DNA from: an uncultured Candidatus Saccharibacteria bacterium
GTDB taxonomy: Bacteria; Patescibacteriota; Minisyncoccia; Phycocordibacterales; UBA9973
Reading direction: 5' to 3'
DNA: 60,668 nt
Assembly (NCBI GenBank): GCA_964402895.1
Contig: CAYODR010000004.1
Location: 34,209-94,876, forward strand
Shown: in pieces, positions 1-60,668 of the stretch
How positions within the stretch are numbered: position 1 is the first letter of the stretch
Layout: each line of letters starts with the position of its first letter
Position numbers and translations under genes: made by a program
The notes under the pieces: model-generated
Told to the model about the DNA's origin: nothing
Seen by the model: the letters and a program-made list of their open reading frames with translations, nothing else
Databases searched by the model: none

Positions 1-55
1 GAATAAAAATCCCCTTAGGGGGGATTTTTATTTGGGTGACCAAAGAAGTCAAACT
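1..55. repeat. 55-nt direct repeat, copy 1; contains a palindromic terminator-like hairpin (AAAAATCCCC / GGGGATTTTT)
   Basis: Bases 1-55 are identical to 196-250 by direct reading. The repeat may extend left of the window edge. Confidence 0.9.
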
Positions 56-68
56 GCTTTGACTTCTG

Positions 69-185
69 AGAGGGAATTGAAAGACGGAGCTATGCCGAAA
101 GGCGAGCGAGTCGGGGTAGCGAACACTTTACAGAATTCAAGCGAAGCGAAGAATTCTGTTTAGTGATTTGTGACCAATTCCCTCT
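69..185. other. 117-nt element bounded by 11-bp terminal inverted repeats, lying between the two 55-nt direct repeats
   Basis: AGAGGGAATTG (69-79) is the reverse complement of CAATTCCCTCT (175-185). There is an internal 9-bp hairpin, ACAGAATTC (130-138) / GAATTCTGT (151-159). No ORF is present. Confidence 0.4.
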
Positions 186-195
186 GGGCACCCAA

Positions 196-250
196 GAATA
201 AAAATCCCCTTAGGGGGGATTTTTATTTGGGTGACCAAAGAAGTCAAACT
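196..250. repeat. 55-nt direct repeat, copy 2
   Basis: Identical to 1-55. Confidence 0.9.
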
Positions 251-324
251 TATATAAAAAATTAAAAAAGCCGTGAACCTTTTAGGGACTCACGGTCTTT
301 TGTTTGCTAAGTTTACTTACTCTG

Positions 325-597
325 CTATGAAGCAGGAGCAAACTTGGCAATTTGATACTCAAGTCTCAGCATATCTTTCACATCTTTTCCGATGTGTCTA
401 GCCGGGTAATTTGGCGCCTCTCTGGCGACAATTGTCGCCGAATCAGCGTGTTTAATCGCAGAGAATCCAAGTTTTTTCAGAACAGCTTTTTCATAAGCTG
501 CTGCTTTTGCGGGGTCGTGCTCCGCTAGGCGTTTGTAGTTTTTTTCAAAAATTTTTTCAGGACTCAGCATGGAGTCCACTAAGTTCGGTGTGTACAT
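325..597 (-). CDS. hypothetical protein (90 aa)
   Basis: ORF from the track, followed on the minus strand by a hairpin plus T-run at about 268-300. No family was recognised. Confidence 0.5.
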   Translation of the reverse strand: MYTPNLVDSMLSPEKIFEKNYKRLAEHDPAKAAAYEKAVLKKLGFSAIKHADSATIVAREAPNYPARHIGKDVKDMLRLEYQIAKFAPAS

Positions 598-711
598 AGA
601 GTTATATTAAGTTTTTAATTCATCCTTCTTTTATTATATCACAAATAAATAAAAAAGCAAGCATTATGTACTCTGTGGTTTTTGAATCTTTTTTATGATA
701 ATCTAAAAAAT

Positions 712-1677
712 ATGAATCAAAATGATACAGACTATCAGGTATTACTTTTTTATAAATATGTTTTTTTGGAAAACCCAAACGAAGTTCGTGATTGGCTAAG
801 ACTTTTGTGTGAAAAGTTTGGTTTGAAGGGTAGACTGATTGTTGCACATGAAGGTATCAATATCACTCTTGAAGGACAAAAAGATAAGACTGAAGACTTT
901 ATTTCTGAATTAGAAAAGGATTCTAGATTTTTAAATATTCATTATAAAAGAAGCGTGGGAGATGGAAAATCTTTTAGAAAGTTGTCTGTAAAAACTCGTG
1001 ATGAAATAGTGACTACTAATTTAGGTGTGTGTGATATTGACCCAAATAAGATTACTGGCAAGAGACTTTCTCCAGATGAACTACATCAGTGGTTTCAAGA
1101 AGGAAAAGAGTTTTATATTGTTGATATGAGAAATGTTTATGAACACAATCTAGGACATTTTGAAAATTCTATTTTGCCTAAATTTGAAAATTTTAGAGAT
1201 CTACAAAAAATCACTAAGAAACTTAAACACTTAAAAAACAAAACAGTCTTAACTGTGTGTACTGGGGGCGTTCGGTGTGAAAAGGCTAGTGGATATCTTG
1301 TATCTCAAGGATTCGGTGATGTATATCAGCTTGATGGTGGTATAGTTAGTTATATGGAAAAATATCCAAATGAGAATTTCTTAGGCAAGCTTTATGTTTT
1401 TGATAACAGAATTGCTATGGGCTTTTATACTGACGATCAAAAACACAAGGTAATAGGTAAATGTGAATTTACGGGTGATGCTAGTGAGAATTTTGTAAAC
1501 TGTGCAAATGTTTGGTGCGGGAGACACTTTATCGTCTCAAAGAGTATAGTAGATGATTTTAAAAATAAAAATAAAAAAATCACCTGTCCAAATGGTTGCA
1601 AGATGAGACATCCAAATAAAATAAAATCTAAATTTGGTAGAGCTGTCGGAAACTTTATTCACTTATTTTCAAAATAA
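712..1677 (+). CDS. trhO: rhodanese-domain tRNA uridine(34) hydroxylase family protein (UPF0176/YceA)
   Basis: N-terminal YQVLLFYKY...AHEGINITLEG and the rhodanese active-site loop CTGGVRCEKAS. The start was moved to the first ATG (712) inside the track ORF. Confidence 0.8.
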   Translation: MNQNDTDYQVLLFYKYVFLENPNEVRDWLRLLCEKFGLKGRLIVAHEGINITLEGQKDKTEDFISELEKDSRFLNIHYKRSVGDGKSFRKLSVKTRDEIVTTNLGVCDIDPNKITGKRLSPDELHQWFQEGKEFYIVDMRNVYEHNLGHFENSILPKFENFRDLQKITKKLKHLKNKTVLTVCTGGVRCEKASGYLVSQGFGDVYQLDGGIVSYMEKYPNENFLGKLYVFDNRIAMGFYTDDQKHKVIGKCEFTGDASENFVNCANVWCGRHFIVSKSIVDDFKNKNKKITCPNGCKMRHPNKIKSKFGRAVGNFIHLFSK

Positions 1678-1678
1678 T

Positions 1679-2374
1679 ATGAAAGGAACATTGCACCCTA
1701 TGACAATTATTACAGAAGATATAAAAAGATTTTTTGAAAAGTCTGGCTTTTCTGTAGTTAATGGTCCTGAACTTGAAGATGAATATCACAACTTTGATGC
1801 TTTGAATGTGCCAAAGGATCACCCAGCAAGAGATATGCAAGATACTTTTTGGATAAAGAATCATCCGGGGAAAGTTTTAAGAACTCATACATCTTCTGTT
1901 CAAATTAGATTTATGGAAGAAAATAAACCGCCTTTTGCTATCTTGGCTCCTGGAAAAGTATTTAGAAATGAATCAACAGATGCAACTCATGAAATGCAAT
2001 TTCATCAAGTAGAGGGATTGGTTGTCGGAGAGGGTATCACTGTTGAGCACTTAAAAGGAACACTGCTTTCTTTCTTTAAAGAATTTTTTGGTGAAGATAC
2101 AGAGATTAGACTGAGACCGAGCTTCTTTCCTTTTGTTGAGCCTGGATTTGAAGTAGATGTAAAAACTATTAGAAATGGTGAAGAGAAATGGCTTGAGGTC
2201 GCAGGGGCGGGCATGGTTCACCCAAATGTTTTTAAGTCAGTTGGCTATGATGATAAGAGCATAACAGGTTTTGCTTTTGGTATGGGGATTGATAGACTCA
2301 TGATGATTAGATATGGAATACCAGATGTCAGACTTGGGTACCAGGGCGACGCTAGAATAAATCAATGGAAATAA
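1679..2374 (+). CDS. pheS: phenylalanine--tRNA ligase alpha subunit, short form (231 aa)
   Basis: Class II motifs HPARDMQDTF, LRTHTSSVQIR, FHQVEGL and GFAFGMGIDRL. The first ATG lies 2 nt after the trhO stop. Confidence 0.9.
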   Translation: MKGTLHPMTIITEDIKRFFEKSGFSVVNGPELEDEYHNFDALNVPKDHPARDMQDTFWIKNHPGKVLRTHTSSVQIRFMEENKPPFAILAPGKVFRNESTDATHEMQFHQVEGLVVGEGITVEHLKGTLLSFFKEFFGEDTEIRLRPSFFPFVEPGFEVDVKTIRNGEEKWLEVAGAGMVHPNVFKSVGYDDKSITGFAFGMGIDRLMMIRYGIPDVRLGYQGDARINQWK

Positions 2375-2375
2375 T

Positions 2376-4163
2376 ATGAAGTACTCTTATAACTGGATAC
2401 AAAAACATATAGAAGAAAAACTTCCAGCTCCGAATGAGCTTATTGAAAAAATCATTTTTCATGCTTTTGAAGTTGAGGATGTAGAAGATAAAAATGGTGA
2501 TACAGTAATGGAGATTAAGGTATTACCAGATAGAGCGGGGGATGCACTATCACATTATGGTATGGCTAGAGAAATAGCTGGAATTTTAGGTTTCAATCTA
2601 AAAACCAAACTTCAAAATATAACAGAAAAATATCCTAGTTCGGCATTTGAAATTCAAACAGATAAATGTACTCGTTATAGTTTGATGTTTATCAAAGATG
2701 TAGAAGTGAAAGATTCTTCAAAAGAAATCATTAGCTTACTTGAAAGTATTGGCCAAAAAACTATCAACAGTGTGGTTGATGCTACAAACTATGTCTTAAG
2801 TGATATTGGACAACCGACACATGTTTTTGATGCAGATAAGGTAATAGGAAATATAGTTATAAGAAATGCAGTTGATGGAGAAAAAATCACAACACTATCA
2901 GGTGAAGAAAAGATTCTAAAAGAAAATGACATTGTCATCGCTGATGATGTTGGGCTACTTGCTATTGCTGGCGTTAAGGGGGGCAATAGAGCTGAAGTTG
3001 ATCAGGGTACAAAAAATATTTTAATTGAAGTTGCGAATTTTGATGCAGTTAGTATTAGAAAAACATCTCGCAGTCAGGGTCTTGTGACTGATGCTTCAAA
3101 AAGATTTGAAAATAATATTTCAAACAATCTTGTACCAAAAGCAATGTATCTACTATCAGAAATGATTAAGGAAAATGCAGGCGGTGAGATTGTAGGCTAT
3201 AGCGACCATTGTCTGGTGGTTGAAGAAGAAAAAGAGATTGGGTTTAAAATGTCTGATATCAATAAAAGACTTGGCGATATAATCACAGAAAATGATGTAA
3301 TAGATGTTTTCAATAAATATAAATACACATATCAAAAAGAAGGTGATAATTTTATTTTAATCCCACCTTATTACAGAAAAGATTTAAATGGTGCTCATGA
3401 TATTGCAGAAGAGATAGGGAGAGTGGTGGGATATGAAAAAATACTTCCAAAAGAATTACCTTTTAAATTTATCTCCAATACTACTTCATTTGATAAAAAG
3501 ATTAGAAGTATTAAGAATTTCTTAATGAATGATGGGTATACAGAAGTACTAACTTATGTATTTAGAAAAAAGGGTGATATTTCTGTAGCCCATGGTCCAA
3601 AAGATAAGAGTGCTTTAAGAAAGGATTTAAAAACTGGATTAGCAGAGAGTTTTGAGCTCAACAGACTAAATGCTCCTGTACTTGGTTTATCTGAAGTTAA
3701 AATATTTGAAATAGGTAATGTCTTTAATCTAGATGGAGATAAAATCACAGAAGAAACCCGAGTTGGTCTTGCGACCAAAGGAGGGGTAGAAGAATATTTA
3801 ATAGACGAGTTTGTGGAAAAATTTTCAGTCCCAGATTCTGAACTTGAAGTCTCAACAGATAATAAACTATTTAAATCTTGGAGTAGCTATCCTTTTGTTG
3901 TCAGAGATATAGCGGTCTGGATTTCTGAAACAGAAAATAGTCTTGAGCAAGAACTTCAAAATATTATTTTTAAACTTAAGGTAGATCAGGATGTGCTATC
4001 TGTAGAAAAGTTTGACCAATTTACTAAAGACGGAAAAACCTCTTTTGCTTATAGAATAGTTTTCCAATCTAAAGATTCTACTCTGACTGATGCTGAAGTG
4101 TCAGATAAGCTAAAACCGATACTTGAAGAAATTCAAGAAAATCCTCAATTTGAGCTTAGGTAA
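2376..4163 (+). CDS. pheT: phenylalanine--tRNA ligase beta subunit, short form (595 aa)
   Basis: Starts 1 nt after pheS with an MKYSYNWIQ-type N-terminus. A B3/4-B5 core and a C-terminal FDX-ACB-like end (FAYRIVFQS..TLTD.EV) are present. Confidence 0.9.
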   Translation: MKYSYNWIQKHIEEKLPAPNELIEKIIFHAFEVEDVEDKNGDTVMEIKVLPDRAGDALSHYGMAREIAGILGFNLKTKLQNITEKYPSSAFEIQTDKCTRYSLMFIKDVEVKDSSKEIISLLESIGQKTINSVVDATNYVLSDIGQPTHVFDADKVIGNIVIRNAVDGEKITTLSGEEKILKENDIVIADDVGLLAIAGVKGGNRAEVDQGTKNILIEVANFDAVSIRKTSRSQGLVTDASKRFENNISNNLVPKAMYLLSEMIKENAGGEIVGYSDHCLVVEEEKEIGFKMSDINKRLGDIITENDVIDVFNKYKYTYQKEGDNFILIPPYYRKDLNGAHDIAEEIGRVVGYEKILPKELPFKFISNTTSFDKKIRSIKNFLMNDGYTEVLTYVFRKKGDISVAHGPKDKSALRKDLKTGLAESFELNRLNAPVLGLSEVKIFEIGNVFNLDGDKITEETRVGLATKGGVEEYLIDEFVEKFSVPDSELEVSTDNKLFKSWSSYPFVVRDIAVWISETENSLEQELQNIIFKLKVDQDVLSVEKFDQFTKDGKTSFAYRIVFQSKDSTLTDAEVSDKLKPILEEIQENPQFELR

Positions 4164-4185
4164 AAATATGGTATCTTAAAGGTAT

Positions 4186-4695
4186 ATGAAATATGTAGTT
4201 GGTTTAGTTTTTACGATTATTATAGTAGGTACTTTGATTTGGGCTAGTTATATAAAGAAAGAAAGGGTGGGTGGTGATAGCACTTATTCACAATCCCAAG
4301 CAGAGGTTTTGATTGAAGATTTAGAAGATGATTCTATCTCACAAAAATTAGAAGTTAAGAATAATACACAAGATATGAAAATAGAAATTACAAAAGAGGG
4401 AACAGGCGCGTCTATTGTAAATGGACAAAATGCTGTAATGCTTTATACGGGCAAGCTTGAAGATGGTACTGTATTTGATTCTACTTCAAATAGAAATAAT
4501 GACCCCTTTATTTTTAATTTAGGTGCAGGTATGGTGATTAAAGGTTGGGACGAAGGAGTACTTGGAATGAAGGTTGGTGAAGAGAGAACTCTGACTATTC
4601 CTTATGATATGGCATATGGAGAAAATGGTATCCCAGGAGTTATTCCACCAAAATCAACACTTATCTTTGATGTTGTGCTATTAGAAATAAGATAA
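4186..4695 (+). CDS. membrane-anchored FKBP-type peptidyl-prolyl cis-trans isomerase
   Basis: N-terminal TM helix, then [13 protein letters not shown]...[33 protein letters not shown]. Confidence 0.85.
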
Positions 4696-4699
4696 TTAA

Positions 4700-5686
4700 A
4701 TGAAGCTCTCAAAAATAAAAATTTTAATCATAATCATTACACTCGTTGTTTTAGGTTTTATTTTGTTTTTATTTAAAAATAAAAATACAACAGAGAACTT
4801 TTCTGCATATATACAAAGTGGAGTGGTTAGTAGAAGTCTGGAAGTGGATGCCACAGTTGTAAATGGTGCTGAATATGATTTAACTTTTATTGAAGAGGGT
4901 CAGATAGATAGTGTATTTGTCTGGGTTGGCAAGAAAGTTAAGAAGGGCGATATACTCATCACCCTTTATAATTCTGATGAAAGAAAAAACTACAATAATG
5001 CGCTTTCTATTTTGAAAAAAGCAGAAGAGAGATATAGAAAAATATTAAATACTGAAGTAAAAGATAATCCTAAAGAAAAAAAGGATCATGAAGATGCGCT
5101 TGATTTAGCATTATCTGATGTGGTAGCAGCCCAAGTACTCGTAGAATCTACTCGTGCAATTGTAGAGCGAACAAGAGTCAGGGCACCTATTGATGGAGTT
5201 ATAACTAAAGTTTTAGGCAGAGTGGATCAAGTAGTTGGCACTGATATTTCGGTCATCAGTATTTCTGATAAGGATAATTATTATTTAGAATCAGATGTGT
5301 CTATATATGATGGGATATTTGTTTCTCGTGGACAAAGGGTGAGTATCGGATCTAGAAATAATGCTATTCAAAGTTCTGTTACGGGGCTTAAGAATGTTGG
5401 CGAAAGACTTTTAATAAGTACTCTTTTACCCAACAAGGATTTTGAAGTAGGCAGTATTGTTCAAACTAGAATTATAACAGCAGAAGTCAGAGATGTGCTT
5501 TTTGTAAACAGAAATTCTCTTTATGAAACAGAAAATGGATATTATTTACAGGTACAAAATACAGAGGACGGTAAGCTAAATAATGTTTTTGTGTCAGTTG
5601 GGCTCACTGGGGACAATGATTTTGTTGAGATAAAAAGCGGTGTATCAGAGGGGGATTTAATTATTTGGGAAAAAGAGGGGTTATAA
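4700..5686 (+). CDS. HlyD/efflux-adaptor-like membrane fusion protein
   Basis: N-terminal TM helix, a lipoyl-like hairpin (VGKKVKKGDILITL ... RAPIDGVITKV) and a coiled-coil middle section. Confidence 0.65.
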   Translation: MKLSKIKILIIIITLVVLGFILFLFKNKNTTENFSAYIQSGVVSRSLEVDATVVNGAEYDLTFIEEGQIDSVFVWVGKKVKKGDILITLYNSDERKNYNNALSILKKAEERYRKILNTEVKDNPKEKKDHEDALDLALSDVVAAQVLVESTRAIVERTRVRAPIDGVITKVLGRVDQVVGTDISVISISDKDNYYLESDVSIYDGIFVSRGQRVSIGSRNNAIQSSVTGLKNVGERLLISTLLPNKDFEVGSIVQTRIITAEVRDVLFVNRNSLYETENGYYLQVQNTEDGKLNNVFVSVGLTGDNDFVEIKSGVSEGDLIIWEKEGL

Positions 5687-5711
5687 AATTACTGTGATAT
5701 AATAATTTTGT

Positions 5712-6485
5712 ATGAATGAAATTAAAGCAAACAAAAAGACCTTAGTGTCTGTGGGGATTATTGTGCTCGTTCTTTTGGCAATATTTTTAGCAGTAGGTAT
5801 TTTTAAGGGATTAAAGGAATACAAATATATAGGTAGCGGCTCACAATCAGGAAATGTAATAGTAGTAAATGGTGAAGGTAAAATAGAAAAAGCCCCAGAT
5901 ACAGCTAGAATAACATTTTCAATTAACAATGAGTCTAGAGTTTTGTCTGATGCACAAAAAGTTGTAGATGATAAATTTACAAAAATAAATTCAGAGCTTG
6001 TTGCATTAGGAGTAGATTCAAAAGATATTAGTACAGAAAGATATAATTCATATCCTAGATATACATACTTAGACAATAGAGCACCAGTACTTCGTGGTTA
6101 TGAAGTCTCACATAGTGTACTTGTAAAAGTTAAAGATTTGGAATTGGTAGGTAATGTAATTGATATTCTCGGAAGAAATACCGTTACAGATATTAATGGT
6201 CCAAATTTTGGTTTTGATGATGACAAGGCTATAGCTAGAGAAGCCCGAGAGCTTGCTATTGTAGACGCAAAAGATCAGGCTGAAAAATTAGCACAAGATC
6301 TTGGGGTGAGACTTGTGAGGATTGTTTCATTTAGTGAAGATGGTAGTTTTGCTAGAGCTCCATTATTAAATATGGCTAAGCAAGAAGTCATGCTGGGTGG
6401 TGTAATGGATTCAAGTGCTAGTAATGTAGTAATTGGAGAAAGAGAAGTTCATTCCAGTGTAACTATTGTATACGAAATTCGTTAA
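5712..6485 (+). CDS. SIMPL (DUF541) domain periplasmic protein
   Basis: N-terminal TM helix, RGYEVSHSVLVKVKDLELVGNVID, and ARE.A...AK.QAEKLA..LGV.L..I. Confidence 0.7.
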   Translation: MNEIKANKKTLVSVGIIVLVLLAIFLAVGIFKGLKEYKYIGSGSQSGNVIVVNGEGKIEKAPDTARITFSINNESRVLSDAQKVVDDKFTKINSELVALGVDSKDISTERYNSYPRYTYLDNRAPVLRGYEVSHSVLVKVKDLELVGNVIDILGRNTVTDINGPNFGFDDDKAIAREARELAIVDAKDQAEKLAQDLGVRLVRIVSFSEDGSFARAPLLNMAKQEVMLGGVMDSSASNVVIGEREVHSSVTIVYEIR

Positions 6486-6495
6486 AATCTTATTT

Positions 6496-6526
6496 AAAAT
6501 AGCCTTATGTGATAAGGCTATTTTTA
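6496..6526 (+). terminator. intrinsic terminator
   Basis: TAGCCTTA-tgtga-TAAGGCTA followed by TTTTT. Confidence 0.7.
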
Positions 6527-6528
6527 AT

Positions 6529-6557
6529 TTGCATATACAGTGTTTATGTGGTACTAT
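6529..6557 (+). promoter_or_regulatory. sigma70-type promoter of secE-nusG
   Basis: TTGCAT-N17-TACTAT with TGn immediately upstream of the -10. Confidence 0.6.
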
Positions 6558-6605
6558 GGGTTTAATTAGCCCGAGGTAGGGCGATTTTTAGTAAGGATTA
6601 AAATT

Positions 6606-6782
6606 ATGGCAAAACTTGGATTTATAAAAGCAACAAAACAAGAAATGGTACATGTAAAATGGCCAACACGCGCACGCACAGTAGCTTATACAGTAATTAT
6701 CATTGCTTTTTCATTAGCATTAGGATATTTCTTTAGTGGAATAGATAGTATTTTCCAATCAGGTCTTCGCGCACTTATTTAA
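6606..6782 (+). CDS. secE: preprotein translocase subunit SecE (58 aa, below the ORF-track cutoff)
   Basis: Hand translation gives MAKLGFIKATKQEMVHVKWPTRARTVAYTVIIIAFSLALGYFFSGIDSIFQSGLRALI, with a single TM helix. It sits directly upstream of nusG. Confidence 0.8.
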   Translation: MAKLGFIKATKQEMVHVKWPTRARTVAYTVIIIAFSLALGYFFSGIDSIFQSGLRALI

Positions 6783-6802
6783 TAGCTTATCTTTTTAAAA
6801 TT

Positions 6803-7351
6803 ATGGCAAAACAAGAACAAGCAGGAGAAAGAAATTGGTATGCTATTCATACTTATTCTGGCTATGAAAATGCTGTACTTAGAAATCTTAAGCAGCGTAT
6901 TGAAAGTCTGGGTATGGAAGATAAAATCTTTGAGGTAGTTGTACCGACTGAAAAGAAAATAAAAATTAAAGGCGGAAAGCGTGTAGAGGTAGAAGAAAAA
7001 ATTTATCCCGGCTATGTCCTAGTAGATATGATTGTGACTGATGATTCATGGTTTGTGGTGCGTAATACTCCAAGAGTCACAGGGTTCGTAGGGGCAGGAG
7101 TAACTCCGGTTCCACTTACTACAAAAGAGATAGAGTATTTACTCGGTAAAATGCAAGAAGATACTGAGGCATCTCACACCATAGACCTTGAAGAGGGGGA
7201 AATCATTATCATCAATGATGGGCCATTTAAAGATGCAGAGGGAGTAGTAAGTGAGGTAGATCATTCAAAAGGTAAGGTTCGTGTGATGGTATCGCTCTTT
7301 GGAAGAGAGACACCTGTTGAACTAGATTTTTTACAAGTTCGCAAAATGTAA
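6803..7351 (+). CDS. nusG: transcription termination/antitermination factor NusG
   Basis: NGN domain (WYAIHTYSGYEN...) and KOW domain (GEIIIINDGPFKDAEGVV). Confidence 0.95.
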   Translation: MAKQEQAGERNWYAIHTYSGYENAVLRNLKQRIESLGMEDKIFEVVVPTEKKIKIKGGKRVEVEEKIYPGYVLVDMIVTDDSWFVVRNTPRVTGFVGAGVTPVPLTTKEIEYLLGKMQEDTEASHTIDLEEGEIIIINDGPFKDAEGVVSEVDHSKGKVRVMVSLFGRETPVELDFLQVRKM

Positions 7352-7385
7352 AACAAAAAACCGCTTATGCGGTTTTTTGTTTTTT
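7352..7385 (+). terminator. intrinsic terminator after nusG
   Basis: AAAAAACCGC-ttat-GCGGTTTTTT. Confidence 0.8.
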
Positions 7386-7446
7386 AATACCCAGCACTCC
7401 AAACAAATCCTTTTTGCCGTCATTATATTTGAAAATAAAAACCTGT

Positions 7447-7640
7447 CATTACCATATTGCTTATTTTTAGACACGGATAATAATCTGCATTCTAAAACAA
7501 ATATGTCTTTCTGGGGGCACGCATAAAACTTTAGCTGGTATTTTTTTATGTTATTTAGTACAAAACCTCCAAAACTACATTGCTTATTTTTAGACACGGA
7601 TAATTTTCTGCAGAAAATTATCCGTGTCTCTGAATAGGAT
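7447..7640. repeat. modular palindromic intergenic repeat, locus 1 (modules A, B, A plus a 38-nt perfect palindrome)
   Basis: ATTGCTTATTTTTAGACACGGATAAT occurs twice (about 7456 and 7579). AAATATGTCTTTCTGGGGGCACG lies at 7499-7521. A perfect palindrome AGACACGGATAATTTTCTG/CAGAAAATTATCCGTGTCT lies at 7592-7629. Confidence 0.85.
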
Positions 7641-7643
7641 ATA

Positions 7644-7671
7644 TTGTTTGGGACTAATGCTGTGATATAAT
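7644..7671 (+). promoter_or_regulatory. sigma70-type promoter; the ATG lies 6 nt after the -10 (leaderless geometry)
   Basis: TTGTTT-N16-TATAAT preceded by TGa. The ATG is at 7678. Confidence 0.6.
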
Positions 7672-7677
7672 AAAAAC

Positions 7678-8309
7678 ATGAAAATCTTATCAACTCGACT
7701 AAAGAATATTAAGGGGGGGGGTATACGCTAAAAAGTAGAGCCTTCACTCTAAATTATTTTAATAAAAATAAAGCTTTCACGCTCATTGAGCTTTTAGTAG
7801 CGATCGCAATTATCGGAATACTCGCAACAGTTGTGATTGCATCACTAAATGGGGCAAGAGAAAAAGCTAAAACTGCAGCGATAAAATCTGAAGCTAGACA
7901 ACTCTTTAACTTAGCAATGGAGCATTATGCTGAGATGGGGGATTTTACTACTTTTGCGTCTTATGGTTGGGTTAAGGGAGACGGACAAGAAGGTGCTACC
8001 GCCGGGGCATGTTCTAATAGAATACGAGCAACTGCCTTAAATAGAGATAGGGCGATAGAAATATGTAATAGTATAAATTCAAAACTTTCAACAAATACCT
8101 CTGGGGGTTCTGCTGCAAATAGAATGCTTGTTTCTTGTCAGACAGCTCGTTGTAGTTTAGTACACCAGTTTTCTGTTCAAGTTAAACTAAATGACAATGC
8201 TTATGCCAGTGGAGTAGAAGCTGGGAATTGGTTTTGTATAGGAACATCTGGTGCTGTATATGAAGGTTTATATAGTACGGGTTCTGCTGGATGTATCGGT
8301 AATCCATAA
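7678..8309 (+). CDS. type IV pilin-like protein (class III signal peptide); the start codon and pilin body are in different frames across a G9 tract
   Basis: [19 protein letters not shown] prepilin motif at 7770-7826 and paired Cys in the C-terminal part. The pilin frame is open from 7713 with no ATG/GTG/TTG before the hydrophobic helix. The ATG at 7678 is in another frame and hits TAA at 7729. Confidence 0.65.
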
Positions 8310-8394
8310 TATATGTTCTGTACAAAAAAGTATTTTCTGCTATAATCATTCTCGTTACGCTAAAGCTTCATTTTAGTAAATAATTACAAACTAC

Positions 8395-8817
8395 ATGGCA
8401 AATATAACTAAGAAAATCAAACTTCAAGCAATGGGGGGGATGGCAACTCCAGCTCCACCGCTAGGTCCCGCACTCGGACAAGCAGGTATCAACATTGCAG
8501 ACTTCGTGCAAAAGTTTAATGCTGCTACTCAAGAGCAAAAAGGTGAAAAGGTAGGTATTAAAATCAATGTTTATGATGATCGTTCATATGATTTTGTTGT
8601 GACTACTCCACCTGTTGCATCACTTCTTTTAAAGGCTGCTGGTATACAGAAGGGTTCTTCAAAACCAAGAACATCTAAAGCTGGGAAAATAACTAAAGCT
8701 CAACTTCAGGAAATAGCAGAAAGAAAAATGCCTGACCTTAATGCAAACGATATAGAAGCTGCGATGAAGATTGTTGCAGGATCAGCTAGATCAGCAGGAA
8801 TTGAGATTGTAGACTAA
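8395..8817 (+). CDS. rplK: 50S ribosomal protein L11
   Basis: PAPPLGPALGQAGINI..F...FN motif. Confidence 0.95.
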   Translation: MANITKKIKLQAMGGMATPAPPLGPALGQAGINIADFVQKFNAATQEQKGEKVGIKINVYDDRSYDFVVTTPPVASLLLKAAGIQKGSSKPRTSKAGKITKAQLQEIAERKMPDLNANDIEAAMKIVAGSARSAGIEIVD

Positions 8818-8825
8818 AAAATAAG

Positions 8826-8858
8826 AGACCGTTCGCTGGGTGCGAACGGCCTTTATTT
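8826..8858. terminator. bidirectional intrinsic terminator between rplK and folA
   Basis: CCGTTCGC-tgggt-GCGAACGG with T-runs on both strands. Confidence 0.75.
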
Positions 8859-9374
8859 TTAGGGACGAGTATACACAACTATTTTAAAATCGTGTGAATT
8901 CTCTTCATTTTTTTTGTAAGATAAAGAAATTTCTTCATTCCACTTATTTTTATCAAAATGGAAAAAAGTATCCCCCTCAAAACTACCTTCAACTTCGGTG
9001 GCTATGATTTTGTCTACAATATCTAGCTCCAAAGCTAACTTATAGATTTCTCCGCCACCGATGATGAAGACCTCTTCTGAAAGCTCAGATGCTTTTTTTA
9101 TCCCACTTAAGAAATCTGTAAATACATAAGTATCATCATTTGCTGTAGGCGGGGCATATGCGCCGTCTCTTGTGCAGATGATATTGAATCTGCCTGGTAG
9201 AGGTTTTTTCCCAGGTAAAGATTCAAATGTTTTTCTGCCCATGTTTACAGATTTTCCTTTTGTGAATTTTTTAAAGTTCTTCAAATCTTCCCGAAGGTTC
9301 CAGCCGGGGAGATCGCCATTGCTGCCTATTACACCACCAGGTCCATAAGCAACTATTAAAAATATCTTTGCCAT
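8859..9374 (-). CDS. folA: dihydrofolate reductase
   Basis: IVAYGPGGVIGSNGDLPW-like N-terminus, MGRKTFESLPGKKPLPGRFNI, and IIGGGEIY. Confidence 0.9.
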   Translation of the reverse strand: MAKIFLIVAYGPGGVIGSNGDLPGWNLREDLKNFKKFTKGKSVNMGRKTFESLPGKKPLPGRFNIICTRDGAYAPPTANDDTYVFTDFLSGIKKASELSEEVFIIGGGEIYKLALELDIVDKIIATEVEGSFEGDTFFHFDKNKWNEEISLSYKKNEENSHDFKIVVYTRP

Positions 9375-9621
9375 ATTGTTTTATTTGGTTTTTTATTGAT
9401 ATTACATATTTTAGAAAATAATACAAATATTTGACCTTGTTTCAAGTATCAATAATATTAGCTTAAATAACTAACTTGAAACTTAAATAATATAAATATG
9501 GAAAAAGGAGCACTACCGGAGTCTGTATATGCTTATGCAAATCCAGACTTCGGTCTAATTATCAAAACCAGATAGGACCGAATTTGGCAAAGCAATTTGT
9601 TATCTAAAATCATTGAAATTC

Positions 9622-9650
9622 AAAAGCCCGAATCATAGATTCGGGCTTTT
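9622..9650 (-). terminator. hairpin/terminator downstream of thyA
   Basis: AAAAGCCCGAATC-ata-GATTCGGGCTTTT (near-palindromic). Confidence 0.6.
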
Positions 9651-9668
9651 AGCTTATAAGCTAAAAAT

Positions 9669-10496
9669 TTACACAGCTACATTTCCAGCAATGTGCGGAT
9701 GGCATTGATAATCAACAATTTGGAAATCTTCATACTTGAAATCAAATATGTTTTTGACCTCAGGGTTGAGAATCATTTTTGGAAGCGGGTAAGGCTCCCT
9801 AGTCAGCTGTAAATCAGTTTGCTCTTCGTGGTTCAAGTATATGTGAGTATCTCCACCAGTCCAGATTAAGTCTCCGGCTTTGTAGCCGGTCACTTGGGCA
9901 AACATCATCAAAAATAATGCTTCTGCGGAAATATTGAACGCTAATCCTAGAAACGTATCAACACTTCTTTGATACACCGAAAGATTCAATTTGTTGTCAT
10001 GGACCTCAAATTGATAAAAGCACGGGCATGGTGGTAATTTTTGATACGGTACATCATGCGGGTTCCAGAGTGTCATTATTAGACGTCTAGAATCGGGAGT
10101 GTTTTTTATCGCATCTTGCAACCATGATATTTGGTCATATCCAGTAATTTCTGGGTAAGGGAAATTACTTAATTGATTTTCTGGTACAAAACCAAAATTT
10201 CTCATTTGATGCCCATAAACCCTACCAACATCTCCATTTTCATCTGCCCATTCATCCCAGATAGTTACACCATTATCATTTAGGTATTTGATATTGGTAT
10301 CACCAGAGATTTTCCACAAAAGTTCATGTATGACTGATTTTAGGTGAACTTTTTTTGTTGTCACCATTGGAAATCCTTCGCTTAAATCAAAGCGCATTTG
10401 ATGTCCAAAAATACTTTTCGTACCAACACCGGTACGATCAGTTTTAACTGTACCATTATCTTTAATATGGCGTAGTAATTCCAGATACTGCTTCAT
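9669..10496 (-). CDS. thyA: thymidylate synthase (ThyA type)
   Basis: MKQYLELL..I...G, DRTGVGT.S.FG, and [10 protein letters not shown] with the active-site Cys. Confidence 0.95.
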
Positions 10497-10597
10497 TTTT
10501 TGTATAATTTAAGTGAAAAAACATTTTTTAATACCTTATATAATTCTATACATGAAGTCAACATTGCTAATATTTGGTAGGGTGGTATTATTCAAAT

Positions 10598-12295
10598 ATG
10601 CAAAAAGACATCTCTAAAATAATAGAAAATGCCATAAAAAATCTATACGAATTAAAGAAAGTTATAGTTATAGAAAAACCAAAAGACCTCTCTATGGGAG
10701 ACTACACTTCCAATATATCTTTTATTTTAGCAAAAGAAATAAATAAAAGTCCTATAGTAATCGCTGAGGAAATAGTAGGAGAAATAAATAAAAGTATTGA
10801 TAATTCAAATATTGAAAGCGCTTCTGCTATTTCTGGTTTTATAAATTTTTCTTTGTCAAAAAGTTTTTTTAATCAAGTCTTAGATCAAATTTTAAGAGAG
10901 GGGGACTCTTTTGGGGAAAGTGATATTTATAATGGAAAGAATATTTTAGTAGAACACTCAAGTCCAAATCTTTTTAAGCCATTTCATATTGGACATATGA
11001 TGAATAACACTATCGGAGAGTCTTTAGTCAGGCTTGCACAATTTTCTGGTGCAAAAGTTTATACAATGTCTTTTCCTTCTGATATTTCACTTGGAGTTGC
11101 CAAAGCTATATTTATTCTTTTAGAAGAGGATGGAGATATTACTATTCAAAAACTGGGTGATGCATATGTAAAGGGTACACAGAGGTATAAAGATGATGAA
11201 TCTGTACAAATTAGAGTTAAGGAGATTGCAGATAATCTATATACACAGAAAGATTCTGCTGAGTGGTCTTTGTATCAAAAATGTAAAAAAATAAATATAG
11301 AATATTTTGAAAAAATTCTTTTAAGACTAGGCACTACTTTTGATGAATATATATATGAAAGTGAGGCGGGTATAGAAGGAAAAGAAATTGTAAAAAAATA
11401 CACGCCAGGTGTATTTACTGAGAGCGAAGGTGCGATAGTTTATGTGCCGAGTGAAGAAAGAAAAGATATTAATACTTCAGTTTTTATAAATTCTCAAGGA
11501 AATCCTACATACGAAGCAAAAGATATTGGATTGCTTAAATTAAAATTTGATAAATATAATCCAGATAAATCCATCTTTGTCACAGATATAGAACAAATAC
11601 CGCACTTTAAAGTTGTGCTTGATGCAGCAAATCATATCAATAAAGAGTGGTCAGAAAAAAGTATACATGTATCTCATGGAAGAATGAGTTTTAAGGGACA
11701 AAAAATGTCTTCAAGACTTGGCGGTGTACCTTTGGTAGAAGAAATGATTGCTGTAGTTGCAGAAGAAGTCTTTACGCGCTCAGTAAAAAAGTTGTCTATA
11801 GATACTGCAGATATGATCGCTATTTCAGCAATTAAATTTGCTATTTTGCGTGCTGCTGCAGGTAAGAATATAAACTTTGATCCTGAGACTTCACTTTCTT
11901 TTGAGGGGGATTCTGGCCCTTATCTACAATATAGTGCGGTGCGGGCAAAATCTATTCTTACAAAAGGAAATAAAAACTTTTTTGCTAATTTAAAAAATCT
12001 TTTTAGAATTAAAAATACTCTAAATACTCCTGAAAGTTGGAATACAATAATGCTTGAAAAAAATCTTATTCATTTTCCTTATGCAATAGAGAAATCTATT
12101 TATGATTGGTCGCCGCACCACTTAGTAGCATATCTACTTGAACTTGCTCAAAGCTTTAATGCTTGGTATGGAAATACAAAAATCGTAGATGGTACAAAAG
12201 AAGAAGCTTATAAAATAAAAATCACAAAAGCTTTTTTACAAGTAATGAAGAATGGTCTAAACCTACTCGCTATTAAAATTCCTGAAAGGATGTAA
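10598..12295 (+). CDS. argS: arginine--tRNA ligase
   Basis: SSPNLFKPFHIGHMMN (HIGH), a DALR-type C-terminal domain, and MSSRLGG. The start was set to the first ATG. Confidence 0.9.
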   Translation: MQKDISKIIENAIKNLYELKKVIVIEKPKDLSMGDYTSNISFILAKEINKSPIVIAEEIVGEINKSIDNSNIESASAISGFINFSLSKSFFNQVLDQILREGDSFGESDIYNGKNILVEHSSPNLFKPFHIGHMMNNTIGESLVRLAQFSGAKVYTMSFPSDISLGVAKAIFILLEEDGDITIQKLGDAYVKGTQRYKDDESVQIRVKEIADNLYTQKDSAEWSLYQKCKKINIEYFEKILLRLGTTFDEYIYESEAGIEGKEIVKKYTPGVFTESEGAIVYVPSEERKDINTSVFINSQGNPTYEAKDIGLLKLKFDKYNPDKSIFVTDIEQIPHFKVVLDAANHINKEWSEKSIHVSHGRMSFKGQKMSSRLGGVPLVEEMIAVVAEEVFTRSVKKLSIDTADMIAISAIKFAILRAAAGKNINFDPETSLSFEGDSGPYLQYSAVRAKSILTKGNKNFFANLKNLFRIKNTLNTPESWNTIMLEKNLIHFPYAIEKSIYDWSPHHLVAYLLELAQSFNAWYGNTKIVDGTKEEAYKIKITKAFLQVMKNGLNLLAIKIPERM

Positions 12296-12315
12296 TAAAA
12301 AATATTCAAAACTCA

Positions 12316-12547
12316 AAACCAAATATGTCTTTCTGGGGGCACGTGTATTTTTCTGAGGAAAAACCGCTATTCTCGGCTCAGTCAGCCTGCGAAAGTCCCC
12401 CAGAAAGACATATTTGTTTTTTCATTTTGTGTAAGTAATAAAGCGAAAAAATACATTACTATTTTTAGACTTTCGCAGCGCGACTGGCGCGAGAACAGGA
12501 AAATCTTAGCAAAGATTTATCCGTGTCTAAAAATAGTAATGTATTTT
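12316..12547. repeat. modular palindromic intergenic repeat, locus 2 (two long hairpins)
   Basis: Arm 12321-12339 is the exact reverse complement of 12397-12415 (19 bp, 57-nt loop). Arm 12448-12470 is the exact reverse complement of 12525-12547 (23 bp, 54-nt loop). The sequence modules are shared with the 7.5 kb and 31.2 kb loci. Confidence 0.9.
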
Positions 12548-12660
12548 GAAGCGCTATATATTTTTTTCATATAACTTTAAAAAATGATTTTAATAGTAAT
12601 TGCTTGAAAATAATGTCTTTTTAAGATACAGTATTTTCATTATTGTTAATAAATAAAAAT

Positions 12661-13260
12661 ATGCATCCAAAGAAAGAAAGAAGCTTTGTTATTATTAAGC
12701 CAGATGGGGTACAGAGATCTCTTATCGGAGAGATAGTTTCTCGTTTTGAGCGTGCAGGATTAAAGATTGTAGGTTTGAAGTTTGGAATGCTAGATAGTGA
12801 AAAAATCTGGCAACATTACTCAAAAGACGATATTTGGTTTAAATCAAAAGGTGAGGGTATCGTCAAGTCTCGCACAGACGCTGGTCTTCCTATTGAAAAA
12901 GAAGCCATAGAATATGGTAAAGATATCATTCGTGCACTTGAGAAATTTATGACAGCTGGCCCAGTTGTTTCTATGGTTCTAGAGGGTAATCAGGCTGTAG
13001 TTGTAGTAAAGAAGCTTGTAGGGGGTACAGAGCCTGCTACATCTGATGTTGGGACTATTAGAGGGGATTTTACGCTTGATTCATATGATATGGCGACAAT
13101 TGATGATCGTGCAGTACGCAACCTTATACACTGCTCAGATAAAGTAGAAGAAGCAGAGAGAGAAATTGCGCTTTGGTTTGATGAAAAAGAAATGCTTTCA
13201 TATAGACATATCAGAGAAAGTATTCTTTATGATGTAAATTTGGACGGTATTCTTGAATAA
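12661..13260 (+). CDS. ndk: nucleoside-diphosphate kinase, long variant (199 aa)
   Basis: ERSFVIIKPDGVQR, GPVVSMVLEG, GTIRGDF, and active-site NLIHCSD. Confidence 0.85.
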   Translation: MHPKKERSFVIIKPDGVQRSLIGEIVSRFERAGLKIVGLKFGMLDSEKIWQHYSKDDIWFKSKGEGIVKSRTDAGLPIEKEAIEYGKDIIRALEKFMTAGPVVSMVLEGNQAVVVVKKLVGGTEPATSDVGTIRGDFTLDSYDMATIDDRAVRNLIHCSDKVEEAEREIALWFDEKEMLSYRHIRESILYDVNLDGILE

Positions 13261-13306
13261 GGATATAGATAAAGATTTTGAGACAATAACTTTTTTTACT
13301 GTCTAC

Positions 13307-13334
13307 TTGTATCAAACTCGTAGTAGTCTATAAT
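13307..13334 (+). promoter_or_regulatory. sigma70-type promoter
   Basis: TTGTAT-N16-TATAAT. Confidence 0.6.
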
Positions 13335-13340
13335 GAAAGT

Positions 13341-13531
13341 ACGGCTATTGATTTATAGTATCGAGAACATCATCTTATGGGCATTCGTGTGATAAGATTT
13401 TACGTCAGATTTTTATAAACGCGGCGTAGATTTTATCTAGATAGCCCACTTAAATATAGTGCTGCGGTACTATACCTCAATAGCCGTAATGACGAACCCA
13501 TTCATGCAAATGAATGGGTTCGTCTGTTTTT
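13341..13531 (+). ncRNA. candidate structured RNA of about 190 nt (unknown class: stand-alone sRNA or cis-leader of the downstream membrane-protein gene)
   Basis: It starts about 7 nt after the TATAAT. A long closing stem pairs ACGGCTATTGA..TATAGTA (13341-) with TACTATA..TCAATAGCCGT (-13488). A 14-bp GC-containing terminator hairpin lies at 13491-13524, followed by TGTTTTT. Confidence 0.45.
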
Positions 13532-13608
13532 ATCTATAAAAATACTATTGTGAATGAATATTGGAATTAGTAGATGCAAAAAGTTTTTTTATCATATACA
13601 ATCAAAAT

Positions 13609-14019
13609 ATGAATAGGAATATTTTAGCCAAAAAATCTTTAATTTTAATACTCTTGGTCTCGGGGCTGCACTTTTTGGCTGAGGTATTTTATTGGTATGT
13701 ATCTATTTGGTGGTTTGATAATTTAATGCATTTCTTAGGGGGATTATTTTTAGCGTTCTTTAGTGCAACTATTTTTTATAAGTATTTAAAAGATAAGAAT
13801 AACCGAAAAATATTTTTTTCAATTATGTTTTTTGTTATATTGATTGGTCTTGGTTGGGAGCTATTTGAATACGCTGTACAGTATTTTATTAAAGGATCAC
13901 ATCGGCTTGCCGATATAACAGACTCTTTTTTTGATATGATTTTTGATATTTTGGGCGGAGCACTTGGAATTCTTTTTGTGCTTAAAGAAAAGTCGGGGTA
14001 CAATATAAGGCATGAGTAA
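13609..14019 (+). CDS. small integral membrane protein (about 4 TM, possibly VanZ-like)
   Basis: Hydrophobic segments and a C-terminal D..D..FD.LGG.LG pattern. The start was set to the internal ATG. Confidence 0.6.
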   Translation: MNRNILAKKSLILILLVSGLHFLAEVFYWYVSIWWFDNLMHFLGGLFLAFFSATIFYKYLKDKNNRKIFFSIMFFVILIGLGWELFEYAVQYFIKGSHRLADITDSFFDMIFDILGGALGILFVLKEKSGYNIRHE

Positions 14020-15388
14020 GAAACTTAAACTTACATTTGCAGGTGGGGCAGGGTCTGTAACTGGCTCCAACTTTTTATTAGAAGGAAAAGATGGAGAGCG
14101 TGAAGTAAAATTTTTAATTGATTGCGGGCTTTCACAAGGGTCTCGTGATATGGAAGATAAGAATTGGGAACCTTTTTCCTATGACCCAAAGACGATAGAT
14201 ATTCTTTTTGTGACCCATGCACATATAGATCATATTGGTAGAATACCTAAGCTTATATATGATGGTTTTGATGGAGAGATTGTTTCAACTATACCGACAA
14301 AGGATTTATCAGAACTTATGCTTGAAGATACTTCAAATATTCTTTCAAAAGATGATAATGAATTGGTACCAAAGATTTATAGTAAAAGTGTATTAGAAAA
14401 AGTCTTTCAGAAATGGAAAGTCGTTGATTATAAACAAGAATATAGATTTGGAGAATTTATTTTTAGATTTATAGATGCTGGGCATATTTTGGGGTCTGGG
14501 ATGCTTGAGATTATTTATAATAATAAAAAGATAATTTTTACAGGAGACTTGGGGAATTCACCTTCGCCACTGCTTAAAGATACTGAAAGAATCAGAAATG
14601 TAGATTACTTAATCATGGAAAGTGTATATGGTGATAGAAACCATCCTGAGAGAAGTGAGAGAAGAAATCGACTTGAAAAAAATATTGAAGATAATTATAA
14701 ACGAAGTGGAGCACTTTTGATACCCACTTTTTCACTAGAAAGATCGCAAGAGCTTTTGTTTGAAATAAATGAATTAGTTGAGAATGAAAGAATACCTCAG
14801 ATGCCTGTTTTTTTTGATTCGCCTCTAGCTATTAAGCTTACAAAAATTTATCAAAAGTATTCTCAATACTTCAATGCATTAGCTAGAAAATTAATTTCAG
14901 AAGGGGATGACATTTTTAATTTCAAAGGCTTAAAAAATACTCTTGAAACCGAAGAGTCAAAAGAAATTGTTCGGATGTCAAATCCTAAAATAATTATTGC
15001 GGGTAGTGGGATGAGTAACGGAGGAAGAATACTTCATCATCATATAAATCATTTACCAGATCCAAATAGCACACTGGTCTTAACCGGATATCAAACAGCT
15101 GGGACATTAGGAAGGCTTATACAAGATGGTGCAAAACAGGTGAGAATAAATGGGCAAGATGTAGAAGTTAGAGCGCATGTTAAATTTATTACGGGATATT
15201 CTGGTCATAAAGATTCTGATAGATTGGTGGATTTTGTATCAGACACAGCAGACACTTTGAAGAAAGTTTTCGTGGTGATGGGTGAACCTAAGTCTTCACT
15301 TTTCTTGACACAAAGATTAAGAGATTATCTTGGGGTAATGGCTTATGCGCCAGACGAGAAAGATGTGGTAGAATTAGATTGTAATTAA
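14012..15388 (+). CDS. MBL-fold beta-CASP family hydrolase (RNA-metabolising nuclease type)
   Basis: THAHIDHIGR (HxHxDH) and downstream beta-CASP-like blocks (GDLG, ESVYGDR, ..GYSGHKD). Confidence 0.8.
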   Translation: MSKKLKLTFAGGAGSVTGSNFLLEGKDGEREVKFLIDCGLSQGSRDMEDKNWEPFSYDPKTIDILFVTHAHIDHIGRIPKLIYDGFDGEIVSTIPTKDLSELMLEDTSNILSKDDNELVPKIYSKSVLEKVFQKWKVVDYKQEYRFGEFIFRFIDAGHILGSGMLEIIYNNKKIIFTGDLGNSPSPLLKDTERIRNVDYLIMESVYGDRNHPERSERRNRLEKNIEDNYKRSGALLIPTFSLERSQELLFEINELVENERIPQMPVFFDSPLAIKLTKIYQKYSQYFNALARKLISEGDDIFNFKGLKNTLETEESKEIVRMSNPKIIIAGSGMSNGGRILHHHINHLPDPNSTLVLTGYQTAGTLGRLIQDGAKQVRINGQDVEVRAHVKFITGYSGHKDSDRLVDFVSDTADTLKKVFVVMGEPKSSLFLTQRLRDYLGVMAYAPDEKDVVELDCN

Positions 15389-15403
15389 TTTAGATAAATA
15401 AAA

Positions 15404-16057
15404 ATGGAAGATAATCACGATAAGAAAAGATACTATTATAATGGCCCAATTGATTTTAAAGATAAGAAAGGTTTTTTAAGAGCAAAGATTGGTGTTAGTG
15501 GAGCAGCTGAGACTGGGCATTGTGGATTGGGCGCACTTGAATCAGCAAAAGAGCTCGGTAGAGAAATTGTAAGACAAGGGGGAATCTTAATTACCGGTGC
15601 TACTACTGGCTTTCCACTTTGGTCTGCGATGGGCACAAAAGATGAGGGCGGTGTATCTATTGGATTTTCTCCGGCAGCTACTCAAAAGGAACATCTGGAG
15701 ACATATCGTTTACCAATAGATTATATGGATCTAGTTGTCTATACTGGATTTGGATTTCCTGGAAGAGATATTCTCTTTACTAGAAGTTGTGATGCGGTGA
15801 TTATAGGTTGTGGTAGAATCGGCACACTTCATGAATTTACTGTAGCCTATGAAGACAACAAGCCGATAGGTGTGCTTGAGGGTCCTTGGACTATGGATGA
15901 GCAGATTAGAGATATCATGGATAAGAGTAATCGTCCTTCTGATCGGGTCATATATGATAGTGACCCCAAGGTTTTGATTGAGAAGCTTATGAAGATTATA
16001 GAAAAAGACCGTGAAGAAGGAGTAGAGCTTTACATTTCAGAAGTAAAGTCCGGGTAG
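15404..16057 (+). CDS. LOG/TIGR00725-like Rossmann-fold nucleotide-binding protein
   Basis: IGVSGAAETG...ELGREI...GGILITGATTG...GG.SIGFSP...GRIGTLHEF. Confidence 0.55.
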   Translation: MEDNHDKKRYYYNGPIDFKDKKGFLRAKIGVSGAAETGHCGLGALESAKELGREIVRQGGILITGATTGFPLWSAMGTKDEGGVSIGFSPAATQKEHLETYRLPIDYMDLVVYTGFGFPGRDILFTRSCDAVIIGCGRIGTLHEFTVAYEDNKPIGVLEGPWTMDEQIRDIMDKSNRPSDRVIYDSDPKVLIEKLMKIIEKDREEGVELYISEVKSG

Positions 16058-16094
16058 TAGTCAAAAGATATTTTTTTTGATAAGATAAGATTAA

Positions 16095-16262
16095 TTATGC
16101 GATGAAGGGGATATCACCCCAGAGCACTGAGAAGAAACCTTAAATGGAAGTAGAACTCAGCGGGTATGCCCGTTATAGCGGTAATGAAGTACAAAATACG
16201 GTGGTACCGCGGTTATAAATCGCCCGTAAAACTCCTAAGAGTTTTACGGGCGATTTAATTTT
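16095..16262 (+). promoter_or_regulatory. T-box riboswitch leader of ileS
   Basis: The T-box core GGTGGTACCGCG lies at 16200-16211. It overlaps an alternative pairing with the terminator CGCCCGTAAAACTC-ctaa-GAGTTTTACGGGCG (16221-16252). A candidate specifier AUC followed by A lies at 16113-16116. Confidence 0.85.
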
Positions 16263-16271
16263 AAAAACAAC

Positions 16272-19200
16272 ATGCAACAACAACCACAAAAAAGCGATAG
16301 AGCACAAAAAGAAGAAAAGATTTTAAAATTCTGGCAAGAGAATAAAATCTTTGAAAAGACTTTAGAAAAAGATTCAGCAAAAGGAGAATTCGTTTTCTAT
16401 GAAGGTCCACCTACTGCAAATGCAAAACCGGCACTTCACCATATGGCAGCTAGAGCTTTTAAAGATGTTGTACCACGCTATAAAACTATGGCGGGGTTTA
16501 AGGTTGCAAGAAGAGCGGGTTGGGATACACATGGATTACCCGTTGAACTTCAAATAGAAAAAAAACTCGGTTTAACTTCTAAAAAAGATATTGAGGAATA
16601 TGGTATCGCCAAGTTTAATAAAGAATGTAAAGACAGTGTTTTTACATACATCAAAGATTGGGAGACATTTACTGATCGTATAGGGTATTGGGTAGATAAA
16701 GACAGTGCGTATTACACTTTTAATAATTCATATATTGAATCTCTGTGGAACATTGTTGGTGTAGCTGATACTAAAAAACTTTTATATAAAGATTACAAAA
16801 TCATTCCTTGGTGTGCGCGTTGTGGTACAGGACTTTCTTCACACGAACTTGCACAAGAGTATCAAGATGTAAAAGACCTATCTGTCTATGCAGAATTTAA
16901 AATAAAAGATAATGAAAAGTTCAAAGACACAAGTATCGTAGCTTGGACTACAACTCCATGGACTTTGCCTGGCAATGTGGCACTTGCTATGGGGGCAGAG
17001 ATTGAATATGCACATGTATTGACTAACGAGAAAAAACTGATCATTGCAAAAGAGAGATTAGAATCTTTAGTTTCAGAATATGAAGTTTTAGGTGAATATA
17101 AAGGTAAAGATTTTGAAGGAATAGAGTATGAGCCACTATATCCGTATCTTATAAATAATATTTCTGCAGCTGAAGCAGGAAAAGTTAAAAATGCCTATAA
17201 AGTATATTTGGCGGATTTTGTGACAACTACTGATGGTACAGGTATTGTACATGTTGCGCCAATGTATGGAGCTGATGACTTTGATTTGGGTACAAAATAT
17301 AATTTACCAAAATTCCACACAGTGGGAGTGGATGGAAGATTTATTGAAGGAACCGACTTTCTTGCTAATAGATTTGTAAAAGAAGAAGATGTGGCGGTGG
17401 ACATTGTTAAAGACTTGGCTCATCGTGGACTTTTATTTAAAAAAGAAAAGTATGAACACAGCTATCCACATTGCTGGAGATGTAAGACCCCGCTTCTTTA
17501 TTATGCAAGAGATTCTTGGTTTATTAGAATGTCATCACTTCGTGATGATTTGGTTCAAAATAATGAAAGTATTAATTGGGAACCATCGCATATTAAAAAT
17601 GGTAGGTTCGGAGAGTGGCTTAAAGATATTAAAGATTGGGCTATTTCAAGAGAAAGATATTGGGGGACGCCTCTACCTATTTGGACAGCAGAAGACGGCG
17701 AGCTTTTGGTCGTAGATAGTATTCAAAAAATTAAAGATTTTTCACAAAAATTTAAAAATACTTATACCCTTATTCGTCACGGCGAGACAGGATATAATCT
17801 AAAAGATGTTTGGAGTTATGGTAATGAATCAAATGACCCGCTTACTCCAAATGGGGAAAACCAGATGAGAGAGTCTGCTCTGAATTTAGGCCAGATTGAT
17901 TTGATAATATCTTCTCCATTTTTACGAACTAAACAAAGCGCTTTGATTGTTGCAGATAAACTCGGCATTGATAAAGAAAGTATTATCTATGATAAAGCTT
18001 TTGAGGAATGGAATCCTGGTAAAGACTTTGATGATATTCCAAATTCAATATTTTTTGATTCTGTTGATGAGTTAAATGAGTATGGATTTAAATCAGAAGA
18101 TGGAGAATCTTTTCGGGATGTTATAAAAAGAGTAGGTGAGGGCTTGGCACTACTTGAAGAAAAATACGAAGGAAAAAATATTCTCATTGTGGCACATGGA
18201 GGGATACTTCGTGCGCTTGAATTTATTTCAAACGGAGTTTCAGTTGATCGGTATAAATTTTTAAAACAAAATTATAATAGTTTTAAAAATGCAGAATTTA
18301 GAAAAATAGATTTTGTAAAACTTCCAATTAACGAAAATTCAGAACTTGATTTGCATAAGCCATATATAGATGACATAGATTTATTTAAAGATGGTAAAAA
18401 GTTTACGCGTGTTAAAGAGGTGATGGATGTGTGGTTTGATAGTGGGTCTATGCCTTTTGCGCAAATGCATTATCCTTTTGATAATAAAGAGTATGTTGAT
18501 AATGTTGCTTTTCCTGCAGACTTTATTTCAGAAGGTATTGATCAAACTCGCGGATGGTTTTATACACTTCACGCAGTGGCGGCTATCTTGGGCAAGGGTG
18601 CGGCCTATAAAAATGTTATTTGTCTAGGACATTTGCTTGATGCGCAAGGTAAAAAGATGTCTAAATCTATCGGAAATATTGTTGACCCATGGGAACAAAT
18701 GGATAAATATGGAGCAGACACTCTAAGGCTTTGGATGTATTCTGTCAATCAGCCGGGTGATTCAAAAAACTATGACGAAAGAACCGTGCTTGAAATCAAT
18801 AGGCAGATTTTTGGACTCTTATTTAACATGCTGTCTTTTTATGAGCTTTATAGAAATCAAAGTATAGAGGATCAAGATATAAAACCTCAGAATATTTTGG
18901 ATATCTGGATTCTTTCCAGATTAAATGAGCTTGTTTCTTTTACTACAAACAGCCTTGATAATTATAAACTCTTTGAACCAATCCGTGCCCTGAGAGTATT
19001 CATTGATGATTTTTCTACATGGTATTTAAGAAGGTCTAGAGAAAGAATAAAAGAAGGAGATATTGAGGCTAAATTTACACTTTATAAAGTTATTAAAACT
19101 ATTTCAAAAATTATTGCTCCTTCCGCGCCCTTTGCTGCAGAAGAAATCTGGCAAATATTAAAAACAGATCAAGATGAAGAAAGTGTACACTTAAGTAATT

Positions 19201-19703
19201 GGCCATCTGTCGGGGAAATAAATTCTGAAGTTTTAAATAACATGCAGACTGTAAGAGATATCTGTACTTTAGGAAATGCTCTTAGAAAAAAAACAGGTAT
19301 TGCAGTAAAACAACCGCTTGCAAGTATTGTTTTGAAACAAGAATTGCTTAGTGAAGAATACAATCTTTTGATTAAAGATGAGCTTAATATCAAAAATGTT
19401 TTAAGAGATGAAAGTCAGGAGGATGAAGCGATGCTTGATATAGAAATAACTCCAGAATTAAGAGAAGAAGGTATGGCGCGAGAATTTATTAGACTTGTCC
19501 AAGACAAAAGAAAATCTGCCGGACTTAAACCAGATGATATTATTATACTTGAAATAAAAACCTCTGAAGACGGAGAAAGAATTATCAGCAAATTCAGCGC
19601 AGATATTACTAAGACTGTGGGAGCAGATAGTATTCTATTCAAAGAATTTAATGGAGAGCCGGAAAATATTGGGGGGATTGATTTTGTTATCAACATTTCA
19701 TAA
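16272..19703 (+). CDS. ileS: isoleucine--tRNA ligase with a nested histidine-phosphatase-like domain
   Basis: GWDTHGLPVE, CP1 block TTTPWTLPGN, ISRERYWGTPLPIW, DVWFDSGSMPF and KMSKS. Codons of about 497-690 carry RHG and AHGG phosphatase motifs. Confidence 0.95.
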   Translation: MQQQPQKSDRAQKEEKILKFWQENKIFEKTLEKDSAKGEFVFYEGPPTANAKPALHHMAARAFKDVVPRYKTMAGFKVARRAGWDTHGLPVELQIEKKLGLTSKKDIEEYGIAKFNKECKDSVFTYIKDWETFTDRIGYWVDKDSAYYTFNNSYIESLWNIVGVADTKKLLYKDYKIIPWCARCGTGLSSHELAQEYQDVKDLSVYAEFKIKDNEKFKDTSIVAWTTTPWTLPGNVALAMGAEIEYAHVLTNEKKLIIAKERLESLVSEYEVLGEYKGKDFEGIEYEPLYPYLINNISAAEAGKVKNAYKVYLADFVTTTDGTGIVHVAPMYGADDFDLGTKYNLPKFHTVGVDGRFIEGTDFLANRFVKEEDVAVDIVKDLAHRGLLFKKEKYEHSYPHCWRCKTPLLYYARDSWFIRMSSLRDDLVQNNESINWEPSHIKNGRFGEWLKDIKDWAISRERYWGTPLPIWTAEDGELLVVDSIQKIKDFSQKFKNTYTLIRHGETGYNLKDVWSYGNESNDPLTPNGENQMRESALNLGQIDLIISSPFLRTKQSALIVADKLGIDKESIIYDKAFEEWNPGKDFDDIPNSIFFDSVDELNEYGFKSEDGESFRDVIKRVGEGLALLEEKYEGKNILIVAHGGILRALEFISNGVSVDRYKFLKQNYNSFKNAEFRKIDFVKLPINENSELDLHKPYIDDIDLFKDGKKFTRVKEVMDVWFDSGSMPFAQMHYPFDNKEYVDNVAFPADFISEGIDQTRGWFYTLHAVAAILGKGAAYKNVICLGHLLDAQGKKMSKSIGNIVDPWEQMDKYGADTLRLWMYSVNQPGDSKNYDERTVLEINRQIFGLLFNMLSFYELYRNQSIEDQDIKPQNILDIWILSRLNELVSFTTNSLDNYKLFEPIRALRVFIDDFSTWYLRRSRERIKEGDIEAKFTLYKVIKTISKIIAPSAPFAAEEIWQILKTDQDEESVHLSNWPSVGEINSEVLNNMQTVRDICTLGNALRKKTGIAVKQPLASIVLKQELLSEEYNLLIKDELNIKNVLRDESQEDEAMLDIEITPELREEGMAREFIRLVQDKRKSAGLKPDDIIILEIKTSEDGERIISKFSADITKTVGADSILFKEFNGEPENIGGIDFVINIS

Positions 19704-20278
19704 TGCATAGTATTTATCACACAGAAGCTTTTGTTTTAAAAAGCATACAATATGGTGAAGCAAATAAAAGACTTTGGCTTTATACTAAGGATTTTGGGCT
19801 TATTGTGGCTGTTGTGCAAGGTGTAAGAAAGTCTGGAGCTAAACTTGTATCTCAAATAGGGGATTATACATATATCAAAGCAGATATTATTCGTGGAAAA
19901 GAAGTATGGAGATTGATTAGTGCAAGCCTGATTCAAAACCCTATACAGAAAAAAGAAAGAGACCCTCTTGTGCGAGTATATGCCCGCTCTCTTTCTATGA
20001 TAGCAAGATTTTTTTCTTCTGAAGAGAGTAATGATTTGATTTTTGATCACTTACTTGAACTTTTTAATTTAATTCAAAAAGAAAATATTAATCCAAAGTT
20101 TTTAGATGGAGTGTCTTTATTTAGAATTTTTGGACACTTAGGATATATATCAATAGATTTTAAAAACTCTGTGTTAGTTAAAGATAGTTTGGAGCATGCT
20201 GTTTCTCAGGTTGATGAACAATTGTATAAAAAAATTCTTGTTTATACACAAAAAGCCATAGAGCAAAGTCATTTATAG
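19703..20278 (+). CDS. recO: DNA repair protein RecO (short form)
   Basis: N-terminal OB pattern TEAFVLKSIQYGEANKRLWLYTKDFGLI..VVQGVRK. The ATG overlaps the ileS stop (TAATG). Confidence 0.65.
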   Translation: MHSIYHTEAFVLKSIQYGEANKRLWLYTKDFGLIVAVVQGVRKSGAKLVSQIGDYTYIKADIIRGKEVWRLISASLIQNPIQKKERDPLVRVYARSLSMIARFFSSEESNDLIFDHLLELFNLIQKENINPKFLDGVSLFRIFGHLGYISIDFKNSVLVKDSLEHAVSQVDEQLYKKILVYTQKAIEQSHL

Positions 20279-20293
20279 TGTATAATAAAGTAT

Positions 20294-22180
20294 ATGGCAG
20301 AAGAAATGGACCACATTTCAGATCTTCAGAAGCGTCTTTATACACGCGATCCTGATAATGTTCCCAAAAGAAGATTTGGTATTTTAAGACCGGTTAAGCA
20401 GAATGTAAATTCTGCTTGGGGTAAAACAGAAGTTGAAGATATAAATATTACTCGCAAAAGTGGACTGCGTGGGATTAAGCGTTTTTTTGTTTTTTCTTTA
20501 ATTTTCTTTATTTTAGCTCTAGGTGCACTGGCTTTCTCTGTTTTTAGAGGAGCAGTAACTCTCTCTAGTAAGAATGTTGATTTGGAAATAGCAGGGAACA
20601 CTTTTGTTTCTGGAGGAGAAGAGCTTCCTATTAAAATAGAGGTATTAAATAAAAATTCTGCAGACCTGCTTAATGTTGTACTTGTTTTAAATTATCCAAG
20701 AGGGGCAGTAGATATGGAAGAAGGAGATACTGTGAGAGTAGAGAGAAAGCTTGGAGTTATCCCTGGAGGTAAAGGAAGGGCAGAAAATTTTTCTGTAGTT
20801 TTACATGGAGAACAGGGTATGCTCCACAATATCAAAGCGGTACTCACATATAACCTAGATGGTTCCAGTGCGGTTTTTCAAAAAGAATCTAGTTTTGATG
20901 TTTTGATAAATGCGAGCCCTATTGAGCTTACATTTGATGCTCCTGTTGCGATCTCTCCAGACCAGACATTTACAATGACTTTGCGTAATAGATTTATGGG
21001 AGAAAATTTGTTGCCAAATGTGAGGGTGAGAGTGGATTATCCAAATGGATTTATTTATCAATCATCAGTCCCTGCGCCTATATCCGGTGACAATATTTGG
21101 ACATTGGGAGACTTGCAGTCAGGAAATGAGCAAGTTGTGTATATTCGTGGAAGAATCGTAGGGCAAATAGGAGATGAAAAATCTTTTCGTGTATATGTAG
21201 GTACTCCAGAAAATGAGATAGACAACAAAATAGATTTGACATATAGCTCCACCATACACACATTACAACTCTCAAGACCTTTTATTGCTAGCAATATTTT
21301 TGTAAATGGTGAGTCTGAAGATGTTGTTGCTGTACCTATTGGTCAAAATGTAAATGGAAGTATCAGTTGGGAAAATGCCTCAGGGGAAAGAATTACCGAT
21401 GCTGTTTTTGAACTTCTTGTTGAGGGTGAGGGGGCAGATTTTTCAAGATTTAATGCTTCTAGTGGATATTTTGATAGACCGAGTAGAACTGTTTTTTGGA
21501 ACAGCCAATCTAACCCAGCTCTTTCAGTTGTACAGCCTGGTCAAAGAGGTCAGCTTTCATTTAATTTCCCAATGTTGCAGAATTCAAATCTTAGCGATAT
21601 CAAGCTCACACTATCTATTCGCGGAGTATTTCCTGATAGAGGGTATACAGAAGAGAGAATTTCATCAATTGATGAAATATCTATTCGTCATGCATCTCAT
21701 ATTCAATTTGCTTCACAAGCTTTTTATTCTATTGGACCAATTCAAAATATGGGACCTTTTCCACCAAAGGCGGGGGAAGATACTACTTACACAATCACCT
21801 GGACAGCTAGACCGAGTGAAAATGCGCTTTCAAATTATGTCGTCACAGCAAATTTACCGGAAGGTGTAGTTTGGAAGAATATATATACCCCACAATCAGA
21901 GAGACTTTCATATAACCCAGAAAGTAGAACCATTCTTTGGGATGCAGGTTCTATGCCAAAAATCGGCAATACTTCATATTCAAAAAGTGTAACATTTCAA
22001 GTTCAAATAAGACCAACAACAGAGATGATTGATTCTGAGGTGCCGCTACTTGGACGAGCTAATATAAATGCTCACGATGTTTCAGCCAATGTTCCCATAA
22101 CAGCTTCTCGCTCAGACCTTACTACTAGATTAAGTAGCGACCCAGCATATACACCTGGTAAGGAAAAAGTCTTACCATAG
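20294..22180 (+). CDS. large membrane-anchored extracytoplasmic protein, unknown function
   Basis: A 628-aa ORF with a single TM helix near residue 65-85 and a beta-rich remainder. Confidence 0.7.
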   Translation: MAEEMDHISDLQKRLYTRDPDNVPKRRFGILRPVKQNVNSAWGKTEVEDINITRKSGLRGIKRFFVFSLIFFILALGALAFSVFRGAVTLSSKNVDLEIAGNTFVSGGEELPIKIEVLNKNSADLLNVVLVLNYPRGAVDMEEGDTVRVERKLGVIPGGKGRAENFSVVLHGEQGMLHNIKAVLTYNLDGSSAVFQKESSFDVLINASPIELTFDAPVAISPDQTFTMTLRNRFMGENLLPNVRVRVDYPNGFIYQSSVPAPISGDNIWTLGDLQSGNEQVVYIRGRIVGQIGDEKSFRVYVGTPENEIDNKIDLTYSSTIHTLQLSRPFIASNIFVNGESEDVVAVPIGQNVNGSISWENASGERITDAVFELLVEGEGADFSRFNASSGYFDRPSRTVFWNSQSNPALSVVQPGQRGQLSFNFPMLQNSNLSDIKLTLSIRGVFPDRGYTEERISSIDEISIRHASHIQFASQAFYSIGPIQNMGPFPPKAGEDTTYTITWTARPSENALSNYVVTANLPEGVVWKNIYTPQSERLSYNPESRTILWDAGSMPKIGNTSYSKSVTFQVQIRPTTEMIDSEVPLLGRANINAHDVSANVPITASRSDLTTRLSSDPAYTPGKEKVLP

Positions 22181-22213
22181 TATTATTCATCAAAATATGC
22201 TAAATATATAGCT

Positions 22214-23596
22214 ATGGAAAAAACAATGGAAAATATCATAAGTCTTTGTAAGCGAAAGGGTTTTATATTTCAAGGCTCTGAAATATATGGTGGTCTTGCG
22301 GGGACATTTGATTATGGACCGCTTGGTACTACCCTAAAGAAAAATATTCAAAAACATTGGTGGGATTTTTTTGTAAATCAGAGGGAAGATATTTATGGTA
22401 TAGATGCTGCGCTTTTAATGAATAGTAAAGTATGGAAAGCATCGGGGCATGTAGATGGATTTGCCGACCCATTGATTGAAGATGTGGTAACTAAAAAAAG
22501 ATACAGAGTAGACCATCTTTTAGAGGATAACAATATTGATTCAAGAGGAATGTCTTTATCAGAGATGGAGGCGCTGATTGATGAAAAAAATATTCTTTCT
22601 CCAGATGGAAATAGATTATCTGGCGCAAGACAGTTTAACATGATGTTTAAAACAAATGTCGGCTCTGTTGAAAGTGAAGATAGTGTTTCGTATTTAAGAC
22701 CTGAGACAGCACAGGGGATGTTTGTAAATTTTAAAAATGTAGTAGATAGTATGCATCCAAAACTTCCTTTTGGTTTGGCTCAGATTGGTCGTGCGTTTAG
22801 AAATGAAATTGCTCCGAGAGATTTTATTTTTAGGTCTAGAGAATTTGAACAAATGGAAATAGAATATTTTATAGAGAGTAAAGATTGGGAACAGAATTTT
22901 GATATTTGGCTCAATCTGATGCGTGAATGGATAAAGCGTATCGGTATCAATCCTAAGGGAATACATGAAATAGAAATCTCGGCAGAGGATCGTGCGCATT
23001 ATTCAAGTAGAACTGTGGATTTTGAATTTGATTTTCCTTTTGGACAAAAAGAGCTTTATGGTCTGGCATATCGTACTGATTATGATTTGAAAAAACACGC
23101 TGAAGCAAGTGGGGTGGATTTATTTGTACCTGATTCTACTACTGGAGAAAAAATAGTTCCGCATTGTATTGAGCCATCCTTTGGTTTTGATAGAACGGTT
23201 TTAGCAATTCTTACAAGTAGTTATGAAGAAGTAGGAGAAGGAGAGGATAAAAGAGTAGTCTTAAAGCTCCCAGCATCAATTGCGCCGATTAAAGCGGTAG
23301 TATCTCCGCTTCTTAAAAATAAACCAGAACTAGTAGAAAAAGCTAGAGAAGTATTTTTAGATCTTAAGAAAAAGTTTGGGGATATTCTTTGGGATGACAA
23401 TGGGAATATTGGTAAAAGATATAGAAGGGCTGATGAAGTAGGAACCCCGTTTTGTATTGTTGTAGACTTTGATACACTGGGCGAAACGCCATCGCTTAAG
23501 GGCACTGTGACATTGAGGCATAGAGATACAGGTGAGCAACAAAGACTTCCTATTGTAGATTTAGAAAAGTTTATTGCCGATGCTATTATTTTTTAG
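22214..23596 (+). CDS. glyQS: glycine--tRNA ligase (dimeric class II type)
   Basis: RGFIFQGSEIYGGLAGTFDYGPLG, RPETAQGMF, and FRNEIAPR. Confidence 0.9.
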   Translation: MEKTMENIISLCKRKGFIFQGSEIYGGLAGTFDYGPLGTTLKKNIQKHWWDFFVNQREDIYGIDAALLMNSKVWKASGHVDGFADPLIEDVVTKKRYRVDHLLEDNNIDSRGMSLSEMEALIDEKNILSPDGNRLSGARQFNMMFKTNVGSVESEDSVSYLRPETAQGMFVNFKNVVDSMHPKLPFGLAQIGRAFRNEIAPRDFIFRSREFEQMEIEYFIESKDWEQNFDIWLNLMREWIKRIGINPKGIHEIEISAEDRAHYSSRTVDFEFDFPFGQKELYGLAYRTDYDLKKHAEASGVDLFVPDSTTGEKIVPHCIEPSFGFDRTVLAILTSSYEEVGEGEDKRVVLKLPASIAPIKAVVSPLLKNKPELVEKAREVFLDLKKKFGDILWDDNGNIGKRYRRADEVGTPFCIVVDFDTLGETPSLKGTVTLRHRDTGEQQRLPIVDLEKFIADAIIF

Positions 23597-24614
23597 ATAA
23601 CTCTTCTAAAAGAATTAGACCTCTTTTTTCAAAATCTATAAAAGGTTTTCCAGATTTATCTAAAAATACAGATGTTAAATAATTTACCGGCAAAGAATCC
23701 TTTGATAGGGTAGTATTGAAAATCCCACTTATACCAAGTAAGCCTGATGTTATCAATCTACCATTTCCTCCAACAAAATTTCCAAGACTATAAGCTATAG
23801 TTTTGTTTTTATATATTTCTACTTTTCTTAAAACATGCGGCCCTGACCCAAGTACTAAATCCGCCCCACTATCTATTGCAGTATAAGCAACCTTTCCAAC
23901 ATCGCCCCTGTTTTCTTTGCCCGTGTATTCTATTTCGTAGGGCACAATTGTTTTATCTACTCCCTCATTTCCTCCGTGGAAAAGAATAATAACAAAATCA
24001 TTTTCTGCTTTTAGTTTTTTTATATTTTTTTCTATAAAATCATAATCAGAAATAGTTTCCCAGGGTTTGGTACTTGATAGCCCTAAGATGCCAATGTTTT
24101 TATCTTTTATTTGAATACTGGTAGTTGGATTTTTGACAGACACATATTTAATTCCAACTCGATCAAGTTCTTTTAGTGTGTCTTCTAATCCTTGCTCACC
24201 ATAGTCTAAGGAGTGATTGTTTTTTAAGCTAATAACATCAAAACCAGCATCAAGAAGTGCATCAGCAAAATTTTTATCTCCTCTAAATGCATAACAATTA
24301 TTTAGATATGCATATTCACATTTAGATATTCTCCATTCTTCAGCAAAGGTTCCTTCTAAATTTCCAATTGTGAGGTCAGATTTTTGAAGTTCATTTTTTA
24401 CATCACTAAAAATATTTTGATTATATAAAAAATCTGAAGGTACCATATCTCCAACCCAAGATACACTCAAAGAGTCCACTGATTTTTTAGTGGGATAAAA
24501 TATTTCTTGCACTACTTTTTTTGTTGGTGGAGTAATACCGGATTTATTAATTTGTGCAAAAGCTATTGTACCTAGTCCAAAAGCGGCTATCACTAAAAGT
24601 ATTTTATAAATCAT
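23586..24614 (-). CDS. CapA-family metallophosphatase-like protein
   Basis: Signal/TM N-terminus, VSWVGD, NLEG, NNHSLDYG and FHGGNEG blocks. Confidence 0.75.
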   Translation of the reverse strand: MIYKILLVIAAFGLGTIAFAQINKSGITPPTKKVVQEIFYPTKKSVDSLSVSWVGDMVPSDFLYNQNIFSDVKNELQKSDLTIGNLEGTFAEEWRISKCEYAYLNNCYAFRGDKNFADALLDAGFDVISLKNNHSLDYGEQGLEDTLKELDRVGIKYVSVKNPTTSIQIKDKNIGILGLSSTKPWETISDYDFIEKNIKKLKAENDFVIILFHGGNEGVDKTIVPYEIEYTGKENRGDVGKVAYTAIDSGADLVLGSGPHVLRKVEIYKNKTIAYSLGNFVGGNGRLITSGLLGISGIFNTTLSKDSLPVNYLTSVFLDKSGKPFIDFEKRGLILLEELSKK

Positions 24615-24615
24615 T

Positions 24616-26574
24616 TTAAATTAGTGCATAGTCTATTAATCTTTTAGGAATATCTGCTGAGAGTACTTTGAATCTTACTGGGTCTCCGATATGATATTCT
24701 TTTTTAGTTTTTTTACCTACGATTGCCAAGTCTTTTTCTTTATATTCAAAAAAGTCATTGCCTATATCACGAAGCCTTACCATGCCTTCACATTTTGTTT
24801 CTTTTTCTTCTACGAAAAGTCCATTTGGAGAAATACCTGTAATGATGCCACCGAATACTTGTCCGATTCTTTCAGACATGTATTCTGTTTGTTTATATTT
24901 AATACTTGCTCTTTCTGCTTCAGTTGCTTCTTTCTCTCTTTGAGATGAATGTTCTGACATTGTTATATAGTAGTCTATTTCTTTTTTAGATATTTCTTTA
25001 CCATTTAGATATTTGTTTAGTAGTCTATGCACCATGATATCTGGATATCTACGAATAGGCGATGTAAAGTGAGTATAATATTCAAAAGCTAATCCATAGT
25101 GCCCAATGTTTTTGGTTGAGTATATGGCTTTTGCCATAGAACGAACGATGGCCGTTTGAATAGTCTCACTCTCTGGCTTACCATCAAGTGATAGTACTAA
25201 GTCATTTATTTCTTGTGATGGAATAATACCCTTATCATTTACTGTGAGTTTATAACCCAGTCTTTTTAAAAATGTCTGAAGATTGTCTACTCTTTCAGGG
25301 TCTGGCAAATCGTGAATACGATAAACAAAGATGGGTGCACCTTTTTCTTTTTTGGCTACATATTCTGCCACCTTTCTATTTGCTAAGAGCATCAACTCCT
25401 CAATCATTTTATGAGTACCTCCGCGTTGTTTTACAAATACACCAATGGGTTTACCATTTTCATCTAATTTAAATTTAACTTCTTCTGTCTCTAGATTGAT
25501 AGCACCCTTAGCATATCTTTCTTTTTCTAAAAATTTAGCTATTTGTAATGCGCTTTCAAGCTCTTTTAGATATGGGCCATTTTTTTTATCTAATACTTTT
25601 TGAGCATCTTCATAACTAAATCTGTGTACTGAATGTATTACTCCACGACCAAACCATTGATCTACTATTTCCATATTTTGTCTAAAGGTAAATACTGCAG
25701 AGAATGTCAGTCTATCTACATTTGGCATTAAACTACAAAGATCATTTGATAGAACCTCTGGAAGCATTGGAATAGTACGATCTACTAGATATACGCTAGT
25801 TGCTCTTTGGGCAGCTTCTTTGTCTATTTCTGAATCAGGTTTTACATAATGAGATACATCAGCAATATGAACACCAACTTCTATATTGCCATCATCTAAG
25901 AATTTGATAGAGATTGCATCATCAAAGTCTTTTGCATCTTCTGGGTCAATAGTGAAAGTGATAGTATTTCTAAAATCTCTTCTGTCTTTAATTTTTTCTT
26001 CTTCAGTGATTCCGCGAGCCTTGATTTCATTTGCTTCATCAAGTACTCCTGCTGGGTAATTATTGTCAAAACCTTTTTCAAGTGCGAGTGAAAGCATTTC
26101 CGCATTATTTTCAAAAGGCTTACCCAGTACGCGCACTATTTCACCGCGAGGTTCTTTATTTGGATTTTCCCATGAATCTATTTTACAAAAAACTTTGTCA
26201 CCATTTTTAGCACCGTTTAGTTTGCCGTCAGGGATTTCAATAGGGGTATACATCTTGCCATCATTGGTGACGACGCAGTGATTGCCGTTTTCAAAAGTTA
26301 GGGTCCCACTATATCCGGCTTTTGCACGCTTTACTACTTCTAATACTTTTCCTTCAGGATTTGCATCTCGTGGTGTAGCAGTCACTTCTACTTTTACAAT
26401 ATCTTGACTAAAAGCTCTATTTAAAGCTTCCTTGGGTATTTCAATTGAAACATTTTTTTCTTTAATTTTGGCAAAGCCAATACCGCGAGATGAGATATTG
26501 ATAGATAATTCATATATCTCACCAACTTTTATTTCTGATGTTTTATTTATAGGTTTTTTGAAATTCATAAACAC
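24616..26574 (-). CDS. rnr: ribonuclease R (RNB family 3'-5' exoribonuclease)
   Basis: FTIDPEDAKDFDDA, HYGLAFEYYTHFTSPIRRYPD, and a C-terminal S1 domain. Confidence 0.9.
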   Translation of the reverse strand: MFMNFKKPINKTSEIKVGEIYELSINISSRGIGFAKIKEKNVSIEIPKEALNRAFSQDIVKVEVTATPRDANPEGKVLEVVKRAKAGYSGTLTFENGNHCVVTNDGKMYTPIEIPDGKLNGAKNGDKVFCKIDSWENPNKEPRGEIVRVLGKPFENNAEMLSLALEKGFDNNYPAGVLDEANEIKARGITEEEKIKDRRDFRNTITFTIDPEDAKDFDDAISIKFLDDGNIEVGVHIADVSHYVKPDSEIDKEAAQRATSVYLVDRTIPMLPEVLSNDLCSLMPNVDRLTFSAVFTFRQNMEIVDQWFGRGVIHSVHRFSYEDAQKVLDKKNGPYLKELESALQIAKFLEKERYAKGAINLETEEVKFKLDENGKPIGVFVKQRGGTHKMIEELMLLANRKVAEYVAKKEKGAPIFVYRIHDLPDPERVDNLQTFLKRLGYKLTVNDKGIIPSQEINDLVLSLDGKPESETIQTAIVRSMAKAIYSTKNIGHYGLAFEYYTHFTSPIRRYPDIMVHRLLNKYLNGKEISKKEIDYYITMSEHSSQREKEATEAERASIKYKQTEYMSERIGQVFGGIITGISPNGLFVEEKETKCEGMVRLRDIGNDFFEYKEKDLAIVGKKTKKEYHIGDPVRFKVLSADIPKRLIDYALI

Positions 26575-26668
26575 ACTTTAGCACGGAATGCTTAGATTTT
26601 CTATAGCTTATTGATTAATATATTTTTTATGATATAAACAAGTAAAATGATTTGTAAACTTTAAAAAA

Positions 26669-27229
26669 ATGTATATGAAAAAAATATTTGGTCGGAAAAT
26701 TATACTTTCCCAATGGACAGAAGATGATTTAGGTTTTTTGTTTGAATGCAGAAATGATATTAGTTATAGAAGTTTTTGCTCTATGAGAAAAAAGTTAAAA
26801 GATTTTGAAGAATTCAAGAAAGAGATATCTTATGATTTTAATAAAGACAGAGAAGATCAATTTATAATAATAAATAAGCGCACTAAAGATTATATGGGCA
26901 CAATTTTTATTTATGATATGGATTTATGGCATCAAAATTGTTTTATTACTGTTTTTCTTAAGAAAGGTTTTAGGAATATTGGCTATGGGGTAGAATCTTT
27001 TTGTTTATTATGCGAATATCTCTTTAAAAAATATAAATTAAATAAAATCATAATAGATGTTTATTCTAATAATTTTGATGCCATAAAGATTATCAACAAA
27101 ACAAATTTTCAGAAGGAGGGTCATTTTAAAAATCATCGTAGAGATATCTCCGGTGAATGGTTAGATGTTTTTAGATATTCATTATTTAAAATAGATTTTA
27201 TTAATATTTACAAAAGTATAAAAAATTGA
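26669..27229 (+). CDS. GNAT-family N-acetyltransferase (RimJ/RimL-like)
   Basis: GYGVESFCLLCEYLFKKYKLNKI...N..A.K...K.NFQKEG pattern. Confidence 0.7.
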   Translation: MYMKKIFGRKIILSQWTEDDLGFLFECRNDISYRSFCSMRKKLKDFEEFKKEISYDFNKDREDQFIIINKRTKDYMGTIFIYDMDLWHQNCFITVFLKKGFRNIGYGVESFCLLCEYLFKKYKLNKIIIDVYSNNFDAIKIINKTNFQKEGHFKNHRRDISGEWLDVFRYSLFKIDFINIYKSIKN

Positions 27230-27301
27230 CTTATTGAAATTTAAATTGTAATATTTAAATGGTGTAAATATTAAATTTAGTTCATCTTAAACATTTTAAT
27301 A

Positions 27302-27550
27302 ATGGGAAAAAATAGTTCTTTTTCGAACAATGATGGTACATCTTCTAAGATAGAAACCAACACTCTTAGCCGGGATGGTGAAAGTCGTCAAACAGACAAA
27401 TACACCTTTAATGATTCTGATAAAGGGAAGAGTGAAATGCCCAAGGTTCACGAGTTTGTTGAAACAAACTATTCTAAGGGCACAGTGAAATCAGGTGGTA
27501 GAGGAGAAAATTTTAATAAAAAAGAATCTACCGGTGGCAGCGGAAAATGA
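27302..27550 (+). CDS. small hydrophilic, low-complexity hypothetical protein
   Basis: ORF only; the composition is S/G/N/K/E-rich. Confidence 0.4.
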   Translation: MGKNSSFSNNDGTSSKIETNTLSRDGESRQTDKYTFNDSDKGKSEMPKVHEFVETNYSKGTVKSGGRGENFNKKESTGGSGK

Positions 27551-27568
27551 TTTGTGCCTCAATTAGGG

Positions 27569-27596
27569 TTGACATTAAGTATGTCAGCCCTATATT
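27569..27596 (+). promoter_or_regulatory. sigma70-type promoter close to the ATG at 27607
   Basis: TTGACA-N16-TATATT. The ATG lies 10 nt after the -10. Confidence 0.55.
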
Positions 27597-27606
27597 ATTT
27601 ATAATA

Positions 27607-27837
27607 ATGGAAGATAAACTATTAAATATTATAGGACTCGTTTTGGTAGGAGAGGTACTCATAGCAAGAGGGCTATTTTTTGATTTAGAAAAAAATTTTA
27701 ATTCTAAAAAAGAATCTGATGATGTTAAAATTCTTTTTAGCATGCTAGAAACACATTTTTTATTTGAAGAAAATAATGAGAATGGTTTGTTTAATCTAAA
27801 AAATAGATATAGAGATTATCTTTTAAATAAAATATAG
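27607..27837 (+). CDS. small hypothetical protein with one N-terminal hydrophobic helix
   Basis: ORF with the promoter immediately upstream. The start was chosen at MEDKLLNIIG. Confidence 0.45.
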   Translation: MEDKLLNIIGLVLVGEVLIARGLFFDLEKNFNSKKESDDVKILFSMLETHFLFEENNENGLFNLKNRYRDYLLNKI

Positions 27838-27969
27838 ATTATATAAAATAAGGTTTCTAAAATTAAGGAGATTATTCGCCAATCTTTCCCATTGACAAAC
27901 CCTTCAAAATAAGAGATAATAAGCTCGGATAAATTCACAAATTTTCTCACACTTTAAAAACATATAATA

Positions 27970-28875
27970 ATGAAAAAGATACTTTTCATATTCCTCTTTT
28001 TCACACTAAGTTGTGAGAAAGAGCCAGTGGTCCCTATTGAACCACCTAAAGTAAATCCGCCGACTATCACCTTTGAGGGGCATCTGTCTCCTGAGAATAA
28101 TTCTTTGGACATAGAGTATGGACAGGGTAGAAATTTCAGCGCTAAGACTGAGCCATCTGCAAAAATAACTTATGCAGATTATACCGGTATAGTTTCTGAT
28201 GTAGTCAGGATTAGCCTAAAAGAAATGACTAAGGATACTACTTTTCTTTTTACTGCGACCAGTAGTCAAGGTTTGGTTACTACGAAGTCTTTGACCTTCA
28301 AGGTTCCCGCTCCTGATCCATTTTTTTCTAAACTCATTGGGGTCTGGAAAGAGACCGGAAAAAGGGTGGGATTTGATTATCCTGGAGGAGACAGAAGTAA
28401 GCCCATGGAATGGAAAGTTAGCTTTGTTGATACTACATCTTGCGCTGTTTCCAGGAGAGATGTATATACCTTAGACAAAAGGTATTTGCAACTCATGAGC
28501 AAAAATATCTGTGGTGAGTTTCCAAAAAGTGGAGGCTCACCCTGGTTTACCATTAAACCCGAAAGGAAAGACGGTATTGATATGTATCACTTCCGCAGTA
28601 TTGCATCAGATGGTTATGAAAAAAATGGTACATTTGAGTATCTGTATTTCAAAGGAGATACTCTTGTCTACTATCAAGAGATAAGACTCGATCCTTCTGA
28701 GACCATTTTTCGATCATTTAAAGTTTATCGAGTTCTTGAAACTAAGGACTATAAGTCCTATGTGCACAAGAATGGAGACTCACATCTTTTGGCAACTTCT
28801 AAAAATTCATCTGATATAAATATATCAATGGGATTAGGACCCATAAGATTTACATCAGGAGTAGGTTTTAGGTAA
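27970..28875 (+). CDS. lipoprotein, unknown function
   Basis: Signal peptide ending in the lipobox FTLSC. A hairpin terminator lies at about 28889-28926. Confidence 0.7.
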   Translation: MKKILFIFLFFTLSCEKEPVVPIEPPKVNPPTITFEGHLSPENNSLDIEYGQGRNFSAKTEPSAKITYADYTGIVSDVVRISLKEMTKDTTFLFTATSSQGLVTTKSLTFKVPAPDPFFSKLIGVWKETGKRVGFDYPGGDRSKPMEWKVSFVDTTSCAVSRRDVYTLDKRYLQLMSKNICGEFPKSGGSPWFTIKPERKDGIDMYHFRSIASDGYEKNGTFEYLYFKGDTLVYYQEIRLDPSETIFRSFKVYRVLETKDYKSYVHKNGDSHLLATSKNSSDINISMGLGPIRFTSGVGFR

Positions 28876-28973
28876 ATTTCATAAACAATGTCCTGGGGTG
28901 TTATCATACACCTCGGGACTTTTTGGTTGTCCACATTTAAACTTGCAGGCTAGGAGTGTTATAATATAAATGT

Positions 28974-29663
28974 ATGAGGAATAAGATAATTTTGACACTT
29001 AGTTTATTAATAGCTTTTAATTTTATTAGTACAGAAAAGGTCGGGGCTACTACTGTTTCTTTTTATACTGATACAGGACATGTATATCTAACTGCTGGAT
29101 TAACAGGTACTGTCCCGCCCGGTGGAATTAGGCCATCTTATAGTCCTGGGGAACCAATTTACGCCGATGTGGTTTTGGATTTAGGTTTTGCTTATCCAAC
29201 GGCGATTGATTTTGCTGGAGGCGCTAATGGAGGGTATGCTAATTTTGATTTACAGCCAGGTATTGTTCGAACACTACAAATTGGAAATGCTCAATCTACC
29301 TCTGGAACATATAATGCTGGCTTTTCATATCAGTATAATCAGCAAAATATTTATGTAACTATTGGTGCTAAAGAAAGTATGATATTAGGATTCCCCAATA
29401 AACACCATTGTTCAATTACTGTAGAAACATCAGAAAGAATTTGGACACCTTTATATATAAATGCTGATATAGTTTCTGACAGTGGAAATTCTTTCGGTAA
29501 TGTTTCTATTGAATTTCCGGCAGGTGAAAATTATATGGAGTATTGGACAGGTGAGGTTGGTAGTCATTATATGGAATGCCCAGAAGTAGCTATGTCATAT
29601 ACTGTTTATCCAACTAGTCATTCACCGATAATTTGGGATAATAAAAATATTATTATTTATTGA
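28974..29663 (+). CDS. secreted protein, unknown function
   Basis: N-terminal signal peptide (LSLLIAFNFISTEKVGA); a terminator follows at about 29676-29704. Confidence 0.65.
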   Translation: MRNKIILTLSLLIAFNFISTEKVGATTVSFYTDTGHVYLTAGLTGTVPPGGIRPSYSPGEPIYADVVLDLGFAYPTAIDFAGGANGGYANFDLQPGIVRTLQIGNAQSTSGTYNAGFSYQYNQQNIYVTIGAKESMILGFPNKHHCSITVETSERIWTPLYINADIVSDSGNSFGNVSIEFPAGENYMEYWTGEVGSHYMECPEVAMSYTVYPTSHSPIIWDNKNIIIY

Positions 29664-29702
29664 TAATAACCTTACAAAAAGACGTCCTTAATTGGGCGTC
29701 TT

Positions 29703-29801
29703 TTAATATCTCTTAATTCTAGATATTATACTGCTTATAATACCCAGAGCAACTAGAAAAATGATGATTGCTAGTGCAAAATAATCTGAAATATTTTCCA
29801 T
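29703..29801 (-). CDS. possible 32-aa single-TM micro-protein
   Basis: Hand translation gives MENISDYFALAIIIFLVALGIISSIISRIKRY. It ends at the bidirectional hairpin. There is no other support. Confidence 0.3.
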   Translation of the reverse strand: MENISDYFALAIIIFLVALGIISSIISRIKRY

Positions 29802-29916
29802 ATTCTAATTTATTTTTTTTGTGTACAATATTTGTTATTTAGACAACACTATCTCATGATATGCTCTTTAAGTCAAAAGCTTGAAGTTTTTCTTAAAAAA
29901 GGTTTTAATTCTGTTT

Positions 29917-31179
29917 ATGAATATCATACAAAAAAAGCTTAAAAATGGTCTTAAGATTATTTTAGTACCTCAAAGAGAGGCGGTGACCACTACGGTCTTG
30001 GCTTTGATAGGGGTTGGTTCTAATAATGAAAGCAGACATCAAAATGGGCTTTCTCACTTTTTAGAGCATATGTCTTTTAAACAGACTAAGCTACACGAAA
30101 ACGCCAAAAGTTTGAATGAAGCTTTTGAAAGTATTGGAGCTATTACAAATGCTTTTACTGGAGAAGAATACACGGGGTATTATGCTAAAAGTCATCCTAG
30201 ACATACCAAAAAGATTTTAGAATTAGTTGCAGACATTGTGATAGATACCAAGCTTCCTGCTTCAGAGATTGAAAAAGAGAAGGGAGTAGTGATTGAAGAA
30301 ATCAATATGTATGAAGATATGCCTCAGTATAAGGTTACAGAAATTTTGGGAGAGATTTTGTACGGAGATACTGCTGCTGGTCGTGGGATTGCGGGAACAA
30401 AAGATTCTGTTTTAAAACTTACACATAAAGATTTATTGAATTTTCACAAAAAATTTTATGTTGCTCAAAACACAATTTTAACTATTGTTGGGAATTTTGA
30501 TGAGAAAGATATTTTAAATGATATTGATAAAACTTTTGGTAGACAAGAGAGGGGGCAAAAATTTGAACATGTAAAAATTCGGCCAAAATTAAAAAATGAA
30601 AAATCTAAAGTCTTGAAAAAAGAAATAGATCAAGCACATATCGCTTTGGCATTTCCTGCATTTGAAAGATCACACAAAGATTCTGCTACGATCTCTATGC
30701 TCGGTACTATTTTAGGCGGGGGTATGAGTTCTAGGCTTTTTCAGGTATTAAGAGAAGAGCTTGGAGTTGCGTATTATGTCAGATCTGGAGTAAGCAAGCA
30801 TTCTACTTATAGTGAATTTGTAATTCGTGCAGGAATTGATAAAAAAAGAATAGACGAAGTATTGTTGGCGATACGCACAATACTTGATGATCTTAAAACG
30901 AATCTAGTATCAGATGAAGAATTAAATAAGGTAAAAGAGTTTTCTATCGGCATGCTTGGTATGTCTATAGAAACTACAGACACTATTGCCAGTCTTTATG
31001 CTACATCTTTATTTGAGACGGGAAAGATTGTCACACAAGATGATATGGTTAAGAAGATTTTGAAGGTAAAAAGTCAAGATATTTTGAGAGTTGCAAAAGA
31101 GATTTTGGATTATAAAAAACTTAAAATTGCATTAGTTGGTCCGGGTGCGACAGAGGGTGATTTAATAAAGAATTTTTAA
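29917..31179 (+). CDS. M16-family (pitrilysin-like) zinc peptidase
   Basis: Inverted zinc motif HFLEHM (HxxEH). The start was set to the first ATG. Confidence 0.85.
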   Translation: MNIIQKKLKNGLKIILVPQREAVTTTVLALIGVGSNNESRHQNGLSHFLEHMSFKQTKLHENAKSLNEAFESIGAITNAFTGEEYTGYYAKSHPRHTKKILELVADIVIDTKLPASEIEKEKGVVIEEINMYEDMPQYKVTEILGEILYGDTAAGRGIAGTKDSVLKLTHKDLLNFHKKFYVAQNTILTIVGNFDEKDILNDIDKTFGRQERGQKFEHVKIRPKLKNEKSKVLKKEIDQAHIALAFPAFERSHKDSATISMLGTILGGGMSSRLFQVLREELGVAYYVRSGVSKHSTYSEFVIRAGIDKKRIDEVLLAIRTILDDLKTNLVSDEELNKVKEFSIGMLGMSIETTDTIASLYATSLFETGKIVTQDDMVKKILKVKSQDILRVAKEILDYKKLKIALVGPGATEGDLIKNF

Positions 31180-31204
31180 AAAAATATAATATAAAACCGT
31201 GCAA

Positions 31205-31301
31205 GGACTTTCTTTATTTTAGACTTGCGCAGCGCGACTGGCGCGAGTATAGCGATTCAACACCCTGAAAAATACGCGTGCCCCCAGAAGGACATATTTG
31301 G
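31205..31301. repeat. modular palindromic intergenic repeat, locus 3
   Basis: TTATTTTAGACTTGCGCAGCGCGACTGGCGCGAG (31214-31247) matches 12461-12493. CGTGCCCCCAGAAGGACATATTTG (31277-31300) is the reverse complement of the 7499/12321 module with one mismatch. Confidence 0.85.
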
Positions 31302-31411
31302 ATTAGAGTTTCGAGGCAAGTCTATAAAAATATAGATATTATTAAATCAATAGATAGCATTTTAAGTTATTCTGTATAGCTCCAATAAAGATATAATGTT
31401 ATGATGCATAT

Positions 31412-32464
31412 ATGAAAGAAATATCAAATATTCGTATTAGCACCGATACTTTGATAAGGGTCGCCCTGGTTGTGTTTGGGGTATGGCTTTTGTATTTTCT
31501 TAGAGATACTTTGCTTTTAGTACTGGTGTCTATTGTGCTTGCTTCTTTTGTGGAGGCAGGGGTAAGAGCTTTTGCTAAATATAAAATAGGGCGTACTATG
31601 TCTGTACCAATAATCTTTGCCTTCGTTATATCTTTGATGATTATTATTTTCTATATGTTCTTACCGATAATTTTTAGAGAGCTTTCAGGTATGGTCGGTC
31701 TTATTATTGGATATATACCAGATACTCCACAGACTATAGATAGTGCTACAAACATGATATCTGATTTAACAGAAGATTCTTCTATCAATGATATCTTGGT
31801 AGCCGTGAAAGATATTAGTAGCGCATTTTCACAGGGTGCAACTTCTGTAATTGGTGCTACCTTTGGAGGACTTTTGAATTTTGTGCTTGTGATCGTGATG
31901 TCTTTTTATCTTTCTATTCAAGAAAAGGGGATTGATAATTTTCTAAAAATTCTTACCCCTAAAAAACACGAAGCTTATGTAATCGGGCTTTGGAATCGTA
32001 CACAGATTAAGATTGGTATTTGGTTTAAAGGACAACTTCTTTTGGGTCTGATTATTGGGGCGGTCACAATCGTGACACTAGCTTTGCTTGGAGTGCAGTA
32101 TGCTTTCATTATCGGTATTATCACTGCTATTGCTGAGCTTGTGCCTTTCGGAATGATTTTTGCAGCTATACCAGCTATACTTTTTGCAGTTATTGATGGC
32201 GGGATTGTACTCGGAATCAAAGTTCTGATATTCTTTGTTGTAATTCAGCAGTTGGAGAATTATGTTCTTGCTCCGTTGGTCGCCAAAAAAACTGTGGGGA
32301 TCCCGCCTTTAGTAGTATTACTCGCTTTGATTGCAGGTATTTCGCTGGCGGGGTTCTGGGGAGCGATTATCGCAGTACCTGTAGCTGTATTTGTGCTTGA
32401 ATATATGGGCGATATAGAAAAACAAAAATTAGTGCCAATTGTAAATAGTTCAGAATTAAAATAA
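31412..32464 (+). CDS. AI-2E family (PerM/UPF0118) transporter
   Basis: A multi-TM protein with the family-typical length and a C-terminal GIPPLVVLLALIAG..L.G..G. Confidence 0.75.
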   Translation: MKEISNIRISTDTLIRVALVVFGVWLLYFLRDTLLLVLVSIVLASFVEAGVRAFAKYKIGRTMSVPIIFAFVISLMIIIFYMFLPIIFRELSGMVGLIIGYIPDTPQTIDSATNMISDLTEDSSINDILVAVKDISSAFSQGATSVIGATFGGLLNFVLVIVMSFYLSIQEKGIDNFLKILTPKKHEAYVIGLWNRTQIKIGIWFKGQLLLGLIIGAVTIVTLALLGVQYAFIIGIITAIAELVPFGMIFAAIPAILFAVIDGGIVLGIKVLIFFVVIQQLENYVLAPLVAKKTVGIPPLVVLLALIAGISLAGFWGAIIAVPVAVFVLEYMGDIEKQKLVPIVNSSELK

Positions 32465-33927
32465 TGAAAAAACCTTTTTATATTACAACTACACTTCCTT
32501 ATGTAAATGCACCACTTCACATGGGGCATGCACTTGAATTTGTACGCGCAGACACTATTGCCCGATATAAAAAACTTCAGGGTTATGATGTATTTTTTAA
32601 TACAGGAACAGATGAACATGGTCAGAAGATTTTTGAAAAAGCAAAAGAAGAAGGTTTGGATCCACAAGAATTTGTAGATAAAGGATTTGAAGTCTTTAAA
32701 AAGCAAGTAGAATCGTTTGGGGTGGGAGAGGCACACTTTATTCGTACTACCAATGAATATCATATACAAGCTGCTGGGGAGTTTTGGAATAGAGTAAGAG
32801 ATAATGGTTATATTTATAAGAAAGCTTATAAAGCAAAGTATTGTATAGGCTGTGAAGACTACAAGACAGATTCTGAACTTGTAGACGGGAAGTGTCCACT
32901 TCATACAAATATGGAAATATCTATTATAGAGGAAGAGAATTATTTTTTTAAGTTCTCGGCTTTTCAAGAACCACTTTTAGCCTTTTATGAAAATCATCCA
33001 GATTTTGTGACACCGGATTTTAGATTTAATGAAGTAAAGAATTTTGTCAAAAATGGATTAGAAGATTTTTCTATTTCTCGTTTAAAAGAAAAAATGCCTT
33101 GGGGTGTACCCGTGCCCGATGATGATACGCAAGTAATGTATGTGTGGTTTGATGCGCTTACAAACTATGTTTCAACACTTGGTTGGCCCAATAATGATGA
33201 GACTTTTGAAAAATATTGGATGAGAGGGGACCCAGTTCAGTATTGTGGAAAAGACAATACGCGTTTTCAGGCGGTGACATGGCAAGCAATGCTTATGGCA
33301 GCAGGGCTTTCAAACTCTAGAAATATCATAGTGAATGGATTTATTACAGGAGATGGTGGTGTGCGCATGTCAAAGTCATTGGGTAATGTGGTAAACCCTC
33401 AAGATATAGTAGAGAAGTATGGTACAGATGCACTTAGGTTTTTCTTGCTTCGTGAAATAAATTCTTTTGAAGATAGCCCATTTACAATAGATAGATTTAA
33501 AGAAAGTTATAAATCTAATTTAGTAAATGGTATCGGTAACCTAGTATCTCGTATTATGAAAATGGTAGAGAACTATGAAGTAGAATACAGTCTTTTAAAA
33601 GAAGATGATTTGCTTGAATTTGATGATGCAGTACCCGAAGGATTCAAAGATAAAATAGAAAGATATGATTTGAAATCTGCAATGGATGATATCTGGCGAG
33701 AAATAGCCGGGCTTGATTGGCTTATTCAACAAAAAGAACCATTTAAGGTTGCAAAAGTTGATATTGATAAAGCTCGTGAAATAGTAGCAGAGCTTGCCAG
33801 CCGTCTTTATATTGTTGGATTTTTATTACAGCCATTTATGCCAGAGACAGCAAAGAAAATAATGTACTTGGTACAAAACCATGAAATGCCGGAAACTCCA
33901 CTTTTTGCCAGAGTAGATGAATCATAA
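32464..33927 (+). CDS. metG: methionine--tRNA ligase (short form)
   Basis: YITTTLPYVNAPLHMGHALE (HIGH) and RMSKSLGN (KMSKS). Confidence 0.95.
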   Translation: MKKPFYITTTLPYVNAPLHMGHALEFVRADTIARYKKLQGYDVFFNTGTDEHGQKIFEKAKEEGLDPQEFVDKGFEVFKKQVESFGVGEAHFIRTTNEYHIQAAGEFWNRVRDNGYIYKKAYKAKYCIGCEDYKTDSELVDGKCPLHTNMEISIIEEENYFFKFSAFQEPLLAFYENHPDFVTPDFRFNEVKNFVKNGLEDFSISRLKEKMPWGVPVPDDDTQVMYVWFDALTNYVSTLGWPNNDETFEKYWMRGDPVQYCGKDNTRFQAVTWQAMLMAAGLSNSRNIIVNGFITGDGGVRMSKSLGNVVNPQDIVEKYGTDALRFFLLREINSFEDSPFTIDRFKESYKSNLVNGIGNLVSRIMKMVENYEVEYSLLKEDDLLEFDDAVPEGFKDKIERYDLKSAMDDIWREIAGLDWLIQQKEPFKVAKVDIDKAREIVAELASRLYIVGFLLQPFMPETAKKIMYLVQNHEMPETPLFARVDES

Positions 33928-34717
33928 TATGCATACCATAGATACACATTCACATTTAAATCTTGAACCACTTTCATTAAATACAAAAGAGATAATTGAG
34001 CGAATGAATTCTGTGGGCGTTGGTACTATATGTGTAGGTATCAATGCAGAGACTAGCCTAGTAGCTGTACAGCTCTCAAAAGAGAACCCAAATATTTGGG
34101 CATGTGTGGGACATCATCCAATAGAATGGCAAAAAGATTTTGAATTAGAAAAAATAAAATCTCTTGCTATGGAAAACCGCGCTGTTGGGGTAGGTGAGTG
34201 TGGACTGGATTATTTTAGAGAAAAAGAACAGTCATCTGATGCAAAAGAAATACAAGAAAATATTTTTCGTCAGCAAATAGAGCTTGCAATAGAGTTAGAC
34301 CTTCCATTGATGCTCCATATCAGACCAAGTATTGGTTCTATGAATGCGTATGAAGATACACTAGATATACTTCATGAGTATAAAAATAGATGGAGTACTA
34401 TGCGTGGTACAGCACACTTTTTTGCTGGGACTTTGCAGATAGCGAAAAGATTTTGTGATTTAGGTTTTCATATTTCTTTTTCTGGCGTGATAACATTTGC
34501 CAAAGAATATGAAAAAATAGTACAAGATATTCCGATTGAAAGAATTCTATCCGAGACAGATGCACCCTTTGCTGCGCCCGTACCGTATAGAGGCAAGACC
34601 AATGAACCAGCATATGTAGTAGAAATCGTAAAAAAGATAGCTGAAATCAAAAATATAGATATTGAAATAGCACGAGATACTTTATTTAAAAATGCTAAAG
34701 ATTTGTTCAAGATTTAA
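33917..34717 (+). CDS. tatD: TatD-family metal-dependent hydrolase
   Basis: IDTHSHLN, GECGLDY, H.R, and ETDAPF. The real start may be the ATG at 33929. Confidence 0.85.
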   Translation: MNHNMHTIDTHSHLNLEPLSLNTKEIIERMNSVGVGTICVGINAETSLVAVQLSKENPNIWACVGHHPIEWQKDFELEKIKSLAMENRAVGVGECGLDYFREKEQSSDAKEIQENIFRQQIELAIELDLPLMLHIRPSIGSMNAYEDTLDILHEYKNRWSTMRGTAHFFAGTLQIAKRFCDLGFHISFSGVITFAKEYEKIVQDIPIERILSETDAPFAAPVPYRGKTNEPAYVVEIVKKIAEIKNIDIEIARDTLFKNAKDLFKI

Positions 34718-34772
34718 TTCATTGTGATATAATCAAAATAGTTGCGCACTTTAATAGCTTAACTTTAGTTAT

Positions 34773-35291
34773 ATGAAAGTGTTAAATAATATTGCTTTTA
34801 TTGATGGGCAAAATTTGTACTTAGGATCTACTAAAAATGGCTGGAGTATAGATTTATTAAAATTTAGAATTTATTTAAAAGATAAATACAATATTTCCGA
34901 GGCCTATTACTTTTTAGGTTTTATTAATCCTGAATATTATGAATTGTATTCAGAAATACAAAAATCAGGTTTTATAATTCAATTCAGAGAGCACAATACT
35001 AATATGGTTGGAGTAAAGAAGGGGAATGTAGATACTGATATTGTTTTTTCCATAATGAAATCATTAATAGATGAATATAGTATGGATGGTGTTGTTTTAG
35101 TTTCCGGTGATGGTGATTATAAAAAAGTTGTGGATTATCTTATTTTGAAAGGAAAACTTAAAAAAGTTTTATTTCCATCAAAAAAATATTCATCTTTATA
35201 TAAAAAAATAACAGTTAAATATTTCGATACTCTTTATTCAGATTTTGTTAGACAAAAAATAGAAAAAAGAAAAAGCGAACTTAGGGACTAG
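34773..35291 (+). CDS. NYN (LabA-like) domain protein, copy 1
   Basis: IAFIDGQNLYLG...YFLGFI...KKGNVDTDIV...VLVSGDGDY. It is a paralog of the three NYN genes at 52.9-54.9 kb. Confidence 0.8.
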   Translation: MKVLNNIAFIDGQNLYLGSTKNGWSIDLLKFRIYLKDKYNISEAYYFLGFINPEYYELYSEIQKSGFIIQFREHNTNMVGVKKGNVDTDIVFSIMKSLIDEYSMDGVVLVSGDGDYKKVVDYLILKGKLKKVLFPSKKYSSLYKKITVKYFDTLYSDFVRQKIEKRKSELRD

Positions 35292-35384
35292 CCCGTTCGC
35301 TTGCTTTTTCGTGGTAATATATAGATTATACTATAATATTACTAAAATAAGCAAGTTTTATTTGTCAAAAATGGGGAAATGGGG

Positions 35385-35481
35385 TAGTATAAGCCCTGTA
35401 GCCCCCGTTTCCCATTTTGATTTTAAAAATGGGACAATTGGTCCGAAGCGGGCTCATTTATTTATAAAAAAATAATAAAAT
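35385..35481 (+). promoter_or_regulatory. structured 5' leader of the rpsF-ssb-rpsR operon (possible S6:S18 autoregulatory leader)
   Basis: CCCGTTTCCCATTTT pairs with AAAATGGGA...CGGG. A candidate promoter TTGTCA-N17-TAGTAT lies just upstream. Confidence 0.35.
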
Positions 35482-35955
35482 ATGTCAGAAGAAAATCGTA
35501 CATATGAATTTTCATATCTCGTAACTCCAACTACTTCTGAAGCTGAAATAGGCGATGTAGTTCAATCTTTTAAAGATGAGCTTACAAATGCTGGGGCAGA
35601 GGTTATCTCAGAGCAAGCACCAGAATTTATTGACCTAGCTTATACAATCGAAAAGAATGTATCTTCAAAGAAGATGAAGTGGAGTCAAGGATACTTTGGT
35701 TGGATTAAATTTAACGCAAATCCTGAGCTTATGGAAGTTCTCAAGAAAGCATTTGATGCAAATCTTTCAATCATGCGTTATATCCTTATCAAAACTAATG
35801 CTGAAAATACTACTCTTTTCAAAAAGCCAAAGAATGAAGCTCGTCGCCCTGATGCTGCGACTGATGAGGCTATCTTTGAAAACTTAGAAGAAGATGATTC
35901 TGTAGAAGCATTAGAAATACATGAAAAGCTTCCAAATTTGGAAACAGAAATGTAA
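35482..35955 (+). CDS. rpsF: 30S ribosomal protein S6 (with acidic C-terminal tail)
   Basis: YEFSYLV...I......W.........G..L.Y.I pattern and its position before ssb-rpsR. Confidence 0.9.
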   Translation: MSEENRTYEFSYLVTPTTSEAEIGDVVQSFKDELTNAGAEVISEQAPEFIDLAYTIEKNVSSKKMKWSQGYFGWIKFNANPELMEVLKKAFDANLSIMRYILIKTNAENTTLFKKPKNEARRPDAATDEAIFENLEEDDSVEALEIHEKLPNLETEM

Positions 35956-36002
35956 AATAAAAGAGGTTGCGTAGATTATTAATAACCTTAATATAAAAAG
36001 TT

Positions 36003-36458
36003 ATGTATCTTAATAAAGTCTTTCTTATCGGTAATCTAACTCGTGATCCTGAGCTCAAATCTCTCCCAAGTGGGATTAAGGTAGTAAGCGTTGCGCTTGC
36101 TACAAATCGCACATGGAAAGATCAAAATGGCGTTAAGCAGGAGAATGTGGAATATCACAATATAGTATCTTTTGGTAGAACTGCAGAAGTTATTGCTCAG
36201 TATTGTAAAAAGGGTAGTTCTATTTATGTAGAAGGTCGTCTTCAAACTCGTTCTTGGGAAAAGGATGGACAAAAACAATATCGTACAGAAATTGTACTTG
36301 AGAATTTCCAATTTGGTCCAAAAGGATCGGCGACAGGAGATGGATATAAACCTTCAAATACATCAGATGCTGAAGCAGCTCAGAAGGATGCTCCAGCTGA
36401 TCTAGATAACATAGATTATCCAGAAGAAGAAATAAATTTAGAAGATATTCCTTTTTAA
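36003..36458 (+). CDS. ssb: single-stranded DNA-binding protein
   Basis: MYLNKVFLIGNLTRDPE OB fold and an acidic tail ending in DIPF. Confidence 0.95.
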   Translation: MYLNKVFLIGNLTRDPELKSLPSGIKVVSVALATNRTWKDQNGVKQENVEYHNIVSFGRTAEVIAQYCKKGSSIYVEGRLQTRSWEKDGQKQYRTEIVLENFQFGPKGSATGDGYKPSNTSDAEAAQKDAPADLDNIDYPEEEINLEDIPF

Positions 36459-36464
36459 TCAATT

Positions 36465-36668
36465 ATGACAAAAAACGATTACTTTAATTCAAATAATATT
36501 CGTTTTATTGATTATAAAGATGTTGATAGTTTGAAAAAGTTCCTAAACCCTAATGGTCGCATTCTTTCAAGAAAGCGCACGGGACTTACCGCAAAAAATC
36601 AAAGATCTTTAGCTGAAGCAGTAAAACGCGCAAGATTTATGGCTCTATTGCCATTCGTTGCGAATTAA
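36465..36668 (+). CDS. rpsR: 30S ribosomal protein S18
   Basis: [13 protein letters not shown]...GRIL.RK.TGL.AK.QR.L..A.KRAR..ALLPF. Confidence 0.9.
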
Positions 36669-36671
36669 ATT

Positions 36672-36705
36672 AAAAAAGCGAAGCCCGACGGGCTTCGCTT
36701 TTTTA
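36672..36705. terminator. bidirectional intrinsic terminator (rpsR / efp)
   Basis: AAAAAAGCGAAGCCC-gac-GGGCTTCGCTTTTTT. Confidence 0.85.
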
Positions 36706-36706
36706 A

Positions 36707-37294
36707 TTATTCATTTACTCTTTCTACATATTCGCCTGTTTCTGTATTTACTCGGATTTTTTCTCCAGCTTCTACAAAAAGCGGGACATTCACATGCGCT
36801 CCAGTTTCAAGTGTAGCAACCTTGTTGCCGCCTGTTACACTTGCTCCCTTGATTGCAGGCGGAGCTTCTTTGACCAATAATTCTACCTTGATTGGAATTT
36901 TGATACCGATAACTTGTTCGTTGTCTTTTTCATCGGTAAAGATTATGAGTTCTACTTCTGAATTTGATTTTATAAATTTTATCTTATCTCCGACAATGTC
37001 TTCTTTGACAAAAAATCTTTTACTTTTATCTTTTGGATCTGAGAACCAAACTTCACCCTTAGCAATATAAAGATATAAAGCTTCTCTGTGGGTGATATCT
37101 GCTTCTTCGGCTTTTTCTGATGAGCCAAAAGAGATTTCTGCTACACGACCAGTGATGAGATTTTTAAGTTTCGTTGCGTTAACTGGTTTACGCTGTTGCT
37201 TACGAAAGACATGTGAATGGATTACTTCATAAGGCTGACCTTCGTAAATGATGATTTTTCTTTCTTTGATTTCATTATATTCTAGCATTGCCAT
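36707..37294 (-). CDS. efp: elongation factor P
   Basis: Typical EF-P length and blocks (YEV.H..F.K..QRKP...TKLKNL.TG, ATLETGA.V.VPLF). Confidence 0.9.
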   Translation of the reverse strand: MAMLEYNEIKERKIIIYEGQPYEVIHSHVFRKQQRKPVNATKLKNLITGRVAEISFGSSEKAEEADITHREALYLYIAKGEVWFSDPKDKSKRFFVKEDIVGDKIKFIKSNSEVELIIFTDEKDNEQVIGIKIPIKVELLVKEAPPAIKGASVTGGNKVATLETGAHVNVPLFVEAGEKIRVNTETGEYVERVNE

Positions 37295-37396
37295 GTAGTG
37301 GATTGTATACCCATTTTCCCAAAAAGTCTATAAAGAATAAGCTTTTATTTAAAAAAAATTAATAGGTATATATAGATTTATAAATAAATCATATTA

Positions 37397-37427
37397 AAAG
37401 GTCGCACCCATTGGGCGCGACCTTTTA
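37397..37427 (-). terminator. intrinsic terminator after recA
   Basis: AAAAGGTCGCGCCC-aa-GGGTGCGACCTTTT on the minus strand. Confidence 0.75.
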
Positions 37428-37474
37428 TCATATTTAGAAATGTAAAAATATTTAAACGGCCTTGTCTTTATATT

Positions 37475-38536
37475 TTATTCATCACTTCCAGAAGACATTA
37501 CGACTTCTTTCATACGAGAGCGAACTTCTTTGAGAATAGAATCGCGTATTTTTGTATTTTCTCTCATAAAGATACGACTTGCATCATATCCGCGTCCGAG
37601 TTTTATATCTTCTGGCTCAGGATCTTTTTTGGTTGGGGTAGGGGTGTATGAGTATGATGTACCAGCTTTCTTGATCACTTCAAGCTTTTCTCCAAGTGCT
37701 AGGAGTTCTCCTTCTAAAGAAATACCTTCACCATAGATGATATCAAACTCTGTTTGTTTAAATGGTGCGGCTACTTTATTTTTAACAACCTTTACGCGAG
37801 TGCGACTACCTACAACCTCTTCACCTTTTTTGATTTGGGCAATACGGCGGATGTCCAATCTGATAGAAGTATAGAACTTTAGAGCTTTACCACCTGGAGT
37901 AGTTTCTGGGTTACCAAACATTACACCTATTTGCATACGGATTTGGTTGATAAAGATAACCACAGTCTTTGAGCGGGCAACTATTGCTGTGAGTTTTCTG
38001 AGTGCTTGAGACATAAGGCGGGCTTGCTTACCCATATGGCTTGCTCCCATATCGCCCTCTATTTCATCTTTAGGAGTTAGGGCTGCCACAGAGTCTACGA
38101 CGACTACATCTATTTTCCCACTGCGTACTAATGATTCACAGATTTCTAATCCTTGTTCACCGGTATCGGGTTGAGAGATAAGAAGTTCGTTGGTCTTTAC
38201 ACCAATTTTAGCTGCATAATCTGGATCCATTGCATGCTCTGCATCTATGTATGCACATACACCACCTGTTTTTTGTGCTTCAGCTACTATGTGAAGGGCG
38301 AGTGTTGTCTTACCAGATGACTCTGGCCCAAATACTTCAATAATACGACCTCTCGGTACTCCTCCGATACCCAGAGCAATATCAAGTCCAATAGAACCAG
38401 TGGGGATGACACTTAAGTCTACCTTTGGACTTTCTCCTAATTTCATAATAGCTCCTTCACCGAATTTGGTCTGAATAGACTTGATTGTATCTTCAATTGA
38501 AGAACCTATCTCTTTTTCTACTTTTTTGCGTGCCAT
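37475..38536 (-). CDS. recA: recombinase RecA
   Basis: Walker [10 protein letters not shown], plus L1/L2 region motifs. Confidence 0.97.
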
Positions 38537-38548
38537 AAAAATATTTTT

Positions 38549-38938
38549 TTAGTTGATAATCTCACCAGACTGCGCCACCATTGATGCGGGTTCGACGACC
38601 CATTGGTATGTTTTTGTTTCTGTCTTGCCAAATCTATCCTTGAGCGCAACTTCAACTATATTATACCCTGAGGAAAGTATGATTGCATCTTCAAAGTTTC
38701 CTTTACGATCCATATTGACACTTCGTCCATTTATCAGAAGCTCTATTGCACCATGAGCAATCCCCGATAGGGGGAGGAAATTGTCATTTAGGGTGGTGCC
38801 ATTTGAAGCTGTGACTATTTGAAAAGATGTACCAAAAAATGCATCTTTGATGTTGGCAAATACTAAAGTTAAAATAGCAATACCAAGTATTCCAATGATT
38901 GAATTTTTTATTGAAAATGATAATTTATTTTTACTCAT
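38549..38938 (-). CDS. membrane-anchored small beta-rich protein, unknown function
   Basis: N-terminal TM helix, then an Ig-like pattern (L.INGRSV..D..G.F......L..G.N.V.V.). Confidence 0.6.
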   Translation of the reverse strand: MSKNKLSFSIKNSIIGILGIAILTLVFANIKDAFFGTSFQIVTASNGTTLNDNFLPLSGIAHGAIELLINGRSVNMDRKGNFEDAIILSSGYNIVEVALKDRFGKTETKTYQWVVEPASMVAQSGEIIN

Positions 38939-38940
38939 AT

Positions 38941-41124
38941 TTATAATCCCATCTCTTCAGCTATTTCATCGCTAGTCGTTATTTTGCCAATAAGTACTTC
39001 ACGGGGCTTTGCTCCGTCGGCTGGTCCGATGATGCCTCTCTCTTCTAACATATCCATAAGTCTGGCCGCACGAGCATAACCAACCTTAAGCTTTCTTTGT
39101 ATATATGAAGTACTACCTTTTCCAGCCTCTACCACTACCGTCCGTGCTTCTTCATATAGTGGGTCATCGTCAGAATCATCAAGTGTATCGCTAAACATTG
39201 CTTTGTCGCCTGAGATGTTTCCGCCACCTATTTCGATGGTATCTCTGATGTCATCTTTGAAAGCATTCTTTAAGTATTTTACCACATTTTTTACTTCATC
39301 TTCAGTGATAAATGCACTTTGAAGTCTCTCTGCTTGATTGGTGCCCACCATGGCAAGCATATCTCCTTGCCCCAGGAGTTTCTCAGCACCCGCAGTATCT
39401 AAAATGGTACGAGAGTCTATCTGAGTAGGGACGCGTAGAGCGATACGACTTGGAACATTGGCTTTGATAAGGCCAGTAATAATATTTACTTCTGGTCTTT
39501 GGGTTGAAAGGATAAGGTGGATACCCACAGCTCTAGACATCTGAGCAAGTCTTACAATTGCACTTTCCATTTCGCGTGGATAAGCTTGCATGATATCTGC
39601 GAGCTCATCAATCACTATCACTATATAAGGCATTCTATCTATTGGGTCTTCGGTGTCATTTGCATTTGCGCCTTTGGCAAATTCTTTTGCGTATTTTTTA
39701 TGATATGAATCAATATCTCTAACGCCCTCACTTTCTAGAATGTCATATCTTCTATTCATTTCTGTTGCTGCCCATTTAAGCGCTAGTACTGCTTTCTTTG
39801 GGTCTGTGATAACAGGAGTAAGTAGGTGGGGGATAGAGTTGTAAAGTGTAAGCTCAACACGCTTTGGGTCTACGAAGATGAATCTCATATCATCTGGTCC
39901 ATGTCTATATAAGAGAGAGCTGATGATAGCGTGGATAGTCACAGACTTACCAGAACCAGTAGTTCCCGCAATAAGTAGGTGAGGCATTTTAGCAATACTA
40001 TAGAGTACGGGTTTGCCGGCGATATTTCTTCCGATAGCAGCAGTCAGAGGTTTGGCTTGTGCAAAGGATTTATCTCCGATCAGGCTAGCTAAACCAACTG
40101 TAGCTTTTGATTTGTTTGGGATTTCAATACCTACCAGTGCCTTGCCTGGGATAGGTGCTTCAATACGAAGTGGGTGTGCAGCAAGTGCCAGCGCTAAGTC
40201 GCTTTGAAGTCCTACGATACGAGAAAGTTTTACCCCTTGTGCCGGCTTTAGAGCGTATCTAGTCACGGTCGGTCCAATGGTGATTTCATCCATTTCTACT
40301 TCAATACCAAAGTTCATAAGAGTTCGTCTAATGGTATTTGCATTACTCTTTACATCACCTACATTTGCTTTTCCGCGGTCACCCTCAAGTAGTGAAAGTG
40401 GGGGCGGCGTATAGTTGCCATTTCCAGAGAAAAACTTTGTATCAATAGAGATAGAATCACCAGCATTGGCACTATCACTTATCTTGAGTTCTGGAGCTTT
40501 TTCTTTCTTGATACTTTGAATCAAGGACGGAGCTTTTGTTTTAGCTGGGATATCTTCTTCTACTTCGTCTTCTTCCTCATATTCTTCATCGTACTCTTCT
40601 TCATATTCGTATTCTGCTTGCTCCTTGCGCTTGAAGATTTTAAATTTTCCAAATAGATTTTGGAAAAACGGTGCGATACTTGGAAGCTGATCAAAGAATA
40701 GTGTAAATGATGAAATAATCACGAATACTACAATCACGATACTAAAGATTCTCTCAAAAGTTTGAAGTAGGGAAGTAGCGATAGATATACCCAAGATTCC
40801 TCCCAGAGCAGGGTTAAAGAGTGACAACAAGACCAACATAGAAGCAAGACCAATAATAGCTGAAATAGTGTGCTTAATACTTATCTCAGGGAGTTTCTTT
40901 TTAAAAGTATAAATACCAGCAGCAAAGAGTATTATTGGAATAAATATTTGTCCTACACCTAGTAGCCAATATGTGAACTCTGATATTTCTACACCACCCT
41001 TGCCTGCTAATCCGAGTATCCCACCAAGTGTAAGCAATGAAGCGAGGGTTAAGAGTAGTCCGATGATAATAAAAAGTTGATTGTTGTTGTCTTTATTTTT
41101 ATTTTTCTTATTTTTTTTAGCCAT
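38941..41124 (-). CDS. ftsK: DNA translocase FtsK/SpoIIIE
   Basis: N-terminal TM helices, Walker A GTTGSGKSV, and a C-terminal gamma wHTH (YIQRKLKVGYARAARLMD.LE). Confidence 0.92.
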   Translation of the reverse strand: MAKKNKKNKNKDNNNQLFIIIGLLLTLASLLTLGGILGLAGKGGVEISEFTYWLLGVGQIFIPIILFAAGIYTFKKKLPEISIKHTISAIIGLASMLVLLSLFNPALGGILGISIATSLLQTFERIFSIVIVVFVIISSFTLFFDQLPSIAPFFQNLFGKFKIFKRKEQAEYEYEEEYDEEYEEEDEVEEDIPAKTKAPSLIQSIKKEKAPELKISDSANAGDSISIDTKFFSGNGNYTPPPLSLLEGDRGKANVGDVKSNANTIRRTLMNFGIEVEMDEITIGPTVTRYALKPAQGVKLSRIVGLQSDLALALAAHPLRIEAPIPGKALVGIEIPNKSKATVGLASLIGDKSFAQAKPLTAAIGRNIAGKPVLYSIAKMPHLLIAGTTGSGKSVTIHAIISSLLYRHGPDDMRFIFVDPKRVELTLYNSIPHLLTPVITDPKKAVLALKWAATEMNRRYDILESEGVRDIDSYHKKYAKEFAKGANANDTEDPIDRMPYIVIVIDELADIMQAYPREMESAIVRLAQMSRAVGIHLILSTQRPEVNIITGLIKANVPSRIALRVPTQIDSRTILDTAGAEKLLGQGDMLAMVGTNQAERLQSAFITEDEVKNVVKYLKNAFKDDIRDTIEIGGGNISGDKAMFSDTLDDSDDDPLYEEARTVVVEAGKGSTSYIQRKLKVGYARAARLMDMLEERGIIGPADGAKPREVLIGKITTSDEIAEEMGL

Positions 41125-41288
41125 ATCTTTTTACTACAGTATTATAGCAAGCAATTTATTAAAAAACTATTATTTTATAAGGATAATTACAGCACACAAT
41201 ATATTTGTTTATTATTTTTTTGTCCTATATAATGGATGTACTTTAGGTTCGAGAGAGATATATTAAAAGGACAAAATATTAAAGACAA

Positions 41289-41957
41289 ATGCACACATTT
41301 AATGCTTCAAAAATAGAACTTTCTTTTAAAGACAATTCAAAAGGACAGAAGATATCTGCTGGATTATACCTTGTCACTTCTCACTTGTCTGATAATGATC
41401 CGATGAAAAACACTATTAGACAAAGAGCCGTGAAGCTTTTAGAGAGCGATACACTTGATCATAAAAGAGCTTTGTCTATACAGATATCAGACCTTCTAAG
41501 CACTGCAGTATTGGCAAGACTTATCTCTGAAAAAAATGCCTCTATCTTAGTTCTTGAGCTTCGGCATTTTGCAAACTTGGGAGAGTCAGAAGGCGATGAG
41601 ATTACCGAAGCACTTAAGTCTCATTTTGGACAACCATCGCTCGCATCTTTTAAGTCAGTATCTCTCACCCCCAAAAAGACATCTATCAGTATCTCTCAAA
41701 GACAAAAATCTCTGACATCATCTAAGGATACATTTGAATTAAATACAAAAGTATCTACTATATCAAATAAAAATCAAAGACAGGAAGCAATATTGTCTTT
41801 TATAAACAATAGGAAGAGTGCAGGGATAAAGGACATTTCAGCCTTGTTTCCAGAAGTTAGTGAAAAGACAATCCAGCGCGAACTCACTGCACTAGTTGGA
41901 AGCGGACACATCACGAAGAGAGGGGAGAAAAGATGGAGTGTATATATGGCACTTTAA
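41289..41957 (+). CDS. protein with a C-terminal DeoR-type winged-helix domain; the N-terminal part is unknown
   Basis: RQEAILSFINNRKSAGIKDISALFPEVSEKTIQRELTALVGSGHI. Confidence 0.55.
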   Translation: MHTFNASKIELSFKDNSKGQKISAGLYLVTSHLSDNDPMKNTIRQRAVKLLESDTLDHKRALSIQISDLLSTAVLARLISEKNASILVLELRHFANLGESEGDEITEALKSHFGQPSLASFKSVSLTPKKTSISISQRQKSLTSSKDTFELNTKVSTISNKNQRQEAILSFINNRKSAGIKDISALFPEVSEKTIQRELTALVGSGHITKRGEKRWSVYMAL

Positions 41958-41999
41958 AAAACAAAAAGGCAAAAGTATACGCTTTTGCCTTTTTGTTTT
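41958..41999 (+). terminator. intrinsic terminator
   Basis: AAAAAGGCAAAAG-tatac-GCTTTTGCCTTTTT. Confidence 0.75.
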
Positions 42000-42148
42000 G
42001 TGTAAGATTTTTAAATTCACTGCGTCATTATAAGCATGTGGTCGCACATACGAGATATCAAGTATTTGCGAAGTGAGACGAATAAGATATAATATCTTTT
42101 ATCGTAATATCACTAGCACACAAAGTGTTTATGTGGTATTATGATTTA

Positions 42149-42494
42149 GTCTCACTTCGAGTATTTTCTCGAAGTGAGATCACAGAGAACTGATCATTGA
42201 AAACCAAATATTGAAATTTGAGCAATCAACGATCTTTATTAGTTTTCGGCGGTCGTTCTCATCGCTTATCAAATGCGAATTTGATAAGTACGATATCGGC
42301 CTTGTCGACACGGCAGATAGAGGGTGCAGTAATTCACCTTCCTCTGCAAATTACACGTTTTATATATGGTATGAAAAAGATACTTATATATAGAACACAC
42401 GTCACTGTATGTTGTTGGTGTTGTCGACACTACACTTACCTCTTCATATTTTAGTATGGAGGCATACATGACGATTAATAATATTTAATTGACT
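42149..42494 (+). promoter_or_regulatory. long (about 345 nt) 5' leader of the surface-protein gene, with a 5'-terminal hairpin and a mini-uORF
   Basis: An extended -10 (TGgTATTAT, 42134-42142) is followed by the 12-bp hairpin TCTCACTTCGAG/CTCGAAGTGAGA (42150-42179). A GGAGG at 42458-42462 serves a 6-codon uORF at 42468-42488. Confidence 0.5.
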
Positions 42495-44312
42495 ATGACA
42501 AACAAATTTAAATTTATCGTAGCTTCAGTTGCTGTTTTCGCCCTAGGGTTGGTAGCAGTATCTGACGCTGCATATGTACACGCAGGTCTTCTAAAACAAG
42601 GCTCACGTGGTACACAAGTACTTGCTCTTCAGCAAGCACTTAACGCAACTGCATACAAAGTTGCTCTTACAGGAGCAGGTTCAGCTGGATCAGAAACAAC
42701 ATATTTCGGTCCTGCAACAAAAGCTGCTGTAGTAAAATTCCAAGCTGCTAACGGTCTCGTTGCAGATGGTATCGTAGGTGCTGCAACTGGTGCTAAGCTT
42801 GCTGGTCTAGGTGGTACAACAACTCCATCAGATCTACCAGCAGGATGTACTTCAACTGCAGGCTACTCAACTACAACAGGTGTGAAGTGTGACTCAGGTT
42901 CATCACTTCCAGCTGGCTGTACATCAACTGCAGGATTTTCTCCTGTTACAGGTGTAGCTTGTAATTCAAGTGCAAATACAGGGAATACAGGCAACCTAAA
43001 TGGTGGTGCTGGAAACCTAGAGCTTTCATCAACTTCAAAAGACGTTAAGTCAAAAGTTGCTGAAGGATCATCAGAAAAAGTTCTTGGTGTAAAAGCTGAG
43101 GCTGAAGATTCTGATATCTCTATTACTAACGTTAAAGTTGAAATCAAAGAAGCTTCATCTGCAAATGGTTCATACAGAATTGACAAATATGTTGATACTG
43201 TAGCTATCTATCTTGGAGACAAGAAAGTTGGTGAAGTAGATGGAGATGACTTCAACAGAAGTAGTAAAACTTACACAAAGAGTATCTCAATCTCAAACGC
43301 AGTTATCAAAGAAGGTAAGAGTGAAAACCTATACGTAGTAGTAGAAGCTCTATCAACAGTTGATGATACTGCTAAGGTATTCGATGTTAAAATCACAGAT
43401 GTTCGTTATACAGATGCTACAGGAGCAATCCTTACAGATGTAACTGGATACCCTAGTGACTTTGGTTTTGACAAAGAAGGTAAAGATGACAAGCTTTCTA
43501 TCAAGAGAGTAAAATCAACAGCTGATACTCTAAAAGTTGATGCTGATGATGAGTCAGAAGAATACACAGTACTTACATTTGATATCGAAACAGGAAAGAA
43601 ATCAAATGATATTACAATCAATGAACTTCTTTTTGAAGTAGAAGTAACTGGTGCTGGTGCTGGTAAAAAAGTTGAAGATGTTATCTCATACATTGAAGTA
43701 AATGGTGTTGAAGCAGATGCAAAATTTGTATCTGGTACAACTACAACAGGTACTTACAGTGTTGATTTTGATGACGACTTTGTTATTGATGGAAACGATT
43801 CAGAAGAAGTTGAGGTGGTTGTTGTATTTAATGCACAACTTGGAAACTACAATGATAAAACTAAGTTTGACATCAAGCTTCTAGATATCGTTGCTGAAGG
43901 TTCTGATGATATTAATACTTACTCTGGTTCAGCTACAGCTAAGACACAAACTCTAAGTGTTTCTTCTGCTGTTATTGATGGATATAAGTGGGAAATAGCT
44001 AAGACAGATAAGACTGGTGTTATCGACTTCTTCTTTACAGTAGAAGCTGATGATGAAGACTATGATGTTCTTGCATCAAGTATCTCTGCTACTTCAACTG
44101 ACAACGTTTCTGGTGTTCTAGCCCTAGTTGCTGGTGATGCTGTAACTCATACTGCAGGTACTTCATATACTGTTGAATCAGGACGTGAAGCTACATTCAG
44201 AGTACGTTACGACTTCAGTACATCTGGTAGTAAAGAAGTAAGAGTTACTTCAGCTGCTGGTGTAGAAGTTCCTACAAACAAACAACTTTCACCGACTGTT
44301 GTTCTTGAATAA
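42495..44312 (+). CDS. secreted surface protein: peptidoglycan-binding domain, two Cys-bracketed repeats and a long beta-rich region
   Basis: Signal peptide, PG_binding_1-like [14 protein letters not shown]...[24 protein letters not shown], and [10 protein letters not shown](Y/F)S..TGV.C twice. Confidence 0.8.
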
Positions 44313-44338
44313 TAATTAATCTTTTAGATTAATTTAGG

Positions 44339-44372
44339 AAAACAAAAAACCCCGAAAGGGGTTTTTTGTTTT
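44339..44372 (+). terminator. intrinsic terminator
   Basis: AAAAAACCCC-gaaa-GGGGTTTTTT. Confidence 0.85.
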
Positions 44373-44414
44373 GTTCTTAAAAATATTTTAAATAGTATAT
44401 TTTTCTGTTATAGT

Positions 44415-46451
44415 ATGTTTTATATGAAAACAGAGGGTATTTTTTGGCAATATAATTTAGCAAAATATTTATCATTATTTATAGTATTTTTATTACCGTT
44501 ATTGATAAATAGAAGTTTGGCATTTCCGTATACTACAGGTAAAGCACTATTTTTTGTTATCAGTACTTTTTCTGTTCTGTGCTTATTTTTATGGGGACTT
44601 TTAAGGGATAAAAAAATAAAAATATCTTTTGGCATAGTTTCTGTTTCAATTATCTTATTTTCACTAGCTCTTGTGTTAAGTACTATTTTTGCTGTGGTTC
44701 CTAGGTTTGCTCTTTTTGGAGAAATAAGTGGAGCTAGTAGTTTGTTGATTTTTTCTGGTATATCAATGGCTTTTGTTTTATCTTCTTTTGTAAAAGAAGA
44801 TAAAAACTTTATTAAAATACTAGCTTGGACTTCTGTTATATCTGCTGTTTTTGTGGCAATAGGTGCTTTTGGTGGAGAAAAAATACTCCCATCATCTACT
44901 GGTGGATCTACTCTCGGAAATACTTCTTATGCAGGTGCTTATTTATTAATAAATCTTTTTTTGGCTTTAGGTTTGGTCTTAACCTCAAAAAACTTATATC
45001 AGAAGATATTTTTAGTTTTATCTATTCTTACGATCTCTTTTTCTCCTATATTCTTTAATTTTAATATTTTTAAAGGACTCGTTTCTTTTTCTGAGATAAG
45101 TTCAAGTCCTACTATTTTATTTGGTGCTGCCAATGGTTCTGCTTTAGGTGTCGGAATAGGATTGATCTCTGTTATTTCTATTTTCCTTATTCGTTCTAAA
45201 AAGCATGTTTTAAAATGGGCTGGTGCTTTGTTGTTAATAGGACTTTTTACTTCTCTTTGGTGGGCAGGGCAGGAGCTTGTAAACCCAGACTCTAAAATAA
45301 ACCAGATTTATACACAAGAAAAAAATGCAAACAGATTTGTTTTTTGGGATATTGCTTATGCAGGAATAAATGAAAGACCTATATTTGGTTGGGGAGTAGG
45401 GGGGTATGCGTATCTTTTCCAAGAAAATTATGATTCTATATTTTTCTCACCAGGATATGCAATAGAGTTGTGGACTAATAATCCGCACAACATGATAATA
45501 GAACATTTTGTTAACGCTGGTGTTTTAGGCTTATTTACTTATGTTTTAATGATCGGGAGTGCTGGTATTACTCTATTTTTAGTTACTAAATCAGAAGATA
45601 AAAATAAAAGAGTATTTAGCACTGTTTTATTTGGTGCTATATTTGGTTATGTAGTACAAAACTTTTTTGTTTTTGATACAGTTGTCCCTCTTATGATGTT
45701 CTATATAATTATAGGTTTTGCTATAGGTGTTCAAAAAGAAAAAGTTTTAGAGTTAAATAAAATATGGTCAATTATTTTTAAAATATTTATTTCTCTAATT
45801 ATTTTTATTTCTATTTGTTTAATTTATTTAGGCGGGATAAAACCTTGGAGGGAGGTTAGCTCACTAACTAGTAATCTTGTAAATGGAAAATTATTATCAA
45901 AAGAAACTGATAATATTTCATATATGGGTTATGCTGGAGATAGTGCTTTTTGGGCAATTAAAACCTCTAGTATGATAAGTGCTGACAAAAATAGTACTGA
46001 GGAAAAAAAGAAAAAAGTAAAAGATGTTTTATATAAAAATATTGAAAAAATTGAAGATGCTTTAGTTGCAGATGGTAGAGAAAACTTTAGATCAAGATGG
46101 GTTTTGGGTCAGCTTTATTTGAAAATTATAGCTATAGATATGATTGTAAACAAAGATTTGGGAGCAAAATCAATTGAGAATTATAAAAAAGCTCTTGAGA
46201 TAAATTCAAATAATCCTATGATATATTCTGATTTAGCCCAAGCTTATGCTTTTGAAAAAGATTATAAAAATTCTCAAAAATATATTCGTGCGGCTATTGC
46301 ATTAGCTCCTGAGTATAAAACCAACTATAAATACGCAGATCAGATGATTAAGGGTGGTATAGCCACAAAAGAATTTGAGAAATATGTAAAAGATATGCGC
46401 GATAGATGGTGTTATGAAAACAGTCCTTGTATGACTGATAAGTGGAAATAA
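44415..46451 (+). CDS. O-antigen ligase/polymerase-like polytopic membrane protein with a C-terminal TPR region
   Basis: More than 10 TM helices, a Wzy_C-like NNPHNMIIEHFVNAGVLG block, and TPR-like repeats (YKKALEINSNNP...AQAYAFEKDYKNS). Confidence 0.7.
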   Translation: MFYMKTEGIFWQYNLAKYLSLFIVFLLPLLINRSLAFPYTTGKALFFVISTFSVLCLFLWGLLRDKKIKISFGIVSVSIILFSLALVLSTIFAVVPRFALFGEISGASSLLIFSGISMAFVLSSFVKEDKNFIKILAWTSVISAVFVAIGAFGGEKILPSSTGGSTLGNTSYAGAYLLINLFLALGLVLTSKNLYQKIFLVLSILTISFSPIFFNFNIFKGLVSFSEISSSPTILFGAANGSALGVGIGLISVISIFLIRSKKHVLKWAGALLLIGLFTSLWWAGQELVNPDSKINQIYTQEKNANRFVFWDIAYAGINERPIFGWGVGGYAYLFQENYDSIFFSPGYAIELWTNNPHNMIIEHFVNAGVLGLFTYVLMIGSAGITLFLVTKSEDKNKRVFSTVLFGAIFGYVVQNFFVFDTVVPLMMFYIIIGFAIGVQKEKVLELNKIWSIIFKIFISLIIFISICLIYLGGIKPWREVSSLTSNLVNGKLLSKETDNISYMGYAGDSAFWAIKTSSMISADKNSTEEKKKKVKDVLYKNIEKIEDALVADGRENFRSRWVLGQLYLKIIAIDMIVNKDLGAKSIENYKKALEINSNNPMIYSDLAQAYAFEKDYKNSQKYIRAAIALAPEYKTNYKYADQMIKGGIATKEFEKYVKDMRDRWCYENSPCMTDKWK

Positions 46452-46452
46452 T

Positions 46453-47295
46453 ATGATTATAACTAGGCTTTATGGAGGAATGGGGAATCAGATGTTTCAA
46501 TATGCTATAGCAAGGGCTATAGCTATTAGAAATAATGATTCTGTAGGTTTGGATTTAAAGGATTTATTGGACAGAACTCCAAGAAAAGGTTTTACATATC
46601 GTGGATATGATTTAGATTTATTTAATATTAAAGCTGATATCTTATCTCAAAAACAAATTCCTTTTTGGTTTAGGTTTTATGGGCAGGGTAGATTGGCATG
46701 GTATTTAAATATGTTAAGAAAAAAACTTTTTTTCACAAAAGGAAATGAAAAGAAAGATTTTGTTTTTGATCAAAATATTTTGTCTTTAAAAAATGTATAT
46801 TTAAGTGGGTATTGGCAAAATCCAAAATATTTTCAAGATATTAAACATATCTTGAAAGAGGATTTTTCTTTAAAAAATCCTCTTCCTAAAAACATAGAAA
46901 GTCTTAGGCAAGAAATACTAAATAAAGAATCTTTGTGTATACATGTTCGAAGGGGTGACTATGTTGGGAATAAAGCACATGATATTCTTCCATCTGATTA
47001 TTATCAAAAATCATTAGAAAAATTTAAAAATATTAAAATAGATCACATTTATATTTTTTCTGATGATATTGATTGGTGTAGAGAAAATATGTCTTTTGGT
47101 ATAGATACTACTTTTGTTGGAGATGAGTATTCAGGGGAGCGTGCTATAGGTCATTTTGAACTTATGAGATCTTGTAAGCATTTTATTATACCTAATAGTA
47201 CATTTTCTTGGTGGGCGGCTTATTTAAGTGATAGGAGTGGCATTGTTTTTGCTCCGGATGGTTGGATAGTTTTTGATATAAATAAAATGATATAA
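46453..47295 (+). CDS. glycosyltransferase family 11 (alpha-1,2-fucosyltransferase-like)
   Basis: GGMGNQMFQYA, HVRRGDY, and NSTFSWWAAYL. Confidence 0.85.
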   Translation: MIITRLYGGMGNQMFQYAIARAIAIRNNDSVGLDLKDLLDRTPRKGFTYRGYDLDLFNIKADILSQKQIPFWFRFYGQGRLAWYLNMLRKKLFFTKGNEKKDFVFDQNILSLKNVYLSGYWQNPKYFQDIKHILKEDFSLKNPLPKNIESLRQEILNKESLCIHVRRGDYVGNKAHDILPSDYYQKSLEKFKNIKIDHIYIFSDDIDWCRENMSFGIDTTFVGDEYSGERAIGHFELMRSCKHFIIPNSTFSWWAAYLSDRSGIVFAPDGWIVFDINKMI

Positions 47296-47303
47296 TAAAT
47301 AAT

Positions 47304-48017
47304 ATGAAAAATAATAATATAAAAAAGTATTTAAGTCCTAAAAAATATTTTTACTACTTTTTATCAAAAATTAAAACTTTATTTTCTAAATTAGAGAATA
47401 AAGGTGAAAGGGTTGAACCATTTTTTAAATTTAAATTTTTATTAAATGAAAATGATAGATGTCATATAAATAGATATAAATTTGGTTTAGATTATATAAA
47501 TAAAGATTTAATCATTGGAGACATGGCCTGTGGTACTGGCTATGGATCTGTTATTCTTACTCAAAGATCTAAAATGGTTAGGGGGGTTGATATAGATGGT
47601 AATGTAATAAGTCACATATCTGATAAATATAAAAATATAAAAAATTTATATTTTGAAAAAAAAGATTTATTAGATATTGAATATAGTAATATTTTTGATG
47701 TAATATTTTCTTTTGAAACAATAGAGCACTTTTATGAAGATGATATAATAAAATTGATGACCATATTTCATAAATCTTTAAAAGAAAATGGCTTAATTAT
47801 TTTTTCTACTCCATATATGCAAATTAATGATAAAAAAGCTATAGATATGGGATTTCATAGAACATTTTTTATAGATGAAGAGAAAATTAAAAACTGGTTA
47901 AGTAGTTCAGGTTTTAAACTTGAAAAATTTTACTATCAAAATTATAGAAGTTCTAAAATATCTAATAATATAAAAATTCAAAAAGATTTTATTATTTGTA
48001 TAGCAAAAAAGAACTAG
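47304..48017 (+). CDS. class I SAM-dependent methyltransferase
   Basis: Motif I DMACGTGYGS. Confidence 0.7.
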   Translation: MKNNNIKKYLSPKKYFYYFLSKIKTLFSKLENKGERVEPFFKFKFLLNENDRCHINRYKFGLDYINKDLIIGDMACGTGYGSVILTQRSKMVRGVDIDGNVISHISDKYKNIKNLYFEKKDLLDIEYSNIFDVIFSFETIEHFYEDDIIKLMTIFHKSLKENGLIIFSTPYMQINDKKAIDMGFHRTFFIDEEKIKNWLSSSGFKLEKFYYQNYRSSKISNNIKIQKDFIICIAKKN

Positions 48018-48771
48018 TTTTTTTAAAAATAAATTTTGTATAATAATATAATAAAATAATAAATTTGATTTTTTTCTTATTATATTTATTTATAATATAT
48101 TTAACTTCGTTTATGATTAGTTTATTGTTTATTTTATGGTTTGTTATTTGGTGTTTTCCTAATGTATTGACAACAAATAAATTTTTAATTATGTATGGAT
48201 TTCCATATTTTAAATGACACATTTTATAATAGTCACAATCCATAAGCCATATTAAATTTTCATCAAATAACATAGGACTTGAATTTTTAATTGTTATTGC
48301 AGAAGGTGATCCTATAGTATTATTTCCAATATAAATAAAATTATTATATTTAGGTTTAATTTTATTAAAATATTTAATACCATCATAGTCTGTATGAATA
48401 CTAGATGTTATAGCCCAATTAAAATTATTTTTTTTATATTCTTTATATAATATTTCAAGATATTTTTTGTTTAGTAAAAAATCATCTTGAAAGATTATTT
48501 TTATTATTTCTCCACTAGATTTTTTAATTGCATTATTTATATTAGAAGAAGAACTACCTATATTTATATTATTCTTAATATATACTATATTTAGTTTTTC
48601 ATTATATTTTTTACACAAATCTTCAATATTCTTGTTTTTAGAATGGTCAGATATGATAATTTCAAAATTTTTAAACGTTTGCCTTTCTAAACTTAAAAAA
48701 TTTCTCTCTAGAAAGAAATTTCCCATTTCTCTCATTTCGTATGTTGGTATACAAACACTAATTTTATACAT
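47992..48771 (-). CDS. glycosyltransferase family 2-like
   Basis: ISVCIPTYE...LERQTFKNFEIIISDHS. It is extremely AT-rich. Confidence 0.7.
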   Translation of the reverse strand: MYKISVCIPTYEMREMGNFFLERNFLSLERQTFKNFEIIISDHSKNKNIEDLCKKYNEKLNIVYIKNNINIGSSSSNINNAIKKSSGEIIKIIFQDDFLLNKKYLEILYKEYKKNNFNWAITSSIHTDYDGIKYFNKIKPKYNNFIYIGNNTIGSPSAITIKNSSPMLFDENLIWLMDCDYYKMCHLKYGNPYIIKNLFVVNTLGKHQITNHKINNKLIINEVKYIINKYNKKKIKFIILLYYYTKFIFKKTSSFLLYK

Positions 48772-48814
48772 AAATTAACTATAGTTTTTTATGTTATAAT
48801 TGTAAAGTTTATTT

Positions 48815-49636
48815 ATGGAATATAAAATATCTATAATTCTCCCTGTCTATAACGGAGAAAAATATATAGCAAAGTCTATAAGGAGTATAATATCCCAGTC
48901 TTTTCAAGATTGGGAACTTCTCGTTATTGACGATGGGTCTATAGACAGTACAGAAAATATAGTTCTTAATTTTTGCAATAAAGATTCTAGGGTAAAGTAT
49001 TTTAAAAATGATAAAAATCTGGGAATACAAAAAACTTTAAATAGGGGGCTGGCACTATCTCAAGGAAAATATATCGCACGTATTGATGCAGATGATGAAT
49101 GGGTAGATAGGGAAAAGATTTTAATACAATTTGATTTCCTAGAAAAAAATCCTGATTATGGGCTTGTTGGTACGGGAGCTATTTTGATCGATAGTAAAGG
49201 TGTAGAACTATCAAGATATCTACTGCCAGAAAAAGATAAAGATATTAGAAAAAAAATTTTAGGTAGGAATTGTTTTGTCCACTCTTCTGTATTTTTTCGA
49301 AAAGAATTAGTTGGTGACGGTTATTCAGAAAGTGTTTTACATAGACATATTGAGGATCAAGAACTGTGGCTTAGAATAGGCTTGGTTTCAAAAATTTTTA
49401 ATTTACAAAAACATTCAGTCTCTCTCACTGTTTCAAGGGATAGTATTACTTCTAAAAATAGAACTATACAAGCAAAAAGAATGCTCTCTTTATGTTTTAA
49501 ATACAAAGATAAATATCCAAATAAAATAGGAAATATTTTATTTGGATATTCTAGATATGTATTCTTTTTAGTTTATAGTTACATTCCTTTTTCAAAAAGT
49601 ATAGTTTATAAACTACAATCTTTTTTTAAAAAATAA
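48815..49636 (+). CDS. glycosyltransferase family 2
   Basis: ISIILPVYNGEKYI...SQSFQDWELLVIDDGS.D.T, and ARIDADD. Confidence 0.85.
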   Translation: MEYKISIILPVYNGEKYIAKSIRSIISQSFQDWELLVIDDGSIDSTENIVLNFCNKDSRVKYFKNDKNLGIQKTLNRGLALSQGKYIARIDADDEWVDREKILIQFDFLEKNPDYGLVGTGAILIDSKGVELSRYLLPEKDKDIRKKILGRNCFVHSSVFFRKELVGDGYSESVLHRHIEDQELWLRIGLVSKIFNLQKHSVSLTVSRDSITSKNRTIQAKRMLSLCFKYKDKYPNKIGNILFGYSRYVFFLVYSYIPFSKSIVYKLQSFFKK

Positions 49637-50932
49637 ATTCTCTATCGAAGGTAATTCAAGATTAAATTTTGTCTCTGGATCTTTTTGTGCTTTGTAGAAA
49701 ATAAAAACATTTGAGATTATTTGTGATAGGGTATATGCAATAGCTGCTCCGTACATTCCATAGGGCGGTATTAAAGCAAAACATAAAAATACATTTGTAC
49801 CAGATGCGATTATTATATATTTTAAAGTTATTTTTTGTTTACCTTTTGCTAGAAAAGCATTTGAAATAAACAAGCTGGGAATTATAGCTACAGCACTAAT
49901 TGAAGCTATTTGAAATACTGGAACTGCTGGGGTGTACTCTGTGCCGTATATGATAGATATTAAGGGGGTAGCAAAAAAAGCCAATACTCCAGATATGATA
50001 CCTATACCTAATATTGAGATAGTTATTGATTTTCCTAAAACTTTTTTAAAGGAATATATATTTTCTTCAGATGTTCTAGATAACATAGGAAGTAGGGCAG
50101 TTGCAAAAAGAGATGGCACTAGCCAAAGTATTTGTATTATTTTTTGTGCTGCACTGTAGTATCCGACTTCTGACATTTCTCTAAAATAACCCAAGATGAG
50201 AGTGTCTATGTTATAGAGAGCTATTCCTAGTATTGCCACCATTCCTACAGGCCAAGCTTCTTTAAAAATATTTTTTATAATTTTTGGATCATAATTTAAA
50301 AAAATATTTGGGAAATATTTTTTTGTTGAAATGTAAACTAAAATTACACCTAGTATTCCAGCTATGATATAGGCAATAAATAAAGAGGGTGCTGTAGGGG
50401 TTTTGAAGATGTAGTATAAAGATATGGAAACTAATAAGATTGTAGAAAGTATTTTAATAATAGCTTCATGTTCCATTTTCTCTCTTGCTCTATTTAAAGA
50501 AAATCCAAACTCTCTTAGATTGTCGAGCATTAGTAATACTGCTACAAGTGGAATAATATTTTTAACTTGTTCATTTTCTATAAAAATAGACAGCATTAAA
50601 AGAGTACTCATGCTTACTATTGAAAGAATTATTTTTAATACAAAACTTGTAGCTATATACTTTTTTATGTCTCCATCTTTTTTTGAAACTTGTTTTATAA
50701 GTATTGAATTAATACCAATATCAGACAATATAGAAAATATACCCATTAGAGAAAGACCATAAGAAAAAAGACCCCATTCTGTAGCTCCTAGGATTCTAGC
50801 AGCATAAACAAATAACCCAAGTTTTAAAACTCTAGTCCCAGCTTCGCCTAATCCCAGCCAAAAAGTATTTTTGATCACTGTCTGTTTATCGCTAGTATTT
50901 TTGAAGAGAAAGTTTTTTATTTTTGAAAACAT
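49613..50932 (-). CDS. oligosaccharide flippase (Wzx/MOP superfamily)
   Basis: A 439-aa polytopic membrane protein of typical Wzx length and topology, within the glycan cluster. Confidence 0.75.
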   Translation of the reverse strand: MFSKIKNFLFKNTSDKQTVIKNTFWLGLGEAGTRVLKLGLFVYAARILGATEWGLFSYGLSLMGIFSILSDIGINSILIKQVSKKDGDIKKYIATSFVLKIILSIVSMSTLLMLSIFIENEQVKNIIPLVAVLLMLDNLREFGFSLNRAREKMEHEAIIKILSTILLVSISLYYIFKTPTAPSLFIAYIIAGILGVILVYISTKKYFPNIFLNYDPKIIKNIFKEAWPVGMVAILGIALYNIDTLILGYFREMSEVGYYSAAQKIIQILWLVPSLFATALLPMLSRTSEENIYSFKKVLGKSITISILGIGIISGVLAFFATPLISIIYGTEYTPAVPVFQIASISAVAIIPSLFISNAFLAKGKQKITLKYIIIASGTNVFLCFALIPPYGMYGAAIAYTLSQIISNVFIFYKAQKDPETKFNLELPSIENLFFKKRL

Positions 50933-50933
50933 T

Positions 50934-52208
50934 TTAATGTGTAAATATAATATGAATTGTTTTTAGTACTATCCCAATATCTAATAGGGGGTTTTTGTTT
51001 TTTATGTAATATAAATCAAATTCAAATTTTTCTTTTGAATCATCTACTGTTCTTGCGTATCTATATTTTACTTGTGCCCAGCCAGTAAAGCCTGGCCTTA
51101 CATAGTGTCTTAGATAGTAGTATGGTATTTGTTGTTCTAGTTCTCTTACAAACTCTGGTCTTTCAGGTCTTGGCCCTACAAGTGCAATATCTCCTTTAAT
51201 AATATTTATCATTTGAGGTATTTCATCTATATGGGTTTTTCTTAGGATTGAGCCTAGTGGTGTTATACGCTTATCTTTTTGTGTTGCCCATGTTGCTCCT
51301 GACTTTTCAGCATCTTTAAGCATTGAACGTATTTTATATACTCTAAAAATCTTTCCATTTTTTCCGACTCTTTCTTGAGAGTAGAATATAGGTGATCCGT
51401 CTTCTATAAATCTAGCAAACATAGCTAATAATAGGATGGGGGAAGATATGATGAGTACTAGACTTGCAACAAGAATTTCTATAATTCTATAAATTATATG
51501 TACGCCAATATTACGTTCTTTTGATATGTAGAAAAGAGCCTTGTCCTCATTCATTGTTGATAGGTTTATTTTACTAAACATTATTTCATAAGCTTTATGA
51601 AGTGGAAGAATTTCTGCATTTAGTTTTTGAGAAATTTTTATTAAAAGTTTTGTTTCTATATTTTCTGCTATGATTGTATTCACTCTTTTTATATTTATAG
51701 GTTCTGATAGCGATTTAATATGCAAACAAATAAAACCTATTTGAGGATGGTTTTCTATTTCTGATTTGAGTTTGTATATAAGTTGAGTATCTCCTATTAA
51801 AAGAATTGATTTGCGAAATTGTTTTGCAAAGAGGTGATAATAAAGTCTTCTCCATAGGATCGTTAGAATAAAAGAAAGTACGCCCACTATCAGCAAGTTT
51901 GTTTTTGGTGCAATTTTAGTCTGAGGAAGTAGATAAAAAAATAAAACCCCTACTACAATATTTGTAGTTATACCGATAGATAATAATCCTATATTTGTAG
52001 GGGAGGGGTTTATTTTTTTTATTTCATAAAGATCAAAAATAAAGAAGGTAATGAGCCATATTAAAAACAACCAAAAGAATGGCATAAACTGTTCTGAAAT
52101 TGCTTGCTCTGCAAAACCTTCAAAACGAATTCTTGTCATTATAAAAAAAGACAATAGAAAAGCGGCAATATCTCCTAAAACTAGTATAAAAATCCGCTGA
52201 GAAAACAT
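50934..52208 (-). CDS. undecaprenyl-phosphate sugar-phosphate transferase (WbaP/ExoY-like bacterial sugar transferase)
   Basis: SPIFYSQERVGKNGKIFRVYKIRSM...DEIPQMINIIKGDIALVGPRP. Confidence 0.85.
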   Translation of the reverse strand: MFSQRIFILVLGDIAAFLLSFFIMTRIRFEGFAEQAISEQFMPFFWLFLIWLITFFIFDLYEIKKINPSPTNIGLLSIGITTNIVVGVLFFYLLPQTKIAPKTNLLIVGVLSFILTILWRRLYYHLFAKQFRKSILLIGDTQLIYKLKSEIENHPQIGFICLHIKSLSEPINIKRVNTIIAENIETKLLIKISQKLNAEILPLHKAYEIMFSKINLSTMNEDKALFYISKERNIGVHIIYRIIEILVASLVLIISSPILLLAMFARFIEDGSPIFYSQERVGKNGKIFRVYKIRSMLKDAEKSGATWATQKDKRITPLGSILRKTHIDEIPQMINIIKGDIALVGPRPERPEFVRELEQQIPYYYLRHYVRPGFTGWAQVKYRYARTVDDSKEKFEFDLYYIKNKNPLLDIGIVLKTIHIIFTH

Positions 52209-52314
52209 GTGCTCATTGTATAATATTTTAATTATTTGTAAATGGTCGAGCTATTTTTATAAATATAAAGTGTAAATAATATTTTATCAAAATTTGAACA
52301 CACTTTCGTATTAT

Positions 52315-52710
52315 ATGAGTATAAAAAGATTTAAAAAATGGTTTTTAATTAAAGAAAAGATAGATGAGCAAAATATAAATAAACTCCCGCTATTTTCAGA
52401 AGGAGAGGTCTGGTGGTGTGGAATAGGTGAGAATGTTGGTATTGAAATTAATGGAAAGAGTGAAGTATTTTCTCGTCCTATAGTTATTTATAAGAAATTA
52501 AGTCGTATGGGTTTTATGGCAATCCCTATGTCTACTCAGTTTAAAAATGGTAGTTGGTATGTATCTATTTATTTTCAAGAAAAGCAGGTTGTATTAAATA
52601 TTTCTCAAGCTCGCGTAGTAAGTTCTTCAAGGTTATATTCTAGGATAGGATCACTTGATGAAAATGATATAAAGATTTTGAAAGAAAAATTTATAGAATT
52701 ATATAAATAA
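52315..52710 (+). CDS. MazF/PemK-fold protein (long N-terminal variant)
   Basis: EGEVWWCGIGENVGIEINGKSEVFSRPIVIYKKL...AIPMSTQ...LNISQARVVSSSRL..RIGSLD follows the PemK pattern G-[DE]-V-[WY]..G.E..G.RP..V ... Q.R..S..RL. The start was set to the ATG after the shared leader. Confidence 0.7.
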   Translation: MSIKRFKKWFLIKEKIDEQNINKLPLFSEGEVWWCGIGENVGIEINGKSEVFSRPIVIYKKLSRMGFMAIPMSTQFKNGSWYVSIYFQEKQVVLNISQARVVSSSRLYSRIGSLDENDIKILKEKFIELYK

Positions 52711-52884
52711 AAAAACTTATCCTCATAGATAAGTTTTTTTATTTATATTTTCCTCTATCTCTCAATAGAGGTACGCGGGAAACCCCGAATATGTTTTTAG
52801 TATAACAAAAATACTTAAAGGGTCAAATCAAAAAAGTGAATACGATTTTATCAAAATTTGAACACACTTTCGTATCATATAGAT

Positions 52885-53397
52885 ATGGGAAATAATTATG
52901 CATATATTGATGCTTCAAATCTTAGGTTCGGTATTTTACAAAATAATTGGGAGATAGACTATAAATCTTTTAGATCTTGGCTTAGAGACAAGTTTGGTAT
53001 TCAAAAAGCAATTCTTTTTATAGGATTTATTTCTGAGAATATTGATATTTATAATCATTTAAAATCAATTGGATATGATATTGTTTTTCGCCCTACTTTA
53101 AAAAATAAATATGGAGAAACAAAAGGGAATGTAGATGGTGAACTAATACTTCAAATAGCAAAAGATTTCTATGAACAAAAACTTAAATCAGTAATTCTTG
53201 TTTCTGGGGATGACGATTATTGTTGTATCGTTGAGTTTCTTAAAGATAAAAAAATACCCATTACGATAGTATCACCTAATAAAAAATACCTCTCACTCCT
53301 TCTTAAAAGAACTAATGTACCAATTGTTATCTTGGAAGATATGAAAAATAAACTTCAGAAAAAACCTAAAATGAAAAAACCCCCAGATAGACCGTAA
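52885..53397 (+). CDS. NYN (LabA-like) domain protein, copy 2
   Basis: NNYAYIDASNL...LFIGFI...KGNVDGELIL...ILVSGDDDY. The ATG sits directly after the shared leader. Confidence 0.8.
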   Translation: MGNNYAYIDASNLRFGILQNNWEIDYKSFRSWLRDKFGIQKAILFIGFISENIDIYNHLKSIGYDIVFRPTLKNKYGETKGNVDGELILQIAKDFYEQKLKSVILVSGDDDYCCIVEFLKDKKIPITIVSPNKKYLSLLLKRTNVPIVILEDMKNKLQKKPKMKKPPDRP

Positions 53398-53516
53398 TCT
53401 ATCAAGGGTTTTTTTCTTGTTTATAGTTTTATTATATCAAATTTATTTCTAGCGTCAATCTTAAATTGTGAATACAACTTTATCAAAATTTGAACTCTAT
53501 TTCGTATCATATAGAT

Positions 53517-53996
53517 ATGGAAAATAATTATGCATATATTGATGGGCAGAATTTGTATTTGTCTATAAAAATATTAGGCTGGAAAATAGACTGGAAAAGA
53601 TTTAGAGTTTATTTAAAAGAGAATTATTTAATAGAAAGAGCTTTTTTATTTATTGGGTATATTGATGGTAATAATAATTTATATTCAAGATTGCAAGATG
53701 CTGGTTTTATTTGTATTTTTAAGCCAGTATTAAAATATAAAAATGGAATAATAAAAGGTAATGTTGATACAGAGTTGGTTTTGCATACTATGATACATTT
53801 TAAGGATTTTAAGAAAGCTGTTTTAATTACTGGTGATGGGGATTTTTATTGTTTGGTTCAATATCTTTTAGAAAAAGATAAATTAAAAACAGTACTTGTT
53901 CCTAATAGAGATAAATATTCTGCATTATTAAAAAAGTTTGCTAAGAAAAACATTGCTTTTATGAATGATCTTAAAAATTTGATAGGTGAAAAATAA
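53517..53996 (+). CDS. NYN (LabA-like) domain protein, copy 3
   Basis: NNYAYIDGQNLYL...LFIGYI...KGNVDTELVL...VLITGDGDF. Confidence 0.8.
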   Translation: MENNYAYIDGQNLYLSIKILGWKIDWKRFRVYLKENYLIERAFLFIGYIDGNNNLYSRLQDAGFICIFKPVLKYKNGIIKGNVDTELVLHTMIHFKDFKKAVLITGDGDFYCLVQYLLEKDKLKTVLVPNRDKYSALLKKFAKKNIAFMNDLKNLIGEK

Positions 53997-54036
53997 AAAG
54001 GACCCTACAAAGACAAAACATTGTAGGGGACTTTTT

Positions 54037-54433
54037 GTGGTGATATTTCTATTATACACATTTAGTATTTTTCAGCAATCTTAAAATGTGAATATGATTT
54101 TATCAAAATTTGAACGCTATATTTGTACCATATACATATGGATATATAAAAAAGCCTCCTTAGGTAGTTAGCCGTTCGGATGCTTTTTCGTCGTAATATA
54201 TTTCCATTATACACATCTAGTCTTTTTCAGCAATCTTAAAATGTGAATATAAAATTTTAGAATCTTTAATAAAAGAAATTATATAAAAACGAATGCTGGT
54301 GTGATTTCCACACCAGCATTCTCGGAGGCCAAAGCCATAATATCTTTATTATACACACCCACACATTTTGAGCAAATCAAAAAAGTGAATACGACTTTAT
54401 CAAAATTTGAACACACTTTCGTATCATGTAGAT
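54037..54433 (+). pseudogene. two gutted cassettes (junction plus start codon fused to gene 3' ends)
   Basis: After a full junction the reading frame is only ATG GAT ATA TAA (54138-54149). A terminator module follows that closely resembles the one after NYN copy 1 (35270-35310). A second truncated junction (54190-54258) is fused to a 3' end resembling that of the MazF-like gene (AGAAATTATATAA). Confidence 0.55.
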
Positions 54434-54946
54434 ATGAAAAATAATTACGCATTTATTGATGGAGCAAACTTACACAAAGGAGTTGATTCTTTAGGTTGGA
54501 ATTTAGATTATCAAAAGTTTTTTATATGGATAAAAGAAAAATATAAAATTAAAAAAGTTTTTATATTTTTAGGTTATATAGATAAATATCGTAATCTTTA
54601 TAAGTTATTAGAGAGATATGGTTATATAATTATTTTCAAGGAAGTAGTTTATGATATTCACGGAAAAGCAAAAGGGAATTGTGATGCAGATCTTGTTTTG
54701 CATGCTGTCATTAATTATTATGAAAAGTATTTTGAAAAAGTTTTATTAGTTTCTAGTGATGGGGATTATTCATCTTTAGTAAAATTTCTATTAAAGAATA
54801 ATAGTTTAATATCAATAGTATCTCCAGCAAATGAGAAAAAGTGCTCAATTTTATTAAAGAGAACCGGTGCGAAGATATCTTATATTAAAGATCAGTATGA
54901 AAAACTTAGAATAAAAAAAGCCCCCGATAGAGACAAAACTCTATAA
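54434..54946 (+). CDS. NYN (LabA-like) domain protein, copy 4
   Basis: NNYAFIDGANLH...IFLGYI...KGNCDADLVL...LLVSSDGDY. Confidence 0.8.
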   Translation: MKNNYAFIDGANLHKGVDSLGWNLDYQKFFIWIKEKYKIKKVFIFLGYIDKYRNLYKLLERYGYIIIFKEVVYDIHGKAKGNCDADLVLHAVINYYEKYFEKVLLVSSDGDYSSLVKFLLKNNSLISIVSPANEKKCSILLKRTGAKISYIKDQYEKLRIKKAPDRDKTL

Positions 54947-55127
54947 GGGTCTTTTTTGTGGTGATATATCCATTATACACATCCATTTATTTTGAGCAAA
55001 CCCAAAATGTGAATACGACTTTATCTAGATTTTATATCTATCACCGCCGACCAAGGGTCGGCGGTATTAGATGGTGAGGGGAGTAATGTATTGATACTAG
55101 TACTCGTCATAGATAGTATATATACAT

Positions 55128-55286
55128 ATGAAAAAAATATTATCAATGATAATTGAATACTCTAGTCAGATATCTTTGTTTCAAAAAAACTCTGTTCAAA
55201 AAGAAACAAAAAAAATTCTTTCAAAATACCACAAGACTTTTAAAGATCTAGCTGTTTATGACAGAAAAGGAAAAGTTCGTAATTAA
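55128..55286 (+). CDS. possible 52-aa protein (below the track cutoff), unknown function
   Basis: Hand translation gives MKKILSMIIEYSSQISLFQKNSVQKETKKILSKYHKTFKDLAVYDRKGKVRN. A second short ORF (55258-55350) overlaps it in another frame. Confidence 0.3.
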   Translation: MKKILSMIIEYSSQISLFQKNSVQKETKKILSKYHKTFKDLAVYDRKGKVRN

Positions 55287-55433
55287 GTACCGGACTTTTG
55301 ATGATGTAAAAGATGATTTGAAGAATTGGATAAAAGAAAATTCAAAATAGGGCAAAATTCGTATTTTAATAGAATACAGATTTTGTTTTTGTAAACTTTG
55401 GGCTTCAGACGCAAATTGGTATGATATAGGCGT

Positions 55434-55910
55434 ATGACACAGAATAGTAATAATCAGAAATCATTTTTTCAGAAAAACAGAAATAGTATTGTTTCTGCAA
55501 TAGTTATCATAATTATAGGTTTGTTTATTTTCTTTATTTTTAACAATAAGCCAGCAAGAGAATCAAATCTAGAACAAGAAGTTGTAGAAAATACAGAAGA
55601 GACAATAGTAGAAGCATCAGAAGTATCTATTCCAGAAGGAGAAGAAGCTTATCAAGCAGCGATAACATCACACGCAGGTAGAATTATTGAAATCACAGAT
55701 GTATGTGTAGCTACACCTGAGACTCTATCAATCGCACTAGGAGAGACAGCCCTACTTAACAACTCATCAGATCTTTCACAAGATTTTACAATGGGTGAAG
55801 AGACATTTACAGTAGGTGCTCGCCACTATAAAACACTTCGCTTCAAAGAAGCACAAACAGCAACTCTCACATGTGGAGATGCGACAATTGCAACTATTGA
55901 AGTAAAATAA
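55434..55910 (+). CDS. membrane-anchored hypothetical protein
   Basis: N-terminal TM helix plus a beta-rich domain of about 100 aa. A candidate promoter TTGGGC-N16-TATGAT lies upstream. Confidence 0.6.
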   Translation: MTQNSNNQKSFFQKNRNSIVSAIVIIIIGLFIFFIFNNKPARESNLEQEVVENTEETIVEASEVSIPEGEEAYQAAITSHAGRIIEITDVCVATPETLSIALGETALLNNSSDLSQDFTMGEETFTVGARHYKTLRFKEAQTATLTCGDATIATIEVK

Positions 55911-55914
55911 TTTT

Positions 55915-56340
55915 ATGAAAAGAAAAACTATTATTCTTATCACCGCAGTTTTGGCTATAGTGATACTAGTGATAGCGCTTCTTTCGAGGCAAATAGGACT
56001 GCAAAGTCCTATTGTCTTTTTGGATGAACCACATTCTGTTGTCGACCAAAATCCTAAACAAAGACAGGATATAGAATTTGAAATTTATTCTGTAAAAGAT
56101 GAGCCAACACATATATATGTAGTGAATGCTTGTGAGGTGTATGTAAATAAAAATATTTTTACAGCGAATGAACCGGTAGTTGTAGAAAATACTACAGATG
56201 AAATTCACGAAATTCAAATAGGCAAGCGAGCATATATTTTACCCAAAAAAGAAAAAGTAATGGCGAGATTTAGTGGGGTAGGTTCATTTGATATTTTGTG
56301 TGATGAATTAAATACGGGATTGGGAATCTATATTAACTAG
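55915..56340 (+). CDS. membrane-anchored hypothetical protein (same architecture as the upstream gene)
   Basis: N-terminal TM helix plus a beta-rich domain. It lies 4 nt after the previous stop. Confidence 0.6.
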   Translation: MKRKTIILITAVLAIVILVIALLSRQIGLQSPIVFLDEPHSVVDQNPKQRQDIEFEIYSVKDEPTHIYVVNACEVYVNKNIFTANEPVVVENTTDEIHEIQIGKRAYILPKKEKVMARFSGVGSFDILCDELNTGLGIYIN

Positions 56341-56364
56341 AACTAGTTTTAAATATAAAAAACA

Positions 56365-56394
56365 TTGACTTTTTAGCGATAAAAAGTATATTAT
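56365..56394 (+). promoter_or_regulatory. sigma70-type promoter of rplJ-rplL
   Basis: TTGACT-N18-TATTAT. Confidence 0.6.
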
Positions 56395-56399
56395 AGGGC

Positions 56400-56489
56400 A
56401 GTGTAGATCGAAGACAGTAGGCATATAAGTCCTACCGAGGTCGAAAACTCACTTTTAAATCTACACTTACATTAAAAATTTTATTTATT
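56400..56489 (+). promoter_or_regulatory. structured rplJ leader (L10-leader-like)
   Basis: The outer stem pairs GTGTAGAT (56401-56408) with ATCTACAC (56459-56466). The inner hairpin pairs GTAGG with CCTAC. Confidence 0.5.
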
Positions 56490-56978
56490 ATGGCAATTTC
56501 AAAAGAGAAAAAGCAGTCTATTGTTTCTTCTTTCTCTGAAGCTCTGTCAGATGCAGAATCTGTAGTTTTCGTACAATTCGGAAAGGTACCAGTTTCTACT
56601 ACTAATGCTCTTCGCCGCGCACTTCGTGCAGAAGGTGTAGGATATAAAGTAGGGAAGAAGACATTGCTAAAGCGCGTACTCGCTGAAAAAGGTTATACAG
56701 GAGAGCTTCCTCCACTAGAAGGAGAGATAGCTATTGCGTATAGTACTGATCAGCTTGCAAGTGCAAGAGGAGTATATGAATTTCAAAAATCAACCAAGGG
56801 TGCTATCAGTATCGTAGGTGGTATTTTTGAAGGAGAATACAAAGATAAAGATAGAATGGTAGCAATTGCGACAATTCCTTCAAGAGAAGTTCTGTTGTCA
56901 CAAATCGCATTCTTGCTCAAGAGTCCACTACAACGCTTGGCTATTGCAGTCAATGAAGTGGTAAAAACTAAAAATTAA
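56490..56978 (+). CDS. rplJ: 50S ribosomal protein L10
   Basis: The sequence pattern and its position before rplL. Confidence 0.95.
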   Translation: MAISKEKKQSIVSSFSEALSDAESVVFVQFGKVPVSTTNALRRALRAEGVGYKVGKKTLLKRVLAEKGYTGELPPLEGEIAIAYSTDQLASARGVYEFQKSTKGAISIVGGIFEGEYKDKDRMVAIATIPSREVLLSQIAFLLKSPLQRLAIAVNEVVKTKN

Positions 56979-56997
56979 AACTAACTAATCTATTATT

Positions 56998-57366
56998 ATG
57001 TCAAAATTTGAATCATTTCTTACTGAACTTGAAAATGCTTCAGTACTAGAACTCAACGAGCTTGTAAAAGCTATTGAAGAAAAATTTGGAGTATCAGCAG
57101 CAGCGGTTGCAGCAGCTCCAGCAGGAGGTGCAGCATCAGCTGGCGCAGATGAAAAAGACTCATTTACAGTTGTACTAGCATCAGCAGGAGAACAAAAAAT
57201 CGCAGTTATGAAAGCTGTTAAAGAAGCTCTAGGTCTTGGACTTAAAGAAGCTAAAGACCTTGTAGATGGAGCACCTGCAACTATTAAAGAAAACGCTAAG
57301 AAAGACGAAGCGGAAGCTCTTAAAAAAGCTATAGAAGAAGCAGGAGGAAAAGTTGAACTTCAATAG
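56998..57366 (+). CDS. rplL: 50S ribosomal protein L7/L12
   Basis: An Ala-rich hinge and C-terminal [27 protein letters not shown]. Confidence 0.95.
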
Positions 57367-57381
57367 TTTTTAACTTTAAAT

Positions 57382-57419
57382 CCAAAACAAAAATCCCCGA
57401 AAGGGGATTTTTGTTTTGG
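57382..57419 (+). terminator. intrinsic terminator after rplL
   Basis: AAAAATCCCC-gaaa-GGGGATTTTT. Confidence 0.85.
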
Positions 57420-57420
57420 G

Positions 57421-57449
57421 TTGCAAAAAATTTTTAGATATGATATATT
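57421..57449 (+). promoter_or_regulatory. sigma70-type promoter
   Basis: TTGCAA-N17-TATATT with TGa upstream of the -10. Confidence 0.6.
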
Positions 57450-57455
57450 AAAAAT

Positions 57456-57845
57456 CTAAATGTTCTTTATATGGCAGAATTTAAACATTTGCCAATCATT
57501 GTCTTCGGTGTAGGATTTGTTTCGCTAGCAGCAGTAGCGGAGAAGTACTTGAAAAATGATGTAATAATTTTTCTTGAAACAAAAAAATCTACTCAATTGG
57601 AGGAATCATCCTTATTAAGCAATCTTCCGAAAATCGTTTTGATTAACGATCGTAATGAAGAAAGTTTATTTCTGGACTTACCTCACACAGAAAAACAGAG
57701 TCAGTTTTTTCTCTTCAAGAAAAAAATTACAAAGACATTGATAAGGCGGATTTCCAATCGGAAGTACCACCTTAGCTTAGCCAGGCTAAGCAGGCAAAAA
57801 AACAACCAAATTATAAGCCGCGATGTGATATCGCGGTTCTTTTTT
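57456..57845 (+). other. promoter/terminator-bounded unit of about 390 nt. Its only ORF (57471-57869) reads through the terminator, so it may be a decayed gene or an unknown RNA.
   Basis: The terminator CCGCGAT-gtga-ATCGCGG plus a T-run (57813-57845) lies inside the 3' end of the ORF. The C-terminal half of the ORF is basic and low-complexity. Confidence 0.3.
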
Positions 57846-57945
57846 TGTCTAAATTTACAACAAGTATAATTTGATTCGGCAAGATTATTTATTTAAAAAT
57901 ATGCTATAATAGACTCACACTTATAAGAGAGGTGTGAGTAATACA

Positions 57946-58575
57946 ATGGAAATTTTAGGAAAAATGTTGGGCGGTATTCCGCGTGTAAAGGTGATGCGTC
58001 TATTTTTATTAAATCCAAATGAACCATTTGGTATAGACGACATCGTAGAGAGATCAAGATTACAAAAATCTGTAGCAAGAAAAGCTATTACAGGACTTTT
58101 AAGTATGACTCTTATTGAAAAAATAGATTTTATCCAAGAGTTTGAGGATGCGAAAGGGCGAAAGACTGAAAAGCAAATTTCTGGCTGGGTGCTTAATCCG
58201 CGCTTCCCACATATTGAAGAATTAAAACAACTTCTTGTTGAGGGAGAATTCTTTAAGCATGAAGAAATATCAAAAAGATTTAAGCCAGCAGGTAAGGTTC
58301 AGCTTTTGGTTGTATCTGGCATTTTTATTCAGGACTCAGATAGTAGATTAGATCTATTGATAGTGGGGGAGAATATCCGCAAGCCATTTGTTCAGCGTGC
58401 AGTTGCAGTGCTTGAGAGTGAGCTTGGAAAGGAATTAAGATATGCAGTATTTAATACTACAGACTTCAAGTACCGCCTCTCTATGTATGACAAGCTCCTT
58501 CGTGATGTTTTTGATTTTCCTCACGAAAAATTAATTGTAGGCAAAGAGTTCTCCACAACTATATTTTCAAACTAA
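57946..58575 (+). CDS. winged-helix domain protein with an uncharacterised C-terminal domain
   Basis: RVKVMRLFLLNPNEPFGIDDIVERSRLQKSVARKAITGLLSMTLI. The start was set to the internal ATG. Confidence 0.55.
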   Translation: MEILGKMLGGIPRVKVMRLFLLNPNEPFGIDDIVERSRLQKSVARKAITGLLSMTLIEKIDFIQEFEDAKGRKTEKQISGWVLNPRFPHIEELKQLLVEGEFFKHEEISKRFKPAGKVQLLVVSGIFIQDSDSRLDLLIVGENIRKPFVQRAVAVLESELGKELRYAVFNTTDFKYRLSMYDKLLRDVFDFPHEKLIVGKEFSTTIFSN

Positions 58576-58669
58576 TCCCTTTATAAGGTATAATATAGAC
58601 ACTGACCGCCGGCGATCGTCGTGTCAGAATTAACAATAATTTTTAATACGCGCGTATTACAAAAATATT

Positions 58670-59365
58670 ATGCTTATACAGACATGGAGTGAAATATTCC
58701 TTCTCTCGCTTCAAGGACTATGGTACGGATTTATTTCAACAGTACCAGCAATCCTTCTTGCGATTGTGGTATTTATTATCGGTTGGATTGTAGCTTCTAC
58801 ACTAGGTGCATTGGTCACTCGTGCAGTTGATGCTCTTGGGCTTGATAAAGTATTAAAAGGTGCAGGTACAGAACAAGCTCTTGCTCGTGCTGGATGGAAG
58901 CTTCACATAGGTGGAGTTATCGGATGGCTAGTGAAGTGGCTAATCGTACTTGGATTCTTTACTGCATCAATCAATCTTCTAGGTCTTGATCAAGTAAATG
59001 TATTCCTATATCAAATAGTGGCATACATTCCACAAGTGATCATTGCTATCTTGATATTGATTGCAGGTACAGTACTAGCTGACTTTGTACGCAAGCTTAT
59101 CCGTGGTAGTGCAGCTATTGCAAGAGTACGAAGTGCTCGTGCGCTTGGTACTATTGCTTACTATGCTATCTGGATTCTTACAATCATCACAGCTCTTGAT
59201 AAGCTAGGTATCTTCGGATATTTTGGACAAATCCTATTTACTGGAATTGTCTTTGCTTTCTCATTGGCTCTTGCTATTGCTTTTGGTCTTGGGTCAAAAG
59301 ATGTAGCTTCAAGATTTGTAAATCGTCTAGCAGAAGATTTATCTTCTCGTAATGACCAAAAATAG
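58670..59365 (+). CDS. polytopic membrane protein with repeated conserved TM-helix units (of the kind associated with mechanosensitive channels)
   Basis: Repeated units of hydrophobic helix plus amphipathic linker (..LLAIVVFIIGWIVA..L...V and ..IIAILILIAGTVLADFV). Confidence 0.6.
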   Translation: MLIQTWSEIFLLSLQGLWYGFISTVPAILLAIVVFIIGWIVASTLGALVTRAVDALGLDKVLKGAGTEQALARAGWKLHIGGVIGWLVKWLIVLGFFTASINLLGLDQVNVFLYQIVAYIPQVIIAILILIAGTVLADFVRKLIRGSAAIARVRSARALGTIAYYAIWILTIITALDKLGIFGYFGQILFTGIVFAFSLALAIAFGLGSKDVASRFVNRLAEDLSSRNDQK

Positions 59366-59390
59366 TATTTATTTACTATTTTAAACAATC

Positions 59391-59421
59391 AAAAAAGGCT
59401 ACCCTTGGGGTAGCCTTTTTT
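59391..59421 (+). terminator. intrinsic terminator
   Basis: AAAAAAGGCTACCC-tt-GGGGTAGCCTTTTTT. Confidence 0.85.
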
Positions 59422-59436
59422 GATTAGAGAAAATGC

Positions 59437-59465
59437 TTGACTTTTTTTTGGGCCTAGTCTATACT
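59437..59465 (+). promoter_or_regulatory. near-consensus sigma70 promoter
   Basis: TTGACT-N17-TATACT. Confidence 0.65.
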
Positions 59466-59471
59466 AGCCCC

Positions 59472-59553
59472 ACTGATGAATACATATAAAAATCAAAATA
59501 AATAACGGCGTTGCCACTCATTTGTTTTGGCCGCCGATTTAGGCGGTTTTTTT
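59472..59553 (+). ncRNA. candidate short transcript of about 80 nt (sRNA or attenuated rRNA leader)
   Basis: It runs from about 7 nt after the TATACT to the hairpin GCCGCC-gattta-GGCGGT followed by T7. It contains only an 8-codon ORF. Confidence 0.35.
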
Positions 59554-59636
59554 ATGTAATCATTCAGTATAGTTTTTTGACAAAAACATCCTGACATTCT
59601 TTTTAGTTAAAGTCTCATGCTAACGAGACCAGAGCT

Positions 59637-59649
59637 TACTCTTTGATAA
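59637..59649 (+). promoter_or_regulatory. boxA-like antitermination element in the 23S leader
   Basis: TACTCTTTGATAA matches the E. coli boxA TGCTCTTTAACAA at 10 of 13 positions. Confidence 0.4.
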
Positions 59650-59765
59650 GGGGAGTAAGAACAACTCTGTATAACTGCAGGTAAAGAATAGTCAGAGAAG
59701 TCCAATAGAAAATAGATAGCGAGCGGTCGCAATCTAATAGGACTATAAAATGATTTCTAGATTTC

Positions 59766-60668
<903 letters not shown>

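What the first reader, a model, noticed from the sequence alone, without database searches (positions are those of the whole stretch)
17760..18342. Complete histidine-phosphatase (PGAM-like) domain nested inside isoleucyl-tRNA synthetase
What the sequence shows: the 1143-codon ileS ORF is collinear with class I IleRS, through GWDTHGLPVE, the CP1 block TTTPWTLPGN and ISRERYWGTPLPIW, then DLHKPYID, DVWFDSGSMPF and KMSKS. Thermus/eukaryote-like IleRS has only a short Cys-rich connective segment between PLPIW and DLHKPY. Here that position holds about 190 codons carrying the ordered signature set of the histidine-phosphatase (cofactor-dependent phosphoglycerate mutase-like) superfamily. The motifs are LIRHGETGYN (RHG, nt 17775-17783), SSPFLRTKQSA, ESFRDV and ILIVAHGGILRAL (second His at nt 18195). 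There is no stop or frame change at either junction, so this is a nested domain and not a neighbouring gene. The Cys ligands of the replaced segment are gone, and the HIGH position reads P-A-L-H-H instead of H-x-G-H. Inference: a second, phosphoester-hydrolysing active site has been grafted onto an essential synthetase. I do not know of this architecture being described.
Basis: partly seen in the sequence, partly recalled or inferred. Interest (0 to 1): 0.85.

Follow-up and report, generated by a model that had tools for sequence, protein, structure and literature searches.

The report
Phosphatase domain nested inside isoleucyl-tRNA synthetase
The isoleucine-charging enzyme of this tiny-genome (Patescibacteria/CPR) bacterium really does carry a complete, conserved phosphatase domain spliced into its middle; hundreds of related species share it, sister lineages encode the same phosphatase as a separate gene right next to ileS, and I found no paper describing it.

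Summary
ORF 16272-19703 (1143 aa) is a full type 2 IleRS (TIGR00392 872 bits). A complete His_Phos_1 domain (PF00300, E 1e-25) occupies aa ~496-690, where P. megaterium IleRS2 has ~17 residues of the CP3 zinc knuckle. It is not an assembly artefact: 120/120 best full-length homologs, 80 verified GTDB species representatives and an 87%-identical independent assembly have the same uninterrupted ORF. The catalytic set (R502, H503, N509, R552, E579, H642) is invariant, insert dN/dS is 0.12, and AF2 pLDDT is 93-97. The fold resembles small PhoE/GpgP/phosphoserine-phosphatase/CobC enzymes, not true dPGM. New finding: the closest free-standing relatives lie directly between argS and ileS (45/52 testable loci), and nested and free forms are mutually exclusive (103 vs 57 loci). 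Other lineages carry two to four copies at several IleRS sites. The phosphatase is therefore a dedicated IleRS partner, probably captured from the neighbouring gene. Its substrate is unknown. The "P-A-L-H-H" motif is the published, active G/AXHH IleRS2 variant and is unrelated to the insert. No paper describing the architecture was found. Verdict: a real, undescribed variant; interest about 0.72.

The parts
16272..19703 (+). ileS ORF, 1143 codons plus TAA: type 2 isoleucyl-tRNA synthetase carrying the nested domain
   Evidence: TIGR00392 872 bits; best solved relative PmIleRS2 8C8W E 5e-239; Foldseek TMt 0.79
16428..16442 (+). P-A-L-H-H: non-canonical G/AXHH form of the class I HIGH signature (aa 53-57)
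   Evidence: (A/G)(L/I)HH in 120/120 homologs; a published active variant that confers mupirocin hyper-resistance (PMC10485003)
16884..17471 (+). CP1 editing domain (aa ~205-400) with TTTPWTLPGN and GTGIVHVAPMYGADD motifs, flanked by the retained CP-core zinc ligands CARC (16812-16823) and CWRC (17472-17483)
   Evidence: invariant columns; boundaries by analogy to Ca/Sc IleRS (PMC7191050, PMC7955072)
17628..17666 (+). CP2-CP3 linker IKDWAISRERYWG (aa 453-465), equivalent to ScIleRS 453-ARDWNVSRNRYWG-465, which lines the tRNA CCA-end/reveromycin pocket
   Evidence: for the sequence; (PMC7955072) for the role of the yeast segment; equivalence is by alignment and inferred
17685..17699 (+). Degenerate first half of the CP3 zinc knuckle (TAEDG where PmIleRS2 has CEGC)
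17757..18341 (+). Nested histidine-phosphatase (His_Phos_1) domain, aa 496-690; equals a whole free-standing ~190-aa phosphatase
17775..17783 (+). RHG motif: R502, nucleophile H503, G504
   Evidence: R and H 120/120; kept in essentially all copies at all sites
17796..17798 (+). N509, invariant phosphate-pocket Asn
17925..17927 (+). R552 of SSPFLR, second phosphate-binding Arg
18006..18008 (+). E579, predicted general acid/base
   Evidence: 120/120; role by homology to PhoE/dPGM (established knowledge)
18195..18200 (+). H642-G643, second catalytic His
18321..18407 (+). Return to native CP3: LPINENSELDLHKPYID and the degenerate second half-knuckle LFKDGKKFT (CPVC/CxCGG in relatives)
18426..18668 (+). 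Second half of the Rossmann fold, from DVWFDSGSMPF to KMSKS (18654-18668)
18900..19700 (+). Anticodon-binding domain (PF08264, aa 877-1017) and type 2 C-terminal domain (DUF5915, aa 1054-1142)

Best explanation
This is a genuine bifunctional protein. It is a working type 2 isoleucyl-tRNA synthetase with a complete, catalytically competent histidine phosphatase of the small PhoE/GpgP/phosphoserine-phosphatase/CobC type inserted into its CP3 subdomain, the structurally most variable loop region just upstream of the second Rossmann half. The phosphatase is a dedicated partner of IleRS. In sister Patescibacteria lineages it is a separate ~190-aa gene in a tight argS-phosphatase-ileS arrangement. 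In the Paceibacteria lineage of this window the whole gene has been moved into the ileS reading frame, and the free gene is then absent. Mechanistically (inferred from homology), the insert should hydrolyse a phosphomonoester through a phospho-His503 intermediate. R502, R552, N509 and H642 would hold the phosphate, and E579 would act as general acid/base. The synthetase part charges tRNA(Ile) normally, using the known active ALHH variant of the HIGH motif. Shown here: the nesting, its wide distribution, purifying selection, the conserved active site, an independent fold, and the gene-neighbourhood/fusion link with ileS. Inferred: phosphatase activity, and that its role is functionally tied to IleRS rather than being mere co-expression. 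The most plausible substrate is a phosphorylated nucleotide, small metabolite or RNA end handled near the synthetic site. The substrate itself is not determined.
For: Nesting and domain identity. Not an artefact: all 120 best full-length homologs (56-87% id, many on contigs >100 kb) carry PF00300. One uninterrupted ORF spans the insert in all complete GTDB loci L003-L082. The independent assembly L172 (87% id) has identical synteny. Active site: R502/H503/N509/R552/E579/H642 are invariant in 120/120 and are kept in essentially all copies at all sites. Selection: insert dN/dS 0.12 vs 0.06 for the flanks at dS~1; insert pairwise identity 0.52, similar to the C-terminal tRNA-binding domain at 0.49. 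Fold: pLDDT 93-97 within the full-length model; insert alone pLDDT 93.5, pTM 0.91; Foldseek top hits are Rv2419c GpgP, H. thermophilus and E. histolytica phosphoserine phosphatases, PhoE, CobC and TIGAR, with dPGMs lower. IleRS partnership: the free-standing relatives P0277, P0275, P0322 and P0376 lie between argS and an insert-less ileS with gaps of 1, 112, -8 and 9 nt. Among the 80 metagenomic loci nearest the free form, 23 are nested and 45 of 52 testable free genes have ileS within 400 nt downstream. Nested and free forms are mutually exclusive (103 vs 57 loci, no overlap), and in 30/85 nested loci argS abuts ileS directly. The free protein aligns end to end with the insert. Every long protein among the best 150 exhaustive hits that could be classified is an IleRS, and some carry 2-4 copies at different sites. 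IleRS competence: intact KMSKS, editing motifs and CP-core zinc ligands; ALHH is active in D. radiodurans IleRS2 (PMC10485003).
Against: There is no biochemical evidence for any activity or substrate. No curated phosphatase subfamily threshold is met (CobC 72 vs 163 bits; PSP 52 vs 277), so the substrate cannot be transferred by homology. I could not obtain model coordinates, so whether the phosphatase pocket faces the synthetic site or the tRNA path is unknown. The insert evolves faster than the catalytic core. It is acidic (pI 4.8), which does not suggest extensive RNA binding, although the whole protein is acidic. Gene adjacency and fusion can reflect co-expression only. The loci sampled for adjacency are relatives of one query and are not phylogenetically independent. 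I could not test whether a second ileS exists elsewhere in these genomes.
Confidence: 0.7

Rival explanations
1. Piggy-back housekeeping phosphatase. The domain is an ordinary broad-specificity metabolic phosphatase (for example for phosphoserine, sugar phosphates or nucleotides) whose only link to IleRS is co-expression and stability in a minimal genome. It has no mechanistic connection with aminoacylation.
For: Structural neighbours are metabolic phosphatases. JGI names some free-standing relatives 'broad specificity phosphatase PhoE'. Reduced genomes often fuse unrelated genes. The insert evolves faster than the IleRS core. Some free relatives are not next to ileS (P0387, P0361, tandem P0265).
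Against: The association is specific and repeated. Every long host protein found is an IleRS, with insertions at three or more different sites and 2-4 copies. 87% of testable free genes abut ileS. Simple loss of the intergenic spacer would give an N-terminal fusion, not repeated internal insertions in loops around the catalytic core.
Confidence: 0.25
2. tRNA-end or active-site 'repair/detox' module. The phosphatase removes a blocking phosphate from something that enters the IleRS synthetic site. Candidates are a 3'(2')-phosphorylated or pyrophosphorylated tRNA CCA end, or a phosphorylated inhibitor or nucleotide. This would be a new kind of quality control built into a synthetase.
For: The insert sits in CP3, ~30 residues after the CP2-3 linker, which in yeast IleRS lines the tRNA CCA-end/reveromycin pocket. 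Internal placement at several sites around the catalytic body suggests spatial positioning matters. The host carries the antibiotic hyper-resistance ALHH motif. A second hydrolase (PF06821 serine hydrolase) also recurs next to or inside ileS.
Against: There is no direct evidence. The domain is acidic. Only IleRS carries it, whereas tRNA-end damage would affect all tRNAs. The His_Phos relatives nearest in structure act on small molecules, and from my own knowledge none is established as an RNA 3'-phosphatase. The ALHH motif is not correlated with the insert.
Confidence: 0.12
3. Non-catalytic structural or sensory module. The domain merely replaces the CP3 zinc knuckle as a scaffold, or binds a phosphorylated metabolite to regulate IleRS without turnover.
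For: It occupies the position of a small structural element that has lost its Cys ligands in this lineage. CP3 is structurally variable among IleRS (PMC7191050).
Against: All catalytic residues are invariant in 120/120 homologs and in nearly all copies. Many nested homologs keep the zinc knuckle as well, so the insert does not simply substitute for it. Free-standing orthologs exist.
Confidence: 0.06
4. Assembly chimera, frameshift artefact or mis-joined neighbouring gene.
For: The window is a metagenome-like sequence. Fragmented versions of the gene exist on some long-read contigs.
Against: Hundreds of independent assemblies give the same uninterrupted ORF. There is no composition break. The fragmented cases lie on contigs where many other genes are also broken.
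Confidence: 0.01
5. The insert is the organism's glycolytic cofactor-dependent phosphoglycerate mutase.
For: It belongs to the same superfamily, and dPGMs appear among the Foldseek hits.
Against: TIGR01258 pgm_1 scores 17.9 bits vs a cut-off of 81.7, and archaeal dPGM 45.9 vs 225. The domain has the ~190-aa phosphatase size and reads HGG rather than HGN at the second His. dPGMs rank below the small phosphatases.
Confidence: 0.03

Closest known systems
Type 2 IleRS with the non-canonical G/AXHH signature (D. radiodurans IleRS2; P. megaterium IleRS2 structures 8C8U-8C8W; Brkic et al. 2023, PMC10485003)
   Same: Same enzyme family and subtype. P. megaterium IleRS2 is the best solved relative (E 5e-239; Foldseek TMt 0.79). 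The ALHH motif is identical to wild-type DrIleRS2. KMSKS, CP1 editing motifs and the type 2 C-terminal domain (DUF5915) are present.
   Different: None of the described IleRS2 has a ~190-aa enzyme domain in CP3; they have ~17 residues there. This protein has also lost the CP3 zinc ligands.
Small histidine phosphatases of branch 1: PhoE (1H2E/1EBB), M. tuberculosis GpgP Rv2419c (4PZ9/4QIH), H. thermophilus and E. histolytica phosphoserine phosphatases (4IJ6, 6M1X), CobC (6E4B, 6NRU)
   Same: Same fold and size (~190-210 aa) and the same catalytic constellation (RHG, second Arg, Glu, second His). TMt 0.70-0.76, sequence E 1e-7.
   Different: Those are free-standing enzymes with known small-molecule substrates. 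The insert reaches no curated subfamily cut-off and is embedded in, or operon-linked to, IleRS.
CP1 editing domain of class Ia synthetases
   Same: It is the precedent for a hydrolytic domain nested in the connective polypeptide of the Rossmann fold of IleRS/ValRS/LeuRS (established knowledge; domain maps in PMC7191050 and PMC7955072).
   Different: CP1 is universal in the class, hydrolyses aminoacyl esters and has an unrelated fold. The new domain is lineage-restricted, sits in CP3 and has phosphomonoesterase chemistry.
NCBIfam NF040702 'ileS_w_GNAT' (IleRS containing an N-acetyltransferase domain)
   Same: It is another catalogued IleRS that carries an extra enzyme domain (listed).
   Different: The extra domain is different (GNAT). 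The window protein scores 341 bits against a cut-off of 1999, so it is not a member.
Bifunctional RNase H/acid phosphatase (NF005567, Rv2228c-like)
   Same: A CobC/PhoE-like His_Phos domain fused to an enzyme that acts on nucleic acids. It is the second-best NCBIfam match of the insert (71.7 bits).
   Different: That is an end-to-end fusion, not a nested one, with a different partner enzyme. The score is below the cut-off (326).

Membership tests
Histidine phosphatase superfamily, branch 1 (Pfam PF00300) | Profile match above the gathering score over most of the domain | tested here: met
   90.7-95.2 bits vs a cut-off of 21.7, profile 2-183/194
Histidine phosphatase superfamily, branch 1 (Pfam PF00300) | RHG motif with nucleophilic His after strand 1 | tested here: met
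   R502-H503-G504; R and H 120/120, G 119/120
Histidine phosphatase superfamily, branch 1 (Pfam PF00300) | Second Arg, second His and acidic proton donor completing the phosphate pocket | tested here: met
   R552, H642 and E579 invariant in 120/120; the pattern is kept in nearly all copies at all sites
Histidine phosphatase superfamily, branch 1 (Pfam PF00300) | dPGM-like alpha/beta fold | tested here: met
   AF2 pLDDT 93.5, pTM 0.91; Foldseek probability 1.00 and TMt up to 0.76 to PhoE/GpgP/PSP/CobC
Histidine phosphatase superfamily, branch 1 (Pfam PF00300) | Phosphomonoesterase or mutase activity via a phospho-histidine intermediate | not testable with these tools
   Requires an enzyme assay
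Cofactor-dependent phosphoglycerate mutase (TIGR01258; NF038349) | Score above the curated cut-off | tested here: not met
   17.9 vs 81.7 bits and 45.9 vs 225 bits; dPGM structures rank below the small phosphatases
Alpha-ribazole phosphatase CobC (TIGR03162) | Score above the curated cut-off | tested here: not met
   71.9 vs 162.9 bits
Phosphoserine phosphatase 1 / PspA (NF009994, NF045917) | Score above the curated cut-off | tested here: not met
   52 vs 277 bits and 44.5 vs 350 bits
Isoleucine-tRNA ligase (TIGR00392) | Equivalog score above the cut-off | tested here: met
   872 bits vs 621.4
Isoleucine-tRNA ligase (TIGR00392) | Class I signatures (HIGH-type and KMSKS) and CP1 editing motifs | tested here: met
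   ALHH (the known active variant), KMSKS, TTTPWTLPGN and GTGIVHVAPMYGADD
Isoleucine-tRNA ligase (TIGR00392) | Aminoacylation of tRNA(Ile); sole ileS of the genome | not testable with these tools
   Only 60.7 kb of the genome is available, and only one ileS lies in the window
Type 2 IleRS with G/AXHH motif (PMC10485003) | Gly/Ala at position 1 and His at position 3 of the signature, in an IleRS2 background | tested here: met
   P-A-L-H-H; closest solved structures are IleRS2; type 2 C-terminus DUF5915
Type 2 IleRS with G/AXHH motif (PMC10485003) | Mupirocin hyper-resistance | not testable with these tools
   Needs a Ki measurement
MupA/MupB acquired mupirocin-resistant IleRS (NF000257/NF000258) | Score above the curated cut-off | tested here: not met
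   761 and 752 bits vs 1900

The most novel reading that the evidence does not exclude
The IleRS-associated phosphatase, whether nested here or operon-encoded in sister lineages, is a new kind of synthetase-embedded quality-control or repair activity. It would clear a blocking phosphate from what enters the synthetic site, for example a 3'/2'-phosphorylated or toxin-pyrophosphorylated tRNA CCA end, or a phosphorylated inhibitor or nucleotide. Together with the co-occurring PF06821 serine hydrolase and the ALHH hyper-resistance motif, this would make the Paceibacteria IleRS a self-defending drug/toxin target.
Probability: 0.12. Interest if true: 0.9.

Novelty: new variant of a known kind. Interest (0 to 1): 0.72.

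Why it matters
Aminoacyl-tRNA synthetases are among the best-studied enzymes, and their accessory domains almost always reveal biology such as editing, tRNA binding or signalling. Here an entire class of uncultivated, ultra-small bacteria has kept a catalytically intact phosphatase physically or genetically coupled to IleRS. The coupling takes three forms: a separate operon gene, a domain nested at three or more positions, and arrays of up to four copies. That pattern is the classic signature of a functional partnership, yet no known step of isoleucine charging needs a phosphomonoesterase. Working out the substrate could reveal an unknown reaction linked to tRNA charging or to antibiotic/toxin resistance in Patescibacteria, or else a striking case of metabolic gene packing. 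It also provides a natural example of a ~190-aa enzyme tolerated inside the CP3 loop of an essential class I synthetase, which is useful for protein engineering. Finally, it corrects database annotation, where these proteins are named only 'class I tRNA ligase family protein'.

Tried and rejected
(1) Split-gene idea. Several hits begin exactly at the insert (MRHG...), and short gene calls lie on 120-kb contigs (P0013, P0007). Their contigs have many other fragmented genes (thymidylate synthase in 2 pieces, EF-Tu in 3), so these are indel errors, not split ileS genes.

(2) HIGH-motif degeneration as a sign of a dead or altered synthetase. Rejected: ALHH is a published active variant, and the insert also occurs with GIHH, HYGH and HIGH.

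(3) The insert as a replacement for the zinc knuckle. Rejected as a general explanation, because about 15 of 80 species keep CxxC...CxC around the insert.

(4) Net charge as a test for RNA binding. Uninformative: the insert has pI 4.8, but the whole IleRS, including its tRNA-binding C-terminus, is equally acidic.

(5) Names of free-standing relatives. Almost none carry a name; the few that do are called 'broad specificity phosphatase PhoE'.

(6) A tree of domain copies to count independent insertions. Nearest-neighbour identities are all 35-50%, too flat to resolve. It only shows that copies within one protein are old (<=42% identical) and not assembly repeats.

(7) Literature. Seven full-text searches combining IleRS/aaRS, histidine phosphatase/phosphoglycerate mutase and CPR/Patescibacteria/Parcubacteria found no description. 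The corpus excludes most subscription journals.

(8) The first metagenome scan, with a 14-sequence alignment, failed for lack of a conserved stretch. It was repeated with 5 sequences.

(9) Geometry of the phosphatase pocket relative to the synthetic site. Not obtainable, because the tools return no coordinates.
Full report
OBSERVATION

The window encodes one 1143-codon ORF at 16272-19703 (+). Pfam places tRNA-synt_1 in two stretches (break at aa ~489), His_Phos_1 (PF00300) at aa 499-677 (E 1.2e-25, 90.7 bits vs cut-off 21.7, profile 2-182 of 194), then Anticodon_1 and DUF5915. NCBIfam's ileS equivalog scores 872 bits against a cut-off of 621. GC content shows no break at the insert. Against the closest solved structure, P. 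megaterium IleRS2 (8C8W, E 5e-239), the alignment stops at query 481/chain 467 and resumes at query 691/chain 485. About 209 residues therefore stand where the reference has ~17, between the two CxxC halves of a zinc knuckle. Here those halves read TAEDG and FKDG. By the domain maps of Candida and yeast IleRS this is the CP3 subdomain, which links CP2 to the second Rossmann half and is the most variable part of IleRS (PMC7191050; PMC7955072).

NOT AN ARTEFACT, NOT RARE

All 120 best full-length database homologs (56-87% identity, 1099-1221 aa, many on contigs over 100 kb) carry PF00300. Their source names are Paceibacterota, Nomurabacteria, Minisyncoccia and Patescibacteria. A scan of GTDB species representatives found at least 355 related stretches. 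The best 80 all contain the full insert, within a single uninterrupted ORF wherever the locus is complete. Record titles include Nomura-, Zambryski- and Taylor-bacteria, Paceibacteria and Minisyncoccia. An independent assembly with an 87%-identical protein (L172) has the same gene order as the window: NDK ... beta-CASP RNase - SLOG - IleRS[His_Phos] - RecO - DUF11 - class II aaRS - PGA_cap - RNase R. Apparent 'split' versions lie on contigs whose other genes are also fragmented, so they are sequencing-error artefacts.

THE INSERT LOOKS LIKE A WORKING ENZYME

In an alignment of the 120 homologs, R502, H503, N509, R552, E579, E612, R620 and H642 are invariant, and G504 and G643 are present in 119/120. 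The same pattern holds for nearly all of ~330 domain copies collected from all architectures. Between the window and L172, Nei-Gojobori dN/dS is 0.12 for the insert and 0.06 for each flanking IleRS part, at dS about 1. Mean pairwise identity of the insert (0.52) is lower than that of the Rossmann halves (0.79-0.81) but equal to that of the C-terminal tRNA-binding domain (0.49). AlphaFold2 gives pLDDT 85.2 and pTM 0.79 for the whole protein, with 93-97 across the insert. The insert alone gives pLDDT 93.5 and pTM 0.91. Foldseek ranks the small phosphatases first, with TMt 0.70-0.76: M. tuberculosis GpgP Rv2419c, mycobacterial hydrolase 6S2Q, Hydrogenobacter and Entamoeba phosphoserine phosphatases, TIGAR, PhoE and CobC. 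True dPGMs rank lower. By sequence, PhoE is the best solved relative (E 1.5e-7). No curated subfamily cut-off is reached: CobC 72 vs 163 bits, PSP 52 vs 277, dPGM 18 vs 82. The domain is therefore a PhoE/CobC-like phosphomonoesterase of unassigned substrate, not a phosphoglycerate mutase.

THE SYNTHETASE PART LOOKS INTACT

KMSKS, the CP1 editing motifs and both CP-core Cys pairs are invariant. D. radiodurans IleRS2 is exactly ALHH, is catalytically normal, and is hyper-resistant to mupirocin (Ki 6.6 mM) (PMC10485003). In the family it is (A/G)(L/I)HH in 120/120. It is not coupled to the insert: among GTDB species with the nested domain, the host IleRS has ALHH, GIHH, canonical HYGH or HIGH. 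About 15 of the 80 keep CxxC...CxC on both sides of the insert.

THE KEY NEW FINDING: A DEDICATED IleRS PARTNER

An exhaustive HMMER search with the insert against 1.84 billion representatives gave 258 hits at E<=1e-10. A local HMM survey of all 387 proteins fetched up to that point gave the following:
- 176 with the order N-junction/insert/C-junction.
- 3 with two tandem copies in that same site (P0270, P0281, P0342).
- Others with additional or alternative copies, either just after DVWFDSG...HYPF or just before the anticodon-binding domain (P0258, P0261, P0266, P0279, P0282, P0384).
- One fragment with four copies (P0250).

Pfam confirms these are IleRS. Copies within one protein are at most 42% identical, so they are old rather than assembly repeats.

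The closest free-standing single-domain relatives on long contigs lie immediately upstream of an insert-less ileS, in the order argS - phosphatase - ileS - recO. These are P0277 (1-nt gap), P0275 (112 nt), P0322 (8-nt overlap) and P0376 (9 nt). Two others (P0361, P0387) lie elsewhere. The free protein aligns with the insert end to end: 'KNTYFLLRHG...AEFRRIN*' vs 'KNTYTLIRHG...AEFRKID'.

A systematic test used the 80 metagenomic loci most similar to the free form (39-62% identity). Of these, 23 are nested in an IleRS ORF and 57 are free. Of 52 testable free genes, 45 (87%) have ileS starting within 400 nt downstream, and 37 of those also have argS directly upstream. Across 160 loci, nested and free forms are mutually exclusive: 103 nested with no free copy in the flanks, and 57 free with no nested copy. 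In 30 of 85 nested loci with enough upstream sequence, argS abuts ileS, leaving the slot empty. The two neighbour IleRS that I read in full (L083, L085) belong to the HYGH/zinc-knuckle IleRS2 subtype, so the partnership spans IleRS subtypes.

INTERPRETATION

The following are shown: a real, ancient, selected, independently folding phosphatase domain with an intact active site, inserted in CP3 of a complete IleRS2. It is interchangeable in evolution with a gene that is tightly linked to ileS.

The following are inferred:
(i) The domain hydrolyses a phosphomonoester by the canonical phospho-His mechanism. H503 is the nucleophile, R502/R552/N509/H642 form the phosphate pocket, and E579 is the acid/base.
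(ii) The nested form arose by relocation of the neighbouring gene.
(iii) The phosphatase's role is tied to IleRS.

Point (iii) rests on the Rosetta-stone pattern and on the fact that the fusions are internal, repeated and exclusive to IleRS. It also rests on position. The insert lies ~30 residues after the CP2-3 linker IKDWAISRERYWG, whose yeast equivalent forms a wall of the tRNA CCA-end/reveromycin A pocket. I could not test the geometry because coordinates are not returned.

I rate the whole statement at about 0.7. My component ratings are: nesting and reality >0.98; catalytic competence about 0.8; functional coupling, as opposed to mere co-expression, about 0.6. The substrate is open. The main rival is an unrelated housekeeping phosphatase riding on IleRS (about 0.25). 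A repair/detox role at the tRNA 3' end or synthetic site is the most interesting reading not excluded (about 0.12). Structural-only, dPGM and artefact readings are unlikely.

NOVELTY

Hundreds of such sequences sit in public databases, annotated 'class I tRNA ligase family protein' or 'isoleucyl-tRNA synthetase' and with PF00300 precomputed. Seven full-text searches found no paper describing or discussing the architecture. Two recent IleRS evolution papers do not mention it. Enzyme domains nested in or appended to synthetases are a known phenomenon: CP1 editing domains, and NCBIfam's IleRS-with-GNAT. I therefore class this as a new variant of a known kind, with an unusually strong comparative-genomic case for an unrecognised IleRS-linked activity.

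Noticed in passing
proteins P0250, P0258, P0261, P0266, P0270, P0279, P0281, P0282, P0342: Other CPR IleRS carry two to four His_Phos domains. Some are tandem copies in the same CP3 site, and others sit just after DVWFDSG..HYPF or just before the anticodon-binding domain. All keep the catalytic residues, and copies within one protein are <=42% identical.
   Followed up: partly
P0384 aa 562-734; L060:4985-5584, L017:4993-5550, L064:5654-6223, L075:5518-6096, L082:6080-6682; L089:5567-6139: A PF06821 serine hydrolase (YdeN/RBBP9-type alpha/beta hydrolase) also travels with ileS. It is nested inside one IleRS (P0384), free-standing 0-1.1 kb downstream of ileS in five loci, and adjacent to a free His_Phos gene in L089. 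It is a second ileS-associated hydrolase of unknown role.
   Followed up: partly
window 16428-16442: The ALHH signature predicts that this IleRS is hyper-resistant to mupirocin, as shown for D. radiodurans IleRS2 (PMC10485003). Related Paceibacteria IleRS show ALHH, GIHH, HYGH or HIGH.
   Followed up: yes
L001 and L002 (ENA ERZ1286166 contig_675; JGI Ga0558126_01164): On these ~120-kb contigs ileS and several other genes (thymidylate synthase, EF-Tu) are broken into pieces. This is typical of indel errors in long-read assemblies and can mimic 'split' synthetase genes.
   Followed up: yes
window 14012-16057 (and L172:1463-3511): A beta-CASP/RMMBL metallo-beta-lactamase RNase (the precomputed Pfam list for the L172 ortholog also includes Anti-Pycsar_Apyc1) and a SLOG cluster-4 (LOG-like) protein sit directly upstream of ileS. 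This arrangement is conserved in the 87% relative.
   Followed up: no
window 12643-13260: The nucleoside diphosphate kinase ORF is 205 aa, and its Pfam NDK match comes in two stretches. That is long for an NDK and may indicate an insertion or extension.
   Followed up: no
window 59766-60668: The 5' 875 nt of a 23S rRNA gene run off the window end. No 16S rRNA or tRNA gene lies anywhere in the 60.7-kb window, so the 23S gene appears unlinked from a 16S gene on its upstream side.
   Followed up: no
proteins P0264, P0265, P0272, P0284, P0305, P0313, P0317, P0336, P0359, P0369, P0377; locus L087: Free-standing tandem di-His_Phos proteins of ~405-426 aa are also close relatives of the insert. The one examined (P0265) is not near ileS and lies a few genes from RtcB and Archease.
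   Followed up: partly

What the first reader, a model, noticed from the sequence alone, without database searches (positions are those of the whole stretch)
52262..55035. Cassette array: diverged RNase-fold genes each sit behind a near-identical terminator/promoter/5'-leader junction
What the sequence shows: one MazF/PemK-fold gene and three NYN-domain genes sit head-to-tail. The three NYN proteins are only loosely similar to each other by eye (roughly one residue in three identical), and MazF is an unrelated fold. Despite this, the about 50 nt immediately 5' of every ATG is almost invariant (GTGAATAYGAYTTTATCAAAATTTGAACACACTTTCGTATCATATAGAT-ATG). A further 40-60 nt upstream (..ATTATACACA..TTT(C/G)AGCAA..AAAA(T/A)GTGAATA) is also conserved. 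Each ORF also runs into a homologous terminator hairpin, AAAAA(G)CCC-stem-loop-stem-GGG-TTTTT-GTGGTGATAT. Its stem sequences differ between copies while pairing is kept, which gives the ORFs related KK.PDR-type tails. A plausible promoter, TT(G/C)AGC-N16-TA(Y)GA(Y), sits in the junction, and the leader has no Shine-Dalgarno sequence. Inference: a non-coding junction conserved far better than the genes it drives suggests selection, gene conversion, or a shared recombination or regulatory site. The layout resembles an integron-style or phage-defence-style hotspot of nuclease cassettes, but no integrase is present in the window.
Basis: partly seen in the sequence, partly recalled or inferred. Interest (0 to 1): 0.8.

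Follow-up and report, generated by a model that had tools for sequence, protein, structure and literature searches.

The report
RNase genes paired with antisense small RNAs
The repeated "junction" is a two-way promoter block between gene units, each made of a ribonuclease gene and a short RNA gene on the opposite strand; this RNase/small-RNA pairing occurs across the Patescibacteria and looks like an undescribed toxin/RNA-antitoxin-like arrangement.

Summary
One MazF-fold gene and three NYN genes sit head to tail. The NYN genes are 40-42% identical in protein and 48-54% at third codon positions. The about 60 nt before each ATG is 76-97% identical.

The interpretation needs correcting in three ways.
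1. The conserved "ATTATACACA...TTTSAGCAA" is a minus-strand promoter, TTGCTS-N16-TGTGTATAAT. It points back into the hairpin and would make a roughly 52-nt RNA that overlaps the 3' end of the upstream NYN gene.
2. This hairpin-plus-promoter module is not special to this genome. It follows the NYN gene in essentially all of about 80 Patescibacteria genomes examined. The promoter sits at a fixed distance, the stem covaries strongly, and a DnaA-box motif is often just upstream. The MazF-like gene has its own conserved convergent small RNA and no MazE.
3. The "5' leader" is promoter DNA. TATCAT lies 6 nt before the ATG, the geometry of a leaderless mRNA, and no gene in the window has a Shine-Dalgarno sequence.

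The three NYN genes belong to three old subfamilies, so the array is not a recent duplication. The two-way promoter block between units has been homogenised. I found no integrase. The likely function is an RNA-antitoxin-like control of each RNase, and no Rfam family or paper I searched describes it.

The parts
52261..52314 (+). J0: copy of the plus-strand promoter block in front of the MazF-like gene. It contains a DnaA-box-like TGTAAATAA at 52271-52279. Compared with the NYN copies it lacks the last 6 nt, so TATTAT abuts the ATG.
52315..52710 (+). MazF/PemK-fold RNase gene (131 aa). No MazE-like ORF lies upstream.
   Evidence: Pfam PF02452 at 29.5 bits. Homologs in 6 other loci also lack a conserved upstream antitoxin ORF.
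52700..52792 (-). Predicted MazF-associated small RNA: 5'-AUAUUCGGGGUUUCCCGCGUACC, a hairpin, then a terminator. It converges on the MazF gene and overlaps its stop codon and terminator.
   Evidence: The same RNA with a promoter is conserved downstream of MazF homologs of 46-79% identity. 6 of 11 pairs show compensatory changes. Fold energy -38.4 kcal/mol, z = -7.5.
52799..52826 (-). Promoter of the MazF-associated small RNA: TTGACC-N16-TATACT with TG upstream.
52825..52884 (+). J1: plus-strand promoter block for NYN1. DnaA-box-like AGTGAATAC at 52835-52843, -10 TATCAT at 52873-52878, then 6 nt, then the ATG.
52885..53397 (+). NYN1 (170 aa). It belongs to a distinct, widespread NYN subfamily.
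   Evidence: Pfam. Homologs of 64-74% identity in other genomes.
53373..53424 (-). NYN1-type small RNA: 5'-AUAAACAAGAAAAAAACCC, hairpin, GGGGGUUUUUUC.
   Evidence: Covariance model R1 scores it 54.9 bits. The same variant is found in L092, L094 and L096, which were not used to train the model, at 50-57 bits.
53431..53458 (-). Promoter of the NYN1-type small RNA: TTGACG-N16-TATAAT with TG upstream (11 of 12 matches).
53457..53516 (+). J2: plus-strand promoter block for NYN2 (box 53467-53475, -10 at 53505-53510).
53517..53996 (+). NYN2 (159 aa), a third NYN subfamily. Its stop codon lies just before the hairpin.
   Evidence: Relatives reach 60% identity over most of their length, against 40-42% to NYN1 and NYN3.
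53994..54044 (-). Small RNA of the NYN2 unit: 5'-AUCACCACAAAAAGUCCCC, hairpin, GGGUCCUUUUU.
   Evidence: R1 scores it 42.1 bits. Fold.
54051..54078 (-). Promoter of the NYN2-unit small RNA: TTGCTG-N16-(TGTG)TATAAT, an extended -10 promoter.
54077..54149 (+). J3: the most diverged copy of the plus-strand promoter block (-10 TACCAT at 54126-54131). Only a 3-codon remnant ORF, ATG GAT ATA TAA (54138-54149), follows. This is an emptied unit, called E1 here.
54148..54199 (-). E1 small RNA, an orphan with no RNase gene. Its sequence type is the one that follows a different NYN subfamily in L044.
   Evidence: 85% identity over 40 nt to the 3' module of the second NYN gene of L044. R1 scores it 17.1 bits.
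54206..54250 (-). E1 small RNA promoter (TTGCTG-N16-TGTGTATAAT) plus a DnaA-box-like TGTGAATAT at 54242-54250. The plus-strand promoter block is cut off right after the box (J4).
54280..54341 (-). E2 small RNA, an orphan of unknown type with a strong terminator hairpin.
   Evidence: Fold energy -27.4 kcal/mol, z = -5.9. Listed as a terminator. No match in the 108 loci fetched.
54348..54433 (.). J5: two-way promoter block. The minus-strand part is TTGCTC-N16-TGTGTATAAT (54348-54375). The plus-strand part has the box at 54384-54392 and -10 TATCAT at 54422-54427, and serves NYN3.
54434..54946 (+). NYN3 (170 aa), a member of the commonest Patescibacteria NYN subfamily. Its last 10 codons lie inside the hairpin.
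54914..54965 (-). NYN3-type small RNA: 5'-AUCACCACAAAAAAGACCCUUAUAGAGUUUUGUCUCUAUCGGGGGCUUUUUU.
   Evidence: R1 scores it 72.9 bits. Alignment A3 and covariation.
54972..55026 (.). J6: small RNA promoter (TTGCTC-N16-TGTGTATAAT, 54972-54999), box TGTGAATAC at 55008-55016, and a plus-strand promoter block cut off after TTTATC. This is the end of the array.
34773..35318 (.). Outside the array: a fourth NYN gene (34773-35291, plus strand) with its own convergent small-RNA-like module (35269-35318, minus strand; -10 at 35325-35330). It does not have the array's plus-strand promoter block.

Best explanation
The region is an array of six units. Four are complete and two have lost their coding sequence. 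Each complete unit has an RNase gene (MazF-fold or NYN) on the plus strand and a cognate small RNA gene of about 50-90 nt on the minus strand. The small RNA converges on the RNase gene, and the two share one bidirectional intrinsic terminator hairpin.

The 'junction' between units is a two-way promoter block of about 110 nt. On the minus strand, an extended -10 sigma-70 promoter with a DnaA-box-like motif just upstream fires the small RNA. On the plus strand, a -10 element (TATCAT) lies 6 nt before the next ATG and would make a leaderless RNase mRNA.

Shown by sequence comparison:
- The NYN-plus-small-RNA pair and the MazF-plus-small-RNA pair are ancient modules, normally single-copy, spread across Patescibacteria.
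- The three NYN genes in the array come from three old subfamilies.
- Only the promoter block is homogenised within this genome.

Inferred: each small RNA is an antitoxin-like negative regulator of its RNase. I favour a mechanism like par (Fst/RNA II). The complementary terminator hairpins of mRNA and small RNA would kiss and then zip into a duplex of about 33-52 bp over the 3' end of the mRNA, which for NYN3-type genes includes the stop codon. That would lead to cleavage and decay or to non-stop transcripts. Some parts of the small RNAs lie outside the overlap and are still strongly conserved, so direct recognition by the RNase protein may also occur.

Also inferred: the near-identity of the promoter blocks comes from gene conversion between neighbouring units (RecA and RecO are encoded in the window), together with selection for common regulation, possibly linked to DnaA.
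For: 1. Minus-strand promoter. In 84 of 84 modules a promoter scoring at least 8 of 12 lies at the same place. Counts for the -35 are T83 T84 G80 A74 C70, and for the -10 T83 A84 t60 a50 a54 T84. G is at -14 in 55 of 84. The -10 ends 6-7 nt before alignment column 1 in 75 of 84.
2. Transcript start. Conservation jumps from about 0.1 bit to more than 1.2 bits exactly at that predicted +1.
3. Covariation. The hairpin is 94% paired. 152 cells changed on both sides, against 46 +/- 10 in shuffles and 21 or fewer in the slid controls. Stem changes alter the encoded peptide tail, and the position of the stop codon relative to the hairpin varies. The structure, not the peptide, is therefore what is selected.
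4. Module distribution. It was found at 82 of 83 NYN loci by nhmmer. The one miss, L083, carries a diverged version readable by eye. Covariance model R1 finds NYN1-type copies it was not trained on at 50-57 bits.
5. DnaA box. A match with 1 or fewer mismatches lies within 35 nt upstream of the -35 in 33% of loci, against 3.5% background. Perfect boxes occur in 14% against 0.26%.
6. MazF-like gene. A conserved convergent small RNA with its promoter is present in 7 loci, with compensatory changes in 6 of 11 pairs, and no conserved MazE.
7. Leaderless geometry and absence of SD sequences genome-wide.
8. Old paralogs set against plus-strand promoter blocks of 76-97% identity and small RNA modules of 53-71%.
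9. The only incomplete units are small RNAs without an RNase (E1, E2). No RNase in the array lacks a small RNA.
10. par is a precedent for convergent RNAs that share a bidirectional terminator and start pairing at the terminator loops (PMC7472228).
Against: - No transcript data exist. The small RNAs, their start sites and the leaderless starts are all predictions.
- G-U against A-C counts in the variable inner stem favour the minus strand only modestly (23 against 12), and both strands fold about equally well.
- In the four homogenised window copies the -35 is only TTGCTS (3 of 6), so these copies depend on the extended -10.
- The conserved 5' parts of the small RNAs show no better complementarity to their own mRNAs than shuffled sequences do. 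A pure antisense mechanism therefore does not explain why their sequence is conserved.
- Near-universal single-copy presence of NYN plus small RNA could mean a housekeeping RNase under tight control rather than a toxin.
- The MazF copy of the plus-strand promoter block lacks the 6-nt spacer, so its start site is unclear.
- Fewer than half of the loci have a recognisable DnaA box.
Confidence: 0.6

Rival explanations
1. Same anatomy, different mode of action. The small RNA neutralises or guides the RNase by binding the protein directly, as a type III-like RNA antitoxin, a decoy or a substrate, rather than by pairing with the mRNA.
For: - Parts of the small RNAs that lie outside the overlap with the mRNA are strongly conserved. 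In the NYN small RNA, nt 1-8 have A7 at 100%, C8 at 90% and U2 at 97%. The 5' hairpin of the MazF small RNA, AYAUUCGGGRAUWCCCGC, is conserved across proteins of 46-79% identity.
- The outer stem and part of the loop of the NYN hairpin are nearly invariant across phylum-level lineages.
- Each NYN subfamily has its own small RNA variant.
- No compensating complementarity to the mRNA was found.
- ToxN-type type III toxins have a Kid/MazF-like fold (my own knowledge, not checked here).
Against: - Known type III antitoxins are tandem repeats encoded upstream on the same strand and are cut out by the toxin. Here there is a single unit, convergent, with its own promoter and terminator.
- The obligatory 3' overlap and the shared terminator would be an unexplained coincidence.
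Confidence: 0.25
2. The minus-strand promoter and hairpin make no functional RNA. They act only at the DNA or transcription level, for example as an insulator or polymerase-collision device that stops read-through from the RNase gene, or as a DnaA-bound site.
For: The hairpin is a good terminator on both strands. The DnaA-box enrichment shows the site may bind a DNA-binding protein.
Against: A terminator or insulator does not need a sequence-conserved transcribed segment whose conservation starts exactly at +1. It also does not need subfamily-specific sequence or covarying stems with conserved loop bases. The MazF-associated RNA has a second conserved hairpin that is not a terminator.
Confidence: 0.08
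3. Integron-like or other site-specific cassette array. The hairpins are recombination sites and the units are mobile cassettes captured by a recombinase encoded elsewhere.
For: - The layout is modular, with unrelated cargo (MazF and NYN) behind the same junction.
- There are emptied and truncated units.
- The subtypes of the junction are shuffled relative to the cargo.
- One MazF homolog lies near a serine recombinase in another genome.
Against: - No integrase, transposase or serine recombinase is present in the 60-kb window, which is core chromosome with aminoacyl-tRNA synthetases, RecA, FtsK and ribosomal proteins.
- The hairpins have A-run and T-run flanks and no GTTRRRY-type cores.
- The same hairpin module is fixed at single-copy NYN genes in varied genomic contexts in about 80 genomes.
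- Every unit has its own promoter.
- The junction's plus-strand part was not found in any other sequence searched.
Confidence: 0.04
4. Ordinary tandem duplication of one NYN gene, with the junction simply evolving more slowly than the genes.
For: The genes are head-to-tail paralogs with homologous flanks.
Against: - NYN3 is 56-64% identical to homologs in distant Patescibacteria, NYN1 is 64-74%, and NYN2 up to 60%. They are only 40-42% identical to one another.
- Their small RNAs are subfamily-specific and match those of other genomes.
- A non-homologous MazF gene carries the same promoter block.
Confidence: 0.03

Closest known systems
par(pAD1) Fst/RNA II and related type I toxin-antitoxin loci with 3'-overlapping antitoxin RNAs (txpA/RatA, bsrG/SR4, yonT/SR6)
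   Same: [quoted passage not shown] The complementary terminator stem-loops are where pairing starts (PMC7472228; PMC5848175, listed).
   Different: - Type I toxins are small hydrophobic peptides. Here the partner is a 131-170 aa RNase-fold protein.
- No second region of complementarity like par's direct repeats was found.
- The small RNA sequence is conserved across a whole superphylum.
- A DnaA-box motif sits at the small RNA promoter.
- Several units are concatenated.
SymE/SymR (E. coli)
   Same: A larger toxin with RNA-cleaving activity is held in check by a cis-encoded antisense RNA (my own knowledge, not checked here).
   Different: SymR overlaps the 5' end and the translation start of symE. 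Here the overlap is at the 3' end and terminator. The protein folds are unrelated.
Type III toxin-antitoxin systems (ToxIN, CptIN, TenpIN)
   Same: An endoribonuclease toxin is paired with a structured, sequence-conserved RNA that is specific to its toxin family.
   Different: The type III antitoxin is a tandem-repeat array upstream on the same strand, separated by a terminator and processed by the toxin. Here there is one convergent unit with its own promoter.
Type II MazEF/PemIK
   Same: The first gene has the PemK/MazF fold.
   Different: No MazE/PemI-type antitoxin ORF is present, either here or next to 6 homologs. A conserved small RNA gene occupies the downstream flank instead.
Integron gene-cassette arrays
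   Same: A head-to-tail series of short, unrelated genes is separated by hairpin-containing repeats, and some units are empty.
   Different: There is no IntI, no attI or attC core sequences, and no common Pc promoter. The repeats are promoters and terminators, and the hairpins are ancient parts of the cargo rather than of the junction.

Membership tests
NYN domain nucleases (PF01936, LabA-like) | Match to the family profile above the curated cut-off; conserved acidic residues | tested here: met
   47-57 bits against a cut-off of 24.2 for four genes. The motif aspartates (IDG at D9, N.D at D84, the first and third positions of SDGDY at D109 and D111) are invariant in alignment A2. Nuclease activity was not tested.
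Type II MazEF/PemIK toxin-antitoxin | PemK/MazF-fold toxin | tested here: met
   PF02452 at 29.5 bits against a cut-off of 23.1.
Type II MazEF/PemIK toxin-antitoxin | Adjacent co-transcribed protein antitoxin gene (MazE/PemI) | tested here: not met
   There is no ORF between the divergent sugar-transferase gene and the ATG. Upstream neighbours of 6 homologs are unrelated genes (adenylate kinase, DUF362, a divergent gene and others).
Type I toxin-antitoxin (3'-overlap / par-like class) | Convergent small RNA gene with its own promoter that overlaps the 3' end of the toxin mRNA or shares a bidirectional terminator with it | tested here: met
   Met at the sequence level. There is a conserved promoter at a fixed distance, a hairpin flanked by A-run and T-run, and overlap with the last codons of NYN. 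No transcript evidence.
Type I toxin-antitoxin (3'-overlap / par-like class) | Toxin is a small, usually hydrophobic peptide | tested here: not met
   The partners are RNase-fold proteins of 131-170 aa.
Type I toxin-antitoxin (3'-overlap / par-like class) | A second region of complementarity to the translation-initiation region of the toxin mRNA (DRa/DRb in par) | tested here: not met
   Duplex energies between the small RNA 5' part and its own mRNA are no better than shuffled: NYN -8.4 against -9.2 kcal/mol; for MazF only 1 of 7 loci is clearly better.
Type I toxin-antitoxin (3'-overlap / par-like class) | The small RNA lowers toxin translation or mRNA stability, and the toxin is growth-inhibiting | not testable with these tools
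   Needs expression experiments.
Type III toxin-antitoxin (ToxIN-like) | Antitoxin is a tandem array of repeats upstream of the toxin on the same strand and is processed by the toxin | tested here: not met
   No tandem repeats lie upstream. The RNA gene is single, downstream and convergent.
Type III toxin-antitoxin (ToxIN-like) | The RNA binds the endoribonuclease protein and inhibits it | not testable with these tools
   Only indirect hints are available: conserved non-overlapping RNA segments and subfamily-specific variants.
Integron | IntI tyrosine recombinase with attI and Pc next to the array | tested here: not met
   All ORFs of 110 aa or more in the 60-kb window were scanned, apart from five that overlap longer ORFs and one 129-aa ORF (38549-38938, minus strand). 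There is no recombinase other than RecA and RecO. The rest of the genome was not available.
Integron | attC sites: imperfect inverted repeats bounded by R''/R' cores (RYYYAAC ... GTTRRRY) | tested here: not met
   Read directly from the sequence. The hairpins are bounded by A5-7 and T5-7 runs followed by GTGGTGAT or CTTGTTTAT, with no GTTRRRY core.
Sigma-70 promoter, extended -10 class (small RNA promoter) | TGnTATAAT, with or without TTGACA 16-18 nt upstream, at a conserved distance from the transcribed element | tested here: met
   TGTGTATAAT occurs in 4 window copies. The hexamers are conserved in 84 of 84 homologous sites. Activity was not tested.
DnaA box | TTATNCACA 9-mer | tested here: inconclusive
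   Window copies match at 7-8 of 9 positions. In homologous loci a box with 1 or fewer mismatches occurs in 33% against 3.5% background, and a perfect box in 14% against 0.26%. DnaA binding is not testable here.
Rfam families (release 15) | Covariance-model match | tested here: not met
   No family hits either small RNA, at E up to 10 in the window or at E up to 5 in 10 homologous loci.

The most novel reading that the evidence does not exclude
Patescibacteria carry a previously unrecognised class of RNA-controlled RNase modules. A standalone NYN or MazF-fold RNase is paired with a cognate, sequence-conserved convergent small RNA of about 50 nt that shares its terminator and acts as its antitoxin, by antisense pairing and/or direct binding. 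The small RNA promoter is wired to DnaA, which would tie RNase activity to replication status. In this genome several such modules from different subfamilies have been gathered into one array and placed under a single homogenised two-way promoter block.
Probability: 0.4. Interest if true: 0.85.

Novelty: new variant of a known kind. Interest (0 to 1): 0.78.

Why it matters
- NYN (LabA-like) proteins are a very large family whose function is called unknown in the 2017 classification of PIN-like nucleases (PMC5499597). An obligatory conserved small RNA partner gives a concrete, testable handle on what they do.
- Patescibacteria make up a large share of bacterial diversity and have tiny genomes with few known regulators. 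I found almost no literature on their small RNAs. A small RNA conserved at the nucleotide level across the group would be one of their first candidate riboregulators. Its promoter motif also suggests that DnaA acts as a transcription factor there.
- If the small RNAs neutralise the RNases, this extends RNA-antitoxin systems to full-size MazF-fold and NYN RNases, and it explains "orphan" MazF genes that have no MazE.
- The array is a clean natural example of concerted evolution confined to a roughly 110-nt two-way promoter block while the cargo genes stay ancient and divergent.

Tried and rejected
- Rfam at relaxed thresholds on the window and on 10 homologous loci. Only chance hits appeared, including a 28-bit 'trpB motif' hit that did not recur in the other loci.
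- Exact-pattern scans for the plus-strand promoter core (TTTATCAAAATTTGAACNCNNTTT). The scan of metagenome contigs gave 7 hits and the scan of viral contigs gave 1. All are chance matches with no similarity in the flanks. This part of the junction therefore looks specific to this genome.
- A second pairing site like par's, between the small RNA 5' part and its own mRNA. Energies were no better than shuffled. A weak resemblance between the complement of the small RNA tail and the codons for the SSDGD motif (18 of 80 best sites) was judged not significant.
- The in-frame TTG upstream of every ATG, which would add MNTLSYHIDM to the proteins. I rejected it as a start codon. The stretch is shared with the unrelated MazF gene, homologs have no such N-terminus, and the TATCAT-6 nt-ATG geometry matches this genome's other leaderless promoters.
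It is absent from J1 and J2 and is poor in three further copies.
- PADLOC and NCBIfam gave only a generic NYN domain model and no hit for a known defence system.
- Fetching the rest of the source contig through its own proteins returned only short fragments of the same organism.
- Literature searches on NYN with antisense or toxin, small RNAs in Patescibacteria or CPR, MazF with an RNA antitoxin, and Parcubacteria RNA motifs found no description of these modules.

Full report
Yes. Window 52315-52710 encodes a PemK/MazF-fold protein. 52885-53397, 53517-53996 and 54434-54946 encode NYN (PF01936) proteins. The three NYN proteins are 40-42% identical, 56-61% in nucleotides and 48-54% at third codon positions, which is close to saturation for a genome of about 30% GC. 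The 32-nt core before each ATG occurs four times with 3 or fewer mismatches, against none expected. The 54-60 nt before the ATGs are 76-97% identical, and J1 and J5 match at 58 of 60 positions.

Seven junction copies align. Two of them, between NYN2 and NYN3, have no gene behind them. The last copy is cut off at about 55026. The homologous hairpin follows the three NYN genes only, because MazF has a different terminator.

**2. What the 'upstream promoter-like' block really is.**
Read on the minus strand, ATTATACACA...TTT(C/G)AGCAA becomes TTGCT(G/C)-N16-TGTGTATAAT. This is an extended -10 sigma-70 promoter that points back at the hairpin. The hairpin has an A-run on one side and a T-run on the other, so it can terminate transcription in both directions. 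The predicted product is a roughly 52-nt RNA, 5'-AUCACCAC-AAAAAAG-hairpin-UUUUUU. It is antisense to the 3' end of the NYN gene, and in NYN3 that overlap includes the last 10 codons.

**3. The module is ancient and widespread.**
I kept the best 80, all but a few labelled as Patescibacteria of many lineages.

- Nearly every one ends with the same nucleotide-level module: GAAAAAGCCCCCGAT-stem-GAC..-stem-ATAAGGGTCTTTTTCGTRGTGAT, then a -10 and a -35 on the opposite strand. nhmmer found it at 82 of 83 loci. The one miss, L083, carries a diverged version.
- In the 82-sequence alignment A3 the stem is 94% paired. 152 cells changed on both sides, against 46 +/- 10 in shuffles and 21 or fewer when the partner columns are slid.
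- Stem changes alter the encoded C-terminal tail (KAPD-x-DGT-x), and the stop codon falls before, inside or after the hairpin in different genomes. The structure is therefore what is selected, not the peptide.
- The minus-strand promoter is present at the same place in 84 of 84 modules. Counts for the -35 are T83 T84 G80 A74 C70, and for the -10 T83 A84 T60 A50 A54 T84. G is at -14 in 55.
- The -10 ends 6-7 nt before alignment column 1 in 75 of 84. Per-column information jumps from about 0.1 to more than 1.2 bits exactly there. That pattern is what a transcript start looks like.
- G-U against A-C counts favour the minus strand, but only modestly in the variable inner stem (23 against 12).
- A covariance model built from A3 finds NYN1-type copies it was not trained on at 50-57 bits, and also a few orphan copies.
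- No Rfam 15 family matches.

**4. A DnaA-box motif.**
Just upstream of the small RNA -35, many loci carry TTATCCACA or its complement TGTGGATAA, the canonical DnaA box (TTATNCACA, from my own knowledge). A box with 1 or fewer mismatches lies within 35 nt in 28 of 84 loci, against 3.5% background. Perfect boxes occur in 12 of 84, against 0.26%. Binding by DnaA is an inference.

**5. The '5' leader' is promoter DNA.**
None of 46 ORFs in the window has a GGAG, GAGG or AGGA motif upstream. At least ten have a TATAAT-like hexamer 6-8 nt before the ATG, for example TTTACA-N16-TACAAT-6 nt-ATG for the divergent sugar-transferase gene. NYN genes in other genomes show the same geometry. The array's TATCAT-ATAGAT-ATG fits this pattern. 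The mRNAs are therefore most likely leaderless, and the invariant 50 nt is core promoter plus upstream sites. That stretch includes a TCAAA-A-TTTGA palindrome and an A/T-rich segment. The MazF copy lacks the 6-nt spacer, so its start site is unclear.

**6. The array is not a recent duplication.**
NYN3 is 56-64% identical to homologs in distant Patescibacteria, NYN1 is 64-74% identical to a different subfamily, and NYN2 reaches 60% with others. Among themselves they are 40-42% identical.

- NYN1-type genes in other genomes carry their own small RNA variant (5'-AUAAACAAGAAAAAGACCCYUGAUAUGUUACGGCAU...) with a TTGACA-N16/17-TAT(A/C)(A/C)T promoter, and they are single-copy there.
- A fourth NYN gene in the window (34773-35291) has a module of yet another type and does not have the array's plus-strand promoter block.
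- The 'empty' unit E1 keeps a small RNA of the type that follows the second NYN gene of L044 (85% over 40 nt) and only ATG-GAT-ATA-TAA of a coding sequence. It is a unit that lost its gene. E2 keeps a small RNA of unknown type.
- In other genomes the modules are almost always solitary.

**7. The MazF-like gene follows the same logic.**
Its homologs (46-79% identity) have no conserved MazE-type neighbour. All have a convergent small RNA gene with a TTGACW-N16/17-TATAMT promoter. The RNA has a sequence-conserved 5' hairpin (AYAUUCGGGRAUWCCCGC) and a covarying second hairpin that acts as the terminator and overlaps the MazF stop region. 6 of 11 pairs show compensatory changes in 7 sequences.

**8. 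What is homogenised.**
Within the window the small RNA modules are 53-71% identical and the coding sequences 56-61%. The plus-strand promoter block is 76-97% identical, and the small RNA -10 (TGTGTATAAT) is identical in four units whose small RNAs differ. Subtypes of the block (J1/J5; J2/J3/J4; J6) do not follow either the upstream small RNA type or the downstream gene type. This mosaic is expected from gene conversion or unequal recombination between neighbouring blocks, and RecA and RecO are encoded in the window. The plus-strand part was not found anywhere else: 7 metagenome hits and 1 viral hit were all chance matches, and there was nothing in the 108 fetched loci.

**9. Integron or mobile-cassette idea.**
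The window is core chromosome, with aminoacyl-tRNA synthetases, RecA, FtsK, RNase R, ribosomal proteins and a polysaccharide gene cluster. It has no integrase, transposase or serine recombinase. The hairpins lack attC cores, each unit has its own promoter, and the hairpins belong to the ancient cargo rather than to the junction. PADLOC gives only a generic NYN domain hit.

**10. Mechanism.**
Shown: the anatomy, the conservation and the covariation. Inferred: that the RNAs are made, and that each regulates its RNase.

The nearest precedent is par of pAD1. There a roughly 40-nt antitoxin RNA and the toxin mRNA come from convergent promoters, share a bidirectional terminator, and begin pairing through the complementary terminator loops (PMC7472228). 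I favour that mode here, with duplex formation over the 3' end of the mRNA leading to decay or to non-stop transcripts.

There is no second complementary region like par's, and the non-overlapping parts of the small RNAs are still strongly conserved and subfamily-specific. Direct recognition by the RNase, in a type III-like manner, is therefore a serious alternative or an additional mode. The only incomplete units are small RNAs without an RNase, never the reverse, which fits an antitoxin-like role, although the numbers are small.

**11. Verdict.**
The structure is best described as an array of RNase plus convergent-small-RNA modules separated by a homogenised two-way promoter block. The modules themselves are a widespread feature of Patescibacteria that I could not find described in Rfam or in the papers searched.

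Noticed in passing
window 34773-35318: A fourth NYN gene (172 aa) lies far from the array. It has its own convergent small-RNA-like module (35269-35318, minus strand; R1 scores it 22.8 bits) and a different plus-strand promoter with a leader of about 35 nt.
   Followed up: partly
window, all genes: No Shine-Dalgarno-like motif lies upstream of any of 46 ORFs. At least ten genes have a TATAAT-like hexamer 6-8 nt before the ATG, so leaderless mRNAs seem to be the norm in this organism.
   Followed up: partly
window 16272-19703: The isoleucyl-tRNA synthetase-like ORF (1143 aa) has a histidine-phosphatase (His_Phos_1) domain inserted at residues 499-677, which splits the catalytic domain.
   Followed up: no
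window 59766-60668: The 23S rRNA gene starts here with protein-coding genes upstream and no 16S gene, and no tRNA was found anywhere in the window. The rRNA genes appear to be unlinked.
   Followed up: no
window 55036-55072: A GC-rich inverted repeat (ATCTATCACCGCCGACC / GGTCGGCGGTATTAGAT) lies right after the truncated last junction. It has no T-run on either side, and its role is unknown (repeat I21).
   Followed up: no
L001:11920-11970, L059:4940-4990, L079:3621-3671: Extra copies of the NYN-type small RNA module (34-38 bits) occur in other genomes without an adjacent NYN gene. These are orphan small RNAs.
   Followed up: no
L092:3555-5483: In one genome the NYN1-type gene and its small RNA lie immediately downstream of a reverse transcriptase and bAvd pair of the kind found in diversity-generating retroelements.
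   Followed up: no
L102/L103: A MazF-like homolog with its small RNA lies about 1.2 kb from a large serine recombinase gene, so it may sit on a mobile element in that genome. In L106 a MazF-like gene and an NYN gene lie within 1.5 kb of each other.
   Followed up: no
window 56345-56489: A consensus TTGACT-N17-TATATT promoter and a structured-looking leader of about 90 nt precede rplJ. Rfam's L10 leader model did not reach its threshold.
   Followed up: no

Follow-up and report, generated by a model that had tools for sequence, protein, structure and literature searches.

Convergent small RNA genes as candidate partners of MazF-like and NYN RNase genes in CPR bacteria

Described systems and the RNase genes of the array

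MazF is the textbook type II toxin; a large MazF subfamily with a small RNA as its conserved partner would make the division into types I, II and III less sharp. The type III toxin ToxN has a MazF/Kid-like fold, the solitary MazF of Myxococcus is controlled by an unlinked protein, and known Fst-type toxins are reported to be 50 aa or less in length. Fst-type loci are described as a convergent toxin mRNA and antitoxin RNA with separate promoters and, in common, a bidirectional terminator that is factor-independent (PMC3543317). SymE/SymR of E. coli is a type I system in which a cis-antisense RNA controls a nuclease-like toxin, not a membrane peptide (PMC1891008), and solo toxins have been reported to account for more than 50% of the genes that belong to the largest families (PMC2701414). 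In a classification of the PIN superfamily, the entry for NYN proteins (PF01936, LabA-like, COG1432) gives their function as unknown and draws no toxin-antitoxin link, which leaves the label of toxin-type RNase, given to the NYN proteins in an earlier sequence-only reading of this DNA, without a basis in that literature (PMC5499597).

The window is the whole stretch of DNA analyzed here, 60,668 nucleotides from an uncultured Candidatus Saccharibacteria bacterium. It contains an array of six units arranged head to tail, namely a MazF-like gene, NYN1, NYN2, a gutted NYN unit, an equally gutted MazF unit of the second type and NYN3 (Table 1); two of the six carry decayed genes and have retained their RNAs. 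The MazF-like ORF, which is monocistronic, matched the PF02452 PemK_toxin profile (E 8.9e-7, 29.5 bits) and the second MazF-like copy of the genome matched it at 55.3 bits, both against a cut-off of 23.1. The AlphaFold model of the protein (pLDDT 83.4) has an N-terminal helix extension, and when this predicted model was searched with Foldseek the top 50 PDB matches were MazF, EndoA and MoxT chains with the MazF/Kid beta-barrel (TM 0.6-0.75, probability 1.0). R54-P55 is invariant in 17/17 aligned sequences and falls on the RP of B. subtilis EndoA, and Ser/Thr at 73-74, after P71, aligns with the IT-A-Q positions of the same protein. We take these EndoA-aligned Arg and Thr/Ser positions to be the catalytic ones.

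NYN1, NYN2 and NYN3 matched PF01936 at E 4e-12 to 5e-14 (47-54 bits), and the subfamily genes of the genome, NYN4 included, scored 47-57 bits (cut-off 24.2 throughout). Their acidic residues D9, D84, D109 and D111 are invariant in 17/17 aligned sequences. Loss of catalytic residues had been named in the sequence-only reading as something that would count against it; by alignment, those of both the MazF-like and the NYN folds are intact. NYN3 is 57-64% identical to homologues from other CPR genomes. Proteins of this CPR subfamily are about 176 aa long, and the stop and last codons of the gene sit inside the conserved hairpin of the antisense RNA described below. In NYN2 an in-frame TAA ends the ORF short of the family's tail codons (1 internal TAA listed).

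That these RNase genes have no antitoxin-sized partner ORF was borne out in cis, where the RNase genes of the window have no adjacent co-transcribed protein antitoxin of the type II kind. In trans, three common antitoxin families were not found in the genome, which is 99.72% complete: nothing scored above the cut-off for MazE (PF04014; best 13.7 bits vs 24.7), and RHH_1 (PF01402) and PhdYeFM (PF02604) gave no match at E<=1. Across 80 MazF-like loci no small neighboring ORF family is conserved, except for frames lying on conserved non-coding DNA, so the PemK subfamily with the long N-terminus is generally solitary as regards protein partners. The spacers had been put at 120-175 nt, which fits those between the MazF-like gene and NYN1 (174 nt) and between NYN1 and NYN2 (119 nt) but not the 437 nt between NYN2 and NYN3. 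The further statement that they hold no ORF beyond a few codons was incorrect, since frames of 31-57 aa exist at 52823-52918(-), 53986-54084(+), 54062-54214(-), 54279-54452(-), 54301-54444(+) and 54958-55077(+), though 0/6 have a Pfam match at E<=0.1 and all six fall on repeated non-coding modules.

Table 1. Features of the window, with positions, strand and the evidence for each
Feature	Position	Strand	Basis
MazF/PemK-like RNase gene, 131 aa, extra N-terminal helix	52315..52710	+	PF02452, family alignment, model and PDB matches
NYN1 RNase gene, 170 aa	52885..53397	+	PF01936, family alignment
NYN2 RNase gene, 159 aa	53517..53996	+	PF01936, family alignment
NYN3 RNase gene, 170 aa	54434..54946	+	PF01936, family alignment
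NYN4, solitary fourth member of NYN subfamily, without module B	34773..35291	+	PF01936, E 3e-15
Candidate MazF-type small RNA M1: 5' AUAUU, hairpin A, hairpin B	52738..52792	-	R1 match 41.8 bits, E 5.7e-8; fold
M1 promoter TTGACC-16 nt-TATACT, 6 nt to RNA position 1	52799..52826	-	Sequence motif
Bidirectional terminator (A run, 6-bp hairpin, T run) common to MazF-like mRNA and convergent RNA	52709..52740	.	Sequence, inverted repeat
Candidate NYN-type small RNA after NYN1, covers last 26 nt of ORF	53372..53426	-	R2 match 57.6 bits
Promoter of NYN1-linked RNA, TTGACG-16 nt-TATAAT	53431..53458	-	Sequence motif
Candidate NYN-type small RNA after NYN2	53993..54046	-	R2 match 61.9 bits
Promoter of NYN2-linked RNA, TTGCTG-16 nt-TATAAT	54051..54078	-	Sequence motif
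Orphan NYN-type small RNA, decayed unit	54146..54199	-	R2 match 40.6 bits
Promoter of orphan NYN-type RNA, TTGCTG-16 nt-TATAAT	54206..54233	-	Sequence motif
Candidate NYN-type small RNA after NYN3, covers last 34 nt of ORF	54913..54967	-	R2 74 bits, E 3.6e-14
Promoter of NYN3-linked RNA, TTGCTC-16 nt-TATAAT	54972..54999	-	Sequence motif
Candidate NYN-type small RNA after NYN4	35267-35320	-	R2 match 47.6 bits
Promoter of NYN4-linked RNA, TTGCTT-18 nt-TATAAT	35325-35354	-	Sequence motif
Orphan M2 RNA (second MazF-associated type)	54283..54345	-	Terminator scan, fold, alignment
M2 promoter TTGCTC-16 nt-TATAAT	54348..54375	-	Sequence motif
Module B copy 1, upstream of MazF-like ORF	52261..52314	+	Repeat family, 32-nt core with 1 mismatch, alignment
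Module B copy 2, upstream of NYN1	52825..52884	+	Repeat, core match, alignment
Module B copy 3, upstream of NYN2	53457..53516	+	Repeat, core match, alignment
Module B copy 4 and 3-codon NYN remnant (M-D-I-stop, 54136-54147)	54083..54147	+	Alignment
Partial module B, about 25 first nt, gene lost	54238..54262	+	Alignment
Module B copy 5, upstream of NYN3	54374..54433	+	Repeat, core match, alignment
Partial module B, closing end of array	55000..55035	+	Alignment

Predicted convergent RNA modules downstream of the RNase genes

Downstream of the MazF-like gene, model R1 describes a predicted small RNA on the opposite strand; it matched all 80 MazF-like family loci as well as the window, having been built from 58 of the sequences later matched. 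These 58 non-redundant copies fold as a 5' tail, hairpin A, hairpin B and a U run, with the exception of L027, which was over-trimmed. In the MAFFT alignment hairpin A has 0 broken cells in 58 x 4, and its compensatory changes were C-G to U-A (13), G-C to A-U (5) and G-C to C-G (4). In the model-fitted alignment 89.8% of cells were paired compared to 75.7% in shuffles, and the covariation score was 0.424 compared to 0.192 (0/500 shuffles this high). When upstream regions were scored against the consensus TTGACA-16..18-TATAAT, at least 10/12 positions matched in 71/82 distinct regions compared to 8/1640 shuffles, and the spacing to RNA position 1 was exactly 6 nt in 78/82. As for the strand, the 43 four-base loops of hairpin B include 27 GNRA and 3 UNCG loops when read as antisense RNA, but none of either kind when read as mRNA, which places the structure on the antisense strand; G-U wobbles outnumber A-C 58 to 33, by themselves only a mild asymmetry. 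The M1 copy of the window probably continues to the shared terminator near 52710. M2 has a small UUCG-like hairpin, UCCGAG, and then a 13-14-bp terminator hairpin with a U run; its alignment takes in the RNA lying downstream of the second MazF-like gene of the genome, and five other loci.

The sequence profile of the NYN-type RNA matched 28/29 homologous loci and the 5 copies of the window. Compensatory changes were found at 11/16 pairs in the MAFFT alignment, 93.0% of cells were paired compared to 77.8% in shuffles, and the covariation score was 0.522 compared to 0.225 (0/500 shuffles as high), dropping to 0.09-0.19 when the structure was slid. G-U wobbles exceeded A-C by 66 to 5, and therefore the structure belongs to the antisense strand. 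Promoters matching at least 10/12 positions were present in 19/31 regions compared to 1/620 shuffles. The hairpin is retained even where the ORF ends before it, as in NYN2 and at loci L116, L126, L129, L130, L132, L141 and L142. No Rfam family matched the small-RNA regions, whether in the window (E<=1) or in 10 homologous MazF loci (E<=0.1).

Besides the conserved promoter geometry and the covarying structure with its strand, the association between RNA and RNase gene runs in both directions. An RNA-first search of 150 randomly drawn genomes of the phylum gave 10 R1 matches in 5 genomes, eight with an adjacent convergent full MazF-like gene, one with a remnant and one orphan, and 17 R2 matches in 16 genomes, with a convergent NYN homologue at 13/17. 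In the gene-first direction, 8/23 MazF-like genes of the random sample had an R1 match under strict filters and three more with filters off; the remaining genes had a similar architecture by eye, or a second RNA type. The RNA modules are family-specific and accompany their RNase gene into many differing neighborhoods, and the 3' modules also accompany solitary genes, in unrelated contexts that number in the hundreds. Retention of the RNA beside a decayed toxin gene is recurrent and includes units 4 and 5 of the window. The pairing of an RNase gene with a predicted convergent small RNA gene has been kept across many CPR bacteria.

Proposed mechanism and competing explanations

These data suggest, with somewhat more weight for than against, that the small RNAs are cis-encoded RNA antitoxins or negative regulators, type I-like, of the RNase genes. 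In this reading two genes make up a compact module, one for the RNase protein and one for a small RNA of 50-85 nt. The RNA gene is on the opposite strand and has a sigma-70-type promoter of its own, close to consensus, from which it would be transcribed toward the RNase gene. Its terminator hairpin is predicted to abut the 3' end of the ORF in the MazF type and to overlap it in the NYN type. A bidirectional terminator appears to be common to the mRNA and the small RNA in the NYN family and in the window, and their 3' ends would therefore be complementary; because the mRNA strand has no T run after the hairpins at most MazF-type loci, the extent of the duplex for that type is one we infer. A strong and constitutive antisense RNA would pair with the RNase mRNA at its 3' end, and RNase III, which is encoded in this genome (118.7 bits), would cut the duplex, so that little RNase would be made. 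Should transcription fail, for instance because the locus is lost or the cell is under stress or attacked by phage, the short RNA would be the first to vanish and the RNase would be expressed. Ahead of each array unit lies a genome-specific module of 55-60 nt, probably with the gene's own promoter or operator.

From the sequence features we infer transcription of the RNAs, toxicity of the RNases and the antisense mechanism. Type I modules have a cis-antisense RNA with its own promoter that overlaps the toxin transcript; such an RNA is predicted here, with sequence support for its promoter and terminator, for the covarying structure and for the strand. The type I toxin is a small hydrophobic peptide, and the candidates here are soluble RNase-fold proteins of 131-170 aa. 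Pairing of MazF-type RNAs with the translation start had no cognate specificity (duplex energy -20.8 for cognate and -22.3 for non-cognate pairs, n=23), and thus a translational block of the Fst type is not supported for this type. The suggestion in the sequence-only reading that a junction RNA might be the controlling element was right in its idea of an RNA antitoxin, which is now strongly backed, if indirectly, but misplaced the candidate, which is the convergent 3' RNA and not an upstream leader. Since that RNA is convergent at the 3' end of a gene, it is the left half of the junction and belongs to the left-hand gene.

It is also conceivable, though unlikely, that the small RNA folds and, in a type III-like manner, acts on the RNase protein itself and not on the mRNA, bound to it directly as an inhibitor or pseudo-substrate in the way that ToxI is to ToxN. 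Such binding is a better fit for the unpaired and loop sequence of both RNA types (for the MazF type, 5' AUAUUCGGG together with the sequence of hairpin A; for the NYN type, the 5' tail and the loop of the hairpin), which is highly conserved across distant lineages and is not needed for pure antisense action. The short A-pyrimidine-A-U-U-like motif at either end of the MazF-type RNA points the same way, as does its minimal overlap with the ORF, a few bases only in most cases. However, the RNA is single-copy and convergent, with its own promoter and terminator, and tandem repeats were not found beyond three 2-copy coincidences of 10-12 nt within ORFs. At four loci (L031, L032, L037, L038) an R1-type RNA is found 84-88 nt downstream of a gene for an unrelated membrane protein of 181-183 aa, which favors a portable antisense or 3'-end module over a ligand specific to one protein. 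Less likely again, the RNases could be RNA-processing or defense nucleases that need no antidote, with the convergent promoter and hairpin serving as an insulator or 3'-end device against read-through where genes are densely packed. The insulator role is hard to reconcile with RNA modules that are specific to a family and move with its RNase gene, and it does not explain RNAs that outlast the decay of that gene. Intact catalytic residues also speak against this reading, as does the accessory or addictive profile of the NYN subfamily, which is patchy (47/151 genomes of the order), multi-copy and frequently interrupted by internal stops. In favor of nucleases without a toxin role are a different, higher-scoring NYN gene that is near-universal among relatives (59/61 genomes), the position of MazF-like genes among housekeeping genes at many loci, the general commonness of solo toxin homologues (PMC2701414) and the lack of a documented toxin role for PF01936 proteins in the classification entry (PMC5499597).

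The repeat that the sequence-only reading had noticed upstream of the genes, here called module B, is real, with a 32-nt core present four times at <=3 mismatches compared to 0 expected. It is quite improbable that module B itself exerts control, be it through an RNA antitoxin derived from the leader or through an operator that all units share and a trans-acting repressor binds. A promoter, an operator or a short leader is the likelier identity of module B; an operator role would be compatible with the antisense explanation. A controlling role would fit its identity of 82-97% over 60 nt (97% between NYN1 and NYN3) before genes whose proteins share only 38-43%, its presence before the unrelated MazF-like gene, and an 11-bp palindrome at the would-be -35/spacer place, if the -10 is the TATCAT read from sequence 6 nt ahead of the start codons of the NYN genes. 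Yet NYN4 is without module B, the consensus fold is weak (-5.7 kcal/mol, 2 compensatory pairs among 5 sequences) with no Rfam match, and the geometry differs between the NYN copies and the MazF-like one, where the start codon follows directly on the putative -10 box. Module B was absent elsewhere in this genome and was not found in 60 relatives; being limited to this locus, it cannot be the general partner of RNase families that are widespread together with their 3' RNAs. The least probable of the explanations is an integron-like or site-specific cassette array whose repeats are recombination sites and not regulatory RNAs. Short co-oriented genes with conserved repeats between them would fit this, and contigs from other metagenomes are joined repeat to repeat: one skips from 54050 to 54348 and is without both decayed units, a joint from 52823 to 54997 removes all NYN units, and a contig has 19 other letters in place of the MazF-like ORF. 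These contigs are low-depth assemblies (depth 3-5) that may be chimeric at repeats, and their joints are explained by homologous recombination between repeats. No integron integrase was found in the search with TIGR02249 (best 88.9 bits vs a cut-off of 265, the level of the control genomes), each unit has its own promoter-like and terminator elements, and the 3' modules also occur beside solitary genes in many unrelated contexts. The 3' flank of the remnant NYN unit is homologous to that of NYN4.

Implications and comparison with known systems

The pairing of an RNase with an antisense small RNA looks like an undescribed RNA-antitoxin system. Possible, though doubtful, is the wider proposal that CPR bacteria hold a large unrecognized toxin-antitoxin or defense class in which full-size RNases with at least two unrelated folds (MazF and NYN), and possibly other proteins, are each checked by a dedicated convergent RNA of ~50 nt. 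In its boldest form, if true, the RNA would bind the RNase protein, MazF-fold toxins would span type II and type III-like antitoxins, and NYN nucleases would be a new toxin family. On this proposal tandem arrays like that of the window would be hot spots of cassette shuffling through recombination between shared flanks. A MazF subfamily with a small RNA partner would explain many so-called orphan toxins, and annotation pipelines would no longer call such RNase genes partnerless. NYN/LabA proteins, whose function is listed as unknown, would gain a first concrete genetic context, and the CPR, where almost no regulatory RNA has been described, would gain two covarying, promoter-equipped small RNA families. 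The models R1 and R2 can be applied to any CPR genome.

Compared with known systems, the locus resembles Fst/par (pAD1 par; S. mutans fst-Sm/srSm) in its predicted convergent, compact and cis-encoded arrangement with a shared bidirectional terminator, but the toxins there are membrane peptides and here RNases of 131-170 aa. The Fst antitoxin also pairs with the translation start through direct repeats, whereas the MazF type here has no cognate pairing. SymR overlaps the 5' end and start region of a toxin gene whose product has an AbrB/MazE-like fold, whereas the RNAs described here overlap at the 3' end and go with other toxin families. Type III systems (ToxIN, CptIN, TenpIN) share the RNA control of an endoribonuclease toxin that is proposed here from sequence, but their antitoxin consists of upstream, same-strand tandem repeats processed by the toxin and not, as here, of one convergent gene that has a promoter and a terminator to itself. 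With type II MazEF/PemIK there is agreement in family (PF02452), fold and catalytic positions; the differences are the lack of MazE or PemI beside the gene in 80 loci or in this genome, the extra N-terminal helix and the monocistronic gene. LabA-like NYN proteins (PF01936, COG1432) share the domain and the four acidic residues; the ORF end lies within a hairpin in the subfamily found here, and their classification entry describes no antisense partner or toxin role (PMC5499597). The solitary MazF of Myxococcus xanthus is likewise a MazF homologue without an adjacent antitoxin gene, but the toxin candidate described here has a linked RNA gene that is conserved along with it.

RNase genes without a recognisable protein antitoxin

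The array lies in a 660-kb genome of the Patescibacteria/CPR kind (99.7% complete), where it is flanked by minus-strand genes for polysaccharide synthesis and by rplJ-rplL, in DNA with a GC content of 25-28% compared with 33-39% in the rest of the window. The sequence-only reading had described toxin-type RNases without antitoxin-sized partners, and this description holds: none of the six spacer frames had a family match (0/6), and the genome gave no MazE, RHH_1 or PhdYeFM matches. The spacers, which had been put at about 120-175 nt throughout, measure 174, 119 and 437 nt, and two gutted units lie inside the last. Loss of catalytic residues had been named as a point to check, and alignments showed that they are kept, both the Arg-Pro and Ser/Thr positions of the MazF-like protein, which align to B. 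subtilis EndoA, and four NYN acidic residues that are invariant in 17/17 aligned sequences. The structure model of the MazF-like protein is a MazF barrel with an additional N-terminal helix. PADLOC gave no match for the MazF-like gene; its only hits at the locus were to PDLC01154, a generic NYN model, and weak ones to HEC-09. An NCBIfam search of the locus returned no matches.

The MazF-like protein was placed, as had been anticipated, in the long-N-terminus PemK subfamily, with 412 confirmed loci in a species-representative genome collection, mostly in Saccharibacteria and other CPR; the loci include some from relatives of Nanosynbacter or Nanosyncoccus. Whether this subfamily is generally solitary had been left as a question. 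Around the best 80 of the 412 loci lie housekeeping genes of various kinds. When 704 neighbouring frames were clustered all against all, no conserved antitoxin-sized ORF emerged, and the small frames that recur beside the gene map onto conserved non-coding DNA. An excerpt of PMC2701414 describes solo toxins as common, and an excerpt of PMC5499597 gives PF01936 proteins as of unknown function, with no toxin-antitoxin link in that excerpt. The array NYN genes fall within a CPR subfamily (about 176 aa) for which at least 2456 cluster representatives were counted; a higher-scoring core NYN gene, present in 59/61 relatives, lies outside it. The subfamily is patchy, occurring in 47/151 genomes of the order with one to four copies each, several with internal stops. 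A phage origin was considered and rejected, as just eight relatives were found in viral contigs and one of them was close; this one also carries the MazF-type RNA recognized by model R1.

A second MazF-like gene of the genome (130 aa, long N-terminus) is on contig C3, where a XerC/D-like recombinase, the MazF-like gene, rpsO and the core NYN gene stand in a row (locus L110, 395-2886). On its 3' side are a hairpin and then a TTGACA-16-TATACT promoter in convergent orientation, the arrangement of an M2-type RNA, one of two MazF-associated RNA types (M1 and M2).

Predicted convergent small RNAs downstream of both families

Downstream of the MazF-like stop codon an A/T run leads into two hairpins, the first variable and the second small and conserved; these are followed by AATAT and then by -10 and -35 boxes on the opposite strand. 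A convergent promoter-like site (simple score, 10/12 or better) was found within 160 nt at 69/80 loci, compared with 8/80 on the same strand and 1-3/80 in control regions. With the RNA model as anchor, a score of at least 10/12 was reached by 71 of the 82 distinct upstream regions (22 were perfect) compared with 8/1640 shuffles, and the distance from the -10 box to the conserved 5' AUAUU was exactly 6 nt in 78 of the 82. The predicted RNA has a common fold across non-redundant copies. Hairpin A covaries with zero broken pairs, and the model-fitted alignment, which itself leans towards structure, exceeded shuffled and slid controls. The strand is settled as antisense by the four-base loops of hairpin B, which are GNRA or UNCG in 30/43 on that strand and never on the mRNA strand; MFE folds of the two strands (-18.9 and -18.2 kcal/mol) and G-U pairs (29 on each) were uninformative. 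One locus carries the RNA in two tandem copies after a single gene (L087, 618-800), and another retains the RNA beside a frameshifted MazF-like pseudogene (L045, 4366-4727).

A 3'-module profile built for the NYN-type RNA matched 28/29 homologous NYN loci and five sites in the window. An ordinary MAFFT alignment contained compensatory changes in 11/16 pairs, with 93.0% of paired cells compared with 77.8% in shuffles, and a covariation score of 0.522 compared with 0.225 when shuffled (0/500 as high) and 0.09-0.19 when slid. Read on the antisense strand, this RNA has 66 G-U pairs and 5 A-C pairs. Promoters scoring at least 10/12 were present in 19/31 regions and 1/620 shuffles, and a stricter pattern, which undercounts, was convergent at 8/29 NYN loci and on the same strand at 1/29. 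The hairpin covers the final codons of the family, which encode the conserved KAPDxDxT tail. Because it is retained at loci where the ORF stops earlier, selection acts on the RNA and not on the peptide alone.

As an independence test, the RNA models alone were run against 150 genomes picked at random from the phylum. R1 gave 10 matches in five genomes, eight with an adjoining convergent full MazF-like gene, one with a remnant and one orphan, and R2, the NYN-type model, gave 17 matches in 16 genomes with a convergent NYN homologue at 13. Starting from the genes, an R1 match was found at 8/23 MazF-like genes under strict filters, and switching the filters off added three of the remaining 15. By eye, most R1-negative MazF-like genes have the same layout, and several appear to have an M2 RNA, that is, a small UUCG-like hairpin, UCCGAG and then a terminator. 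The NYN subfamily occurs in 41 other genomes of the sample, and R2 matches at the strict setting in 16.

Many of the small-RNA promoters (L114, L115, L136 and others) have a DnaA-box-like 8-9-mer a few bases 5' of the -35 box. This element is the reverse complement of TTATCCACA, with a perfect match at L115 and L136 and 7-8 of 9 positions matching at the other sites; GC skew gives no origin at the array locus.

Architecture and variation of the array

With the RNA models the array resolves into six units, each ordered as module B (an upstream module of 55-60 nt), gene, predicted convergent small RNA and RNA promoter. The solitary NYN4 has the RNA and promoter, and module B is absent.

Features of the array and of the solitary NYN4 gene (window coordinates)
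Feature	Position	Remark
PemK/MazF-like ORF (unit 1)	52315-52710	Pfam match
M1 RNA (unit 1)	52738-52792 (-)	probably ends at shared terminator 52709-52740
NYN1 ORF (unit 2)	52885-53397	Pfam match
Predicted small RNA (unit 2)	53372-53426 (-)	
NYN2 ORF (unit 3)	53517-53996	Pfam match
Predicted small RNA (unit 3)	53993-54046 (-)	
Predicted small RNA (unit 4)	54146-54199 (-)	beside three-codon NYN remnant
M2-type RNA (unit 5)	54283-54345 (-)	gene lost; alignable with RNA 3' of the second MazF-like gene
NYN3 ORF (unit 6)	54434-54946	Pfam match
Predicted small RNA (unit 6)	54913-54967 (-)	
NYN4	34773-35291	fourth NYN-subfamily member, inside the window
DnaA-box-like sites	52836-52843, 53468-53475, 54094-54101, 54385-54392, 55011-55018	left edge of module B

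Copies of module B are 82-97% identical over 60 nt, whereas the NYN proteins are 38-43% identical and their third codon positions about 50%, so module B was homogenised or spread recently. NYN3 is closer to proteins of other CPR (57-64% identity) than to its array neighbours, so the NYN genes are old paralogues or separate acquisitions. A search of relatives and the rest of the genome found module B confined to this locus, and its consensus fold as a structured RNA is weak. Both results speak against the earlier suggestion that the upstream junction RNA could itself be the controlling element.

Among contigs of other metagenomes (low-depth assemblies, at least 90% likeness), one joins position 54050 to 54348 with units 4-5 missing, another joins 52823 to 54997 with all NYN units missing, and in a third 19 other letters stand in place of the MazF-like ORF. 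These repeat-to-repeat joints hint that cassettes are gained and lost when their flanks recombine. No integrase was found, and an integron reading was rejected. Contigs probably derived from the source run break exactly at module B repeats (52282-52310, 52845-52876 and 54396-54427), so the assembled unit order rests on the repeat resolution of the original assembler.

NYN1-NYN3 are each preceded by TATCAT, 6 nt and ATG. A -10-like box 6-7 nt before ATG, with no Shine-Dalgarno, also occurs at rpsO (L110, 2015-2032) and at a minus-strand sugar transferase gene (window 52208-52220); this genome may have many leaderless mRNAs. NYN2 stops at an in-frame TAA, after which nine same-frame codons resemble the family tail before a second stop (53991-54026); the ORF was either truncated recently or may contain a site of read-through. 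Beyond the last partial module B there is a GC-rich hairpin (55036-55072), followed by a 52-aa ORF, which has a promoter-like site, and a 30-aa frame that overlaps it (55128-55350). Neither has a Pfam match, and the two could together represent a single small gene with a frameshift. The region directly 5' of rplJ (56390-56494) matches the ribosomal protein L10 leader below threshold (31.2 bits, gathering score 44, E 0.026).

Candidate modes of control and relation to known systems

The sequence-only reading had raised an RNA antitoxin as a speculative possibility. That idea gains a candidate RNA conserved with the RNase genes; the candidate is the convergent 3' RNA, not the upstream junction. 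A 'pemK RNA motif' has reportedly been published earlier. Rfam gave no match on the RNA regions of the window or of ten homologous MazF loci, and none pointing to identity with that motif, which has no occurrence by name in the main text of PMC5737381. Searches of an open-access library found no paper describing convergent small RNAs at MazF/PemK or NYN genes, or RNAs of this kind in CPR.

The main rival to antisense control is a type III-like mode in which the small RNA would bind the RNase protein. The conserved unpaired sequence of the RNA is consistent with such binding. However, an R1-type RNA with its promoter also lies 84-88 nt 3' of an unrelated gene for a multi-pass membrane protein of 181-183 aa (L031, L032, L037 and L038; about 4264-4328), which speaks against that mode. 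Either the membrane proteins are a third family of partners or the RNA is an orphan there. Type III-style repeats were sought at the locus and none were found.

We favour antisense control of the RNases through the 3' overlap, because the layout is Fst/par-like and this genome encodes RNase III. The likeness to Fst/par-type type I systems, as presented in an excerpt of PMC3543317, lies in the convergent promoters, the short RNA and the common bidirectional terminator. Unlike in Fst, cognate small RNAs paired with the start region no better than non-cognate ones did among the 23 non-redundant loci (of 80) that passed a start-codon filter, which speaks against a full Fst-like mechanism. RNA-controlled toxin modules are already known, and what would be new here is the toxin families and the arrangement.
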